Part shown: in pieces, positions 1 to 64,000 of the stretch | Position numbering within the stretch: position 1 is the first letter of the stretch | How the letters are laid out: each line of letters begins with the position of its first letter | From: Entomortierella parvispora E1425 | Lineage: Eukaryota > Fungi > Mortierellomycota | Length of the DNA stretch: 64,000 bases | Direction: 5' to 3' | Assembly (NCBI GenBank): GCA_020891255.1 | Contig: BQFW01000002.1 | Location: 434,001-498,000 of the forward strand | Translations under genes and position numbers: made by a program | Notes under the pieces: generated by a model | Told to the model about the DNA's origin: nothing | The model's database searches: none | Seen by the model: the letters and a program-made list of their open reading frames with translations, nothing else

Positions 1-39
1 TCTATAGCCAATATCGCTGTATTCTCCTTGCTTCGCTCT

Positions 40-600
40 ATGCAATAAATGCTTGGTAATCGCTTGGAGATGCGGTCATCTTGGCCAATTGCCTCAAAGA
101 TCTAGAGTCCCTCTCGTAACATCATTTCGAAGCTGCTCTGAACGACTACAAGAACAGCGCTATGAGGTCGTCAAGCAGAGTTATAAAAAGAGCCATCGAT
201 CTCTATGGCCAGGTAATCAGGGACATCAGACTCTCTTGTTGCTGTCACTGGCCACATTTTTTTTTTTCACCCACGCACTCTCTCTTCACATGTGTCTCTC
301 TATCTCTCTCCTTTCTTGCTTGATCCCGGCCTCTTGTCGAGTGTTGTATTCGCCACATGGTCTTCAATTGGGTACCTCATTCTGTTCAGACAAAGTCGTT
401 TTTGAAAAAACTCGGCATACCGGCCTCAGATCAACTCTTTGCCGCTGGCCCCCAAACGAGGCAATTTGGATGTGCTCCCTCAAAGGCCCTACGAAACGCT
501 ACGAGTGAGAACTGCAGAAGAAGCGGAAACGCGATGAACAGAACTCTTGCCCAGGAAGCGACGTCAACGCGAACAACCCCTGCGGCGACCGTCGTCTAGA
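40..600 (+). pseudogene. Degenerate 3' fragment of an FAD-dependent monooxygenase
   Basis: Stitching frames gives DAVILANCLKDLESLS*HHFEAALNDYK/EQRYEVVKQSY, then a GT-AG intron, then RHMVFNWVPHSVQTKSFLKK/YRPQINSLPLAPKRGNLDVLPQRP. This resembles the C-terminus of fungal aromatic-ring hydroxylases (DAVxLANCL motif). It has an in-frame TAA and at least two frameshifts. Confidence 0.55.
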
Positions 601-721
601 CTATGGCTCAGAAAGCAAAGGTCACAACAAAGGAAGAGGGAAAAAAAAAAGATTCATGGTCAAAGAGTAAAATTATTATTTTGTTTTGAATGGGTTTGGA
701 ACAGAGTTATCGTCTTATTTT

Positions 722-3596
722 TCATTCCTCGTCTTCCTCATCCTCGTCCTCCTCCTCCTCCTCTTCTGGAGAGTCGACCTCAAAGTCATAAGTGGGGTCG
801 ACATATTCCTCGTCCAGATGAGCACCTGGGAGATCTTCGTTGGAGACAGCCTTGTCGGTGATCTGAGCTGCTTCAGCCGCGGCAGCATCAGGAGCCGCCT
901 GCTGTTGGTGAATGTCCTCGGCGTTGTCTTGGTGAATTTCTGGGACACTGATGGCTTCCACAACAGGCACAGCCTGTTCCAAGAAGCTACTGCCGCCCTC
1001 ATTGAGGGTGCTGCTCTGATCATTGTTGTTCTCAGCTGGAGCCACGGCAGCCTTGTTGGCGACATACTGCGCGTAGTCGGTTGGGTATTGGTTGCAGTCA
1101 TAGTCCCAGGTTTTCAAGACCTTGGATGCCTCACACTCAGATCTCGTCCACTCGGAGCCATAGGTAAGAGGTGCGTAGCTTCGGAAAACATAGATCGCTG
1201 TGGACGCGACGAGGATCATGGCCAAGACTCGGAAGCGGTTTGGAAGGAACCTGCAGCCCAAATCGAACGTCACAGCAAGGAGAAGAATGGAAAAGTAAAG
1301 GGCGGGGAGATAGTGGTGCAAAAACAATTGACGGTCCATGAGGAAAAATGGAAGGTAGTGGTAACACCAGCCCATGAAGAAGAAACCTCCAGAGAGCTCA
1401 TAGTACTCCCTCAGTCCCTTGAAGTCGTCCTTGTAGCCACGCTTGTCCCGAATAAAGAGCAGACCACGAATGGCGGCATACAAAACGACGGAGAATGTCG
1501 AGAGATACCAGGTGAACCAGTTGCCAACCAAGTAGACGTGTTTTTGTTCCTTGCCCCAGAAACTGATTCCACGCTTCATAATAGGCCAAGAAGAAGGGCG
1601 CGAGTCATACGGATGAGAGTCCGTTAAGCCGGCGTTCGTCGTCCACATGACCTTGTTGAGTTCAATAAACTTGCCAAAGAATCCAGGCTTTTTGTAATTG
1701 ACAAGTGGTGCATCCGCAGGGTCTAGAATACCATTAAAAATTGATACATATTAGTAAAGAAACCTCCCCGACTGGCATTGGCATTGATAGAGCTGTGATA
1801 TCAAGCAACTTACAGCTGTCGTGATGGTTCGACTCGATCATCCATATAGTTTTTCCGACCACGGCGCTGCGCATGCAAGTGACTTCCTGTTGCTCAAAAC
1901 CCCACTTGGGGAGCTTGACTTTATGAGAGAAAAGGTCGCAGTTCATGTTGATGTGGACCAGCTTGAACTTGGATCGCAAGGTGTGCAGCGACGTGCTCGC
2001 CTCTGGATCAGATCCATCCCGATCCACAATCTCAACTCTCCATTCGTCATTGGCATCGCCCTCAAAGTCCTTGTAGCCATATCCACTGACTTCAAAGTGG
2101 TTCTCGTCCTCTGTCATTGGTGGCTTCTTGTCATGAGAGTGTAGGCGTTTAAAGGTCTGGGCGTGCAAGAGGCGGACATAGTCTCCATGCTTGATATACT
2201 CGAGTCCTTCGGGAACAGTACCGTCGCGTTTCTGAAGAATCCATTCATTGTTGGTGTCCTTGTGTGGGTAAAGGGTGATTTGTTGTTCTAAATGGAGGGT
2301 GTAAAGAGAGGGTTTGTCGGTGAGTGTGTTTGTTCAGTTGGTTCAAGCAAGGAACAAAAAAAAAAAAAAAAAAAAAATACAGATCATACGTTTGCTTCCT
2401 GTCTCATAGTTGGATGGATGGGAATGCAAGTAACCTCCTTGTGTGCCTTGGTGGCGCATAGAAACAGTGGCACCATATGCGACACCTACATAAAGAAAAA
2501 TTGGTTAGTTGGCAATTTTCAATAATGAACAGCGGGACTTCAGAGCATGCCTGGGGGCTTTCTTACCAAGAGGGGAATCCTTCAAGGAATGGCCAAGAGT
2601 CATTTGGAAAGGAGCACTCATAAAACCATCGCCTTCTCCGCCGTTGCCCAAAAGCAAAAAGTGGATCTCAAACATGAACATGTACACAACCACGGGAACC
2701 GCAATCAAGCAGATGGCACGAGCAATGAAGTGGTTCACCCAAACGCGGGGCGAGACTTTAAGATCTCCCCAGAGTGTCCAAAGCTGGTTCAAAGTCGAGG
2801 TTCCGATGGTAGCAATGATAAAGAGTCCAACCCATTTGACACTTCCAGACAATCCCAGACCCAGTCCAGTCATAAACAGCCAGACGAACCAATCGTCTGA
2901 AAAGGGATCGTGGCGCTGATTGTGAAAGTTCACCCAAGCCAATACAGTGAAGGCAGTGAAGAGAATTAGGGGCGAATCCAGTAAAATCAATCGACTCTGA
3001 GCTGTGATGCTGTTCTCTATATGCCAGAGTGAAAAGGATGTTCCAGAGTTAGTCATATCTCTCTCGAGTAAAAATCACAATGACAGCAGCGGTAAAAAAA
3101 TGGACTTACCGAAAAGAACCAGAAGCGCGGCGAGGATCGATGCATGAAGAGAGTGGCCCGAGTTCCTCACGGTGTAGAAAGCCATGGGAACTACGGCAAC
3201 GCCCATCAGACCGCACATCATTCGCATAGGGATATAGGGGACCTTTGGTTCAATATAGTCCCTATTATATAATAGAACGATTGATTAGGTACTAGGTAGA
3301 CATTGAAACACGACCATACGTGTTCACTTCCGCATGTGAGATTAGTATACTTACATTCCAATGTCCTTGAAATCAAAAGAAGGGTCCAAGCCAAAAATCC
3401 ATCCTGTCAAGGCGATCAACATCTTGGCAAGCGGTGGGTGTACATCCATGAAGAATCGGCCTCTGATATATTTTGAAGCGAATCCACCAAAGTGAACCTC
3501 GTCAAACCTATCGTTGAGAGACAGCACAGCAAAACCCAGGGCGTCAGTACAAACTTGGACATGGACAGCAAAAGGCCATGTTTCGTGGCGGTCGAC

Positions 3597-3627
<31 letters not shown>

Positions 3628-4103
3628 GGAATTCATATGCCATCAAACAGCCCAGTCAGAGCACCAAGTTTAACTCGTCCAAAACAAGCGCCGTATGATG
3701 CCCCGGTCTTTGATCCTGGCGCAAAAGGCGAGCACAAACAACACAAACAACTAAGTAGCACGCGCACTTACACGACTGAGGTAGGGTAGCCAATTGCCCA
3801 AAGACGCACGACCGCGGCCAAGACTGTGATTGCACCAACGATCTGAAGCTCCCGGCTCTGGTACCAAGGAAGGCTTCGTCTGGTCCTGAATTTGCTGTGA
3901 CTGTAGTCCTCTTCGTCTTCTTTGGCATTTGGCGCGTCTCTTGAAACGTCCAGACTGGATCGAGCCTTAAGATCAGCACCATGGTGGCGAGGAGAGTAGT
4001 TGCTATCCTCCATGGTTTCCTTTGAGACTGTCCTGGGTGTAGCATGGCCCCTGTAGACAGGAACTCCTGTCTGGTCCACAGCAGAGCTGGAACCGTTCCT
4101 CAT
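722..4103 (-). CDS. PMT1: Dolichyl-phosphate-mannose:protein O-mannosyltransferase, PMT1 subfamily (multi-exon)
   Basis: FDEVHFGGFASKYIRGRFFMDVHPPLAKML, SRLILLDSPL, SVKWVGLF, MIR-domain segment (FKLVHINMNCDLFSHKVKLPKWGFEQQEVTC) and HYLPFFLMDRQLFLHHYLPALYF. ATG at 4103, TGA at 722-724. Confidence 0.93.
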
Positions 4104-4701
4104 GGCTGATGGTACGTTGGTAATAGAAATGAGGCGCGAGTGAGACTGTCTAAAGAATGGCCCCACCGAGTTTCCAGGCTTGAACAGGCGGGCAGGATGG
4201 AATTCCGGTTCGAAGACGGAATGGCGAGTTGATGGGATGAAGCAGAGATGAGAAAGGATGGAAAAAAGTAATGGAGAGGCGCAAAAAAGGGCGCGGGCCA
4301 AAATAGCCCAACCTTGCACCGTTGTCGGGGCGTGGCAGAGCGATAATTTCGTTCAAACAGGGGCTCACAATTCATTTGAAAATGTTCACTCTGTCGGTTC
4401 CACCGTCCTCAGCGTTCGTCAGTCTTTGGTCATCTCTTCCTAGGTCAAGTTCGTTTCCAACTCTCGCCATGGACCTGTTGTCGTGGCGCGTCTCTAGTCC
4501 CGCCTCAGGCACCTCTTTCATTATTCAGCAAAGAGGGTATATATTCAATTTTAAACAGACAAAACAGACAAGCAGGATTCCAAGATGAGACCCCCCTATA
4601 CCCCCCCCCCCTAATACAGCCTCAAGAGTGGAGACTTCTGCAACCACGATGTGTCCATTCCACAGTTTCTGTATGGAGTGGGGAGGAGACCCAAGATGAA
4701 T

Positions 4702-4742
4702 CACGTGATTTATATCACACCCTTAGTTTCTATTGTCACGTG
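4702..4742. promoter_or_regulatory. Pair of CACGTG E-boxes between the PMT1 promoter and the tRNA
   Basis: TCACGTGA at 4701-4708 and GTCACGTGA at 4735-4743. Confidence 0.4.
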
Positions 4743-4793
4743 ATTCAACACTTCTTAGATGACATTTTCACATTGAATTTAAAATCAGAGTCT

Positions 4794-4874
4794 GTCAATT
4801 TGGCCGAGCGGTTAAGGCGTATGACTCGAAATCATATGGGGTTTCCCGCGCAGGTTCAAATCCTGCAGTTGACG
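4794..4874 (+). tRNA. tRNA-Ser(CGA), intronless
   Basis: Acceptor stem GTCAATT/AGTTGAC, D-arm TGGCCGAGCGGTTAAGGC, anticodon arm TATGA-CTCGAAA-TCATA, long variable arm, T-loop GGTTCAAATCC, G discriminator and a downstream oligo-T Pol III terminator. Confidence 0.96.
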
Positions 4875-7113
4875 CGATACTTTTTTTTTTTTTTTTGGTT
4901 TTGAGCAAACCCTGGGTACCAGGGTCGCGAGAGGCTCCGGGTCTGGTCGAAGGAGCTGTTTTCTTTTGTCTCGGCACACAAAGATGCGGTGAAGCCGAGA
5001 ACAATCGAAATGGAACAAACCCCGAGGAAGGAAGAAATGGGGAGACTACCTGGACCATCATATTTCGAGTAAAGTGAAGAAGTGGTACAATGACGAGGAG
5101 CGATGAGCATGTCCAAGATCCCAAGGCCATGTGGACAGCGTTGATTGAAGGGTTCCTTGAAGGGTGAAAGGCGGGCAGTTGGATTTGTCCTTTCAAGTGT
5201 TGTTGTTATTTTTGTCTTTTGTCCAGTGTTCTTGGAATTCCATTTTGCAAAACAAGATTCAAAGAGGGACGGAGCATGCGGCTGTGAGCAAATAGGGAGT
5301 GGTGGTGCCCACCCAAAACAAAACAATCTTTTTGATCTCGGTAAAGACTCGCATTTGGTTCACAGGGAAGAAAAAAAGAGGGCCAAGGGTCGGGCGAGGA
5401 TGCATTTGGGTCGAAGGAGAAACTTTGAACCACCAGACCCGACAAGTTGGTGACGAACTATCTTTTTAGGGATTGTACAGATTCCTTCCCGATGTTCTTT
5501 TGTGACGACAGTGGTGGGGCGGCGGTGGGGCGGCCTGTGGGAAGCCGTCTCTGGGAGTGAAAAAAAAAACACTGACTCTAGATTGTTGAGATGAGACACC
5601 GCTGTCGTTAGAGACCGTGAAGGTGCACCTGTCAAAAAATGTCCGCCTCCTCACTCTCGACCCATATCTGGGGGTCACTGACCCAGTGGACAAAAAAGCA
5701 GCCTGCAAAAAAAGAATAGAAGCTCGGGAAGGGTCAGGCAAAATGACATTGTTACCAATGGCCGATTTGTCATTCTATCCCTGGCCTAATTTGCCAAAGC
5801 CGATTCATTGAATTGTTCCCTGCCCAAGAGGTGGAACCGGCCTTCTCTAACAGGCCAGTGGCCAAGAAAATCCCCTCCCATCCACATGTGCAGAGCCCAA
5901 ACAATCACCGCCTTCTAATTCTTAATTTATCTACTGTTGTTCGTCCCTGCTGTTCAGCCCTGGCTTCGTTTCTACCTTTTGCTCTTGCCAGGGAGGATGG
6001 CTTCACTTCCAACAGGACAGGGGAGGACTCTTCAATTGCCTGGCCGATTGTGGCACACAATCAGACAACAGACTAATTTGCGTGCATTGATTTTCCGTTC
6101 AGTTGAGGCAAAAAGAGACGGGCGAAGAGCAGAGTGCAAAGGACCGAAGGGTAACAGTCTAGGCGCCACATTGTTTATTTTTTACTGTTCTTCGTCCACA
6201 TGGACAGGTTTTAGTCCCGCAGAACCCAGAAGAAGAGGGAACGAAGAGAGAAGGGCGAGAAGAAGGTGAGCAAAAGCAGGTTTTTTGCTCTGCTCTACTG
6301 GCTGTCATTGTTGTGTGTGCAACAAAGGGTGTTTCAAGCCCAGCTGTGGCCCATTCAACAGGTGCTGTTGCTGTTGCTGTTGCGAGCTGAACTGCTGTTG
6401 GCGATGCTTCTGGCAGCGCCCATTGGAAGAGAAGAGAAGGCGGCGCGGATGAGGGGAACAATGTACGGATGGCGAGAGAAGGATGAGCGAGAGGGAGTGA
6501 GCATCGGCAAGAAGGAAGGAAACTCGTCCGTGTCCCCTCCAGCCCATCCCCGGCGCAAAACGAAACAAAAAATAGAAAAAGAAAAAAAACCGACTGAATT
6601 TACCGAGGATTTGCACACCTGGGATTGACTGACTGATTGATTGAATGCCCCACCTCCCACTCACTTCTCACACTCGCACACTCGCACACCTTTTTTATCT
6701 CTTTTGTCCAGTTGCCCACGTTCGAGTCGTTTTCGCCTCTTTCTTCCCTCATCCTCTCTTTTCCTTCTCTCTTCTCTCCTTCTGCTCCTTCTGCTGTATT
6801 GCTCCTGCCCACTCTGCCCACTCTGCCCACTCTTGCCCATTGCTGCATTGTCATTGCATTGTCATTGCATTCCTTCCCTACCTTCGCTCGCCTGTCTATA
6901 GTTGTCACCCCCGTTTCCTCTTCCCTCTTCCTCTCCCGGTTGGAATCCTTTTTTTTTCGACTGTCTGTTTCGCTTGCAATCTCCGTCCCAGACTTGTCCA
7001 TCCGCACAAATCTCTCTTGTTTTCAGTCATCCCTCCATCGCTGCCTCATTCCCTCCTTCTTCCCAGACGCTTGCTCCCTTTTTGTCCTTCCTTTCTTCAA
7101 AACATAACATAGT

Positions 7114-9690
7114 ATGACTACACATCAGGGTGCAGTTGTGCCGCCTGGGTCTCCGAATCCCCCTTCGCCTCACAGTGGTTACCGGGAAAGAGGCCATGGT
7201 GAGCCACATCCCGGGGGCGGACATCCCTACCCATCCTACTACCACCACCACCCACCGCCGGCCCACCCTGGTGCTCACCACCACGGCCCTTCAGCACAGC
7301 CCTACTACCCTCCCTCATACCCGTCCTATTCCCATTCTTATCCCCACGGACATGGCCCCCCTCCGGTTCACGGGTACCCACCTGCGCAGCCAGGCTACGC
7401 CGCACACCCTCATCACCACCAGCAACCCCACGGCTACGGCGCACCCCCTCCTCACCACCCTCACCATCCCCAGCAGCACTACCCACCAGGTGAACATGCT
7501 GGCCCCAGTGCCGGGAGCCCCTCGCCGATTTCTGAAACCTTATCTGCTTCAGCCATCTCCTCGGCTTCAAAGTCCATCAAGGGCACCCCAAAGACTGCGA
7601 AACCCAAGGCCGGTCCAAAAACAAAGACCACTAAAGCACAGCAACAGGCTGAGCAAGGCTCGTCTGAAACCACCAAGGGCGCGTCCAAGGCCACCCCAAA
7701 GACCTTTCGCTTCGAGGGCAGTATCTCATCCGAGTCGTTCAAGAGCACAAAGTCCTTTGACCTGGCCGGCGTCAACATCTTGAACCGGAAACCTTTGGAT
7801 ACCAAGACGGCGCTGGACAAGCTGCAGCGACGCAGAGAGACCCACAACCGCGTGGAACGCAAGCGTCGAGATTGCATTAACCAGGTAAGGAGAATGGACA
7901 AACTGTCGGTAACGGACTGCTGTCCATTGTGCATCCCACTGCACATCCGGGATGCACTAACATCCCACGCGAGCATCCGCACTTATTAACACACGTTCTT
8001 ATCTTCTCCACAGTTGATTGATGATCTCACAAAGTTGCTGCCTGCAAAGCACCTCGAGGAAGCGAGCTCAAAGTGCCACCGCGTCAATGTCCTTCGAGGT
8101 GCCGTAGCCCACATCAAGTTCCTCAACGAGTCGAACCACGCTCTCAACCAGTCCCTCCGTGCATCCAGAGGAGAAGAGCCTTTGCCAGACCTGCCTACTG
8201 AGAGCGAGAGCGATCAGAAGGCCAAGGCTGCCATCAAGGACTCGGAAGATCGTGATATGTCCATGGATCTTGACAATGACACCGAGATGAAGGAGGAGGA
8301 GCAAGATGAAGAGGTTGTAGCGAGCCAACCCGGTGACACCATGTCCAGGTCAACAACTCCTGCGTCCTCACTCCAGGCTTCGCCGACGGCCTCTCCAAGG
8401 AGACCAGTGCCTCCTCCAGTGATCGTCACGAATGCGCCCACTTCCAGCGCCGCTGTTGATCCCTACAGTCTCGAGTCCCATCGCCAGCGGTCCAATTCGT
8501 TCACCACATCCGTGGGCGACGACCATAGTCCTAGGAGTGCTTACTCGTCCTCGCCGATGTTCCCTCCATCGCCGATCTCCCCGCTGCCTTTTGCTCGCAA
8601 TTCGCTCTTCCCTCCTTCTGAGAGCGAGTCCTCCAGGGATCCACAGCAGCTCTCGCCTCTGATGGGCCACCATTCGCCATCCTTGTCGCCGTCACTGCCA
8701 CCCATCTCTTCCTTGGCTAGCCTCCAGCTCAAGTCCCCTTCGGGTCGTATGAACGAGTCTTCGCACGAGCAGCCAAGCGTGGGCTCTAGCCCGGTGCCTT
8801 CGTCGTTCTCCAGCCGTCCTCACCGTGGAGCAAGCACGCTCCCTCCATTGACCATCCCTCAGCCGCACCATCTTCACCCCTCGTATCATCAAGGCTATTC
8901 AAACACTGGAGGTAACGGCAGCTCCACCTCTGGCAGTAACAGGAGTAGCTTGAATCTGTCTCCTCACCCTACAGACCAGCCACCAGTTTCGCCCTTCATG
9001 CTCTCGCCCATGTTGTCCCGCTCGCCGTCGATGGGACCCATCTCGTCCGCTTCTCCTGGTGGGTCGCCCTATCCTCACTGGCATCACGATGGCACCCCTT
9101 CACCCCAACCTTATCCTCCCCATGGATCTCCGTTCACATCTCCAGGAGCTTACCCTCAGGGGTATACGCCTAATGGTGGCGGCAGTAACAGTGACAACAG
9201 CAATCCAACCCACCCTCACCCTCATGCTCGCCACAAGTCTCTGCAGCCTGGACCCATCTTTATTCAAGAAGAGCCTTGGAACGTGCAGCGGAAACGTAGT
9301 ACCTCGAGTGCATCTGGAAAGAGCTCATCCAAAGCTTCCAGGACCCAAGAGAAACGAAAGGCCGATGAAGCTCCTGCAGAGAGCGGAGCTGTGTCCCCAA
9401 CTTCGTCCGTGACCTCCAGCGCCTCATATCCATCCAGTCCCAACCCCAAGAAACGAACTCAGCCTTCTCAGCGTTACGATGAAGGGGAGGGAAATGATGA
9501 CGAGGAAATGATCAAGCGAACCAAGCAACAAGAGCCCAGTAACAACCTTGACGCGACGACATCCCATCAGCGCGACAGTGGAGTCGTGGTCGTGGTCGAA
9601 GCCCCTCCAGAGGGTTCGGCCAAGACTGAAGTAGAAGCCCATGAAGATGCTGCCCAGGCACTGACTTCACTTTCGAGGACGGCTGCCTAA
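7114..9690 (+). CDS. bHLH transcription factor (2 exons: 7114-7884, 8014-9690)
   Basis: Basic region RRETHNRVERKRRDCINQ spliced (GTAAGG...CACAG) to LIDDLTKLLP...KCHRVNVLRGAVAHIKFL. His/Pro-rich N-terminus and Ser/Pro-rich C-terminus. Confidence 0.9.
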
Positions 9691-9955
9691 GGGCAATGAC
9701 TCTTCTTCTTCTTCCCCCCTTTACCCTACCATTGTGTCTCTTCTTTTGTAAATTTCTATTCTTGCCAACACAGCATCCTTTCAACCACTGTACCAATACG
9801 TAATAAAATAACCCCATTTTGAACTTTTATCATCTCCAACTGTCCAGACACTGACGGTATTGCTGTTGGATATGTTTATATTTTTAGTCGTATTGAGAAT
9901 TGGTCAGACTGGGTTGCATGAACGGCTTTTCGGCTGCCATGTCCTTGTCTAACCT

Positions 9956-10256
9956 CTATGAGGCAGAAGAATGACGTTGAATCAACTCTCGAATGCTTTT
10001 GACGACCAAGGTGTGGTCCTGGTCCTGTTTGAGTCCACTGACAACGATTGCGCCCACGCAACCGACGTTCTTGATCAGCAAAGGGAAACCGCCTCCATGA
10101 CAAGCGTAGTCTGTCATGGATACTCTGTACGATTGCTCCATCTCCTTTTGTCCTTTAGATGCCAAGCTTCTTCCAATGTAATATGACGAATGTTGGAGTC
10201 GAACGACCGTGTTGTTCTTCCGCCTCAACCAGTTTTCACTGTCAACGGTCGTGCCT

Positions 10257-10290
<34 letters not shown>

Positions 10291-10591
10291 GGAAAGAGAG
10301 CGGAGATTAGTTTGGATATTAGTTTGAGGAAACTCTCGGGGGTGTATGGAGGGTAAGAAACTTGAAGCCGATACCTTTCATGGCATACTGAAACAAGACT
10401 TGAGCATTTCGAGTGATGAGAATGGCGATACCCTGCCCGGGGTATTCCTTTTTGGCGTTCGCAACGAGGTCAGATCCGAGGATAAGGGCGTCATCGTTCG
10501 TGAATTGAGTGAATTGAAGCTCCTCCTCCTCTTCCAAAAGACCAGGCAGCAGTTTCCCTGCTTCCTCTTGTTCGTGAAGTGAGACGGCCAT
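9956..10591 (-). CDS. UPF0303 / HbpS-GlcG-like (DUF336) heme-binding-fold protein (exons 10591-10375, 10254-9956)
   Basis: LQFTQFTNDDALILG...VLFQYAMKG|TTVDSENWLRRKNNTVVRLQHSSYYIG...YACHGGGFPL...VGAIVVSGLKQDQDH. The spliced frame was checked. Confidence 0.85.
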
Positions 10592-13500
10592 GATGGTGTT
10601 GTGGTCAGATGTCGTGTGAAAATTATTTTGAGAGTTGGTGAGGGATCAGTGCGTCCTGAATTCCTGGGGGTTCCTGGACAGCGAGTGGGTGAGAGTAGAG
10701 TCTTGGGAGCGGTCGTGGGAATGATGATGAAAAGAGTAGAAAGGGCAGATACCATTGAAAAAAACAAAAAGATAACGATAATGACCCTTAATATAGCCCA
10801 ACGGCGGATGACGTGCCAAAAAACAAAAAAAAAAAATGCAGGAAACGCGCCACGCTTTGAAAACTACAAAAGCCAGAGTATGTTGCACCAAAGAGCCAAC
10901 GCACATGGACACAGCACGGAAATAAGTTGCCTAATCTTGAAATGACAATTGATCACGATATGGTACCTGCATTACACTTTACCCTGTTTTTGGGCTGAAG
11001 ACCCCCAATTTCCTGTTTCTCTCGCGACTGAAAACAGACTAGCATTCCAAATTGACTTTGCAACAACCCATTGAGTTGTTATTCACCTTGAGTCCTTCCT
11101 GGGAGGCTCGGAGCTAAGGGCTCGACTGAATCATCACATTCGTCCGCCCTCGTTTACAATCCATCTTCAGACATATCAACGAGGATGCGCAACGGCACTG
11201 CCTTTGGACACAAAAACACTGTCTGTCTGGGTTTCATCCTGGCCTCAACTTTTCGTGTGGCTCTAGCTCGGTCTTGTTCTCACGTCGCAAGTACTAACCG
11301 CCGGTGGATGTTCCATTCACCTCTCTTGCCAATTCTGACACATTGAGTCACGATCCTTTTCTTTTTTTTTATCGATTTTTTTTTGGGGGAAGGGCTGCAG
11401 CATTGCATGAGGACTACGCTTCAGGATTGCACGCGTGTGTGTGGTTCGGGGACATGGGGAAAGGAGAGAGAGATGCAAAGGTTAGGCAGGTCGGCTCACC
11501 TTGACGCGACGGTCCTTTGAATGGCGCCACGTTTAAAAGTCGACATTTTTTTTTCTCCATGGCAACTGATCCCTGCATCTTCCAGGCTACTTTTGTACCT
11601 GTGCTCGCACCACCTGTTCATATATTTTTTTTGTTTTCGAAAAGAGTGGGGTGAGGTGGGGAGGGCTCTTGCTTTTATTTTGATCTTTCGTTGGTGCCTA
11701 GGCGCGCTGACGTTGCCCCTTTTATCTTTCGATCGTGATTCTTTCCTTTTGTGGAGAGACTTTGCTGGGTTTTGCGTTAATTGCCTTGGGCGGACAAGAA
11801 CTTCGAGAGCACTTTTGTTTATGTCCTCTTGCATGGTCTGTTTGTTTGTGTGCGCAATGGCTCATGTTGTTGTTGGGGAGTTGAATAACCATCATTGTGG
11901 AGATGGCGAAAAGTGTCCACTTTCTGCCAGATCCCTAGTTGTCGACCGTCCTCAATATGGAGAGCGCTTTTCTTCGCGTTCGAATGAAGAGACAGAAAAA
12001 CAAAAGAGGGACAACAAGGTTGCAGTAACAATGACGAACATTGAATTTGGCCTTTTGGATTATTGGAGCTATTGAGTTTTCACGTCTTGAAAAAGAAAAC
12101 TCAATGACAAAAAAATTCTCCGGATGGGAACAATTGTTGTAAGTATGGTGTGGGGTATTGACCACTATCCTCTCTTCCCTTTAGAGTACTACCGTACTTA
12201 CTGCACCTTCTGCCGTCGCTCCTCTCGACATACGAGTCGATGAAAGACCATTCTGTTCCAAACTGGACGAAACTGCCCGAGGAAACGCTAACCTTGCTGC
12301 CCCGGCTGAGATGTCTCGAAAGTTTTTTTTTCTTTACATTTCGCCCACAGCACCGGCTCGCGAACATATGAGCATGTTGTTGTTATTGTTGTTGTGGATG
12401 GTCGATGTGGGAGAAGGGACACGCGACGAGATGAGAGCGGTCCCTGCCCGTATTGTTTTCCTGGCAAAAATATCCTTCCGAATTTGCTCGTGATAAAGAC
12501 AGAGGCCGAGAGACCGTCTTTGTTGACGAGCTCACATTTCTCTCCTATCTCCTCGTCCATGGACAGGGTTCTTTACGATTGGAGAAGTATTTCCGAGAAG
12601 GGAGCAGCCGTGTATCAATCCAGGAAGAAAACAACTCCCAAGGTGTCAAAAGGTTTTTTAGGTCGGATCGTGTTTCGTCGGGAAGAGAGGAGGTCCCAGA
12701 AGAGAGTCAGCTAAGCTCAAATTTCTCGGCTGACGTTTCTCCTCCCTTTCCTTTTTCCTTTCCCCCCTGTGCATTTGAGTTTCCTCCTTTCATTTGTGGG
12801 AACACAATTTCCTCTCATGCAACAGTGAGGTGAGGATGATCAACGAAGGAATGTCTCTGTAGTTCAGAGCCAAAAAACCTGAAGACAGGGACGCGCGAAC
12901 ACGCGGTCTTTTTGTTTACAAACACGTTTGCTAAAAGATCCCTTCTATCAGATTCTTGGAGCGTGCTGAGATCGTCTGGCAAATAGATGAGGGAACAGAG
13001 AATATATAGATTGAAGGTATGATGAAGCCATTGCAATGAAAGAGTTGAACAAAAAAAACATATTACTCAACCCTTGTTTTTACTTTTTTTGACAGGTGCC
13101 AGTCAGGCTGTCAACCCTTGCAGAGGAGAAACAGTATAAGGACATTGACCTTCAACTTAAAAAAAACCCCGTCAGCTTCCACGGTTTTATGTTCTCCCTT
13201 TTTGGACTTTTGCCTTTTCTCCTCACTTTTTTGCCTTTTTTGATGACCTCTCTTCAATTGATTGGATCTATCTTTGTCATCTCTTCTCTCATGGTCTTTG
13301 TTTTGTTTGCCACGTAAACGACACAATGGGCAGTAGGGGGACTTTGAAGGAGTTGAAATGATTTCGTAACCAATTTTACCTGGGCCATTGACTGAGGTAC
13401 TCTCCGCCGCTACTTGCAGATCCGCAGCAGAACAATCGATGGGGATAAGAGTCCAGAGAGAGAGAGAAATCTTTCCGTTCGCACGGTGCAAAAGGGCCTT

Positions 13501-14942
13501 GATTTGGCTTTGAGGCCATGGGCGGAGAAGGACCGAAGGATGATTTCGTCCACCCAGCTCTCTTTATGAAACTGTACCTGATCGGTGGGTGAAAGAATCA
13601 ACGAAAAGCAAAGAGTAAAAAAAAAAGAAAAAAATTGTAAGAAAGGTATTTCCGAGAGTGAGAGTTGACATTCCGGGGTGAGTGAATGGTGAGACCCTGC
13701 TGACCCTTGAGTTGGGCTTCGGATCCGAAATCGCTACCACTCTAGGAAGTGAAGTGCAACAACAACACAGCCTTGAAGGCTAACGAAGGAGAAGATTGGT
13801 CGCACTGGGTCGAACAATTCAATGGCAATTTTGAGCCATTTCGCCTTCTCCCTTGTTTGTTGCTATCTCTTGGACTAGCGGCTGAGTGGTGCAGCAAATG
13901 CAATTGCTTCTGCGCAGAGTAAAAAAAAAAAAACTCCCTTTCGAGAGCACCGTAGTATTATCCACATGGGCAGGTGTATTGTTCTCTCGCTTCTTGTAGT
14001 TTTTTTTTTGCGGCCACAAGGCCACAATAGATCCCAGCCAAAGGTATTCAGAAAATCTCGTCTTTTCTTTGTCTCTAAAGAGAGGAGTCGAGACTCAATC
14101 TCTAACGACGGCAAGAGAAGCGAGCGAAGGAAGGAAGAAAGGAAGCAAGGAGATAAAAAAGAAGAGTGATCGGTGGACGCACACGCACGCGGGCAGGTGC
14201 CACCACTGAGAGAAGAAGAGCCGACGTGGCAGAGGAGGACGAGCGAGCAAAAGAGGAAAAAAAAAAAAAAAGAGATTTTCTGCCCAATGTCCTTCTTGTC
14301 CTTTGTCATTGCCCTTCCTTCGTCTTCCAGCCGGGCGGTTTCTCCTTTTCCTGTCGTCTGTGCCGCACGTCCTCGACCTCTTTGACCTCCTTCCGTCCCT
14401 CTCCCTTTTGTCGCCTGGATCCAATTCCGACATTGCTCCTTCTTCTCTCTTTCCTTCCTCCCATTCTTCCCATTCATTCCCTTCTTTACCGTCCTTCCTT
14501 CCTGACTTGTCCACCCCCCATTCCGTCCCTTAATTCGCCCTTGTTTCTCCCCCACCTCGTCTATTGCCAGGGTTCCAATTGTCTTGTCTGTGATCTTTCT
14601 GTGCATCCGTCTCTCCTGGCTGGCCCAAGCTGATCTCTCCGACAAGTCTCCACACTTTTGCTTCTCTTGGCCAACCCCTGCTCTCTCCTCCACTCTGCAG
14701 CCTATCCTCCACCTTGACTCGGTCCTTCAACGACCACTCCTCATTCCCATTTGCTCCACGATTCTGCAGGAGTAACCGACTTTCAACTCGCTCTTCCCTG
14801 CATTCCCTTCAATGTATTAAACGCCATTCCGTTGTCGTCGTACCACACCACATTCGTTCTTCGACCCTACGACCTCTGATCTCTTTTCCACTGCTCCAGT
14901 ATCGAAGCTCCGCCCAAGCAACTACCCACCCATTTTACGACC

Positions 14943-17900
14943 ATGGCTGACCTTGCCCCCGCCACTATTGGCATTGCCCTCCCCCCTACCTCAGTTCTCA
15001 AGATCAGGGATGCATGTCTTCCTTGTCGTAAGCAACGCTCAAAGTGCGATGGTCAAGCAATCTGCTCCCGCTGTGCTCGCCTCGAGCTCGACTGCACCTA
15101 TGTAGAACTGGTCAAAGCTCCCAAACACATCCCCAAAGAACCTTGGCAGGAGTTCCTCAGCACTACAGGCGCCAAGCCGGAGGCATTGGAGATACCTCCG
15201 AGCGAACTCCTCAAGGATGCGACTTCGGGACCTGTTCAGGATGCCTCAACTTTCCCTTGGCAAAGGTCCAAGATGGCACGGCGCCGGAAACAGGCTCCTT
15301 CTGCCAAGAAGTGTACCTGTCCAGTTCCTCCCGCAGCTGACTCCTCGAATGATCTTGCTGGCCAGGATTCAATGGATATCAGCAGCTCCAACCCAACTGA
15401 AGACCCTTCGCTATCCACATCCTCTGCTGTCGATACATCTGCTGCCTCTTCACCCTCACCTTCACTCGCCTCGGCCTCCTCCAATTCCACACCCGCCTCA
15501 ACCCCAGCCGCAACAAAGCAGCGTCGAGCTCGCTCGACAACAGGACCTTGCAGAGTACACAACCCCCAGGTATCGACCAAAGCGGCTCGATCTGTCACTC
15601 CATCCATGTCATCGCCAATGTCCGCTGGGGGGCCATCCGCTGGCAGTTCAGCCAGTCTGCGACATCGACCAGCAGCACCAACCGAGCCTGCACCTCTTCC
15701 CTCCTCTGTGATCGAAACGTCAGAGAAAATTAACAGTCTGAGCTCGAAGCTCTCTCGGCTTTATGTCTTCCCGGACACGACGCAGCCACAGCCAGCACCC
15801 CCACCCCAACTCGAGATCTTGCAGTCGCGCGCACTGTCGCCCTTGCTCCAATCACATCTTATCCAGCTGTACTTGGCCCAATGCTTGCCCACACAGCCCA
15901 TTTTGGATCCTCCAACGTTCATGGCCCAACTGGCTGCTCAAGATTTTTGCACTCCCCCCCATCCACTGATCGTCGCCGCAATGTGTGCTGCTGCAGCTCG
16001 ATGCATTGATGATTCGGACGTTGAGCGTTTGTGGGCTGAGCAGGACCCACCCTTGCCCAATCCTATCTACCCCAACTTTGCAAACGGAGAGCCTCATGTG
16101 CGTTCGACCCGCGACATGATTTGGTCCATCGGAGAGTACTTTGCGGCTCTGGCCAAGGCTTACTTGCGAACAGAATTGCCGTTGGTTCAGTCTCCTGACC
16201 GGTCTGGAGGCATGGGTGATCCTCTGACAGTAGTTCAGGGACTGATTATGATCTCAACCTGGGATGCATCTGTTGGCCGTCAGCGCGAATGTCAAGCATG
16301 TGCTGCTCTGGCGTTGAGAATCATGATTGCTGGAGGCTGGCATTTAATGGACCATCCCAATGGCGATGGTTGCACAGATAGCAGGATCAAGATGTGGGGC
16401 ACCTTGGAGCGCGAGCTTGCTCGTCGCTGCTGGTGGTTTGTCTGGATTGCCGAAAAGTGGACGGCTGCCATTCTTACCCAATACGTGGTATGTGGGGCAC
16501 TTGCTTGCACCGATGCAGGGACTGGAACGCGTCTCATCCAGTGGAATGTAATCTAACGACAATAGTCATCTTTTTTTTAGACCCTTCATTTGTCGCTGTG
16601 TGAGACGCTCTCGCTTCCTCGAGAGTTCCGACAGGGCGATATACTTGACCAACGAGCAGTTAGCTACTTCCAGCAGTCGATCCAGTCGGCATACCTCTGC
16701 GGATCAATTATTCAACTACATTACCATCCCTATGAAGCAGAGGATGGCACTGAGTATGACCATGAGGCGAACATCCACGACGCCCAACGATTGCAGGCAC
16801 GTTTGACCGAAATTGACAATCATCTGGAGGCATGGTACAAGGCGATCCCAGCAAACTTCCGACCTGATTGGGGCCAAACTTCAGGGGAAGATGGCGACAG
16901 TACAGGATTTGAACCAGCTGGAAACTCGCAGTTTTTCCATGCCGGTGGTGATTGGTGGTGGCGCCATGCCATGGGAGGCTTCCTTGAGATGAACTACTTG
17001 GCGCGTAAGTCTCTCTACGTGATAGATGCACTTGCCACTCACCATTTCTGTTTTGATTAATAATCTTGTCTATTTTCTTTTGTCTGCACAGTCAAGTTGC
17101 TTCTTCACCAGCCACAACATGTCATATCTAAAGCGCCTTCACCCGTGTCTCGACTTGCACTAGCCCAGATTGCAAACAGGATTACGTTGACATGCGAAAG
17201 ACTTTGGCAGTACCCAACAACGCGGCCCTCATTTTACCATATGGCAGGAGCGGTTCTCTGGCTTGCGCTTTGCTATCAGCAGGAGAACACGTTGAGCGAT
17301 AACCCCAGAATCCGGACGCCCGCTTGTGTCAACATGCAAAAGAGCTATTTCTTGGTCAAGAAGGCAGGAAGACTCGTTCATACTAACGAGGACGAGCCTC
17401 TTACGGAGTTGGAGAGCACCAATCCTTCTGTACGTGAGCATGGATGGAACTGACGAGACATTTGTATTATTTCATTTGGTGGCACATCATTTACTTTTTT
17501 TTCTTCTTTAATCAAAATAGCAGAATGTGCCCTTCTTGCGGCCAACGGATGAGCAACGCGTCAAACCAATGATGGCCGTCTTCAAAGAGATGTTTCCAAT
17601 TATTCGTCAAGCTTTGAGAGATAAAGGGTTCGGACTCAGGACTCAACCCAACGCGACCTCAAGAGTGTCATCTAGCATGTTGTCTAATAGTCAACAGCCG
17701 CAACACACGTTGATTTTGAATGCAGATAGCACGACGACTATCGGAGGGATCACAGCCTCTGTGGAGGCATTGGGTCCAGCATCCGCCGCATCTTGTATCT
17801 CGGCAGGAGCTGCGGCTGTGATTTGTGCCAATGCGGGAGCTTCAACGCCTTCAAGCTATTACTTGGCGCCTTTGACCCCACCAGGGACTTCGAGTGCTTC

Positions 17901-18111
17901 TGTAGCCTCACCCATGAGTGAGTCTATTGGTTCGGCTCCCTCGCCTTCTCCGCCTCCTCCTTCGATGACGGCTGGGGGAAGTCATTGTCAAACCACAGCG
18001 ACGCTGGCGTCTCATGGGCTGACTGGCGTAGAGTCGAATCAATTGTTTTCTGGCATGGATACCAACATGCATCAGCAACAGCAGCAGCTTCATCATCATC
18101 AACAACAACAG

Positions 18112-18170
<59 letters not shown>

Positions 18171-18696
18171 GCAGCAGCAGCAGCAGCAGCAACAGCTCCA
18201 TCAACAGCAAATGCAACAATACCAGCAACAGCAAGCATCATTATTTCACACTCATCAGAACTCACCTCTGGGCCATGTACAATACAATCCTCAGCAGCCA
18301 CCTTCGGGTCTCCCAACTATGTCCTCTGGGGCGACAACCCCTCAAGGGTTCACGCCTCAATCGCCCCATCCTCAGACTTACCATGCTCAGCAGCAAGGAT
18401 TCCCGATGCAACAACAGCAGACAGCTCCTTACTCTCAGCAACAACAACAACAACAACAACAACAGCAGCAACGGTCGCAGATACCTCGTCAGCAACAACA
18501 GCATGGCATGCCATTACAGCAACAGCATCAGCAACAGCAACAACAAGCTTCGATGATGTCGTCGAACCTCACGGATCCGCTGCAGTCGATCATGAACATG
18601 AACCCAGACCCGTTCAGCTCCATTATGCAGAACGAGCCCAATGTCCTGTCGTCCCTGATCGATTATTCAGAATGGTTGAACCACTCGTTGGAGTAA
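14943..18696 (+). CDS. Zn(II)2Cys6 transcription factor with fungal TF middle domain and polyQ C-terminus (multi-exon)
   Basis: ACLPCRKQRSKCDGQAICSRCARLELDCTY binuclear cluster. Middle-homology-like segments (VVQGLIMIS, ERELARRCWWFVWIAEKW). Further exons at about 16581-17004, 17092-17430 and 17520-18696. Confidence 0.9.
18068..18236 (+). repeat. CAA/CAG trinucleotide tract encoding polyQ
   Basis: Long (CAA)n/(CAG)n run inside the Zn2Cys6 C-terminal exon. Confidence 0.9.
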
Positions 18697-19000
18697 AGAT
18701 CGAGGATTGGAGTGTAATAAAAATACCATATTGTACAATGTTTTTTTTTCTCAGGTCCTGTTTATTAACAATTAATGATGGTGCTGGTGGTATGTTTTTT
18801 TGTCATTCCCTGGTATCTGTCTCGTTGGTTTCTTCGTGATCATCATGATGGGACTGTAGAGTGTGTGGTCTGCCCTGGCGAAAAGAGGTCCGTGGGGTCC
18901 AACTCAATTAGCTTCTCTTTTCCACCACTTTTTTTTTTGTCAGCCATGGATCCTCTTTTTTCTTCCTTTTTTTTTCTTTTGATGTTGATGCTTTCAAAAC

Positions 19001-19490
19001 TTATTGATGATAATTGTCGATGGAGCCCGTAAATTGAGGGTTGTTGGAAACGGGGGCGACATAGGTAGTGTCAGGGGCCACATATTGAGGTCCATGAGAA
19101 GAGACGACAGGCTTTGAGACTGCGGGGACGGTGGAGGCTGCTGTCGAGTCATGGTATTGTTGCTGCTCGCCGCCTCCTCCAACAACAACAGGCGAAGAGG
19201 CTGTCACGGCGGGTGAAGACTCAAAGATAGTCGTCGTCGCGTTCTCAGAGGACATTGTTGTCATTGCAGGTGAACCGTAGGTAGCCGTGGAGGCGGCAAG
19301 GTATTGGGTGGGCATTGGCATAGGCATTGGAATTGGGGTAGACGTGCTAGTACCAATATGCTGAGCGCTGTTGATGGAGCCCACGGTCGCAATGCCCTCT
19401 GTCACTGGAGACGCAGGAGGGTAAAACTGCTGCTGCTGCTGCTGCGGCGGCGGCGGTTGCTGTTGTTGGTTAACGTAGTATCCGGCGTAT

Positions 19491-19522
<32 letters not shown>

Positions 19523-20609
19523 TTGCAATTGCTGTTGATACAACTGTTGTTGCTGCTGTTGTTGAAATTGCTGTTGCTGTTGCTGCTGATATTGCTGCTC
19601 GGGCGTGGGGAAGTATGCCTGCTGAGGAGGAGCCTGTTGTTGCACAAACTGCTGTTGCTGAGGGGGAGGTGGTGGCTGCTGATAGTTCACCTGCTGCATG
19701 GGAGGAGGTGGTGGCAACGCCGCCACGGTCACTTCTGAAATTTTTGAGTTTGGTTTGTTGTTCCTGCCTCTGTAATAGAAGAAGAGGCCAATGCCCAAGA
19801 TCACGACCGCAACGCCTGCACCGATTCCTGCGTACAGGGCCGTATGGTTGCTGCTGCCGCTCCCACTGCTGCTGCTGCTGCTGCTTCCACTGTTTCCACT
19901 TCCAATGGTAGAGGTAGGAAAGTTCAAGTTGGTGGGTCCATATGGATTGGCTATTTTAAACATTGCGCAACAGAAAAGGGCACGTACATCCATTAGTAAG
20001 TTTTGAGCGCGAGGGAGCATCACAGAGTTCATTATTTGTTCTTTGTGTGGCAATGACAATGACATGAGAGCCGAAAAAAAAAATTGATCGCACCAACAAC
20101 CGCCCCCAACAACAAAAAGTCGGACTCCCTTTCATGCGACACAACAGGAAAGAACAGAGGACTTACGAGGAACATTTGATTTGCATCCCTGACTGTAAGC
20201 AGCGACAGTCAAAGAAGCATTCTTCTCTGTAGGTAGAGTGATCAAGCATGGGTAGCAGGTTGCTATGTAGAAAAAAAAAATCGTATGTGTCAGACGTGGG
20301 TTTCTCAACGATACAAATGAATGAAAGTGTTGCCGCTATCTCAACTTTTCCGTACTGTATTCTTGAATGACAGTGGCCGTGCAGAGACAAGGAAGCATGG
20401 CAACTGTGACATTCCTAGAGGAGAAGGATACAAAAGGAGGAGAGAAAGAGAGAGGTGCTGCGAATTAGAGGTGAACTCGCCAGGTGGGGGTGGGTTGATG
20501 GTCGGCAACCGGTCGCAGGTGGTTGGTTGGTCTCGTACATTCCAAGGGTGCACGCCTCGTAGGACGTGTAGAAGGACATACAGTCCGTGAGAACACAGGA
20601 GGACGTCAT
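19001..20609 (-). CDS. Single-pass membrane protein with an N-terminal 8-Cys (CFEM-like) ectodomain and a Gln/Pro-rich cytoplasmic tail (4 exons)
   Basis: Phase-compatible GT-AG splicing gives MTSSCVLTDCMSFYTSYEACTLGM|NVTVAMLPCLCTATVIQEY|TTCYPCLITLPTEKNASLTVAAYSQGCKSNVP|PNPYGPT..., then a Ser/Gly linker, TM helix LYAGIGAGVAVVILGIGLFFYY and basic RGRNNK. Confidence 0.7.
19430..19590 (-). repeat. CAG/CAA polyQ tract
   Basis: (CTG/TTG)n on the + strand within the membrane-protein tail. Confidence 0.85.
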
Positions 20610-21479
20610 GATGGAGGGACTGAGAAAGTCGAAAAGAGGAAGAGTGGGAAGAAGGTGAAAGAAGAGACAGAGGAGCTTGCGCTCAAGTGGATTTGGGGAA
20701 CGAGGTGGGCAGGTTCTGAAGTATTTTTGACGAGGGGAGGAGAAGAAAGAGAGCAAAAAGAGGGGAGGAGGGACAAAAACAACGGTTTTCAGTCTTCAGC
20801 AGGGGCTCGATCCCAAATCAGTGTGTCCACGACTGTTGCACTCCAGATGCAGAAGAGAAAAATGACGAGAGCCCTTTTTCCTGAAGGTCGATGGAGCCTG
20901 CGGATTGAAGATTGAAGTAGGTACAGTATGTACATATTTGGACCGCAGGCGTACCCAGCTGCGTGTACAGCTGCTGGATCACTTTGGCAGGGAGCCGCAA
21001 TGTAAGTGAGCGTAGACCGCACATGGCTGCCCCCCTGCCCCTCGCTGCCATGTTTGTTTGCATTGCAGCCCAAGGAAACAAGAAACGCGTTTTCATCTGA
21101 TAGCCAGTCGAAATCGCCGTGTGGCGGTGCAGAGGAGGACCAGCCGTGTGCGCACCTGCATGGCCGTCATCACCGAGTCTTTGCACGTTATTAATCTGGC
21201 ATCTTTGCCCTTCCGCCCTTCTGCTACCTCATTGCAAGATACAGCCGGAGGGGCAGCAGCTGATAGGGAGTGGCGAGTGCGCGCAAACATCGAACGATCC
21301 GCAAGGATTTTCCGCGAAAGAATGGCACAGACCCCTTAAATCACCAATGTCCTGATCTTCTCACAAACATTCGCATCGTAGGAAAGAAGCGACTCGCATT
21401 GGCCAGGATCACCATGAGCCCAACCAAACGACATCCATCAGGACAATCACAGACGGCAAAATAATAGAAATCTCAAAAC

Positions 21480-23126
21480 ATGACGCACCAGATTGCTATG
21501 ATGTCTATTGAATTGTTCTTGGCAGTGCCAATGGGACTGGAGGATGTTGTTGTTCGAAAACTGTCGTCGTCTCTCTGTCAAGTCGCCACAGAGATCCACT
21601 ATAGTCTTGGATCAGGATACGTGATAGTCGTCCTCCCCGCGATCGGTACCCTTGCGGAAGAGGGAAAGGATGTCGTTTTCAAAACACTTTCCGATCTAGT
21701 GGATCACCCGCCACTGTGTATCTTTTCAGCCCATGTTTCTCTTGGAAGCATTCACGTTCCGCGTGTAATTTTCAAGGATCCAGCTGAACTTTTGGCTCTT
21801 GCCAAGCAGAAGTTTCGCCTCAACAACCATCCATCAATGCAGGAAGCCCAACCATCGCGAGAATCGTCGTCGCCTTTGGCCACCACCACCTCTGTTGTGC
21901 AAGTAGACGAGAAGGAGACAAGCTTACACTGGGAACAAGCTCTGGCCGTGCTGAAGTTGGTGTCTCCACCGTCATTTACAGATCGGATGGATGAATCATT
22001 ATCGACTGAAAACAGCAACGACAAAGAGTCCGATCCAGTTCGCTTCAGAGCTTCGTTCGATCGTGGCGACATTCAGCACAAGGGTGTTCGATCTCAGGAC
22101 ATAGCTGCAGCACTTGGAAGCTTAGCAGGAGATCGGTTTCCAAGGTGGAAGGTCAACCTCACAGAGTTTGATGTCGAGGTCATTGGAAGGTGGATCCAGG
22201 ATGTGGAGGAGACTGATCGCGTGTACTTTAAGGAGGTCTCTGCGTCAAATACGAGGAAGAGAGCTCGTACAGACGACGATGGTGAGGTGGAAACTGCAAG
22301 GCTGGGCACGACAGGACAGTCTGAAGTTCAGCCAAGTCAACAGATGGAGTCTGGTTCGAAGAGAATGCAAGTCGGTATAACCTTGCCCCTCGCACTTTCT
22401 GCCTGCCCATACCGCTTCCGGCCCAAAGATGGACGAACGTCGTTGAGGATGGAGATTGCCTATACACTCGTTGGGTTGGCCGACCCCAAGCCAGGCGATA
22501 TAGTCGTCGATACCTGTTCTGGAGTAGGAACGATCCCCATCATTGGAGCTGCTCACTACCCACAATGTCTGTTCTTGGGTAGCGAGATTCTACCGCCCAA
22601 TGTAGAGAGGGCCAATGAAAACTCTCGAGAGATGATGGGGAGAGTTGATCTTGCGAGGATAGAGGGGTGCCGGCCTCAGCCCCAGCCACAGCAGCCGAGT
22701 CCCTCGCAGAACTCACGCTCGCACTCCCGACCAAGTCTGATTCTTGGAGATGCCAAGGCTGTGTGTTTGAGGTCGAGTAGTGTGGATCTGGTCATCAGTG
22801 GTAAGGAGGTTTGAATGCATGTGTCTACTTACCATCCAATGGGAAAAATATACTGTCCTACTGACCGGAGCATATGTCGTCTAGATCTTCCTTGGGGTCA
22901 ACGCGAGAGCTCACACCTGTCCAATTGCAAGTTGTACCCAAAACTAGTTAAGGAGATTATTCGAATGCTTCGAGCTGGTGGTCGCGCAGTGCTGGTCACA
23001 GGCGAACGAAAGCTGTTGCAGCGACAGCTCGATGCGCCGTTTGCAAAGCCGTATCTCAGGGTTGTTGAAAAGAGAGAGATTACTATTGGATTCAAGGTCG
23101 TTGCCTTTGAGCTCGTCAGACTATGA
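21480..23126 (+). CDS. THUMP-domain class I RNA guanine-N2 methyltransferase (THUMPD2/THUMPD3/Trm14-like, UPF0020); exons 21480-22800, 22885-23126
   Basis: FRASFDR...SQDIAAALG...WKVNLTEFDVEV (THUMP), RTSLRMEIAYTL, SAM motif VVDTCSGVGTIP and the spliced catalytic motif VISD|LPWG. Confidence 0.85.
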
Positions 23127-23907
23127 TCATCTACAGTCAGTACTATGCAGACGTCTGCCTCTGCACCAATAAAGGTCTCCACTATACCTATACCAAGTCA
23201 TCGGTCCGAAGGAAATCGCTTTCCATTGCTATACTAGTGGCTGGACTGGCCGGAAAAAAAAAAAAAACGAACAGACAGAAAGGTCTCAGCCCGTCCGACG
23301 CTCCGGACAGGTTTGGTTTCAACTGCCGCGCCTGGCCGTGATCCACTTCAAAAAGGGTGGTCGCACTCTATTTTTCGGGCCAACTCCTTTATCCCCTCCC
23401 CCCACCTCCCTGCTCTGTCGGTTTGTTTGTGCTCCATCCCCCTTCCATCGACCATCCCACGCTATTGTCTTCTTTTGGCGAGAGCCTTCCCTTCCTCCCC
23501 TCTCATACTCTTGCTTGGGCACAGTCCAGCAGCAACGCAAAGGAATAGATCAACGATCAACCCTGTAACCCTGTAATGAATCGCTTCGCGTAGAGCAGCG
23601 AGTCTTGATATGCACCGTCCATCAAAGACATTTTTTCACCACCTCCTCCGCTGCCCTCCTCTTCTGCCGGTTTAAGCGCTTCACCTTCATCTCCTCTGAG
23701 CGAAGATCCCCCACCCAAAGCATGTCGCTGGGGATCATTCCAGCAATCATCCATCAAGCGACACCATCAACTGGGAACGACAAGGGGTCGTGGGCGACGT
23801 TACTCCTTCCCGCATATGAAACACTCTCTGCCATAACAGTAGGGGGTAGTAGTTACCAAAAGCGATCCTTCTCACAGTCCGACGGACCCGTAGAGCAATT
23901 CATCAAC

Positions 23908-26900
23908 ATGAGCCTGGGTGCCGACGGTTTACGGCCGAGTCTAAGGACGCCTCAGCAGGTTATAGTCGAGATTTCCAACTGGCTCAGTCTCGTTGGGTCC
24001 ATCGTCATCATTCTGCATATTCCAAAGGTCATAAAACAGGTGCCCACACAGCGGACGAGAATGTTGATCATCATGTTTACAGCGATCTCCAACACGGGAT
24101 TTGCTCTAGCCAACGTCATAACAGGTATGAAGCGTCGAACTCTTCGGACTTTTTTTTTGATTGTCTGGAGAAACATGTTCTCACACTGATTGCATGCGAC
24201 CACCGAAGTCTCTGCTCAAATGACTAAAACATTCATTTCTCCTGTTTAATTGCAATAGATCTGACGTCCGCAACAGCTTACCTTCCATGCAGCGTCTCCG
24301 CTTGGTGCTATGTAAGCACTCTGGCAAAATCTCTTCATATCCGTTTGCAGATGTTACATCATAATCCTTTGAAGCTAATGTGTGGCCATTCGCGCCTTTC
24401 CTAGATCTTCTTTCAACTTTTGACATGTTCCTTGGTCATTGTCAGCACATTTCGACTCTGCGGCGTATTTCTTTTCAAACAGCAAAGGCCTTTCCCGACG
24501 AAAGCCATAATCCTCTGCCCGTTGCTAGCCTTTATACTCGCATCAACTCCTGCAGTAGCTGGACAGTATGCTTTCGACCCTTGTGGACATTATTGTTGGT
24601 TTCGACTCGAAGAGGTTGTGAACTGCAGGGTTCGATCGCTCTGGGCCTGGTTCTGCTTTTACATTTGGATGATCGTCTTCCTCTGCATTCTCTTTGGGTC
24701 GACATCGTTTGTGATGATCAAGATCGCGGTCACAGTCATGAGCTCTCGATCTGCCTTGAATAAGGTCGTAAATGCGGGCAGGGACGAGTCGTTTGTCTCA
24801 GCAGATCTTGCAGATTCCCCTCAACCTCCGTCCGTATCAACCTTTGAGCGACTCCGGTCTATGAGTCAAGCATTCACTACAAGGACCGCATCAATTTTGT
24901 CGCATTTGAGTTTAAAGCACGAAGGACATTCGCAAGCGGCGGGTCAAGGGAACCAAATCAAAAATGAAGATATCCCAGTGAGCGACATTCGGATTGAGCT
25001 GACCCAACCTGAGCAAGAGATGCCACTGGCAGCCCCCTCAGCCGCCCATATCAATAGGATGGCATCGCTTGGTCTGGACTCACCCACACTCCGGAGCGAG
25101 GGAATTTTGGCCGCTGCAGTCGACAATGCATCCGCCACAGGAATCGCGATGCCGGATCAGACACAATCTCTCGAAGCGACCCGCACACGCTCGCCAATGC
25201 AACTTGTACCACCAAATAATCATTTTGACAGTGGCGGACCTACACCGATCCTCCGCTCCAAAGAACGGCCATTTCTCCTGGCCATCTTACGTCAGGCCCT
25301 GTATCCGATCTCGATCTCAGTCTCTGGATGTATTCAAACAATCGTGGACTTGACCTTGACTACAGAGAGCCCAAATGTAGATGCGATCGACTACGCAGCC
25401 AATATCGGAACCAGTATCCAAGGGTTCCTCTTCTTCCTGGTGTTCATGTTTGACCCTGCTGTAGTTCAAACACGCCAGAACTACCGAAAGTATTTAATCT
25501 GGAAGTATTACGTCGAGTTTTACTACAGTCTGGGAATGCCTCACGAGGGACGATCGTTTGAGGATGCCTTTCTCCAAAAATGCAGAGACAACTTGGACAA
25601 ACCCCAGAATGTTGCCCAGTTTGATCAGTTAACGAGGCCTCCACCATACTCGTGGTCAATCCAATACGACGACCTGGCCATGCCCTCAGACTTCCAGACC
25701 GCATATCCATTGACGGATTCCCGAGGCCGCAGTCCAAGCGGTAGAACATCAGCTACAGCGGAAGGACGAAGAGGGTCAGCGGAAGGACGAAGAGGGTCGG
25801 GACCAAGAGTTGGTCAATTGAACGCACCTTTCGGATCGAGTCGAAGCAATAGCCCATCAAAGCTACGAGACCCACCTTCAACCATTATCGAGGACGATGA
25901 AACTCCTTCAACTACTGCCACGTCGTTAGACTTGAGTCGTTCAGGGGTTCATGACTCCCAGGACCGAAAATCTTTTGATTTCATGAGTCGACCCCCGATC
26001 ACCGAGACGGTCGCGAGACCAGCGGATTATACCCATTTGCAATCTATTCCACATCCGCTTGCGAACGAACCCGTTCCATCTTCATCTCCATCTACTTCTG
26101 TAGAGTCATTCTCAGCGTCGAGCGACCCTCCAATGTCCTTGTCGATCGTTGTGCCGTCTGATGCAACTCGCACAAAGCCAGAAGGAGAAGGGCAAGACGC
26201 AGAGATGGACACCAGCCTAACACCAGCCAGCCCAGAGGAGCCCTCACACTTGTCCTTCGTACGGTCTGGAGGCCGAGCGACTTGGCCACGGAGCAGTGCC
26301 CCAGCACTGAATACGTCTATCAGTTTCAGCAGCAGTGACGGTGACGATATCGTTGACGCGTTCGGGATCTCAAAAGTTTCTGATCATAGCCGTCAATACT
26401 CCTTGAGGGCACCACAAGCAGGGGATGTCTTGACTTTCCAGAAGCTGGATAGGGTGACAACGATCGGTGGAAGTGACCTTCGAACGCCTCATCGCATCTA
26501 CAGACCGTCCATGGCCTCATCGAATAGTCGGAGGAGGACCATGGCAACGATGCGAGGGTCTTCAAAGTCTTCTTCACTGGGAAACATGCTCAATCTTAGT
26601 AGTCCTCTTCGGTTCCTGTCCAGCGGTCCTTCCTCCAACAAAGACCAACCTCATGTGGCCGGAGGCGAACAAAATCAGGAATATCAGCTACAGCTGTCAG
26701 ACAGGGGTGTTGGAGAGCAGGGTCGTTATCAATGTCATTTCCACTTTCCTCGAATGGCGTATTTGATGCATCAGATTGTTCGACTGCTTTACATTCCGAG
26801 AGAAGCTCGACTGCCGCCGATCCCGAACCCGTTCTCGACGGTGAGCCGGTCGCAGGCCTGCGAGGAAATGGATACTCGAACTCGAACGCCATCGGTTCGA

Positions 26901-26981
26901 CAACGGCAAGATGACGAAGAGCTGTGGTTGGACATGGTAACCTCCCCTGACCACGGAGGTCGTGTTGCACGAGCAGAATGA
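23908..26981 (+). CDS. 7TM G-protein-coupled receptor, cAMP-receptor/Git3-like (exons 23908-24124, 24259-24311, 24405-26981)
   Basis: Seven hydrophobic helices: SNWLSLVGSIVIILHI; IIMFTAISNTGFALANVI; PCSVSAWCYIFFQLLTCSLVIVSTF; AIILCPLLAFILASTP; HYCWF...FCFYIWMIVFLCILFGS; QALYPISISVSGCIQTI; SIQGFLFFLVFMFDP. Long third loop and long C-tail. Splice phases were checked. Confidence 0.8.
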
Positions 26982-27680
26982 CTCTACACGCAGGGTTAAT
27001 AAAAAAATCATTCTTGTTCATCCCCAACCACTTTTTTTTTCCTTCCTCTGTTGCTTACACCCCTTTTGCCTGTTTTTTTTTTCCAGCTGACACGGCAAAG
27101 GTGAAATGTACCCAAGCGCAACAGGGAAGAAGGGTCCAAGCCAACCCAAGCTTCCTTTCCTTTTCCTACCTCCTTTTCTCATATTTGTGATGCATCGCTT
27201 ATCTGCAAGTTCTGTGAAGAGCACTGACCTGATACGTCTCCCCAGGGTCTGGATCCCTGGGAGGAGGATCCATGGATATTGTCTGCACCTCTCAGTCCAA
27301 ACGCCACTGCTGCGTCATCAGCGTCAATGGACACTGCCACTTTCAACCTTGTTGCCACATCAACAGCAGCAAGGGCAACCGCAGCACTCGAGCAAAGTCA
27401 TGGGCGGCTTCTACAAGGAGCAGAATCCGGGGGAGAATCAATTCGTGACATGCGGCCATTGGCTTTGGTCAGGTTGGTTGGTTCCACGCAGACACCGAAA
27501 AAAATAAATAGGAAAAGGGTTGCGCTTTGGTCCCAAAGTTGCTCTTCTCTTCTTTGCTCTCACTCAGTTCTCCACACTTTTCGTCTTTCCTTTTCCACTT
27601 GACTTTCTCCCCTTTCGCCTATAAAAACAAACAAGCACAAACTAATCCCCCTCCTTCTTCGTCTTCCTTCAATTCCACTC

Positions 27681-30600
27681 ATGCCTTCCATGGCCTCCAC
27701 AACAGCAACAATGACAGCTGCAGCACCAGCAACAGACGCGTCGCAGAATCATATCAACCACAAAGTCAAGATCTTTATGCAAGTTGCTTTCTTTTCTTGC
27801 ACCGATAATCGAGATGTTCTCTCCTCTCTCTTCTCTCACGGTGCACGGGTCGCGGACAAAGGCATGGGTACCGACAATGCGAATGGGAATGAAGGACATG
27901 GACATTGCGTAGCCCTCCTTCATTCCGTTCTGCTTAACCATGGCCCGTGAGCGAGTCTCCATGACACGCAGGGAGGAGAGAAGACATTCATGACCTTAAT
28001 GTCGTTTACAGTTTTTTTTAAACTAATCACCTTGACCTTTCATTGTTGCATCCCATTAGACCCTGCCATTATGACCTCTCTCAAGTGGAGACCTGCGCTC
28101 CGTTCCTGGACCGGTATGGAGGCGTCGTCTTTGTGTACGATTGGAATGTGGCCAAGGACCAAATCACGGACTACTACAGACGCCAATATCCAGATGGCTG
28201 GGTCAAGGTCGTACCCTTCTCTCTCAGAAACATCCTCGATTCCATCAAGCATCTGGACCATCGACTAGAACGACATGACAACAGCCACCCTACCTCCAGC
28301 ACTCTAGTCCAGGACGCCAGCTATAGTAGCAATGGCAGTTTGAACAGTCAAGCGAGCAGTGGCAGTAACGGGAGCCAAGAGGCCAAAAAACTGCACCAAG
28401 TCGTTTTCTTATTGACAGCGTCTATGAACGTGGATTACGGAACGTTCGGACTGACCCAGAAAAAGATCCTGGATGCGATCAAAGAGGCCTTGCCGGAACG
28501 GGTGCGGGCCGTGAACGTGATCGGCCACTGCATGTATGGTTGTGCGTCCTGCTCTGGTGTGGAGCACAAAGTGCCCCTGTACTTTACGCGGTACTTTAAC
28601 AGATCGTAAGTGAAAAACACTGCTTGCAGCAGACTGGGGTTCAAGGATTCAGACAAAACTGGGACAAGAGACTAAAACACACTTTTTCTTTTTTCATTCC
28701 AGGCTACCGTACACCGCCAAGGATGTTCTGGCCCTCTACGCAGCAAACACTCGACTGAACAATCACGCTCAGACAATAGCCAGTGGTCAAACAAAGGTGG
28801 CGCACGCGGTGTTGGTGGCACCATCCTGTGGCAGCACCTCCATGATTGCTCAAAAGTCTATGATCCAACTCTTTCATCGCCTGGAACAAACCGGCGAATG
28901 GAAGTTTGTCTGGAAGATGCACCCAACTTCCTTGCACTTGGATGGCTACGACACTACGGATGAAACAGGGGCTGAGCAGGCCGAGCTTGAAAACGTCAAG
29001 TTTATTCTTGAAAACTTTACAGTTACGCTCGAGGAACACGCTTGTCTGTTGCCATTCATGGAGGCGTTTGATGTGATTATTACGGATCTGCACTCGTCCG
29101 TACCGTTCATTGCGACCTATTTCACACCCAAGGTCATCCTCAGTTACTTTAATGATGCCGACTATGGAACGCCGGAGCGACATGACGACTTCATGAATCA
29201 ACTGACCACGTTTGTTGAGCCCCACGAGCTGGAGGGCTTGTTACAGAACCTTCCCAAGCCAAAGGGAGATCCTTCGTTCTTCTTCAGTCAATATGGCCAT
29301 GTTGATGGCCATGAAGACCTTCGGTTCGGAAACCTGGCCAAGTGGCCAACAGAACAGGTATGGACCTAATTATTGACAACTCCCACACACTTGACATCTA
29401 GGCTGCGCGATATTTAATCTGACCCTTCCTTTCTCTTTGCACAATTAGTTCGAAGCTACGCAACCTTTTCTCTATCGTCAGTCGATGGCACAGATCGCAC
29501 ATGAATGGAAGACTATATACAAATCGATGAAGGAATCAAACCCGGACGACGTTGAGGGGATCAAGAACGCGCTCGGATTTGATGTAAAATTCCCATTGCT
29601 GGAGGGGGAGGTCGATTTACCGAAGACGTTGCCTAGGATCCTGCCTCGTGAGCGTCGTGCTGCTGGTATCGAGCTGAGGATCATGTCCTTCAACATTTGG
29701 AATGGAGGACTCTCTGGTGGTCAACCTTTGGAGCAAACTGCCAACGCAATTTTGGCTTCTGGCGCTGATGTTGTTGGTCTACAAGGTGAGGAAGCTGTTT
29801 TGCAAAAAAAAAAAAAAAAAAAAGCCTGAGCCAAAGCTGACCCTGTAAATTTCTGACCCTCTAGAGTGCTCCTCGACTGTTGACGACATTACTGGTAAAC
29901 GGCAGTATATGTTGCCAGAGTTGATCAAGTTTCTACCAGGATGGTATTATAGTGACCAACGTCTGCGCGATACCAGCACAGGATCCCGCAACCCATGGGG
30001 CGTGGTCTCAAAATTTCCGATTGTGAACACGACAGAAATGGGTTTTGGCGTGAAAATTCAGCTCAACAACCATCGTCATCCTGAAATCGAGCCTTCCTAC
30101 CATGGATTCCCCGAGTATCAGTACACAAATCTTAGTGAATCCATGGCAAGTGCGTCTCTGAACGGAGGCAGCAGCGTCACACATGACTACAGCAATCACT
30201 ACAGCAACCACCACAACCAACATGGTCAACGGAGCAACAACACGCGATTCATGTATCTCTTCAACTGTCACCTTTACTATTTCCCATACCAGCCATTCCA
30301 GTTACTGAAGATTCCATACTCCACCCAACCTTTCTTGGACACTGCTGAGGAAGCAGTCCAGTCCTGCAAAGAGGCGCGTGGCGAGGAGATGGATATGATC
30401 TTACGGGAGCTTCAAGAAACGGCCGACCAGGAGCCAGATGTGCCAATATTCTTGACAGGAGATTTCAACGAGCCAAGTCATCTGGATTGGTCTCCACTTG
30501 CTGTAATGGCAGGCCTTCAGCCACTGCAGGTCAAATGGCCATCGACTGAAACTCTTTACAAAGCAGGTCTCGTGGACCTTTGGCGTGCTTTCTCGGGAAA

Positions 30601-31003
30601 TAGCGCTTCCGCAACAAGTCCTCAATCTGCCCATCCGCATGCGCACACCAGCGGCTCAGTTAGTCTTCCCTCAGCTACTTCTCCTCCACTCAGCAGCAGC
30701 AGCAATGTCTTTACAAATGGTACCAGCCCCTTGATGCTGGATCCTCGCGATCATGCTGAGCTACAGTTGATTGAAAGACCCGGGCTTACGTGGACCTGCC
30801 TCAAGCCAGAGACCGACCCCACGGATCATTACGATCGGATCGACTTCATTTTTGGCCTAGATCGAGAGTCGTCCCCAATCGCACTGAAGGAGGTCGCTTG
30901 CAAGATGGGTGAGGATATTGGACGCGTGGGCGAAAAGAATGAAAAGATCTGCAGACCTTGGCCGTCAGATCACCGCGCTGTCATAGCCACGGTTCTTTTG
31001 TAA
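27681..31003 (+). CDS. 980-aa fusion of an N-terminal CDP-glycerol/ribitol:glycerophosphotransferase-like (TagF/TagB, GT-B) domain and a C-terminal EEP phosphoesterase (exons 27681-27946, 28060-28605, 28703-29357, 29449-29785, 29865-31003)
   Basis: Five exons with canonical GT-AG introns sum to 2943 nt in one open frame. TagF-like motifs: VLVAPSCGS, KFVWKMHP, FDVIITDLHSSVPFIATYF. EEP motifs: IMSFNIW, ADVVGLQE, NCHLYYFPYQP, LTGDFNEPSH, DRIDFIF, WPSDHRAV. Confidence 0.78.
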
Positions 31004-32227
31004 AGCCGTGTCGCCGTCCGTGGCAAAGGCGAAATACCTGTATGTAGCGAGCTCAGACCATTTCAGCAATGATACCCAACCCCAATAAAGTTTCCGTCAC
31101 CAATAGTGCAAAGTGTGGTTTTCCGCAACGATCTTCTCGACCAGCGTAGGGCGGACGGCCTTTTTTTGATAGACGTCTGCTGCCTCTTTTGTGTTTCATG
31201 GAAAACCCGCTGTGTCCTCTTGTGGCGAAAAAAAGATGATCCTTGACTTGACAGGGGCTGGAATCCTGCCAGTACGCGTCCTCTGTCCAGTTCGTTACCG
31301 TCGAAACGTGCCCGCTGTAGAAATGTCTCAAGGCTGTTGTCAATGGTTTGTACCGCTCATTTAGGTTTCAATGCCTTCGCAACAATGTCCGACTGGCCGT
31401 CCAGAGGCCAGTTCGGTCTTGGCAAACCTCCCAGACGACATGATCCTCATGGGTTAGACTATGAAGGAACCGCTCTCAAGTGGAGCTCCGCAGGGCTAAA
31501 GGCGTCTACGCCGAGGGCGAAGGCAAGGAGCGTCCGTATTCCTGTTCTGGGTCCATGCCGATCAATACGATGCGCCACACCACAAAAATTGCTCTGATTT
31601 TTTTTTACGCCAATCCAGAGATTTGTCCACAGGGACAGATATTATGTTTGAGTCCTCGGAGTTGGTTGCTGTCTGAAGGGAAACTGGACAATTGCTGACG
31701 ATGCGTGCAGGCTCTCCCCCCCTCCTTTCAGTCCAACTCTTGGCAAATGACCACAATAGTCTGGCATTTTGGAGGCGGGTGTTGTATGTAAGTACCGTAC
31801 ATACATACAGTAAGTCTATCTGCTGTGTATATGTCTATGTGTATATGTGTGCTTCTCCTTCATTTCGCGCTTTCTCCTGCTTTTTTTTTCTGTTCCTAAT
31901 TGTTTCCAGCGGCTGTCAGTACGTTTGTCAGTCCAGTCCTTTTCAGTCCTGCTAGACAGGTTTACTTTTCTTCTCCTCTGGGTTCCTTTGCTCTCTCCTG
32001 CAATGTCAATACAAAGATCCTTATCGTCACCCAAGTGCTTTTGTTGGAGGTTTTTTTTTGTTCCCTGGTTGGAGGAGGGGATTTATTTATTACAGTACTT
32101 TACAGAATAGTTGTCAAGAGTCTTTCTTTTAACACGACCGCGAGCGATGTTGAGAGGGTGGAGGACATTCTTCCTAGAGAGTGGTTGTTGTCCTGTCCCT
32201 GTTGGATGGTGTTCCCGCGGTCGTCCC

Positions 32228-32517
32228 CTAATACTTTAGGATAATGTAGAAAGCGTGGATGATACCTATACATGACAGAGAAGGAGAAGTGGTTAGAATC
32301 CAACGACCTTGTGGAAAAAAAACAGTGGGGCAGAAGACTCTTTTGGAGTGAACCAGGAACAGCCGGAAGGACTAGACGTACCAGGGATGTAACCGAGACA
32401 GGTAAGACCAATGTTGATGAGGAGGTCGCAGCCGCAGCCCCTCTCGAGCAAGACTCCCAGAGGGGGGAGGATGATGGCGAAGATGAACTTGAAGATGTCG
32501 GAGCAGGTAAGAGCCAT
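32228..32517 (-). CDS. PMP3: Pmp3 / plasma-membrane proteolipid (exons 32517-32382, 32265-32228)
   Basis: MALTCSDIFKFIFAIILPPLGVLLERGCGCDLLINIGLTCLGYIPG|IIHAFYIILKY*, the canonical Pmp3 family pattern. Confidence 0.92.
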
Positions 32518-33700
32518 GGTTGTGTGTTTTCTTGAGGGAGGTGAAGGCGAGAGAGAAGGATGAATGTGGTTTGAAGAGAGATAAAAAAAAAAAAAAGAGA
32601 GGGAGAGAAGGACAAGGTCCAGAGTATTTATACCCAGTCGGCACACCTCTCCTGGCTTGGCGCTTTGTTTGCTCTCTGGCGTTTTGAGACAGCACCCGCA
32701 CGGGAGCAGGGCGGCAGTCCGTCCGTCCGATGAATGGGACAGGATTTGACTCTACGCGCTCGCGATTGCGGAAAGTGATGTCACCTCGAGTCGTTTTCGT
32801 CTTTTGTTTGTTTTTGGATGCTCTCAATTGGACTCCACTCCAGAAAAGAGAGCGAGCAAGAGAGCACGTCCCCAGCACCCGTTCTTGGTCACAATGCGGT
32901 CATGATCAACAAAAGCGCCTCCTCTTCTGGATTTTCCCCGGCCCAAAGAGGCACCTTGCAACGATCGAGATCAAGCAAGACGCATCATGAGGGTCTTTAT
33001 GTTATTAATTCAGTTAATGACCTCTCATCTCCGGTGATCACTGAGCAGTACATACAATGCAACCGCTTTCACACGATACTATGGTATCATAAGTCGTGGT
33101 TCTTCTCTCTTGGCTTGATCGAGACCTGAATGGTGCAACAGAACACTTCTGTTTGCTCCATCAGGAACATCCCTCTTCCGAGATCAGAAAAAAAAAACGG
33201 ACATTGAACAAGAGCCACAAGTAGGGGGGGCGGAAGCGGGACATGCTCACAAAACCAAAGGACGGTTTCCTTCTTGTCAAAAACCGAGGGTGGGAAGGAA
33301 GGTGTGGTTTTTTTTGCCTCTCCACCTGAGTTTCTTGGTCTCAGAAAAAAAAGCACTGTGCTTTCAACAGCCCAGTTCCCGAGATTAGTCAAGCAGGGCT
33401 GGTGCGTGGCTCTCCTTTGTCTCTGTAGTGCAAAGCCGTCGCAATGCAACCGCAGGCATGCGCTCTGAAAAGCCCGTGAATCAGTGCAGGGCAAGGGCCT
33501 TGACCCCTCCAGCAACAATGCAGGTCCAGATTTTTTTTTTGTCGATCTCGAACCATCGTAAGAGGGGTGAGACGTACGTCATTTGCAGTCAAATGGAATT
33601 CAAAAATAGCTGTGGCCTCAAGCAGCTTGGCACAGCCACAGCAGCCATGATCGTTTTCTACAGGATGTTTTTTGTCTGTTTTCTTCAGACGAATGGTGTA

Positions 33701-36700
33701 TTATGAACTCTTGGCCATTCTGTCTATGATAAGATGCCGTTCCTGCGAACGAATGGCATGAGGAAGCGCGTGGAAGATCTATTAAAAGCAAAAGTCAGTG
33801 GTCAACATTTTTTTCCAGAACGTAGGCTACCTTGGCGACAGGTCAAAGCTTCAAACAGAATCCTTACCATTTGGTACTTTGCGACGGTGTCCTTGTCGTC
33901 TCCTTCCAATAGTCGCATGATGCAGTCATGCAGCAATCCATCCACGACAGGTGCATCCAATGCATCCGATGTAGGCACAAATCGGCGTAGCTGCATCAAG
34001 TTCCGGAACAAACCAATTGTTCTCCACAAGTACCGCTCCCGTGCTTCTTGCCCTTCCGTGGTCAGGATGTGTCGTGGAGTCAACGGTTGAGCTTGTACAA
34101 ACAGCTCCCTGTGCGCCTGAGCCGTCTCCAAGACAATGTCCAGAGTCGCCTTCAAAAGGACATCCATCTTGCTTTCCTTCTTGTCCACATAATCCAAAAG
34201 TTGATCCAAGATCGCCTTCAGGCACCGTGTTTGCTTTGCAGAGTACAAATCCACACCCCCTGCTTTAAGGAACTGCGTCAATCTCGGACAAAGACTTTTG
34301 GAGACTACCTTGCTCATCAGATCCAGATCCATGTCCTCTTCCTCATCGTCTTCCTGATCGCTCTCAGAGTCACTATGCATGTGAGACGTGGGATGAATGA
34401 CTGTGTAGCTCGATACTTCCTTGTGCCAGGTCTGGCCTGAAAGATCAAGAGTTACTCGCAGAGGATTCCACAAGCATGTCTCCTGACGGATATAGAAATC
34501 AAAGACCATAGGCAGCAATAAGCCGCCAAAGGCCTTGTTGTAGTCCTTGTGATAGTCGGTTTTCCAGGCCATAAACCGTTTTTTCACCGCCGCCAGGGAC
34601 GTGTAATCGGATCCGACCTCCTTGAAGACGGCTACCCTCTTCTCTTCAAGATCCATTACGGCATCGCCCAATTCCTGGTCATCTCCCGCGCCCAGCTCGT
34701 CATCGGTCGACAGCCCCTCATGCATGTCAGACTCTTTGGGTTGTGAGGATTTCTCCGCTTTAGACTTCCTGGCTGCCTGACGCCGCAAACGCTCCGCGTG
34801 CCTTCGTTTCCGAGCTGCATATGGATCGACTGCGATGCTTCTGCCGAATTCGTCCACCTCAGCAACTTGTGCTTTGGCGCTTTTGACTTCATCATCCTCA
34901 ACAACATTGCCAAACAGTGCCAGGTCATCCTTGAGCTCTGCGTTCCGGCGGTCCAGTACAAGCTTGGTCCTGCCTGATAACATATGCCGATAGTCTCGCT
35001 CAATTGACTCAAGCTCTGGAAACTTTTCCTCAAAAAATGACGCCAGGTTCCTGCAGTATGTCCGTAGTTCCTGATAGAATGTATATCTCGCGCTGGCCTT
35101 GGTCATCTCCTCCCCGGCATCCATTGCACCTAGGTTGAGCTCTGCCTCTTCGTGTCGAATCTGTTTCAGTTGTGCCGTGTGCATTGCCTTTTGTTGCTTC
35201 AGGTTGTCCAAATGCAATTGAAGTCGGCTCTTCACATCCGAAATCCTGGGTACTTGAGTTATCTCGGGGACTATAAGTACGAAGGCAAAGCAGTTAGATA
35301 CTTTTCAGGGAAACATGGTCGAAGGGTTGACAAAAAACAAGAACCTACAGGCTATAGTCCTGTGAACTGGAGCAGAGGATCTCTTTGTCTTTTTAGCGTC
35401 TGTCTTTACGATTCCTGCATTCCTGATTTGTTGAAGTTCCCATTCTCTGGATTCTTGTTCATCATCCCCATCTTCGATCCTAAAAGTGATTACAAAATAA
35501 AAGTTCAAAAATAAATGATGAGTTCCTTCAAACAGATAGGGTGTATCTTCCAAAAAGAGGAGCATGATCCGTTTTCACTTACATATCAGCAATCATCTCT
35601 TTACGGGAATCTCTCTTGTTCCTCTCTGCTGCTCTCTGGGCCTTTGTGCCAAGTGCTAACTTGTCCCCAATAATCTTGTCCAGTTCTACGAGATCAATAT
35701 AAGGAAACAACAATTAATTAGAGATAGTCCGGCGCAAGTTCCGCTGTATATGCTGAATCTTGCTGTATCCAAGGTTTCCATACCAGCTTCACCATCGTCC
35801 ATATCATCATCTTCCTCCCGCACAAGTCTTGTATCCCGAGTCTCAGAGATCTAAGTCGATAAATATTTGAAGCAAAGTTAGAAGGAGGCTCCTAGCATTC
35901 AATTTAAATCATTTCAAGAAGTTGAATGTTGTCATTATCCTTACAGTATCGTCATCTCCTCCAGCAAGAGAGATGAATTCTGCATCATCAAAGTCGTTCC
36001 TGAGCCTCATCTGCTCTCTCTTCTTCTTTGCCAAATGGATCGCGTTCGCATCAGGGATAATTGTGGGACCTAGGATGAGTGTCGAAATATACGGTCAGTT
36101 TTCCTGTAGACTGTTGGCATCATCCAGGGGTCAATTTCTAGCGCAGAAGGAATAATCTTACCTCCGAGAAGCGACGGAAATTTTTCCTCCACCAGGTCAT
36201 CGGCCGTGCTGTGGCTCCTGATCACTGGTGTCGTTGATAGTGTAGACTTTCTCAACTCCTCCAACGCCTCTTTGCTGTAAGAATTCGAGTTTCCTGTAGT
36301 GGCTCGACTCGTTATCGTAGGCTGATCCGATTCAAAAGTGGATTCCTTCGATCGATTGGCGAGTCGCTTGCTCGCATTGCTTTTCTTGACTTTGAACTCT
36401 GCTTCAGCCTCCTATATAAGAATATAAGGCCAAATGAAGTTAGTTATCTGCTAAAACTTGTTGAAGTACCTAGGATCGCAGCGTATCGATTGTGAGGAGT
36501 GATCAAAGGTGGCGCTGCAGGTAATTTTCTTTAACGCCTACCTGTTCCTCGTCTCCAAAGCTCAGGACAGTGCTCGGCACTTTCTTTTTGGTCTTTTTGA
36601 CCTTTGAAGATGTTGATTCTACTGCATCTATTCAGATTAGTCAAGGGCAATGTTAGAACGTTTAAATATCCTTGAGGGGCACTTCACCAAGACTCGAACG

Positions 36701-36845
36701 GCGCATAGGAGTTTATACCGGTCTTGTTTGGGGTATCTGGCGCCTGTGTAGTTGACTCTGCGGCAATGGCAGTTGTGTCGTCGTCCGGGTCATCAGAAAA
36801 TTCAATCTTTTTACGGATGTTTCGATTCTTCCTTGGCGTAAACAT
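33701..36845 (-). CDS. GCFC/PAXBP1 (Ntr2-related) spliceosome-associated factor (multi-exon)
   Basis: MFTPRKNRNIRKK N-terminus, KLSFGDEE, coiled coil (RYTFYQELRTYCRNLASFFEEK) and GCFC domain (VKKRFMAWKTDYHKDYNKAFGGLLLP...WNPL). Confidence 0.8.
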
Positions 36846-37481
36846 GTGCGTTCGGAGGGAGCGAATGGGCGAAGGATGGAATGAAGAGTTGGGAGGGAGG
36901 AAGCAGCGCGCCACCAGCAGAGTTCAAGGAACAGGGATCGGTGGCTTGGATAGTCATGTGACTATTGCGAGACTTGCGCTTTCTCCAGGGCTGCTCGCGT
37001 TTTGGGCACTCCTTCCAGCGAGTTCAGAGGAGCAAACCCCGAGGATGACAACAGCTCATCGTTCCAGTGCAGAGCTGGTTCAGGCACAAGGGGTTTCTTT
37101 TCTCTTACGCGTGCGCTCTTCCTCAGAGAAGTGCTCGTCCCGTTATCGACAAAAAAAAAGAAAGAGCGAGGCTCAAGGATAAAACATTATTTTAGTATTG
37201 TTCGAGTGGAGGGTGCTACGAGTGGAGGTCCTGCAGATGAACCAGGGGTGAGGAGAGATACTCGCACAGTCGTCAGTGATGATCGACATGTCCTGCTTGG
37301 TCTGCTGCAGTTCAAAACGCGTCGACACAGCAGACCAAGCAAGATCACGCACCTGATGACGTTTTTCCTTCAGATAGGCGGTATAAAAGCGTGCCTGTTG
37401 GCAACCAACCTTCTGCTCTCATTTCTTCTTTCCTGTTCATCAACCTTCTTCCCTCCCCCTACTCCCCATCTTTCATTCATC

Positions 37482-38841
37482 ATGTCTTGGCAATCGTACG
37501 TCGACAACAACCTTGTCGCCACCGGCAAGGTCACCAAGGGTGCTATCTTCGGTTTGGATGGCTCCACCTGGGGCATCTCCCCCGACTTCCAAGTAAATTC
37601 ATCGTTGCCTCATCTCATTTTCTCACAGTTTTCATCTATTCGGGAAGAAGACGAGGAAAATGGGCGCACCATCTTTCGGTGGTCTTCGCTGGATATTGGA
37701 TGGAATACACATGGAGCGCAACTGAAAAGACAACGCAAGCGGGCTGGCAGACTTGCCTCATCATCTAAAATAACTTTCACCGCGCGTGTGACATGTAGCA
37801 ATATGGGGACACATGTTCTACTCCCAGTGTGTCAAGATTTCCTCCAATTGCTCAATGATTAACCACTCTACTGCTCACGATTTGCTATTGTTGAAATTAG
37901 TTTGCTCCTGAGGAGATCAAGAAGTTGGTTGCCTCCTTCTCCAACTCGGACGAGGCTGCTGCCCAAGGCATCTACATCGGAGGCAAGAAGTTCGTCTTCC
38001 TTCGTGACGATCCCGGCAGGAGTGTCTACGCCCGTCTCGTAAGTTCTTGATAGTTTCCTGTGGATACGGCATTTGTTCTTCGGTCTCGGGCTCAACACGT
38101 AGAGAGACCAGAGTGGGGAGTGTAGCCAGCCAAGCTTCAGAGTTGCATCTTATCTCGCTGCTTGGATGTGGTTATCGGGATTGGGTGGTGTGCTGGTACT
38201 ACCAAGGAAGAGAACTGGTGGACAAGCATGCCATATCATTGGACGTATGATGCGATGACTCGAAGCGGGAGGCAAGGAGTAGAACGGACACATGCCCAAA
38301 CCCCTCCCTTTGTCTTTTTTATGGTCTGCACATCGCAGTAAGGAATTTCAGGGCCACCACTGCTCAGGACACCCCCACCGCCACACAACACAGCGCTTGA
38401 CCATGCGACACCTACTTGTCGCTCACGGGGAGGGGCCGCGCTGTTGAACAGCAAAAAAGCTGGCAGTGCAACGGGCATGACCACAGAGGTGGTTTGAAGA
38501 GCAGACTTCAGCTCAGAGCACTTGCTGGCTCATCGGCTGATCTATTTCTGTGTTGGCTCAGCTATCATTTTTATTAACTGTCTCTGGCTCCTCTTTTCTC
38601 ATTGCGTTTTTTTCTCCACTCAGGGTGCTACCGGTATCGCCTGCGCTATGACTGGCCAGACTGTTATTGTTGGATTCTATGACGAGAGCATCGGATCTGG
38701 CGACTGCACCGTTATCGTCGAGGGCTTGGCTGACTACCTTCGCTCAGTCGGCTACGTATGTCTTACTCCGAGTCTTTGCTAATGTCGCCGTGGAGTCCTT
38801 TTTGTTAACAAATCGTTCATTATCTTTCATTTCAATAGTAA
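37482..38841 (+). CDS. PFY1: Profilin, 127 aa (exons 37482-37592, 37901-38038, 38624-38755, stop-only exon 38839-38841)
   Basis: MSWQSYVDNNLVATGKVTKGAIFGLDGSTW...GIYIGGKKFVFLR...GIACAMTGQTVIVGFY...VEGLADYLRSVGY. Confidence 0.96.
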
Positions 38842-39023
38842 ACCATCAACATATCCAACTAAGAAGTATTGAAGTCAATGGTAGCTTCGAAGAGAAACCG
38901 TCCATCACAAAATTTTAGAAAACACTCCAAAAAAAAAAAGAATCTTTTCAAAATACAATAGGAATCTGCCCTGCAAACTATTTCGTGTCATGATTTGTTG
39001 CGTACGCTATCTGGGCGTGTTGA

Positions 39024-40763
39024 TCAAGCATCGTCCTCATCCTCATCCTCACCACCGTCCTCATCCCCTTCATCATTTTCACCTTCGTCGCCAGAGAATT
39101 CACCATAGTCCTCGCCATCGTCACCACCCTCCATTGCCTCAACTTGTTGACGAAGGGACTCGTTATCTACGTGTATAATGATGGAGGACAATGATGGAAT
39201 GAGATTCAATGCCATCGAGCACAATACATTTAGCCGCGAAAGATGTATCAATTGGAAACTCTAAGATTTACCTGGGTTCATCTCCAAAGCTCTGGAGAGT
39301 CTTTCAGTCGCAGCATCGTAGGCCTCCATAATCAGGTCTTCATCGTCGGTCAAAACTGAAGACATCAGATATGCCTGTCCCAACTGCACAATCATTATCC
39401 AAAGGCTTCTGTTAGTAAGAGTAATAAAAAAAAGACCAAAAATATCGCCAGTTCACGGACAATGCTTTTCATGAACGTACAGTCTCCAGCGTCTTGTAGT
39501 CGCCTTCTTCATCTTGCATGCCCTCGGCTTTAACAAGGATTTCAATGGCCTTGTCCAAGAGCGGTTTTGCCACAGAATCGTCATTCTTGTGGGTCGCCAA
39601 TCTGGCCTTGCTAAAAACACACGATCCGTAGATGGTGAGAATGTCGGCATTCTCGTCAACCAACTCTGCCTTGATGGACTGTGCATCTTCGATATGCTTG
39701 ATGGCTTGATCCAAGACCGATACTGCCAGATCTATAAGAAAATAAACCATAATTAGTCACTCCTTTTTTGATTTCACCTTATTCCTGCTGGTCAGAGGGG
39801 ACTTACCACGATTAAGGACAGGGTCCAACGAGACACCGTATTCCTCCAGTTCCTGAGCAGCACGAACAGATTCTTCCGCAAATGATGACTCTGGCAATTT
39901 AGTCTTGAGAAGGCTCAGGCCTGTAGTAAAGGACTTCAAGGCGCGGCCTGCCAAATCCTTTTCCTTCTTGCCCACAACGGCCGCGGCCTTTTGTTGCTCT
40001 TCCGAAGGTTCATCCTCATCCTCATCCTCGTTTGCCGTCAAGGTCTCCATGGCTAATCTACGACAATCTCTAGCCTGGAGATCATTTGAAAAAAAAAAAG
40101 GAAAAAATAGCGAGTATAGTGAGTTCCACTTATCGTTCACCAAACTTGTCTCTTCAATGTATGGTTGTCGCTCCATCTTTTTGAAATCGTTACCTGAGAA
40201 ATCTCGGCAATACCCAGACCAACGAGGACATTTCCATTTTCACCTTTAGTCTGCTTCTTCAGATCTTCAAACATCCTCACGCCCTCCTGAACCATTTCGG
40301 TCGATGGCATCAAGTTGCCAACGGCCAAAACGCAAGCTGCGTGCTGGACCTTTGTTTCCAAGACCTTGCCAGCCACCTCAGTGCCATCGTTCAGCTCAAT
40401 GTGCGCGTGTGCCTTGTCATAAGCCTCAAACTCCTCAATGGCTTTGTCAAACAAGGCCTTAGCCATCCTGGACATTCCTCCGCCGGATCCTGCTTGATCT
40501 GCGTGTGAAGAAGAGGAGGACGATTTGGCTGCCTCTTCACGGGCCATTTGAAAGAGCTCCACAGCACTGGGGGTCGTCTCGAATTGAAGCACAATCTCGC
40601 CTTCGGCACATCCGTCGCACTCGGGATCCTCGCAGTCTTCAGCGTGCTGCTTTTCTTCTTTGCGGGCCTTCTTGGAATCGTGGTTTGCAGAAGATTCCAG
40701 GGCATGGAGATCTTCTGAATCGGATGCCTTACGCTTGTGCACTGCTTCGCTGGCTGAACTCAT
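39024..40763 (-). CDS. TPR-like helical-repeat nuclear protein with acidic tail, possibly Nro1/Ett1 family (multi-exon)
   Basis: N-terminal basic NLS (KRKASD...KKARK), Cys motif CEDPECDGC, helical repeats (KALFDKAIEEFE; LDKAIEILVKAE; LGQAYLMSS...RLSRALEMNP) and D/E tail. The family assignment is by recollection only. Confidence 0.5.
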
Positions 40764-41060
40764 GGTTATATAAATGGGCTAGTTGATGTGTCGAGGAAGG
40801 AATGAAGTTAAAGAGAGAAATGGGAATGGAGAGAAGGGGTCAATTGCAGGACATTGAGCTGATCAGTGCGCGCGTCGCTGTTTCTTCTGCGCTCTGGGTC
40901 TGCACCCAAATCACACAGGTCAAAAGCAGTCCATGAGTTTGAAACGCGACCGTCAACAGGGGTAAATTTGAGTAAAAAAAGTTCATGTTTATTATCTTCT
41001 CCTTCATGGCCTCCTTCATCATCCTCTTTAACATCATCATAGGCGGTGGTGGCAGTGGAT

Positions 41061-42805
41061 TTACTACAGCAATGACCAAAGGAGCAAGGAGTAATGGTTA
41101 GCCTCAGTGTCAATTCAAAAATAACGAAACATAAAAAAATATAGCAAAACTTACAGCAGCAGCCTTGACACGCTGAGCAGCACGCTTGCCGGTTTGGGCT
41201 TGGAAACCAGACTTGATGGCAGAGACGGATCTCGTGGAACCGCAAGCCTCGCACTGCAAGAAGAACAAACGGTTCTCCTTGGTCAAAATGGTGTCGGGAG
41301 ATTTGCAAGTCTTGCAGGTCACATACTCAACAATGTAACGACGCAAGACGGCCTCAATCTGCTTCTGCTGGAAGCGACCCTTGATGACCAAACGCTGGGA
41401 TCCATCAATCGATCCCGAAGTTCCCAATTCAGCAAACAAGAACTGAATAACGTGCTCGGGCTGACGATGCATTCTCTTGCAGATATCGGCAACGTTGGCA
41501 AAGACAGTCTTCTTGTTACCGTCACGCATGACCGAGGGAGGAACAATGGTGTAACGCTTCTTCTCACCGGCCAACTCGGGGTTGTTCTGACGAAGGATCT
41601 TGAAGACACGCGACAAGAGCTATACCGAATATAAAAGATGTGAGTTAAATGAAATCAAACCTGTCGTCACTATATTGGTCACGTCGGCGACACACGCGCT
41701 GGGAAGATCCTGAGTATTTACCTCGGTATATGTGTAATCACGGTTGGTTCCAATCCAGCCCTCCTCGGCCTCGGCGCCAGACTTGGCAGCAGAGCGCGAG
41801 CCGTCCTCATCATCGGCAGCAAAGACATCATCGGGGTCACGAGCACCACCATCCTCGCCCTCCTGCTCCTGACCATCCTCGAAAGCAGAGAAGTCGACCT
41901 TCTTGGACTTCTTCTTCTTCTTCTTCATGTCACCAAAGTCGAATGACTCGCCTTCAGCAGCAGGCTCCTCACCGCCCTCAGCAGTCTCGTCCTAAAGTTA
42001 TTTCATTTTGGAGTGGAGAGTTAGCAGCAAGCTTGGAGCAATAGATCAGATGCAGCATGGCTGCTTTCGCAAATTCCAGGCGATTGCAATGGGTCACATT
42101 ATGTTCCAAATCTGTACGTACCTCGGTCTTGACCTTTTTCTTCTTCTTCTTCTTTTCGCCAAACATGGCCATGGGGTCTTCCTCAGCAGCATCTAATTTT
42201 GAGGAGAGCTGTCATCGTTAGTAATTATGACTAATTTTCTTGTATGACTTGATCCACTTGCTGCGGCTGCAAATTTTTATCTCTTTGCAATGGCAACGAC
42301 TATCAAAGCTGTCGTGGTGAATGGCTTCGATTGTTTAAAAAAGAAGTGTTGTAATTTACCAGTAGCAGGGGCAGCCTCCTGGGCTTCGGCGGTCTCCTCA
42401 ACAGCCTCCTCTTCAGTCTTCTTGGACTTTTTCTTCTTCTTCTTCATGCTCAGGTCGAACACGAGCTAATACAGGTAGTTACAGTAGGGTAATATGAAGC
42501 GTGTGAGTGACTAGAAACAAGGAAATGGGGCAGCGTTCGGTCAAATGTAGTGATGAACGAAGCACGGCATAGATCATGACAGGCATGATCGTGCTTGGTA
42601 ACAAGGAGGGAGATTCTGGAGAAAGTGGCTGAAATGCTGCCCATTGAATGATCTACAGCAAAACCAGCGTGTAATGCACAGACGGGCGTAGTCTGCACAC
42701 AGAAAAGGGGTGTGTTGCTGTTGATCCTGTTTGGATGAAGGAATGGCGCCTTACTTCGTCGTCCTGGATCTCCATGGACTCGAGTTTCTCTTCGATTTCA
42801 GACAT
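41061..42805 (-). CDS. SUI3: Translation initiation factor eIF2 beta subunit (multi-exon; last exon is the stop codon only)
   Basis: Three poly-Lys boxes, [48 protein letters not shown] and the zinc ribbon CKTCKSPDT...CEACGS. Confidence 0.97.
42543..42721 (-). ncRNA. Candidate intronic H/ACA snoRNA in eIF2-beta intron 1
   Basis: On the sense strand, ACAGCAA/TTGCTGT forms a lower stem, followed by an internal pocket and an upper stem GTGTGCAGAC/GTCTGTGCATTACAC. H box AGATCA lies 14 nt after the upper stem. A second hairpin (AGCACG-ATCATG/CATGAT-CGTGCT) is followed by ACA-TTT. The second hairpin lacks a clear lower stem. Confidence 0.35.
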
Positions 42806-42926
42806 GATGGATATGGTTGAGATGGTAGAATGGATGCGGTGATCTGTGATGCTGAATCTATTTTGTCTGCTCGAGAACGAGGCGCAGATTTCCACGTGAT
42901 GTGATTGAGGGGCGTGGTGACTCGTG

Positions 42927-42935
42927 ACTTTGTCC
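42927..42935 (+). repeat. Left 9-bp TSD of the AcademH-type element (ACTTTGTCC)
   Basis: The right copy is split by the MULE: ACTTTGTC at 49827-49834 plus C at 54514. It is also read intact at 54506-54514. Confidence 0.9.
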
Positions 42936-43190
42936 TAGGCTCGACCCAGCCCTCTCTCCTCACCACGTGACCGCCGCAGGTGGTCATGTCCTCGTAGAGG
43001 GGCTGGCGGCAAATGTGGCCCTTTACATAGGATGAATATAAAAGGAAGGTGCTTAAGGGTTGTCATTAAGGGTTTGTCGATCTGGGTCACATCGCTGTCG
43101 GTTGTCGAATCACAACGCCTCCCAACGATTCACCTTGTCACATTCCTTCCCCACATGTCATCCCATTCCTGACATGCCTTCCGTTTTCTT
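42936..43190 (+). repeat. Left TIR (255 bp)
   Basis: Reverse complement of 49572-49826 with one mismatch (T at 43158). Confidence 0.96.
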
Positions 43191-43324
43191 ATGTTCCCTT
43201 TCTTTCCCTCCCTTTCTTTCCTTCCCATACCATCCGTTGTCTTCCATGTCTTTCACAGTATTATTTTCCATCAGCCTCTTTTATTAAATTCTTACAAAAG
43301 TAGCACCAATTGACCAGGCGACAA

Positions 43325-44933
43325 ATGGACACATTAAATCCCTCCGACGTTAATCCCTCCTTCAACATTCAGGAGATCCCCAACAATGCAATGGAGCTTT
43401 GCTGGAATCAATTCGGGTTCCGACTAAAGAGCGAGCAGTTGCAAGTAACGAAATCCATTGGTCATGGAAAGGACATTGTTCTCATTGCTGCATGCGGCTG
43501 GGGCAAGTCGCTGGTGTTCTTCTTGCCGTTGTTGTTCTGGGACCGAGGTGTTATTGTTATTGTGTCTCCGTTGCGAGCTGTCATGAAGGAGCAGCATGGA
43601 AAACTGGAAAGCCTTGGTATTAGAAGTCTATGCCTCTTAGGCGGTGGAGACCAGTCAATCAATCCCGGTGAAATTGCCAAGCTTGCCGCTGGTGTCTTCC
43701 GAGCAGTTTTCATGACACCAGAAGTCATTTTCGAGAACGACTTGGTGGAGGAACTCTGGTCCAGTCCACGGTGGCACTATCAGCTACGTGCAGTTGTCCT
43801 TGATGAGGCCCACTGCATCCACACCTGGGCAAAATTCAGGAAAAACTACTCAAAGCTCGGACTATTACGCCCTCGGCTCCCACCTCATGTTGCTTTCGTA
43901 GCAATGTCTGCCACTCTGCCCCCACACGTTCTTCATACAGTCAAGGCATCCCTCAACCTTGCACTCAATGTCCCAGTCATTAATACCGGCAATGACAGGC
44001 CCAATGTGAAGCTCATGGTGATGCGGACTCATTCACCACAGGCCATCACTCTCGAATTTCTCCTGACGGACCAGAGGAAAAACCATTGTCTATTTTGAGT
44101 TGATTCGGGATCTACACAAAGCACATAAGCACCTGCTCAACCTCTCCGGACCAAATGGCCAGTTTGCAAGTTACTTTGCCATCTTGTCTGACGAATACAA
44201 GTCTGACACTATGGAGAAGTTCAGGAGGGGTGAAGTTCGAGTCCTTTTCGCTTCCGACGCGGTCGGAATGGGCTGTGATATCAGTGATGTTGATTGTGTT
44301 ATACAGTTTGGAGTTCCGGATTCTGTCTTATCGCTTGTTCAGCGACTTGGACGTGCGGCGCGAAGCCCCGATATGCAAGGATATGGCATTGTATACTGTA
44401 CACTCAAGCAACAATATGCCAAGCACGAGGACGTACAGCTTAATGAATTCCTGGCGACAAAGACATGTCGTCGACAGGTTCTTAACAACATATTTCGCAA
44501 TGCTCCCCGAGTTATTGCCGAAAACTGCTGCGATATTTGTAAAAAGGATTATCACGCTGCTGGACTACCACCATTTACCTCTCGCCGAAACAAGCCTCTT
44601 CCACCCATCCGCAAGGGCGAGTTACTTGACTACGAGGAGAGGGCTGCTCTAGGAAAGGCGCTAAAGAAATGGCGTAAAGGGATTTACGATGAGATTGTTC
44701 TTACCACCTTCTTGCAGTTCAAACCCGAGGTGTTGCTATCCGACGATTGCATTATGAAGCTTATCAAGAGAGCTCCCAGAATTTTACGGGCAGAAGACGT
44801 GAAGGAAACCCTCGTCGGTTGGTCTCCTTGGAAACCAAGCCACTTCAAGGAGCTTTCTGATCTCGTTCAGGATACAGTACGGAAAACTCGTTCCGAGGTG
44901 GCTCGGCTTATGTCTGAAAGCTGGGACCACTGA
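43325..44933 (+). pseudogene. Transposon-borne RecQ-family helicase with a 1-nt frameshift at 44078-44082
   Basis: Walker A AACGWGKS, VIVSPLRAVM, VLDEAHC, AMSAT, GNDRPNV. Removing one A gives RKTIVYFE, then VLFASDAVGMGCD, VQRLGRAAR and the RQC zinc motif CRRQVL...NCCDIC. Confidence 0.88.
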
Positions 44934-45117
44934 CATAGATCAGCAATTAGATGGGGTAGTCAGCCCATGATACCAACGTACCATAACCAACATAATGTAC
45001 CCTGACCCACGGTTCATACTGACTATGCCCTCGTATGAAGAGCTCTTCAGCACTGCAATCCCGCAATAAACATTAATTAGTTTCCTGCTCCTCTACTCGG
45101 AGGCAAGAGCAGTAAGT

Positions 45118-47476
45118 TTATTGAAAAGGATCATCTGGAGCATCTTCATCCTCATCCTCGTTGTCATCTAATGTCCCTGTTTTTTTAAAATTATCAATTC
45201 TCGATTCAACCAAGAGTGCCAGGCCACAGGCATACAGATCCTTGTCCAAAGCTATCTCGAAATCAGGGTCCCCGGCACTAAAATCTTCGCTCAGAATATT
45301 GCACTGGCGAAATTTCAACACGAGCTGATTTATATCCTTCTCTGCTGAGACAGCTGAATGGTAACTTGAGTTGTGGGTCCGATTGAAGCATTCGTCAAAC
45401 TGTTTCCTAATTGCCTCAAAGGTGCGGATGTTGACCGATATCGATGACTCTCGCGTATCCCACTTTGAGTTGCTCCCTTTCAACTCAAAGGTAGCCTTCA
45501 TTATTTTGTTGTTGTGTTCCTGATACATGTCGGTCGGAATCCATCCATTTTCTTTGCCCTTAGTGTTAACTAACCAAGTTGCCATGAATCTTCTCTTCAT
45601 TTCGGGGGTCAATGTATATCGGATGGCACAATGAACACGCAACAGCTCCAGGGCATAGTTATTGTTGATGCCATTTTGAAACATGATCGTGATCCATCTC
45701 AGCGACTCCTCAATCCTGCCAACGTCGCCGGCTCTGATTGCTGCGCGGAGCTCGAAGTAGTAAAGCAGGTGTCGAAGAAGGAGGGCCATGTTCCTGTTTG
45801 TACGGCTGTGATAAAGCAGTTCATCTTGATCTGGCGATATGAGATCGTTCACAATGTGTCCGACCTTCTCTGCTACAATCTCCTGCAGCTGATCACTGCT
45901 CATCCCTTCAGCAGCCACTGGTAGATCTACGAGATAGACTTCCCAAACTCGTATGACGATCGCCTCAAATGTGTGTTCCAGGAGTTCGTGCGCAGCGTGG
46001 AAATCAAAATCTTTCAGGCTGACCCGCTTCCGCTTCAGAAAAACTGTGTTGAAATGTAACGACCCTGGCTGAATTGCTAAACCCCAATGAGTTTGGAGAA
46101 TGAGGCCACAGAACGCCATCTCCAGATGAAAAAGCTGTAACCAAGGCATTGCGAACTGTAATCGATGAAATGGTGAGACATCGACTGCCTTGTACTCCAT
46201 TGCCGTCGAGATCCTGCTGATGGTAAGCTGGTCGCCTGCAACTAGGATTTTTCGATTGTCGTCGAACCACGCCTGAGGTAGTCGAAGCGTCTTCTCCATA
46301 ATGGTATTGAGCACCTCCAGGTTTCCGGCGACGCTTGACTGATCAATATGCATTGAAGGCAATGGGTGAGCGACGGTTTTCACTGTGGCTAGTTTGTCTC
46401 GTGCTGGATCTGACTTGCGGCAGCAATCATAGCCCTTGGATGACCGAGCAAGAACCTTTAGTAGAGCGTTCTCCGTGACAGCCTGCATGTGCCCGTAGCT
46501 GTCAGCGCCAGGTATGAGGTCTGAGAGGCAAAGTCGGTGGTATGATAGCCGGATATCATCACGGCTAATCGTCTCATCCATCATCACAACTGTAGCCATG
46601 GTGCCACTCTCAAATGAGTCAGAATTGTCGATCCGCTGGTCCGATTTTCGACTCGCAAAGTTGATGTTGTCATAGACAAGATACCAAGGCTTGTCAACCA
46701 CAGCCTTACGAATCTTCTCCAGCGCGGCATCCGTCATTCCTATGGTGCGTGCAGCGTTATAGCGATCGTTAAGATTACGAAAATATCAATGGCACAGGCG
46801 CTTTCAAGTACGATTCATGGGAGGTTCAGAAACACCTACCCTTGAGAGCACGCAAAACTGAGGTGTGCGACACAGAGATTGAAGCCTTGGACAGAAGGTG
46901 AACCACGGCACTTGGACTTCCACAGCTGTAAAGGTAGAGGCCCATCATCATTTGGAAATGATTCGACTTCTGGCTCCGAAGAAAGAGGAGAACGCTACAT
47001 ATCATCACAATCGTGGAAGCCGATTTCTTGACGCTGTTGACAGAGGCAAGTCCTTTTATAACTTCAAGAACAGTTGGAGCGCAGGCCTCGATGTGTTGTT
47101 GAATGAAGTCAAGCTCGAATGTTTGGAGTTTGTCGAGGTCGATCGCGTTTGCTGGATGTCGAAGTTCCTCAACTTTGGACAAACGGTTGAGTTCTGCACC
47201 TCCATTTTTGACGACGATGGCCGTGACAGCCTTGTTGAATGATTTATCCTTGTTCGTTGCTGCCCAAATGCCGACAACCTCTGCTGCCCCGCCGTCCCGA
47301 TAGAAATAGGTCAACACCTTTTCAGTGCCTGGATGAGTCGAATTGAACAAAGTTCGCAAGGCAGCTAATAATGGGACCTGATGCCTCTCCAGTTGTCCGA
47401 TGAATTCGAAAACAATCTCTTGAACAGACAGGCTTTCAACGAACTGGAATGGTCGCTTCGTTGGTGAAGGATTCAT
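45118..47476 (-). CDS. Academ-type DDE transposase, intact 752 aa (exons 47476-46840, 46739-45118)
   Basis: A phase-1 intron joins LRALKG|MTDAAL. Motifs: LVYDNINF (D), VAGDQLT (D), LFHLEMA, IPTDMYQEHNNK (E). No stops or frameshifts were found. Confidence 0.82.
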
Positions 47477-47610
47477 TTTGCGAAAGACGAGGGCTCAACA
47501 ACAGGTGTTTGCGTAAGGCAGAATGTCGATGGAGTGAAGTTCGAAGCTTGAGAAAACGATGAAAGGAGGAGAGCGCTTCATGGAAGACATGAAATGAGAG
47601 CGGACGTTAC

Positions 47611-47730
47611 GGGAAGGCATGGGAAGATAGCGTATGGCACAGGACGGCCTGGGAAGACAAGGGACGGCATAGGAAGACAAGAGACGGCATAGAAAGACAA
47701 GGGACGGCATAGGAAGACAAGGGACGACAT
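47611..47730. repeat. About 20-bp tandem repeat (GGGACGGCATAGGAAGACAA), 5-6 degenerate copies
   Basis: Visible periodicity inside the element, upstream of the transposase start. Confidence 0.8.
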
Positions 47731-47879
47731 GGGAGGGAGAAAGGTTCAGTGTTCGAGAATTGGACGTGCGACCATCGACAAGAAGTTGAGTCGTGCGGCC
47801 TGCACTCCGTGTCCAGGGACTTCTCTTTTCGTCTCGGGCGCCGCCCACCTCTTCCTTTCATATCCTCTTCGCTTTGTCC

Positions 47880-47972
47880 TCGTTTTGTTCTTCGCCCTGT
47901 TCTTCGCCTTGTTCTTCGCTTCGTCCTTCGCTTTGTCCTTCACCTTGTTCTTCGCCTTGGTGTTCGCATTGT
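47880..47972. repeat. 12-bp tandem repeat (TTGTTCTTCGCC-like)
   Basis: Gives the AKNK-type periodic peptide in the 47746-47991 minus ORF. Confidence 0.7.
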
Positions 47973-48051
47973 TCCTCGTCTCAACCTTCATTCTGAATGA
48001 ATGAAATCAGCTCTGTCCAGCACCCCTTTGATCGGGCACTGTTTTCACACG

Positions 48052-48353
48052 CACTGTCCCCCTTTGTTCCCATATGATTTTGTTGCGTACTGTTTGCATA
48101 CGCGCCAGGACTCACTGTCCCCCCTTTGTTCCCATGTGATTTTTGTTGCGTACTGTTTGCATACGCGCCAGGACTCACTGTCCTCCCTTTGTTCCCATGT
48201 GATTTTGTTGCGTACTGTTTGCATACGCGCCAGGACTCACTGGCCCCCCTTTATTCCCATGCGATTTTGTTGCGTACTGTTTGCATACGCGCCAGGACTC
48301 ACTGGCCCCCCTTTATTCCCATGCGATTTTGTTGCGTACTGTTTGCATACGCG
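48052..48353. repeat. 61-63-bp tandem minisatellite, about 4.9 copies
   Basis: Unit CACTG(T/G)CCCCCTTT(G/A)TTCCCAT..GATTTTGTTGCGTACTGTTTGCATACGCGCCAGGACT starting at about 48052, 48113, 48176, 48238 and 48300. A partial sixth copy lies near 48393-48413. Confidence 0.95.
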
Positions 48354-48620
48354 ACAATTGTTCATGTGTCAGTGCCTCTTTGATCACGCACTCTTTGCAT
48401 ACGCGCCAGCACTATTCTCGTTCGCGCACTGACATCAAGCCCAACAATGCGCCGTGGACCGCTTTGTGTGCCTTCGATACTTGATCGCATTCCCAATTGC
48501 AAAAACATACTTAAAGGGGATGATACGCTCTCATTTTTCTCTATTTTCCTCATCAATTCTCTTCTCCACACCGCAGACAGCATCACTTCACCTCCATCTT
48601 TCATCAAGCGCAAAAACATC

Positions 48621-49543
48621 ATGCCCAAGCCCATTGAATTCAGTGTTACTATCACCATTCCCAAGGGTGATGTTAAGATTCAATTCTTCGCACACGTATG
48701 CGTCTGCGGGAGGGATTTCTCGAGATCTCAAACTCTACAGGACCACATTGAAGGGCGCAAGCTCCAAAAGGCATGTACTCTCATCAAGCCCCTGTTGATA
48801 CAAGAGTTATCGGAGAAAAATATCCATGTGGTACCAAAGTTTTACTCCGCCACACTGTTGCCCAAGCCAGCTTCAGAACCGGTACGTCGTGTTGATGACA
48901 AATGGATTAATGCGAGTTCGCATCATATACTGTAATGTAGATTTTAACGCCATGTCTTTTTATTTTTTGTCTCCTGTGGCATTTGTAGTCACCTACTTCA
49001 ACTCTGGCTGTTTCATCGCCCCCTTCTACTTCCGCCACACTTGGCACTAGTGAGCAGTACAGACCACCTACGGATCAAGAATCAAAGACACAACATCTAG
49101 TCGTGGATCTCTTCAGGAAGCTCAACGAGAAAGTGGATTCAAATACTGCGGATTTTTCGCGTCGACTGCAATCTTTGGACAACATGACCTATCAAATGCA
49201 CGAGAGGTTATCAGGTTTTGTTAGCATTCATGAGAAAACCGAGAGGTGGATTTCAAGCTCTACTTCCAGTTCTCTTGCACAGCACCAGTACAATTCGAAA
49301 ATGAAATCTGATCCAAGGGGGCCCAGCCCTAGGGAGACCAGTCCCTATCATCAAGCACGAAGTCCTTCTAGGCCCTCTGTTGGCTCCAGCGGCTCTAGTG
49401 GCCCCCCCAGCTTCGCAGATATTGAGACGAGCACGCCTCGACCAGAAGTACTACAGGCCGACCGAGTGTGGGCTGCAATTCGGGAAGAGGAACAAAAACA
49501 ACTAGAAGGAGGGTTTTCACATCAAGTAATATATTCTGACTAA
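48621..49543 (+). CDS. Third gene inside the AcademH element: about 250-aa protein with a C2H2/C2HC-like finger, coiled coil and Ser/Pro-rich tail
   Basis: MPKPIEF...CVCGRDFSRSQTLQDHIEGRKLQKAC. Donor CCG|GTACGT at 48882 and acceptor CAG at 49055-49057 join in frame to the 49103-49543 ORF (DLFRKLNEKVDSNTADFSRRLQSLD). Confidence 0.5.
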
Positions 49544-49571
49544 ATTTTGACACATGACAAAGGAAAGACAG

Positions 49572-49826
49572 AAGAAAACGGAAGGCATGTCAGGAATGGG
49601 ATGGCATGTGGGGAAGGAATGTGACAAGGTGAATCGTTGGGAGGCGTTGTGATTCGACAACCGACAGCGATGTGACCCAGATCGACAAACCCTTAATGAC
49701 AACCCTTAAGCACCTTCCTTTTATATTCATCCTATGTAAAGGGCCACATTTGCCGCCAGCCCCTCTACGAGGACATGACCACCTGCGGCGGTCACGTGGT
49801 GAGGAGAGAGGGCTGGGTCGAGCCTA
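49572..49826 (-). repeat. Right TIR (255 bp)
   Basis: 254/255 identity to the left TIR in inverted orientation. Confidence 0.96.
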
Positions 49827-49834
49827 ACTTTGTC
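49826..49834 (+). repeat. Left 9-bp TSD of the MULE (AACTTTGTC)
   Basis: Exact copy at 54505-54513. The bases outside the two copies differ. Confidence 0.9.
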
Positions 49835-50065
49835 GAGGATACTTCTTCACCCCCCAAAAGTGGCGTTTAGGCCCGGGAGGGACTTCGTCACGTGGAGTAT
49901 ATGGCCTTGCACTTATAGAATTGCAAGGATATAACGATAATGGTAGGATATAACGTACTCTCACGTGATATCTACACGTGACAACATACGTCTGTTGCGT
50001 ACGGGGGCAGGCTTGAGGGGCGCTGTGCGGGATATGGCAATCCTAGGTGACGAGTGAGAATCAGA

Positions 50066-50215
50066 CTAAGGGTCGCCGTGCTGGCCTCTGTCAGTATCGA
50101 TCAATGTGGAATAAGACGGATCATGTATTGGTAATAATAAATAATGAGAGGGCTGCTACCTAAGGGTCGCCGTGCTGGCCTCTGTCAGTATCGATCAATG
50201 TGGAATAAGACGGAT
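50066..50215 (+). repeat. 56-bp perfect direct repeat, 2 copies (50066-50121, 50160-50215)
   Basis: CTAAGGGTCGCCGTGCTGGCCTCTGTCAGTATCGATCAATGTGGAATAAGACGGAT occurs twice, 94 bp apart. Confidence 0.95.
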
Positions 50216-51291
50216 AAAGAGCAGAGGGCCACGCCGTGCGAGCAACTACATATAGTGGTTCTACTTAAGGGTGTATCGTACCGTCCTGGCCATCAACACG
50301 TCATTTAGTCACGTGGATTTATATTGTCTGCCCAAATAGGAAGGAGTCTCGATCACCCCACAAAGTATAGGGAGACATGTCCGAAAAACAACATCGTTCT
50401 ATGTGAAGTCATTCAAATCGTATCAGAATGCCATGATTGTTAGCAATATCGATAGATATGATAAAAATACACCTCTCAAGTGATCGCGAGCAGTTTTGAA
50501 CAAGTTTGAGAGCGTGTTCATCTTCGTTGTGCTTATTTTGACTGAAAATGACGAGGGTGTTCGCTATGTTTTGGCTAGTTACCATTGTATATTCAATTAC
50601 AACACCACTTTCTTCCACATACATCCAAAACTTTCAGAATCCATGCCCTTTCCAATGTACATACTGTGAATGCGCTTTATTCGGTCAACACGCCTCGAAA
50701 AAAAGAACTTCACTTAGGAGCAAAGTGATCGACTTGGAAAAAAAATAGAATTTTGATGCATCTGAGGACATTTGTCTCGACTTTCCATGGTCAGAATTGC
50801 AACAATTGGGCTGAAAGCACTTTCCTGAGGTGGCCACACATTGTACGAAGAACGTAGTATCGTTTTCCTGCCAAAGAACGATTCCTCTAGAGGGCAATTG
50901 GATGAGTCATTCAAAGTAAAATGAACTTCTGACTACAATTTTACAGTAGTAATGCCTCAGCATGATGACAAGCTCTTGGCTGTTTTCCAAAGAAGTACTA
51001 TTCATAGGCAGGTGTCGCGATATACATGTTATTAAAAGTTGGAAGAGGTTTGGCTTCCGGATTCAGAGCTATCATGGTTCCTGAGATAGAGATATTGCTG
51101 CCATTTTATTTGTTTTTTTAAAAAAAAGAGCTCCCAGAAGGAGTATTTCCTCAGGAAACCCTGGGCCATAGGAACAGCAACCGAGATTGCATCAGAACTT
51201 GCGAAAGAACACTGCCAAATCATATGGTTGAACTATGATCGATCATGTCGCATCGAAGATAGAGTGGGCTGTGTGTTTATTACATTATTAT

Positions 51292-54166
51292 TTAGAAGAC
51301 TTGTCTACGTTTGTGTACGGCATTGAAGTGTAGAGGAGCTCTATTAACCATCTGACCAATACACAACGTTGTCTGTTGCAAAATGGAGGTGATGTCCTCC
51401 ATCTCCTTGTCATCTTTGCTTTGCACGAGGCTAGATAGGATGTTGATCTGCTCTAGAGCTTTAAGCCTCCACTTCGCGGCCTCTCGTTGCAGATGCCTCC
51501 GTTCTTCATCTTCGTCGTCCCCTGTTACTATTGATTCTGTCCCTCCCAAAACGACAGCAGCCGTTTCTTCTCCAGGCTCAATGCCAGCCAATAGCTTGTC
51601 CTTAGTGTCCTTTGACTCTGGAAGCACAATAGTTGTCATGGACCCATGAAAGTTGTTGTCAACTGGTAGTTGAATGTTTGGAAACATGAGGGTAGCAGCA
51701 ATGATATGTTTGCAAGGCTGAAGACGGCGCTTGAAGTCAGGGCACTCACAGGCCCGAATTGTGGGTGGATATGTCGTATGAATTGCAGTGATCTCGTACT
51801 CACTCCCATCAGACTTATCAAACGAGGTAATCCAGAGACGGTTCGAAAGGGTGTCATGTCGGAAGAGCTGGAGCCTTTGTTGAGCGGTCAAGTTCCTGAA
51901 ACGACGCTGCACAGAAATCAATCGATCCTGATATTCTTTTGTATTTTTTGATTGCCGTCCGAGGTTCAACGTAGCTGTGTTGATAATACTCTGGAAGTAT
52001 TCGACGACAGCACCAGAGAGTACATTGATCACAGTGTCAAGCCGGGGACTCTTGTTGTCTCGCAGGAACTTCGATTTCAGTTGACTGTGCCAGCTCTCCA
52101 CATAGTTGTTGGTGTTGATGTCGGCCCAATATACATCACTCCGGTATGCGCGCATCCACTGTTCTCGCTTCTCCAGAGTAAAGCTGGTAGTGTCAAGGTA
52201 TTCGAGGACTTCCGTGTAAGCACTGTCTAGCGTTAGAGCCTGGCGAAGGCTTTGCTGGAGTAGAGAGGCCTGGTCGGGATCTTGAGTGTACATCATACGG
52301 CGCAACATCTTGAAGATCACCTCGCGGGATTTGTCATACTGACGCTTTAGTTGTGCCTTCTCGTCTTTGTTCTTGCCGGTCATATCTGGATGGATCTTGC
52401 CAGGGAGAGCTCGAGCCCATGCGCGCTGAACGTGCCAGAGGCAGAGCTGAATCTTGACATCATCGAAGGCATAGTTGATGGCATTCTTCTCGATGTAGCT
52501 GTCGTCAACCACAATTGTTTTCACAATGCAATACGGCTTGTTTGACCCTTCTTGAACCATGAGTTGGCACCGCACATGACTCAGCCAAAGGCTAAGAGCC
52601 GAAGCTGACATATCACTCGTAAGAAAAAAAGCTACTGGTATTCCTTTTCCAGAGGAGTGCGCAACCACAATTGTGTAAAGTTGCGTGTTGTCATGACGGG
52701 TTGTTCCATGGGTGGCATCAATGCTAAAGCCAGCGCCGAATTGTTGCAGCATCTTCCGCTGCCAAGGGGATATAAATCCAAATCCAAACCGTTCCTTGGG
52801 ACCAGTCTTGGCAGTTGGCGGTTCAATTGGCTGTTTATCGGGTGCAACGGATTCAATAAAAGCAGCCAATCGACCCTGCTCGAGATTTAGGCCGACAGCC
52901 ATTTTCTCAATGAGTGCAAAAGCCACTCTGTCTGATGTAGGAGTGGGATTCTTACCACGGGCAGGTTTCCGAGGAGCGTCTCGTTTCATTCGACCATTAT
53001 CCACCAAGATATCCCTTCCCCCAAAACTGCTGGAAGAAGACCAAGCACCATCAGGTGCCTCATCGTATTCAAACACGGAGAACCCCTGTTCTCGCAATTT
53101 CGTTCCCCACAGACGCATAGATATTCTCTCATCTTGGTCAAGCTGAGAAGTAATCCGTTGGCGACGAATGTCTATATTATAGATGTCTTCCTTCGTGATG
53201 GCCCTATCTCTAGCACACTGAATATCGAATTGCGACTTGTCCTCCGGCGGCGCTTTCGAAAGCTTTTCATAGATGAACCGACGAGAGTGTCCTGCATCGA
53301 GCATCCTCTCAACCTGTTCCCTTCGCCATTTGGACAGGCGACAATGCCTGATATTCTCGATGGAATTCGTTTGGTGCCCTGTATGGTACGGTCTGTATGT
53401 AACAACGGCCTCTTCTGAGTTCTTGTAATACTTGACGAGAACGTATGACTTACAGCCAACCTTGCCACTGATCTTTTGACGCGGACGCTTCTTGAGTACA
53501 TTCTCTGGAAAATCATCTTGGGTGGGGTCCTCTTTAAGGCTGCAGTCGCTGTCTGTACTAGAGTTGTCGTCTTCTGCTTTAACCTTGGTAGCCGAGCTGC
53601 CCTGTCGCCGGCGCTTCTTAGGGGGTACCAGCGTGCTGGCAGAAGTATCTGACGGAGCATTCGAGGGAGGACTTCGTACTCTTCGACTTCCTCTCCTCCT
53701 TCTTCAGGTATTTGGTTGAAGCAAGACGCCCCTGTTCAAACAGCCAGGGAATGACCATCGATTTGTCCATGCGCTTTTCGATTAGTCGGTTGTGATTAGG
53801 ATGCCGCGGAAGGAGGCCCCCGAAAACCTTGGTCCACAAAGGAACAGGAGCTTCCTGGTCGTTCGGGGGTTCGACGGGTATCTCCAAGTTCTCAGTAACT
53901 TCCGATGAAGACACTGAGGCCGGGTATTCGACATCCTGAGCAGCCTCCTGGATATCCTCATCCTCATTGTCGCTGGAGTCCGAGGATTTATCTGAGAAGA
54001 AGCAGACTTCAAATGCAGGGTCTTCAACGACTGATGGGGTGACAGGGCAATCCTGTGGGGCCACATAGGTCTAACAGGAAGACAAAAGTGTGTCGATATC
54101 ATTAGTATCCACATATCTCAATTAGCCTACTGCGAGACATGCCATGCCATACCATACCTCTTCCAT
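51292..54166 (-). pseudogene. MULE transposase with WRKY/GCM1-like DNA-binding domain, DDE core and SWIM finger; interrupted by CCC-TAA at 53623-53618
   Basis: Exon 1 MEE (54166-54158) spliced to TYVAPQD. In the +1 frame after the stop: SGKVGCKSYV...YHTGH, FSIDATHG, IVVDDS, LCLWHVQRAW, TNNYVESWHSQLK, CECPDFKRRLQPCKHI. Confidence 0.88.
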
Positions 54167-54441
54167 GTTGCAGGACTATATCGCGTAAGGGCCTCGCGTT
54201 GCCTGGTGAATGGAACGTGTTAATTCAGGTTGCATTTCTTCTCTAATTCTTTTTGTTGATCCGTCCTTCAATAGAGCTACAGCCTACCTGGCAACGCTAC
54301 TGTTGTCTGGGGTATGAGGGGAGGGTGAGGGGAGGGTAAGGGAAGAAGCAAAGGTGTTGTGAGGGACGGTCAGGAACGTTTGTTTTTGTGCATTGTGATG
54401 ACGTGCTGATTTTGTGCACTAAGGGAGAACTCAGGTCAATG

Positions 54442-54467
54442 CACGTGATGGCACGTGGTGGCACGTG
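54442..54467. promoter_or_regulatory. Three CACGTG motifs at exact 10-bp spacing in the MULE subterminal/promoter region
   Basis: GCACGTGATG GCACGTGGTG GCACGTGATA. Confidence 0.5.
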
Positions 54468-54504
54468 ATATTTGGTGGCAATGTTTTTATGGGGGGCACA
54501 TATC

Positions 54505-54513
54505 AACTTTGTC
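54505..54513 (+). repeat. Right 9-bp TSD of the MULE (AACTTTGTC)
   Basis: Identical to 49826-49834. Confidence 0.9.
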
Positions 54514-54738
54514 CTTAATGTCACGTGCTTCGCGGACCCCACCGGCCATGCGACAAACGTCCTTAGCCTCACGCCCTCCCAGCAACATCGGAAGCGCTAC
54601 ATAGACAGACACACACTCTTCACAGGGATCCTAAGATACCTGACAATAAACTGCAAAAATGATTTTTATGATCTATGATATTGTACAAACTACTTCCTGG
54701 CTATGATCTAACTCGTGGACGCTCATTTCTAGGGCTGT

Positions 54739-55571
54739 TTACTTTCTGTTACGAGCGTAGAACTCATAGGCAAGAGCGTGCATCTGTGGTGGGAAAGGAC
54801 TTGGGATCTCAGTCTTTCCTGGGCGAGAGATGGGAGAGCGAAGGAAACAGGTCGAGCAAGTGTTGTAGTTAACCTCCAGGTAATCAGGGACGAAAAGGAA
54901 AGGCTGAGAGTAAGGTGCGGGGACGAACTCCATGCCTGACTTGTCAGCAGCAGCCTCCTCGCCTTCCTCAGTAGCAGTGGATTTGGTCTTCTTCAGAGTA
55001 GAGACAGCTTTGGGGTCCACTGTGATGATATCTCCATCCGTGACACGGTGGGAGGGGAAAGGCATCTAAATAGCAGATCGGATTGACATTGGTTAAAATC
55101 CAGAGTCCGTGTTTTGGTAGGTATCACTCTAGTAGATCAATTAACAATCCCTTCTAGCAGTCGACTTACGGTCTTTCCATTGATGGTGACCTTTCCGTGG
55201 CCAACAAGCTGACGGGCAGCATAGATACTGGGTGCAAAGTTGCTTCTGAACACGATGAAATCCAGGCGACGCTCCATCTCAGCAAAGGTCAAAGAGAAAA
55301 CTGGAGGATGGGGCTCGACACCTCCGACCTTGGTGTTAGCAGTAGGAAGGCGGGTTTTGAACATGGACTGCCATTGACGTTCCGTGATCTGATCTCCATG
55401 GTAGGCACGGGTATCCTTCTTCGCAGCCCACTTTTGCTGGTACAGAGTTTTGTTGGCATTGTTGACGGTTCTGGTGCGCTGAGTCAAGTTGAAGAGGTTG
55501 TACTTGTTCCAGGACATGCGCAACATCTGTCTACGCAGGGAAAAGTTGGGGATCGTGGCATTGCGGACCAT
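54739..55571 (-). CDS. NAM9: Mitochondrial ribosomal protein uS4m (2 exons)
   Basis: [39 protein letters not shown]4 domain [34 protein letters not shown], and [20 protein letters not shown]. Confidence 0.92.
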
Positions 55572-56253
55572 GGTGGCGGATTGATCTGTCGAGAGGAGAT
55601 GTCGAGACTGATGAATGGACGATCAGCAATGCAAACAACGGACATCCAGGGGATTTTGGTCCCTTCGGGACCGAAAACTATGACGTCACACATTTAGTCG
55701 GTATCACGTGATTTTTGAAATCGGACTCTTTTCGAGGTTGGACGAGCTTGCTGTCAGGTTTTGTTGCATAGGACACACCATCATGATCCACAGCTGTCAA
55801 TCTTGGGTATTAGGGCACTTATATCAACCTTTCTGTGGATTAACAGATTAACAGTACCTTTTTCACTGAGTTCCAAGGTAAAGGTAAAAAAAGGAAAAAA
55901 AAAGATAAGTGGGATACATTAGAAAAAGGGAGTCACGGGGTTTCGTTGGCGCCTTTGCCACGCACTTCGCACTTCGCGCCTTTTCTCAGTTCTTTGACCA
56001 CATCCATCAGTACCATTCATTCCAATTCCCAGACAGCAACTGGATCATCGGCACAGTAGATACAAGAGCCACCTTTGACCACAACCAGGACAGTGTTAAC
56101 AGAAAGAGCATGAACCGTCCTACCGCGTTTTCGGCAGCCCCCAACCCTTTGTTCAGTCTTCCAAGAATCCCTTACTACTTTACCATCACCCCATATCCAC
56201 TCAACTGTCAAGGACTACAGACCAACAGCTCTTTGGCGTCTTCTCCACGAAGG

Positions 56254-56982
56254 ATGAAGCGCCGATTTGATGCGGATAGGAACAGCAGAGGTACCAGGAA
56301 TACCCCCTACTCTTCGTCCGATCAGATCCCGCTTTCGAGCGCAGTTGACCAACCTCCACACCCAGGTACTTCGCAAAATATCCATCTCCACCAACATGGC
56401 GGTGCAGGACACGTGTATCCTGAGGCTGGTAGCCCCGAAGAGCGCGATTCTGGACCAGAGAGCATCGATGGACGGGTCCTCAAACGAATGCGTCTCATCA
56501 AACTGGACTCCATGTAAGCAGAAGTGTGATTTTTATCGAAAAGATTGGTGGCAAATTATTGACGATGTGAGCTTTTTTTTTTCTCAGGTCACCACCAGCA
56601 GATGTGCCACGAAGCCCACAGAGCGACAGCTCAAGACTTTCGCCAACTATCCTCGACCTTGAACAAGGATCCTTTGGCACAGGTCTCGTCAAAAGGATTT
56701 CACCTATCAAGATATCGACCCGATCGACTATACCCCTGAATAATGAAGAGCGATCGACATTAGAGCAAGTGTCCAATCCTGTGGAAAACGTCGCCTACTC
56801 TGGGATGAATGTGCTTCTACACCAGATTCACGCGTCCCGTTTTGGAATCCCCAGTGAAGGCGACCTAGGGAGTCATTCACTCTATCATCAACACCAGCAA
56901 GAACAACGGCGTGGTAGTCAACATGAACAGCGGCAGCAGCAACTGTATCACCATCAAATACATCACCGACACCAGCAACATG

Positions 56983-57029
<47 letters not shown>

Positions 57030-57446
57030 CCAGATCAATTGCAGCAGGAACAATACCAGGCGCGTGTCAATACTGGCATCCCAGCCACAACATGGCACCA
57101 ACCACCTACCACCTACGCCGTCAATCAAGTGGATGAAGATGATGAGATGACAGACATGGACGAACAAATGACTAGTGGCGCTACAGGAGCAAACTCGGTC
57201 GATTTTTCACCTTTCCAAGCACAGGCGCCTAGATACCTTCTGACCCAACTTCAGCATCAGCAATACCAACATCATCCATTTGTTCAGCCTTCTACCCCAT
57301 CGAATCATCCAATATCAGCCCAACCGCCGCAGCAACAGCAACATCAAACATACCAGCTGCAAGGGCCAAACCTTTACGAAGACATCAACGCGCAACTCCG
57401 CACTGCGTTCCTGGCTCGCGCGGGTATGGAGCAGCGCTACCGATGA
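56254..57446 (+). CDS. Hypothetical low-complexity polyQ/His protein (2 exons)
   Basis: MKRRFDADR...LKRMRL exon, a GTAAGC...TCAG intron, then the 280-aa ORF with a (CAA)n tract. The start codon is uncertain. Confidence 0.6.
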
Positions 57447-58160
57447 CTCTAAATTTGGCCATGTTTGTTGCTCTGATCTCCTAGTCGAATATTGTACTAT
57501 TTCCCTGTCTTGCCACCATTATTCATTTTCACCTCACCATGCAATCAAGATCAAGAGGACTCAAAGGCAAGTAGCAAAGTCAAACAAAGTTTGAGGAAAG
57601 TGCAGAAAGTAGGAGCACGTATGTCTCAAATTGGCATCATCGTCTGGTAACGGAGTAGCCTTGTTCGTGCTAAATTGCACCCATTGCGGGCCTTGAGATG
57701 TACCGTTGTTCTAGGACATAAAATAAATTTAGTCTCTGGTCAACCAAATGTACTCAAAGTACTCAGAAGCCAGTCCATGGCGAACTCCAACCAGAACGAA
57801 CTACACCCACAATTTGATTTACCATGAATTGCTAATCTACGGCTGTGATGATGTTTGTAACTCTGGAACGTGCACTCTACTCCGTGTGTACCTTGCTTCA
57901 CAACATGTTTCGGGGTGGAGTCAAGACGTCGAAAGTCTCGGCAAGCATGTTGATTGCCTGCCAATGTAGGTTCAGATGCTTGGTTGATCTCTCGTGCACT
58001 CCGTAGATTTTTTTTTTTTTGGCTTCGCACATTTGCAATGGTAACAAGTGTTCATCAAAACCCACAATCCACTGTTTGATGGTGTTTTTTTTCCGGTTGT
58101 ATTGGCATTAGGGTGTAGTAAGTAAAAAATGAATGATTGACTCCTCGCAAAAGTCCTATG

Positions 58161-59248
58161 TTAAACAGGAAGCCTCTGACCACTCATGCGATCAACAACC
58201 TAATGATAACAGAAGCAGAATTTCGAAGAACATGAGAATCGATCGTGTTTACTTCTGAATTAAACAATTTCATTTTACCTTCGAGATTCCGGGTGCACTC
58301 AAAATGTTTCCAATGACTGGCAGTCTCCTCAAGAAGCTAACGATTACCGGGAAGAAATCACTAAAAAAAATAAAAAAAAAAGGAGAGGATGAGGAGCAGG
58401 CCCAAGGTTGTGCGCAGGGATCAATAGCTGGACAAAGAACATCGTTCCCGAAAACCGAGTAGGATCTGTGTCGTCGTCTTTTCCCCGCTCATAGTGTTTG
58501 TTCCCTACCCAAAAAGGTTGATGAATCCAAACAGCTCGACAATGACTCCAATGATGGGCCACTTGACAAAGACCAAAAGGATGCCTCCAAAGAAGCAGAC
58601 TGTCCCACGAATCTTTTGCTTCCTGGCAAAGAAATATAATGTCTTTTGGGTCCCAATGACCAAGGTCAGTCCAGCTAAGAACAGGATCTAGAGGTGAGCA
58701 AGATGTAGAGATAATATCAGAGGCAGGTATAGCACAGGTACTACCGTTTTTGATGAAGTCGGAATAATGGTGAGCAGGCAGTGCTTTGGTTCCATTTCCA
58801 GTCTGCGACATTAATGACGACATGCATCTGATCAGCTCTCTGGAGAATGAGAATGAGTGGTTGCAATCGCCTACATATCTTATTCCTGTATCCATGCCAT
58901 GACCTCAAGATGGTTCCACTAGCTCTTCTCTTCCGCTCCAAATATGTTTGTCGTTACTGGTTCCAGGTCCATCTCCTTGGCACCACTTTGAAATCAAGTA
59001 ATGACCGTAGTCCTGAAGCCGCTTACGTTTCCAATGGCCAGCAATCCTCCGTCAAAGAACATCATCACGCCCATCAGCATGAAGAACAATCCAAAGGCTG
59101 TCAAGCCCACGCCTATCTCTATGGAGGAAGAGAAATGAGCAAAGGTTTCATTTAGAACATGAAAGAAAAGACCTTCAGATGCATGCTCCTTCTGTTACGA
59201 TTAGGTCGTTGTTAAAAATGCCGTACTCTGTGTATCTGTGAGCCACAT
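58161..59248 (-). CDS. GOT1: Got1/Sft2-family Golgi transport membrane protein (5 exons)
   Basis: MWLTDTQ|KIGVGLTAFGLFFMLMGVMMFFDGGLLAIGN|ILFLAGLTLVIGTQKTLYFFARKQKIRGT...FINLFG|DFFPVIVSFLRRLPVIGNIL...|VVDRMSGQRLPV*. Confidence 0.93.
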
Positions 59249-59540
59249 AATAATGTCGTCAAATGTCTGTGCGGGTTGATGAAGGAATGGAGGGAAACAA
59301 GAGCGGATGAACGACGAACTCTTGGCCGCTGCACTCCGTCCCTTTTCAATTTTTTTCGATCGGCTCAAGCATGTGACTTCCAACGGCCATGTCGCGACAC
59401 GCGTCCTCACTCCTCGCGTTCGTTTGCATGGGATGCTATTCTCATTGACAACTTTATATATGGATGTATGCTTGTTTTCATAGACTATACGTTCACAACT
59501 TCTCTGCGGCTCATTATCATATTTCTGCTTTGATAGTGTA

Positions 59541-62500
59541 TCAGCCCATCAAGTTCATAAGATGTTCATCTTGTTCTCTCAGCAATTCCTCCATCGATTT
59601 CTCCTCTTCTACTTCATCTTCCGTAAGGTCATTTACGGCAGAGTTCTTCGCAACAGATTGGTACACATGCTGCGTAAGAAGTTCTTTGGGAATGCCTCGT
59701 AGAACACGAGTCTTGTTTCCGCTCAAGCCGCTACCTCCTCGACTGCTAATTTTGTCAAACGGCCTAGCTGGGGTCACAGTGGGAGAGGATCCAGAAGCGG
59801 CGACGACTGCAGCGGCAACAGAGCTCTGGTGGATCAACAGACTCTCGACCTCCGACTCGAGACTCATGATCTCCTCCTTTACTAATTCTTCCTCGCTAAA
59901 GGCCTGTGAGGTTGCCTCATCGGTCATATGTTGTTCTGTCGGTCCGACAATCGTGTTAACCGTCCCAGCGGAAGGCAATGGTGGCCTTGAAGGAGCCTTG
60001 ACAGTCGCATTCATTTTTTCTTTCTCTTCCTCATCTTCTTCCTCATCTTCTTCTCCCACACGCTCCACATCGATCCTATATAGCGAAGCTCGATGGTGGT
60101 GCGGGTGAGGTACAAGGCCAGACCTCAGGCGTGGGTAGAACGGTGAAGCGGAACCAGGAGTGACAACTGCTGGCGCGACATGGCTGGTACCGCCAGCAGT
60201 GTTGACACTCATCAGCTTTCCAAAAACGCCATTATGAGGGAAGGATGTCGTGGACGAAGTTGGGGACGTCGGGGCAGAGACGCGCCTGGGGTTTCGTTGA
60301 AGGTGATGTTGAATCTCGGCAGCAGTCTCTTGGTGTTGTTCGATACAGTCTAAACACACCCGAATGGCTTTACCACCAGCCGTGACACCTAGTTCGCCAG
60401 TAATGCCACCGATATTGACAATCGTACCCCCTCCATGTCCACTTCCACCTCCTCTAGCCACGGCCAAAAGTCCTTGTTCGCCAAACAGTCCCGCATCCTT
60501 CATCTGACAACATTTCCAACAAATTACTCGGCCACAAAGACGGCAGTGATGCTTTCGGACCAAGACTCCAAACTTGGTAATGCTACACACCATGCAGATC
60601 GCCGCGTCCTCATCCCGAACCCACCCGGTGATATTCCTGACCGCTGCAGTTGAACTATGACTGCTCGATGTTGGTATTAACGATGCCAGACTCGCGGACG
60701 ATATTCGGTTGTGGTTCAAATTACTGGGCGTGATTGTTGAAGTCAGATCCATGGCTAGACTGCGAGCTGGATCATCCAGTGAAGATTTGGACGCTTTCAT
60801 GGCCAACAGGGCTTCCGCAGAGACCTCTTCTACTTTCTGATCACCTTCAGTTCCATCCAAGTCAGTATGCAAATGGACAATATCTGCCGCTGAAACAGCC
60901 CTGCGTGTAGGTCGTGTCGTATCGCTCTGGTAATTGCTAGCTTTCAGGAACCAAATTGGATCAAAAGAAGAGCCAGACGATGATCTGTCAATAACAGCAG
61001 AGGATCTCTGCGATTGATAGCCTGAATTGGAGGGGGACGAAGAACCTCCACCAGCGTTGCCAACATTCGACGCCACTGCATGCTGAGAGAGTCGATTTTG
61101 GAGAATTTGTTGTTGGTGGTGATGGTACTGAAGAGCCTTGGCTGCATTTGTCCCTTTGAGCGTGGCGTAGGACGCTGAGGATGCCGTGGATGCGTCCTTG
61201 CCGTGATCTGAGGTGGAGGAAAATGAAGGAAACGATCCTCCATTCATCGCAAACGAGAATAGACTTCCTGCCATGGACTGAGGTCGGTTCAAGTGCTGCT
61301 GGTATTGGTGGAGGTCAAATGCTCCTCCTGGAGAGACCAAAGGTGAAGATGTCAGTGTTCCCGTCCCATCAAATGTATTTGGTACACTTCCGTTGCTAGG
61401 ACTGCCTGTGCCACTGCTATAGTAGTTATGACCCATAGCGCCGTTTCCATTTGGCCTAATTGTTGATCCAAGGTTGAGTCCATTATGTAGTCCCCATGTC
61501 TTCAGGAATGACGTGTCGAAGGAGAAGGCTGAATGGCGCTTGAACTTTTTCAAGTCGGCAAGGTATTTCGACTGGAAGAGTAGGTGATGTTTGTGCGCCA
61601 AAATGGTCTCGTTCAGGAGTTTCAAGAACCCATCACGAAGCTGAGCCGATTCAAAAAGGACGATGCAGGCAAAGTGGGGTCCTGTTACTTTCAATAAAGG
61701 TCGCTCTATGATCGCCAGATGCGTAGGTTAATTACGGGTTAGGTGTAATATGACAAACTAGAAAAAAAAAAGAGGTGATAGAGCGATTGACTTACCATCC
61801 TTCTCAACAGCGTCCGCCTGAACCTGGGTGAGCCTACATATCTTCTGGTTTTTTAAATATCCAGCGTAGGGGTTCCTCATGATTGCCGAGTCTGTGGCAG
61901 AGAGAACTCCCTTTTCACCCTCAGGCTCAAGGCTCAGGGCATTTAGAGTGGGTGAGCCTTGATCGAAAGTACTAGTAGTGGAGTCTGTATCGTCATCCCT
62001 TTGTTCTTCGTCCACATCTTCCTGTCCTTCAGGTTTGAGCTCTTCCATCATGCACGGGTCCATGATGTCTTCCTTGGCTGCCATTGTCGAGCTCGCCAGA
62101 AGAGAGCCAATCTTGGTACCACTGACCAGTACATCCGAGAAGAGATAAAGTTGCTAAGAATACGATGAACACCGTCAGTATAGCCGAGAATACCAATTCC
62201 AATTGCGTGCCATTCGATGCTGGGAGCCTAAAGTACCATTTCTTCTTGAGAGTCGTCAGTTTCTATCCGCTGGACACTTGCTGAGTGCACTAATATCCTA
62301 CCGTTGGCTAGCAGTGGCTAGAGTTGGAGGGAAAAAGTTCAAGCGATCAGGAGACACGTTTTTTTTGAAACACCTGTACGTCAAGGACATGCCTCTCACC
62401 CTTTCGCCCTTACCTTGCCCTCGTCAAAACCATATTCGATTTCACAGATCCGATGGAATTCTCCAAAGCGAATGTTGCGGCTCGGACGGTCCTGACGCCG

Positions 62501-63967
62501 TCCCATTCGATGGGCTGCCATGATCTTGGCTCCACCGTTCTGCTGGAGAGCAGCAATTATTGCAGCTCGTTGCAACACGTCCTTTCGGGCCTGAGACGTA
62601 AGCGACGGCAAAGAGGATCGAGGCTGAAGATTTGAGCCTCCCGATATCGTGCCTCCTGACCCTAGTGCTCCACCTACATCACCACCTCCACTGCCACTTT
62701 CACCAAGAAAGCCGGAATGGTCTATTCCTAGTAGAGTTCCAGTGCTTCCTGCCACCCCAGCCAAAAAGGCCGAGGAGGCAGATGCAGTCATGGTCAGTCC
62801 AGCCGCTAAACTGCCACCGAGTCCACTATTTCCCTCAGACCCAGCGTGACTGCTGTTGCCACCAAGGTAGCTCTTTGCCGACTGGTGATGATGACTGACG
62901 ATCGCCAGAGCAGAGGCCATACTTTCTCCTACCATGGCTGCACCGGTGACACCGCTTCCGCTGCTGTTACCGTTGCTATCGATCATGACTAGGTCATTAT
63001 GAGGGTCCTCGAGGTCTAAAAGTGAGATGGCGTCGGATCCACACATGGTTCGGTGAGAGGCACCTTGCCCGTGTTCTCCACCTGTCTCTGATCCTGAAGA
63101 CGAGTCACCGCCTGTTGCTGCTGTCGTTGTTCCTGAGGGGGTCGCAGAAAGACTAAAGTACGAGTTCTGAGATGGTCCGTTCGCATTCAGGAAGGCCAGG
63201 GTATCAGCCCGAGACATGGTCAAAGATGCTCCCGCAGACGCTGGCGGCGAGAGTTGACCAAGGGCTGCTAGATTGAAGCCCGCGTACCGTTGATTGGGTA
63301 GGATATGAGGCGCTGCCAGAGGCGTCGAGGACAGTTTTGAGGTGGACAGAGGTCGGCTAAGGACCTTTCCTGAGGGCGAGCGAGAATCCGGGGCGGCTGT
63401 TGCAAGGGAGGATGACGAAGGAAGAGGGTGGGGTAGAAGATGACTCCGCCGAGGGGCCAATGCAAGTTGGTAACTGCCAGACTCCGTTGAGGGCTGTGCA
63501 GTACCTTGTACTGGAGAACTTCTTCCAGAATTATGACTACGGTCACTTTGGAGGCTCTCTACGGAAGAGGCCATGGAGGTCCCCGAGTCCTTCTTATGAA
63601 GAGTGGCTGCCGATGCCGTAAAAGATGAAAGGCCGTCTTCTTTCTGGACGCCACTGATGGTGCTCTCAGGAGGCGTGATCATCAATGTTGGAGACAGGGG
63701 CAGAGCGGGTGATGCGGACTCAGACACTGTTGAAGCTGCTGTGGAAGTCGTGGCGGTTGTTGTTGTCGTCGATGGGGTGGCAGCTTTGGTCGAGATAGCA
63801 AGTAGTTTGTTTGGTAGCAACGAAGCCTTCAGGATAGCAGCTGAAGACTCCCCAGCCTCATCCAATGTTTGCTCGCCCATTCTTGTAATGAGAGACGCGA
63901 GACTGTATGAGGAAGTCAAAGGGAACAAGGTGGGTGGAGGAGTTTGACAAAGTTGGGATGATGGCAC
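59541..63967 (-). CDS. PH plus FYVE domain protein, 5'-truncated by the window edge
   Basis: Split PH domain (PLLANGRILVHS...|QLYLFSDVLVSGTK...FACIVLFESAQLRDGFLKLLNETI) and FYVE finger (WVRDEDAAICMVCSITKFGVLVRKHHCRLCGRVICWKC...VCLDC). The ORF-track start at 63967 is GTG just after a CAG acceptor, so upstream exons lie outside the window. Confidence 0.82.
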
Positions 63968-64000
63968 TGAATCAGTGGCAAGTTGTATCTAGTTGGATTT

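What the first reader, a model, noticed from the sequence alone, without database searches (positions are those of the whole stretch)
27681..31003. Intron-containing fungal gene fusing a teichoic-acid/capsule polymerase-like (TagF) domain to a bacterial-type EEP phosphoesterase
Five exons splice into one 980-aa frame (seen). The N-half carries APS, KMHP and DVIITDLHSS motifs that I recognise as the APT / xxHP / DxxITDYSS pattern of CDP-glycerol glycerophosphotransferases (PF04464). These enzymes build poly(polyol-phosphate) wall teichoic acids and group 2 capsules in bacteria (established). The C-half is a complete EEP domain with an HL...PYQP insertion that I associate with bacterial EEPs. 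Multi-domain bacterial capsule polymerases couple TagF-like and phosphatase domains. A transferase-plus-phosphoesterase enzyme in a fungus could point to an undescribed polyol-phosphate polymer or glycophospholipid synthesis/editing pathway, possibly acquired horizontally and then domesticated with introns (inference). No signal peptide is evident, which suggests a cytosolic enzyme.
Basis: partly seen in the sequence, partly recalled or inferred. Interest (0 to 1): 0.75.

Follow-up and report, generated by a model that had tools for sequence, protein, structure and literature searches.

The report
Fungal TagF-like transferase fused to phosphoesterase
A real gene of an early-diverging (Mortierella-type) fungus joins a two-lobed transferase domain, whose shape is closest to bacterial teichoic-acid/capsule polymerases, to a bacterial-type phosphoesterase. 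The transferase half belongs to a small, unnamed, uncharacterised family scattered across eukaryotes rather than being a recent bacterial import.

Summary
The gene is real and the fusion is real. Exons 2-5 are collinear with database orthologues, and a relative carries both halves in one uninterrupted ORF.

- **Exon 1:** A GC-AG intron starting at 27779 would give 924 aa, not 980.
- **N-half:** Pfam PF04464 and every other sequence model miss it. An AlphaFold model of the 76-80% identical Linnemannia orthologue is a confident GT-B fold. All four TagF-like PDB representatives (TarL, Bcs3-CroT, Cps3D, TagF) fall in the top five of an unbiased fold search, tied with UDP-GlcNAc 2-epimerase. The family keeps two histidines at the topological positions of the TagF catalytic pair.
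- **Family size and range:** only 74 hits in 1.84 billion representatives. Members occur in Mortierellaceae and Blastocladiella (fused to EEP), in Amoebozoa and a choanoflagellate (fused to TTLL12-type SET-like domains, with a TTL ligase domain where the protein is complete), in a rotifer and a euglenozoan, and in Myxococcota (fused to ATP-grasp, beside a nucleotidyltransferase and LicD).
- **C-half:** a complete EEP whose nearest relatives are secreted bacterial EEPs (E about 1e-45).

Function is untested. This is a new variant of a known kind.

The parts
27681..27778 (+). Exon 1, preferred short form (ATG to KVKIF + AT, phase 2)
   Evidence: It aligns with P0128 residues 2-16. L001 has its donor at the same place, followed by an in-frame stop. 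The family alignment is continuous across this join.
27779..27946 (+). More likely it is the 5' part of a GC-AG intron 1 (27779-28059, donor GCAAGT).
   Evidence: The frame is open, but the residues match no homologue and are not conserved in L001. This is undecided without RNA.
28060..28605 (+). Exon 2: N-terminal Rossmann half of the GT-B domain, including a low-complexity Ser/Asn insert
   Evidence: 76% identical to P0128 residues 18-201. The model of P0128 has strands and helices at pLDDT >90 outside the insert.
28523..28576 (+). Loop GHCMYGCASCSGVEHKVP: a near-invariant His followed by a C-x3-C-x2-C group. It lies after strand 5 of the N-lobe, where TagF-like enzymes carry their catalytic base.
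   Evidence: G175, H176, C177 and C181 are near-invariant in A2. The strand is E168-173 in the model. The CroT base H96 sits in the beta5-alpha4 loop, and TarL H300 in the loop after beta15.
28703..29357 (+). Exon 3: C-terminal Rossmann half of the GT-B domain (the nucleotide-binding lobe in TagF-like enzymes)
   Evidence: 80% identical to P0128 residues 203-413. Language-model features point to PF04464 clusters (0.95; 19 of 30 hits).
28809..28841 (+). VLVAPSCGSTS loop (Pro invariant in the family)
   Evidence: P235 is invariant in A2. The loop follows strand E229-234. It is topologically loop 1 of CroT.
28911..28925 (+). WKMHP: Lys and His invariant
   Evidence: K266 and H268 are invariant in A2. 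The motif follows strand E261-265. This is the position of CroT H233 and TarL H433.
29073..29108 (+). VIITDLHSSVPF: conserved Asp and two Ser
   Evidence: S326 is invariant; D323 and S327 are near-invariant. The motif follows strand E319-323. It is topologically loop 3 of CroT.
29449..29785 (+). Exon 4: linker with the conserved ALGF tail of the GT-B family, then the start of the EEP domain (MSFNIWNGG, VVGLQ)
   Evidence: 75% identical to P0128 residues 414-527. The EEP Asn and the LQE motif are conserved.
29865..31003 (+). Exon 5: the rest of the EEP domain plus the stop codon. It holds two low-complexity inserts specific to Mortierellaceae.
30260..30307 (+). FNCHLYYFPYQPFQLL: EEP catalytic His followed by the family-specific PYQPYQLL insertion
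   Evidence: P161, Y162, P164, Q166 and L167 are invariant in fungal plus bacterial members.

Best explanation
This is a resident, vertically inherited gene of Mortierellaceae that encodes a cytosolic two-enzyme protein.

Residues up to about 410 form a GT-B domain of an unnamed family. The family is distantly related to TagF-like CDP-alditol phosphotransferases and to UDP-GlcNAc 2-epimerases.

By analogy with TagF, TarL and CroT, the C-terminal lobe (the APS, KxHP and D..SS loops) would hold a nucleotide-diphosphate-activated donor. The His of the GHC loop in the N-terminal lobe would activate an acceptor hydroxyl. The domain would then transfer a phospho-alcohol (less likely a sugar) and release NMP or NDP.

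The C-terminal EEP domain has the full Mg-dependent catalytic set. It descends from secreted bacterial EEPs. It would then hydrolyse a phosphoester on the same substrate or product.

A transferase coupled to a phosphoesterase in one chain is, in outline, the arrangement seen in the Bcs3 capsule machine.

- **Shown:** the gene model (except the exon 1 donor), the fusion, both folds, residue conservation and the taxonomic spread.
- **Inferred:** donor, acceptor, chemistry and the coupling between the two domains.
For: **The fusion is real.** The annotated orthologues P0128 (Linnemannia) and P0133 (Blastocladiella) carry both domains. P0136 is one uninterrupted 791-aa ORF on a eukaryotic contig. 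All EEP-fused N-domains form one clade with 100/97 support.

**Catalytic residues.** Two conserved His (H268 invariant, H176 near-invariant) sit in the loops that topologically match the two essential His of TagF-like enzymes.

**Bacterial context.** Bacterial family members lie beside an NTP-transferase fusion, and in L002 beside LicD, which fits a nucleotide-activated phospho-alcohol donor.

Against: - No sequence method links the N-half to PF04464. Pfam at E<=10 fails on the window exons and on 23 members. NCBIfam, profile against PDB and two large profile searches also fail.
- The structural scores tie with UDP-GlcNAc 2-epimerases.
- The His equivalence rests on topology, not on a residue-level superposition.
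- The Trp that stacks on the TagF/TarL catalytic His is Gly here. The loop carries a Cys cluster that TagF lacks.
- The spacing between the two His is about 92 residues, against 133-140 in TagF-like enzymes.
- The usual fusion partners elsewhere are TTL or ATP-grasp ligases, which could point to a different kind of substrate.
- The models are of an orthologue, not of the window protein itself.
- No expression data were available.
Confidence: 0.5

Rival explanations
1. The N-half is an NDP-sugar enzyme: a 2-epimerase-like or ordinary GT-B glycosyltransferase using UDP- or GDP-sugars, not a phospho-alcohol transferase. The EEP would act as a sugar-phosphate or lipid phosphoesterase on the product.
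Against: No PF02350 hit at E<=10. The Atlas fold search and the language-model search both put PF04464 first. The A-P-S/T and K-x-H-P motif forms resemble TagF more than epimerases (own knowledge of the Pfam logos, not tested here).
Confidence: 0.25
2. The N-domain is a protein-directed or regulatory module. Its ancestral partners are protein-modifying ligases of the TTLL12 type (SET-like domain plus TTL). In fungi the partner was replaced by an EEP that works on a protein-linked or nucleic-acid phosphodiester, in the manner of TDP2 or nocturnin.
Against: The bacterial ATP-grasp and SET proteins show no BLASTP similarity to the eukaryotic TTL/SET_TTL parts, so the parallel holds only at superfamily level. 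The bacterial clusters look like small-molecule or polymer biosynthesis with an ABC exporter. Invariant active-site-like residues argue for catalysis.
Confidence: 0.15
3. The fusion is a gene-model artefact: two adjacent genes, a GT-B gene and an EEP gene, are transcribed separately in this fungus.
For: No RNA evidence could be obtained. Exon 4 begins with a linker. Some database entries are fragments that hold only one half.
Against: The frame stays open through exon 4 from the GT-B tail into the EEP start, with no stop. Introns 3 and 4 are only 91 and 79 nt with canonical sites. P0136 has both halves in a single ORF. Annotated fused models exist in Linnemannia, Blastocladiella, Modicella, Gamsiella and Lobosporangium.
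Confidence: 0.03

Closest known systems
TagF-like polyol-phosphate transferases (S. epidermidis TagF 3L7I-M, S. aureus TarL 8VA1, Bcs3 CroT domain 8A0C, App Cps3D 8QOY; Pfam PF04464)
   Different: There is no HMM-level similarity. The fungal protein has no predicted membrane-anchoring or polymerase N-domain and is a cytosolic eukaryotic protein. Gly replaces the Trp next to the catalytic His. The catalytic loop carries a C-x3-C-x2-C cluster. The spacing between the two His is shorter.
UDP-GlcNAc 2-epimerases (4ZHT, 1F6D, NeuC; Pfam PF02350)
   Different: No HMM hit. Language-model and Atlas fold neighbours favour PF04464. The epimerase acid/base residues were not examined.
Bcs3, the Haemophilus influenzae type b capsule multi-enzyme (PMC10299916)
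   Same: One polypeptide couples a TagF-like transferase with a phosphate-removing enzyme.
   Different: The Bcs3 phosphatase is HAD-like, not EEP. Bcs3 also has a ribosyltransferase and an SH3b domain. It is bacterial and its function is known.
Secreted bacterial EEP proteins of about 320 aa (e.g. P0043 Rhizobium sp., P0075 Planctomyces sp.; PF03372)
   Same: 35-38% identity by BLASTP, 40-46% in the trimmed alignment. The catalytic residues are the same, and so is the PYQPYQLL..PF..TAEEA insertion.
   Different: The bacterial proteins have signal peptides and stand alone with no conserved neighbours. The fungal domain is internal, has no signal peptide and carries low-complexity inserts.
Eukaryotic TTLL12-type proteins with an extra N-terminal domain (Mastigamoeba P0149, Dracoamoeba P0147, Salpingoeca P0155)
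   Same: Their N-terminal 350 residues or so are homologous to the N-half here (E 1e-18 to 1e-28).
   Different: They continue with SET_TTL (PF25556), and the complete ones also with TTL (PF03133), instead of an EEP.

Membership tests
PF04464 Glyphos_transf (TagF-like) | Significant match to the family HMM | tested here: not met
   No hit at E<=10 for any window exon or for any of 23 family members. NCBIfam also gave none. Profile searches never reached a PF04464 protein.
TagF-like transferases | GT-B fold closest to solved TagF-like enzymes | tested here: met
TagF-like transferases | Two invariant catalytic histidines (TagF H444/H584, TarL H300/H433, CroT H96/H233) | tested here: inconclusive
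   H176 (at least 90% conserved) and H268 (invariant) occupy the topologically matching loops. No residue-level superposition could be made, and the neighbouring Trp is missing.
TagF-like transferases | Use of a CDP-alditol donor with release of CMP | not testable with these tools
   This needs an enzyme assay. The only indirect hint is that bacterial members sit beside an NTP-transferase and LicD.
TagF-like transferases | Membrane association through amphipathic helices (stated in PMC10901376) | not tested
   No helix analysis was done. The shorter spacing between the two His suggests the inserted helices may be absent.
PF02350 UDP-GlcNAc 2-epimerase | Match to the family HMM | tested here: not met
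PF03372 Endonuclease/exonuclease/phosphatase | Match to the family HMM above the gathering score | tested here: met
   The orthologue P0128 scores 33.8 bits against a cut-off of 24.5. The window's exon 5 alone scores 22.5 bits because intron 4 cuts the domain.
PF03372 Endonuclease/exonuclease/phosphatase | Catalytic Asn, Glu, His, Asp/Asn, Asp and Asp-His residues | tested here: met
   SFNIWNGG, LQ-E, NCHL, GDFNEPSH, DRIDF and SDH are all present in the window. They are invariant or nearly so in the 30-sequence alignment.
PF03372 Endonuclease/exonuclease/phosphatase | EEP four-layer alpha/beta sandwich fold | tested here: met
TTLL12-type proteins | SET_TTL and TTL domains | tested here: not met
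   No such domains occur in any window exon. They are present only in non-fungal relatives.

The most novel reading that the evidence does not exclude
The N-half defines an unnamed, ancient family of TagF-like phosphotransferases with a Cys/His (possibly metal-binding) catalytic loop. From Myxococcota to Amoebozoa and choanoflagellates this family works together with ATP-grasp/TTL-type ligases. Early fungi exchanged that partner for a bacterial EEP. It would then mark an undescribed phospho-alcohol (teichoic-acid-like) modification of a eukaryotic protein, lipid or polymer, and would give TTLL12-type proteins a biochemical context.
Probability: 0.2. Interest if true: 0.8.

Novelty: new variant of a known kind. 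Interest (0 to 1): 0.55.

Why it matters
TagF-like chemistry, which builds phosphodiester-linked polyol phosphates from CDP-alditols, is regarded as bacterial. A conserved eukaryotic family with the same fold and a matching His pair would therefore be unexpected. It is fused to a phosphoesterase in fungi and to TTLL12-like ligases in protists, which suggests an unexplored modification or polymer in eukaryotes.

The finding also offers a handle on TTLL12-type proteins, whose activity is unclear. The gene is present in Mortierella alpina, for which genetic tools exist as far as I know (not checked here), so the idea is testable.

If the domain turns out to be an ordinary sugar transferase, the finding is a modest annotation gain for a "hypothetical protein".

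Tried and rejected
**Sequence searches that found nothing for exons 1-4**
- Pfam and NCBIfam.
- phmmer or hmmsearch against PDB sequences, with single exons, with the family profile and with a bacterial EEP.
- The Atlas feature search of exon 2.
- A last word-index profile search at E<=1 meant to bridge to PF04464. It returned only family members.

**Steps that could not be run**
- Profile-profile comparison with PF04464 could not be run, because no TagF-like sequence was available by reference and I did not type one from memory.
A three-sequence alignment worked.

**Ideas tested and dropped**
- That the bacterial ATP-grasp+SET protein is a direct TTLL12 homologue: BLASTP shows no similarity.
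- That an alternative first exon starts inside intron 1: the open frame upstream of the conserved GTGAGC in L001 has no ATG and is not similar to the window's 56 residues.
- That the neighbourhoods of bacterial EEP homologues are informative: they are not.

**Literature**
- Searches found no paper on this family.

**Handling of the spliced model**
- All searches were made exon by exon by reference. Full-length work used database orthologues.
Full report
**Gene model**

They total 2943 nt, which is 980 codons plus a stop. The four introns are GT..AG, 113, 97, 91 and 79 nt long, and the phases are compatible.

Every search was made exon by exon by reference. Database orthologues served as full-length proxies.

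**Orthologues and the exon 1 problem**

- The word-index search with exon 3 found only seven fungal fragments. One lies on a Logan contig, L001, that has the same exon layout and the same upstream gene.
- Exon-wise BLASTP against the Linnemannia zychae protein P0128 (881 aa, annotated as hypothetical) is strictly collinear. Exon 2 matches residues 18-201 (76% identity), exon 3 matches 203-413 (80%), exon 4 matches 414-527 (75%) and exon 5 matches 529-881 (61%).
- The Lobosporangium model P0011 uses the same 3/4 and 4/5 joins.
- The first 32 codons match P0128 residues 2-16, but the following 56 codons (27777-27944) match nothing.
- In the full-length family members the strand ending in F/Y-I/V-P-x-H is continuous.
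- L001 has its donor immediately after KVKIF+AT (AT|GTAAGC), with a stop codon behind it.

In the window the same spot reads AT|GCAAGT. A GC-AG intron, 27779-28059, with the same acceptor and phase, would give 924 aa. I consider this the likelier product (about 65:35).

**The organism**

The organism is a Mortierella-type fungus. The best relatives are Linnemannia, Entomortierella, Modicella, Gamsiella, Lobosporangium and Mortierella alpina. The upstream membrane-protein gene is syntenic in L001 and in Entomortierella, where the annotation merged the two genes into P0129.

**The N-half: sequence level**

Sequence models give nothing.
- Pfam and NCBIfam at E<=10: no hit.
- PDB sequences: no hit.
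- Pfam on all 23 members of the family alignment A2: no hit.
- An exhaustive HMM search of 1.84 billion representatives with the exon 3 profile found only 74 proteins.
- A final profile search at E<=1 added only more Mortierellaceae.

By Pfam's own criterion, the domain is therefore not a member of PF04464.

**The N-half: structure level**

The picture differs at fold level.
- AlphaFold2 on P0128:1-425 with A2 gave pLDDT 82.7 and pTM 0.82, with two Rossmann-like lobes.
- Foldseek puts UDP-GlcNAc 2-epimerase and TagF first.
- The search of 48,161 PDB representatives, which does not depend on Foldseek, again places all four TagF-like clusters in the top five. Ordinary GT-B glycosyltransferases score 13.9 or lower.
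- The ESM Atlas fold search returns PF04464 clusters first, TM 0.62-0.67.
- Language-model features of the window's own exon 3 return PF04464 clusters in 19 of 30 hits at 0.95.

**The N-half: conserved residues**

The invariant or near-invariant residues of the family are H176 in a G-H-C loop, P235 in A-P-S, K266 and H268 in K-x-H-P, and D323, S326 and S327. They fall right after strands E168-173, E229-234, E261-265 and E319-323 of the model. These are the loops that carry the CroT catalytic base H96, loop 1, H233 and loop 3, and the essential TarL pair H300/H433.

This is a topological equivalence, not a residue-level superposition. Three differences from TagF stand out:
- Gly replaces the stacking Trp.
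- The two His are about 92 residues apart, rather than 133-140.
- The catalytic loop carries C-x3-C-x2-C (C-x5-C-x2-C in bacteria). This could be a metal site and has no counterpart in TagF.

**Distribution and partners of the N-domain**

- *Fused to EEP:* Mortierellaceae, Blastocladiella emersonii (P0133), and metagenomic eukaryotes including P0136. P0136 carries both halves in a single uninterrupted 791-aa ORF among eukaryotic genes.
- *Fused to SET_TTL plus TTL (the TTLL12 type):* Dracoamoeba and Mastigamoeba. The same pair follows directly in L003. The Salpingoeca protein shows the SET_TTL domain only.
- *No partner domain seen:* stand-alone in a rotifer; the partner in Entosiphon was not examined.
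- *Bacteria:* only Myxococcota-type MAGs were found. There the domain is the C-terminal half of an ATP-grasp protein. Each of these clusters also holds an ABC exporter. L002 and L004 also hold an NTP-transferase/aminotransferase fusion, and L002 and L005 a methyltransferase. L002 further has LicD, more ATP-grasp genes and SET genes.

In the maximum-likelihood tree the bacterial clade is separated by a long branch (100/100). All EEP-fused sequences form one clade (100/97), and the TTL-fused sequences lie in the other eukaryotic group. The EEP fusion thus arose once, before Mortierellomycota and Blastocladiomycota split or by transfer between them. The N-half does not look like a recent bacterial import.

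The bacterial ATP-grasp and SET proteins show no BLASTP similarity to the eukaryotic TTL/SET_TTL parts. That parallel holds only at superfamily level.

**The C-half**

- Exon 5 alone gives a sub-threshold PF03372 hit because intron 4 splits the domain. The orthologue passes the cut-off.
- The word-index search found 1256 relatives. After six fungal entries, all of the best 120 come from bacteria or metagenomes. These are proteins of about 320 aa with signal peptides, 35-38% identical, E about 1e-45.
- The 30-sequence alignment shows every EEP catalytic residue and the PYQPYQLL..PF..TAEEA insertion to be invariant. It also shows two low-complexity inserts specific to Mortierellaceae.
- The bacterial homologues are monocistronic with uninformative neighbours. 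At most there is a weak hint of phosphate scavenging.

A bacterial origin of this half is plausible but old.

**Reading**

The best-supported explanation is a cytosolic bifunctional enzyme. It would consist of a divergent TagF-like (or, less likely, epimerase- or glycosyltransferase-like) GT-B transferase that uses a nucleotide-activated donor. In one chain it is coupled to an active EEP phosphoesterase acting on the same substrate or product.

The gene, the fusion, both folds and the conserved residues are shown. The donor, the acceptor and the coupling are inferred.

- *Correct:* the TagF-like resemblance, though it is structural only, and the bacterial-type EEP.
- *Not supported:* recent horizontal acquisition of the TagF-like half, and the 980-aa length.

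No paper on this family was found. Public annotations call the proteins "hypothetical" or "endonuclease/exonuclease/phosphatase".

Noticed in passing
window 28523-28576 (and A2 columns around P0128 H176-H189): The loop that should carry the catalytic base reads G-H-C-x3-C-x2-C-x4-H. The His and the first two Cys are at least 90% conserved, and the third Cys is mostly conserved. Bacterial members have C-x5-C-x2-C. This may be a Zn or Fe-S site, which would be unusual for a GT-B enzyme.
   Followed up: partly
It could be an alternative donor or a regulatory element.
   Followed up: partly
L002 1-13550 (Logan SRR31245166); also L004 and L005: These are Myxococcota-type gene clusters. L002 holds LicD, three ATP-grasp genes (one fused to this GT-B-like domain and one fused to SET), an NTP-transferase/aminotransferase fusion, a SET gene, a methyltransferase and an ABC exporter. 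It looks like an uncharacterised biosynthetic cluster. It echoes the eukaryotic GT-B+SET+TTL fusion only at superfamily level.
   Followed up: partly
L003 7001-10775 (GCA_027487435.1): A 413-aa member of the family is followed 38 nt later by a SET_TTL+TTL gene on the same strand. This is probably one TTLL12-type gene split by the gene caller.
   Followed up: no
window 24420-26981 (+): This is the upstream gene, a long ORF with a conserved membrane-protein-like core (ILRQALYPISISVSGCIQ...). It is syntenic in L001 and in Entomortierella. In Entomortierella the public model P0129 (1455 aa) wrongly merges it with the GT-B/EEP gene.
   Followed up: partly
window 29804-29823: A run of 20 A lies inside intron 4.
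   Followed up: no
window 17527-20065: Two long ORFs on opposite strands are very rich in Gln, Pro and Ser low-complexity sequence (poly-Q tracts).
   Followed up: no
L006 1-14376 (ENA metagenome scaffold): The single-ORF fused homologue P0136 sits between a PI-PLC gene and a GDSL lipase gene, near a P4-ATPase flippase. These are lipid-related neighbours, of doubtful meaning in a eukaryote.
   Followed up: no

Follow-up and report, generated by a model that had tools for sequence, protein, structure and literature searches.

Two unrelated cut-and-paste transposons lie end to end in one fungal promoter, and their footprints overlap. The earlier of the two insertions is an Academ element and the later one is a MULE. 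At five of its nine sites, the MULE family was shown to put its 9-bp target 7-8 nt from a CACGTG or CACATG motif. The locus probably records two ordinary, independent insertions, with the MULE positioned by a CACGTG box and not by Academ.

The window, i.e. the whole stretch of 64,000 nucleotides analysed, corresponds to Entomortierella parvispora BQFW01000002.1:434001-498000, and on direct reading all coordinates of an earlier first-pass annotation were found to hold. Over 22.3 kb, the public record of the locus, which belongs to the same assembly, matches the window without differences. All element copies compared come from this one public assembly, GCA_020891255.1. When empty, the intergenic region that received the two elements measures only ~355 bp, between the following genes:

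Start annotated to 42805, minus strand: eIF-5/eIF-2B-domain gene, one edge of the intergenic region
3' end at 54739: S4-domain gene, the other edge

The order of the two insertions was deduced from their junctions:

42927-42935: left copy of the Academ 9-bp TSD, ACTTTGTCC
49826-49834: left copy of the MULE 9-bp TSD, AACTTTGTC, consisting of the last A of Academ and 8 nt of the right Academ TSD
49827-49834: ACTTTGTC, between Academ and the MULE
54505-54513: right copy of the MULE TSD, AACTTTGTC
54506-54514: right copy of the Academ TSD, ACTTTGTCC, complete only with the MULE removed

The 8-mer ACTTTGTC occurs only five times in the 64-kb window, three of them exactly at junctions. With Academ first, both duplications are perfect (9/9) and zero mutations are needed, whereas the MULE-first order needs two substitutions, in elements otherwise almost free of them. 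Thus, Academ inserted before the MULE. The reverse order would predict Academ-less MULE alleles with GACTTTGTC on both sides, as well as different Academ junctions. The first-pass annotation had described stacked elements with overlapping 9-bp TSDs, the restoration of ACTTTGTCC by removal of the MULE, the Academ-first order and a MULE cut offset by 1 nt from the Academ end (its TSD being the terminal A plus 8 nt). All of this was reconfirmed, and the 9-bp length of both TSDs is supported by other copies of the two families. Nested or adjacent insertions, such as the nested elements of maize intergenic DNA, can be ordered by their TSDs. Here too, the later element duplicates part of the earlier one, which fixes the order. 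Unlike in usual nesting, the later cut was shifted by just one base, so that neither element is interrupted.

The Academ element displays the following features:

42936-49826: AcademH family A transposon, 6,891 bp, TAGG...CCTA, with ends TAGGCTCG...CGAGCCTA
43325-44933, plus strand: helicase gene (DEAD and Helicase_C)
45164-47476, minus strand: transposase gene EMPS_01013 (Pfam DUF6589, E 2e-92)

The class proposed for this element in the first-pass annotation was right, as both a DUF6589 transposase and a DEAD/Helicase_C helicase were found. AcademH elements hold genes for a transposase and a superfamily-2 helicase within one TIR-bounded unit; here the TIRs are 259 bp long (42936-43194 and 49568-49826, 99% complementary), and the assignment to this group is based on the gene pair together with the Pfam match to DUF6589. 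Family A has three genome copies, about 99.9% identical, and the same TAGGCTCG and CGAGCCTA terminal bases are present in both other copies. Relative to these two copies, the helicase gene in the window is frameshifted by one additional A at 44078, which may be an assembly indel. Families B and C of AcademH have the same gene layout. A perfect 9-bp TSD was observed at eight of the nine AcademH sites in the three families (8 bp at the remaining one), in agreement with the 9-10 bp stated in PMC10045372. AcademH was described by Kojima (2020), as summarised in PMC10045372 and PMC10799480. According to these secondary summaries, on which the comparison rests, the likeness extends to transposase and helicase genes in one TIR-bounded unit, a 9-bp TSD and a low copy number in Mucoromycota; family A here has its 259-bp TIRs and, in two of three copies, lies 14-15 nt from CCCTTAAGTTT.

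The second element comprises:

49835-54504, minus strand: MULE copy, 4,670 bp (canonical copies 4,366-4,367 bp)
49993-50298: solo LTR, 306 bp, TGTTG...CAACA, with a 4-bp duplication CGTC, inside the MULE subterminal region
51292-54166, minus strand: MULE transposase gene (MULE, ZSWIM RNaseH-like and SWIM domains)
54498-54504: MULE tip with a 7-bp deletion relative to canonical GATTTACCTTATGTG, reading GA+TATGTG on the minus strand

The presence of MULE and SWIM domains likewise bears out the class first given to this element. The transposase matches PF10551 at 37.9 bits (cutoff 27.6), as well as PF21056 and a SWIM zinc finger. It is 928 aa long in intact copies; in the window, one C too many in a C-run at about 53625 splits the gene. 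At about residues 141-232, the protein weakly matches the FAR1 DNA-binding domain (PF03101, E 0.015, 16.4 bits, below the cutoff of 28.1); comparing the transposase N-terminus with PDB sequences gave no match, only noise.

Nine copies of the MULE with identical ends are present in the genome. Among the findings that would overturn its reading, the first-pass annotation had named other MULE copies with different ends, such that AACTTTGTC belonged to the element. However, all eight other copies terminate at the base equivalent to 49835, and their opposite terminus is GATTTACCTTATGTG. Since they end in GATTTACCTTATGTG and the window copy in GA+TATGTG, AACTTTGTC is flank and lies outside the element. 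The 7-bp deletion sits just inside the tip and the terminal GA is kept; the boundary at 54504 therefore rests on this retained GA and on the perfect 9/9 flanking repeat. The terminal repeats are poor: in register, 15 of 27 terminal bases match, GA and a C6 run among them. Among the nine reconstructed MULE sites, seven have a perfect 9-bp TSD, one (L006) has 8 or 9 bp owing to a one-base ambiguity, and one recombined site matches at 8/9. An inverted-repeat search at L006 for a hAT element end abutting the MULE gave an output swamped by poly-A/T. The MULE family is young and probably active. Scanning metagenome contigs for both MULE ends, in search of more insertion sites, returned none.

Two E-boxes flank the block in the window:

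42893-42898: CACGTG on the left side, at 28 nt from the target of Academ
54522-54527: CACGTG, at 8 nt from the target of the MULE and 7 nt from that of Academ, the proposed MULE guide

Fixed spacing to a single nucleotide, as expected of motif-tethered integration, was found at five of the nine MULE sites, where CACGTG or CACATG lies 7-8 nt outside the TSD. CACGTG stands at exactly 8 nt in the window, at L007 and at the L001-left/L008-right site; CACATG stands at 8 nt at the L008-left/L001-right site and at 7 nt at L005. The other four sites have no box at 7-8 nt. Relative to 171 kb of local background, the probability of three or more sites out of nine is 1.6e-9 under the strict rule, and that of five or more is 5e-13 under the loose rule. 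The rule was first spotted by eye and the statistics came afterwards; when every 6-mer was scanned without bias at every offset, the sole combination common to three sites was CACGTG at offset 8. Seven CACGTG boxes are found in the element itself, none of them further than 170 bp from an end, so that the 4 kb in between is free of them; the background density is 0.15 per kb. Thus, the extreme insertion hotspot suggested in the first-pass annotation stands in a sharper form: the MULE target lies 7-8 nt from a box at five of nine sites, and such a box is present here.

Our preferred explanation, two independent insertions with a box-positioned MULE, has two steps. AcademH inserted into the ~355-bp intergenic region and duplicated ACTTTGTCC. 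The MULE, probably docked by the box at 54522-54527, then made a staggered cut shifted by one base, duplicating the Academ terminal A and ACTTTGTC. The footprints overlap by 8 of 9 bases because Academ already stood 7 nt from the same box. Since the MULE subterminal regions are packed with CACGTG, the protein that assembles the ends probably also docks the complex beside genomic boxes. The reader of the box may be either the transposase, acting through a weakly matched N-terminal zinc finger of the FAR1/WRKY type, or an E-box factor of the host. As for Academ, its landing 7 nt from the same box may be due to chance or to a shared promoter hotspot, box edges being generally favoured in such promoters. 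The box accounts for the position of the MULE, but not for the presence of an Academ end no more than one base away: a MULE choosing uniformly among thousands of boxes would seldom hit the one with an Academ beside it (roughly 1e-3 to 1e-2, allowing for promoter preferences common to both).

Alternatively, CACGTG and other rare promoter motifs might be occupied by a host protein that distorts or exposes the neighbouring DNA, so that unrelated elements (AcademH, MULE, LTR retrotransposon) all integrate a few bases from its edge; the stack would then represent two hits on one such spot. This explanation overlaps the preferred one, from which it differs in the motif reader and in whether Academ was guided too; we regard it as possible, if rather doubtful. 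In its favour, the Academ and MULE targets in the window are 7 and 8 nt from one box, and the solo LTR within the MULE has a CACGTG box on either side, at 8 nt and 7 nt. The same LTR at L001 is 0-5 nt from the MULE target, by a cluster of three CACGTG and one CACATG. CCCTTAA brackets the L004 MULE site at 9 and 10 nt, and CCCTTAAGTTT is found 14-15 nt from two of three Academ-A sites. These numbers are very small, however, and for the second copy of the LTR the closest box is 13-18 nt away. The clustering of boxes at the termini of the MULE itself argues for an element-specific reader. Guidance of Academ by the E-box was not supported: only one of the nine AcademH sites, that in the window, has a box at this distance (7-8 nt), and the other eight lack one. 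A separate candidate, the left flank as a relic Academ end, was rejected: its in-register identity of 20/45, matched by about 0.5% of background windows, is driven mostly by a common CACGTG, and local alignments were trivial.

The first-pass annotation had also considered that the MULE targets Academ ends. Such homing could rely on the end sequence, on bound Academ transposase or on the junction structure. Two of nine MULE copies do have an AcademH end less than 150 nt away: that in the window, with its 1-nt offset, and L011/L003, at 147 nt from a family-B end. As a rule, this targeting finds no support: only one copy abuts Academ, the 147-nt case concerns an AcademH family with different ends and no CACGTG, and the other seven copies have no Academ nearby. 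Moreover, the box 8 nt away already predicts the position in the window, and chance proximity is made more likely by the preference of both families for short intergenic regions close to translation-related genes. We therefore consider homing unlikely. Pure coincidence, with both elements striking independently, and untargeted, one of the few positions at which so short an intergenic region tolerates insertion, is slightly less likely still. The ~355 bp available when empty would favour it, and some coincidences are expected as many windows were scanned; but the MULE spacing rule is far beyond chance, and a 1-nt offset within 355 bp is itself an event of about 1%, before the shared choice of region is considered. 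Finally, ACTTTGTCC flanks the entire block, as it would around an 11.6-kb composite moving as one, and assemblers can be misled by elements that, like these two, exist in several copies of about 99.9% identity. A composite unit or a mis-join of two repeats is nevertheless very improbable. The composite unit raised in the first-pass annotation is refuted because both families move alone: two other Academ-A and eight other MULE copies stand alone, each with its own TSD, and in none of these copies are the two families joined. A mis-join would not yield two nested perfect 9-bp TSDs with outer halves matching across 11.6 kb; the private marks of the window MULE (7-bp tip deletion and solo LTR) are continuous with its flanks, and the public record agrees over 22.3 kb, though from the same assembly.

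The present MULE shares with Mutator-like elements and maize Mu a transposase with MULE and SWIM domains, a 9-bp TSD and promoter-proximal intergenic insertion. In maize, 85% of Mu insertions fall in 1.9% of the genome, and MULE hotspots are located at gene 5' ends (bioRxiv 10.64898/2026.05.18.725947). Unlike maize Mu, the present MULE lies at a fixed 7-8 nt from a 6-bp motif that is repeated in its own subterminal regions, and has poor TIRs. Our literature search for a MULE with a comparable fixed-distance motif rule found none. In fission yeast, the Tf1 retrotransposon integrates at -9 and +19 of Sap1 sites, according to PMC5741268 (citing Hickey 2015 and Jacobs 2015). Both cases involve single-nucleotide integration positions beside the motif of a DNA-binding protein in promoters, predicted here from insertion sites. 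However, Tf1, an LTR retrotransposon, uses an integrase and a known host reader, whereas the MULE is a DNA transposon with candidate readers only.

By itself, the stack changes nothing: stacked insertions are ordinary, and this one is a tidy textbook case of insertion order read from TSDs. The motif-guided MULE looks like a new form of targeted integration. We tentatively suggest that, in this fungus, short rare promoter motifs (candidates being CACGTG, CCCTTAA(GTTT) and a 15-mer by both Academ-C copies) might mark landing sites to the nucleotide for several transposon families unrelated to one another, and that different superfamilies thereby accumulate one or two bases apart; the MULE would then provide the first demonstration, among DNA transposons of eukaryotes, that an element recognises a transcription-factor-type motif also present in its own ends. 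If the rule holds on a larger sample, it would offer a simple experimental system for single-base target choice by a cut-and-paste transposase. If true, the spacing rule would also explain the build-up of transposons at the promoters of translation-related genes in a compact genome, and would point to a DNA-binding module possibly reusable for guided insertion.

The stack consists of an Academ element followed by an element encoding a MULE/SWIM transposase. All junction coordinates in the first-pass annotation proved exact when the sequence was re-read.

Features of the stack and its surroundings (window positions; junctions read from the sequence)
41061-42805, minus strand: eIF-5/eIF-2B-domain gene, annotated neighbour
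42927-42935: left target duplication of Academ, ACTTTGTCC
42936-49826: Academ element, TAGG...CCTA ends
49827-49834: ACTTTGTC, between the two elements
49835-54504: MULE element
54505-54513: AACTTTGTC, followed by C
54522-54527: box proposed to guide the MULE, spacer 8 nt (54514-54521)
54739-55571, minus strand: S4-domain gene, annotated neighbour

The window contains ACTTTGTC five times, with three of these at the stack junctions, and no second copy of Academ or MULE was found within the window. The intergenic region measures about 355 bp once both elements are subtracted, and the eIF-family gene starts approximately 120 bp downstream of the stack.

The terminal inverted repeats (TIRs) of Academ are 259 bp long and 99% complementary, and its genes, DUF6589 (E 2e-92) and a DEAD/Helicase_C helicase, face each other. 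Tandem repeats, one a 12-bp array and the other a 62-bp unit present five times (47868-47987 and 48016-48356), lie between the transposase gene and an annotated 271-aa gene of unknown function (48621-49543). The DUF6589 cluster had three members including the window; the other two copies of this family, Academ-A, are 99.8-99.9% identical and have the same terminal bases.

Other Academ-A copies
L012, 5653-12542: 9-bp duplication CTTGGGGGA
L013, 5127-12012: duplication ATCTTTCAG

The three Academ-A copies differ almost exclusively by single-base indels. Two further AcademH families were recovered: family B (6.25 kb, TIRs of about 555 bp, four copies) and family C (7.6 kb, TIRs of about 1.15 kb, two copies). 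Their duplications are 9 bp long, save one 8-bp case, in agreement with PMC10045372, which gives 9-10 bp for AcademH.

MULE copies were collected from a 90% protein cluster (eight sequences, nine loci), and the eight loci beyond the window, L001-L008, were retrieved. At 99% identity, the MULE ORF of the window matches EMPS_00235 of Entomortierella parvispora. Window 35164-57476 agrees base for base with a 22.3-kb stretch of BQFW01000002.1, which places the window at 434001-498000 of that contig. MULE ends are 100% identical across L001-L008: at one end, homology ceases at the equivalent of window position 49835, and the opposite end is the canonical GATTTACCTTATGTG. The window copy has a tip reading GA then TATGTG, with 7 bp deleted just inside it compared to the canonical form; it also carries a 306-bp insertion (49993-50298) and an extra C in a C-run near 53625; this C, perhaps an assembly indel, breaks the 928-aa gene in two. 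Single-base homopolymer indels make up nearly all copy differences in both families, several breaking frames (window 44078 and 53625; L012, L013, L006-L008), and may be long-read assembly errors instead of real defects.

Five of the other MULE loci display perfect 9-bp duplications of unrelated sequence, and at L006 the duplication is 8 or 9 bp, with a one-base ambiguity. The MULEs at L001 (~1.40 Mb) and L008 (~1.12 Mb) of BQFW01000003.1, separated by about 285 kb, point in opposite directions and have exchanged flanks, AGGCGAGAC standing to the left of one and to the right of the other. Re-pairing these flanks gave one perfect duplication and one 8/9 match. The exchange implies either a ~285-kb inversion by recombination between MULE copies or an assembly flip. 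Because the other copies fix both ends and duplications, AACTTTGTC is flanking sequence outside the MULE and the duplication length of the family is 9 bp; differing ends elsewhere, which would have placed AACTTTGTC within the element, were not found.

Nested duplications are commonly used to infer the order of insertions. An Academ-first order leaves two perfect duplications: the MULE target then comprises the last A of Academ and ACTTTGTC, and deleting the MULE with one duplication copy restores ACTTTGTCC. With the MULE first, the MULE duplication would pair GACTTTGTC with AACTTTGTC, and the Academ duplication ACTTTGTCC with ACTTTGTCG. This requires two substitutions in elements that are nearly free of substitutions between copies, so the order originally proposed, Academ before MULE, is well supported and regarded as confirmed. 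A composite unit, also suggested at first, is refuted, since all other copies of both families occur singly. An assembly mis-join is very unlikely to have made the stack, as the outer halves of the two nested duplications agree over 11.6 kb. The stack itself is an ordinary event.

Two further explanations concerned the MULE position. One was that the MULE homes to Academ ends. Besides the window copy, a single MULE (L011:4918-9448, the copy also listed as L003) lies near an Academ, separated by 147 nt from an AcademH family-B end, a different family, without forming a junction; the remaining seven have no Academ nearby. Homing is a poor fit and the suggestion is not supported. The hotspot put forward in the same annotation is supported in a sharper form, as a MULE target spaced from an E-box. 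When the nine empty MULE sites of this one assembly were reconstructed, CACGTG was found exactly 8 nt outside the duplication at three (window, L007 and L001-left/L008-right), and CACATG at two more, at 8 nt (L008-left/L001-right) and 7 nt (L005). The box occurs on either side of the MULE, without orientation bias. As background, 171 kb of sequence outside the elements was taken from this genome; there the strict pattern turns up at 2.65e-4 per site (P = 1.6e-9 for at least 3/9) and the loose pattern at 1.3e-3 (P = 5e-13 for at least 5/9). An unbiased scan of all 6-mers at offsets 0-30 returned only CACGTG at offset 8 as common to three sites, and CACGTG is rare in the genome (0.15 per kb). 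The canonical MULE itself contains seven boxes, three near one tip (at 45, 55 and 65 nt) and four near the opposite one (at 54-165 nt), with none in the intervening 4 kb. Judging from these sites, the MULE would be expected at the same position with or without Academ. The motif may be read either by the transposase or by a host E-box factor; the transposase N-terminus gave a below-threshold match to a FAR1 DNA-binding domain (E 0.015). The L004 MULE site (4620-4655, 9022-9060), between bZIP and Myb genes, has no E-box and is flanked on both sides by CCCTTAA, a rare motif (0.06-0.075 per kb), at 9 and 10 nt.

The box does not explain why Academ lies within one base of the MULE target. A box at 7-8 nt was present at 1/9 AcademH sites, that of the window copy. 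Both families sit in short intergenic regions next to translation-related genes: for example, the L012 Academ has a ribosomal L37ae gene 99 bp away, L010 a Brix gene beside it and the L002 MULE a ribosomal S17e gene. The pool of common sites is therefore small and the coincidence less surprising; what is left of it is estimated at roughly 1e-3 to 1e-2, and among many windows surveyed a rare case is expected. The L006 MULE (9022-9142) is another example of such a neighbourhood: 46 bp separate its end from the 3' end of a tRNA-Val gene, and another tRNA-Val follows after 130 bp.

The insertion within the window MULE is a solo LTR (306 bp, TGTTG...CAACA, 4-bp duplication) with one other copy, 100% identical, at L001:4336-4641. 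The window copy has a CACGTG box on each side, at 8 and 7 nt; that at L001 is 0-5 nt away from the MULE target there, near three CACGTG and one CACATG. These positions hint that motif edges are favoured generally, which would likewise make the closeness of Academ and MULE less surprising. The L001 LTR and MULE form a second stack of unrelated elements.

Other motifs were observed around Academ elements. In the left flank, a CACGTG (42893-42898) stands 28 nt away from the Academ target, and each Academ tip also has one 28 nt inside (42964-42969, 49793-49798); after insertion the promoter side regains a box at similar distance, which may be coincidence. At the two Academ-A copies outside the window, the 11-mer CCCTTAAGTTT lies 14-15 nt outside the duplication (L012:12567, L013:5093; P about 7e-8 for its 7-mer core). 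The Academ-A TIR contains CCCTTAAG and CCCTTAAT; at the window copy, CCTTAATGT alone is present and overlaps the duplication. At both family-C copies, the 15-mer TTTTGGTGGCGCACA stands exactly 7 nt past the duplication on the same side (L015:16264, L016:16264), and the 16 nt between element and 15-mer differ between the two loci. Such an arrangement resembles site-specific insertion next to a repeated motif.

Targeting as such is known: MULEs prefer gene 5' ends, with 1.9% of the maize genome taking 85% of new Mu insertions (bioRxiv 10.64898/2026.05.18.725947), and the Tf1 retrotransposon integrates with nucleotide precision next to a Sap1-bound motif, at positions -9 and +19 (PMC5741268). No MULE with a motif-spaced target rule was found in a literature search of incomplete coverage. 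Based on nine sites in one assembly, E-box-spaced targeting by this MULE family would be a new form of an already known behavior.
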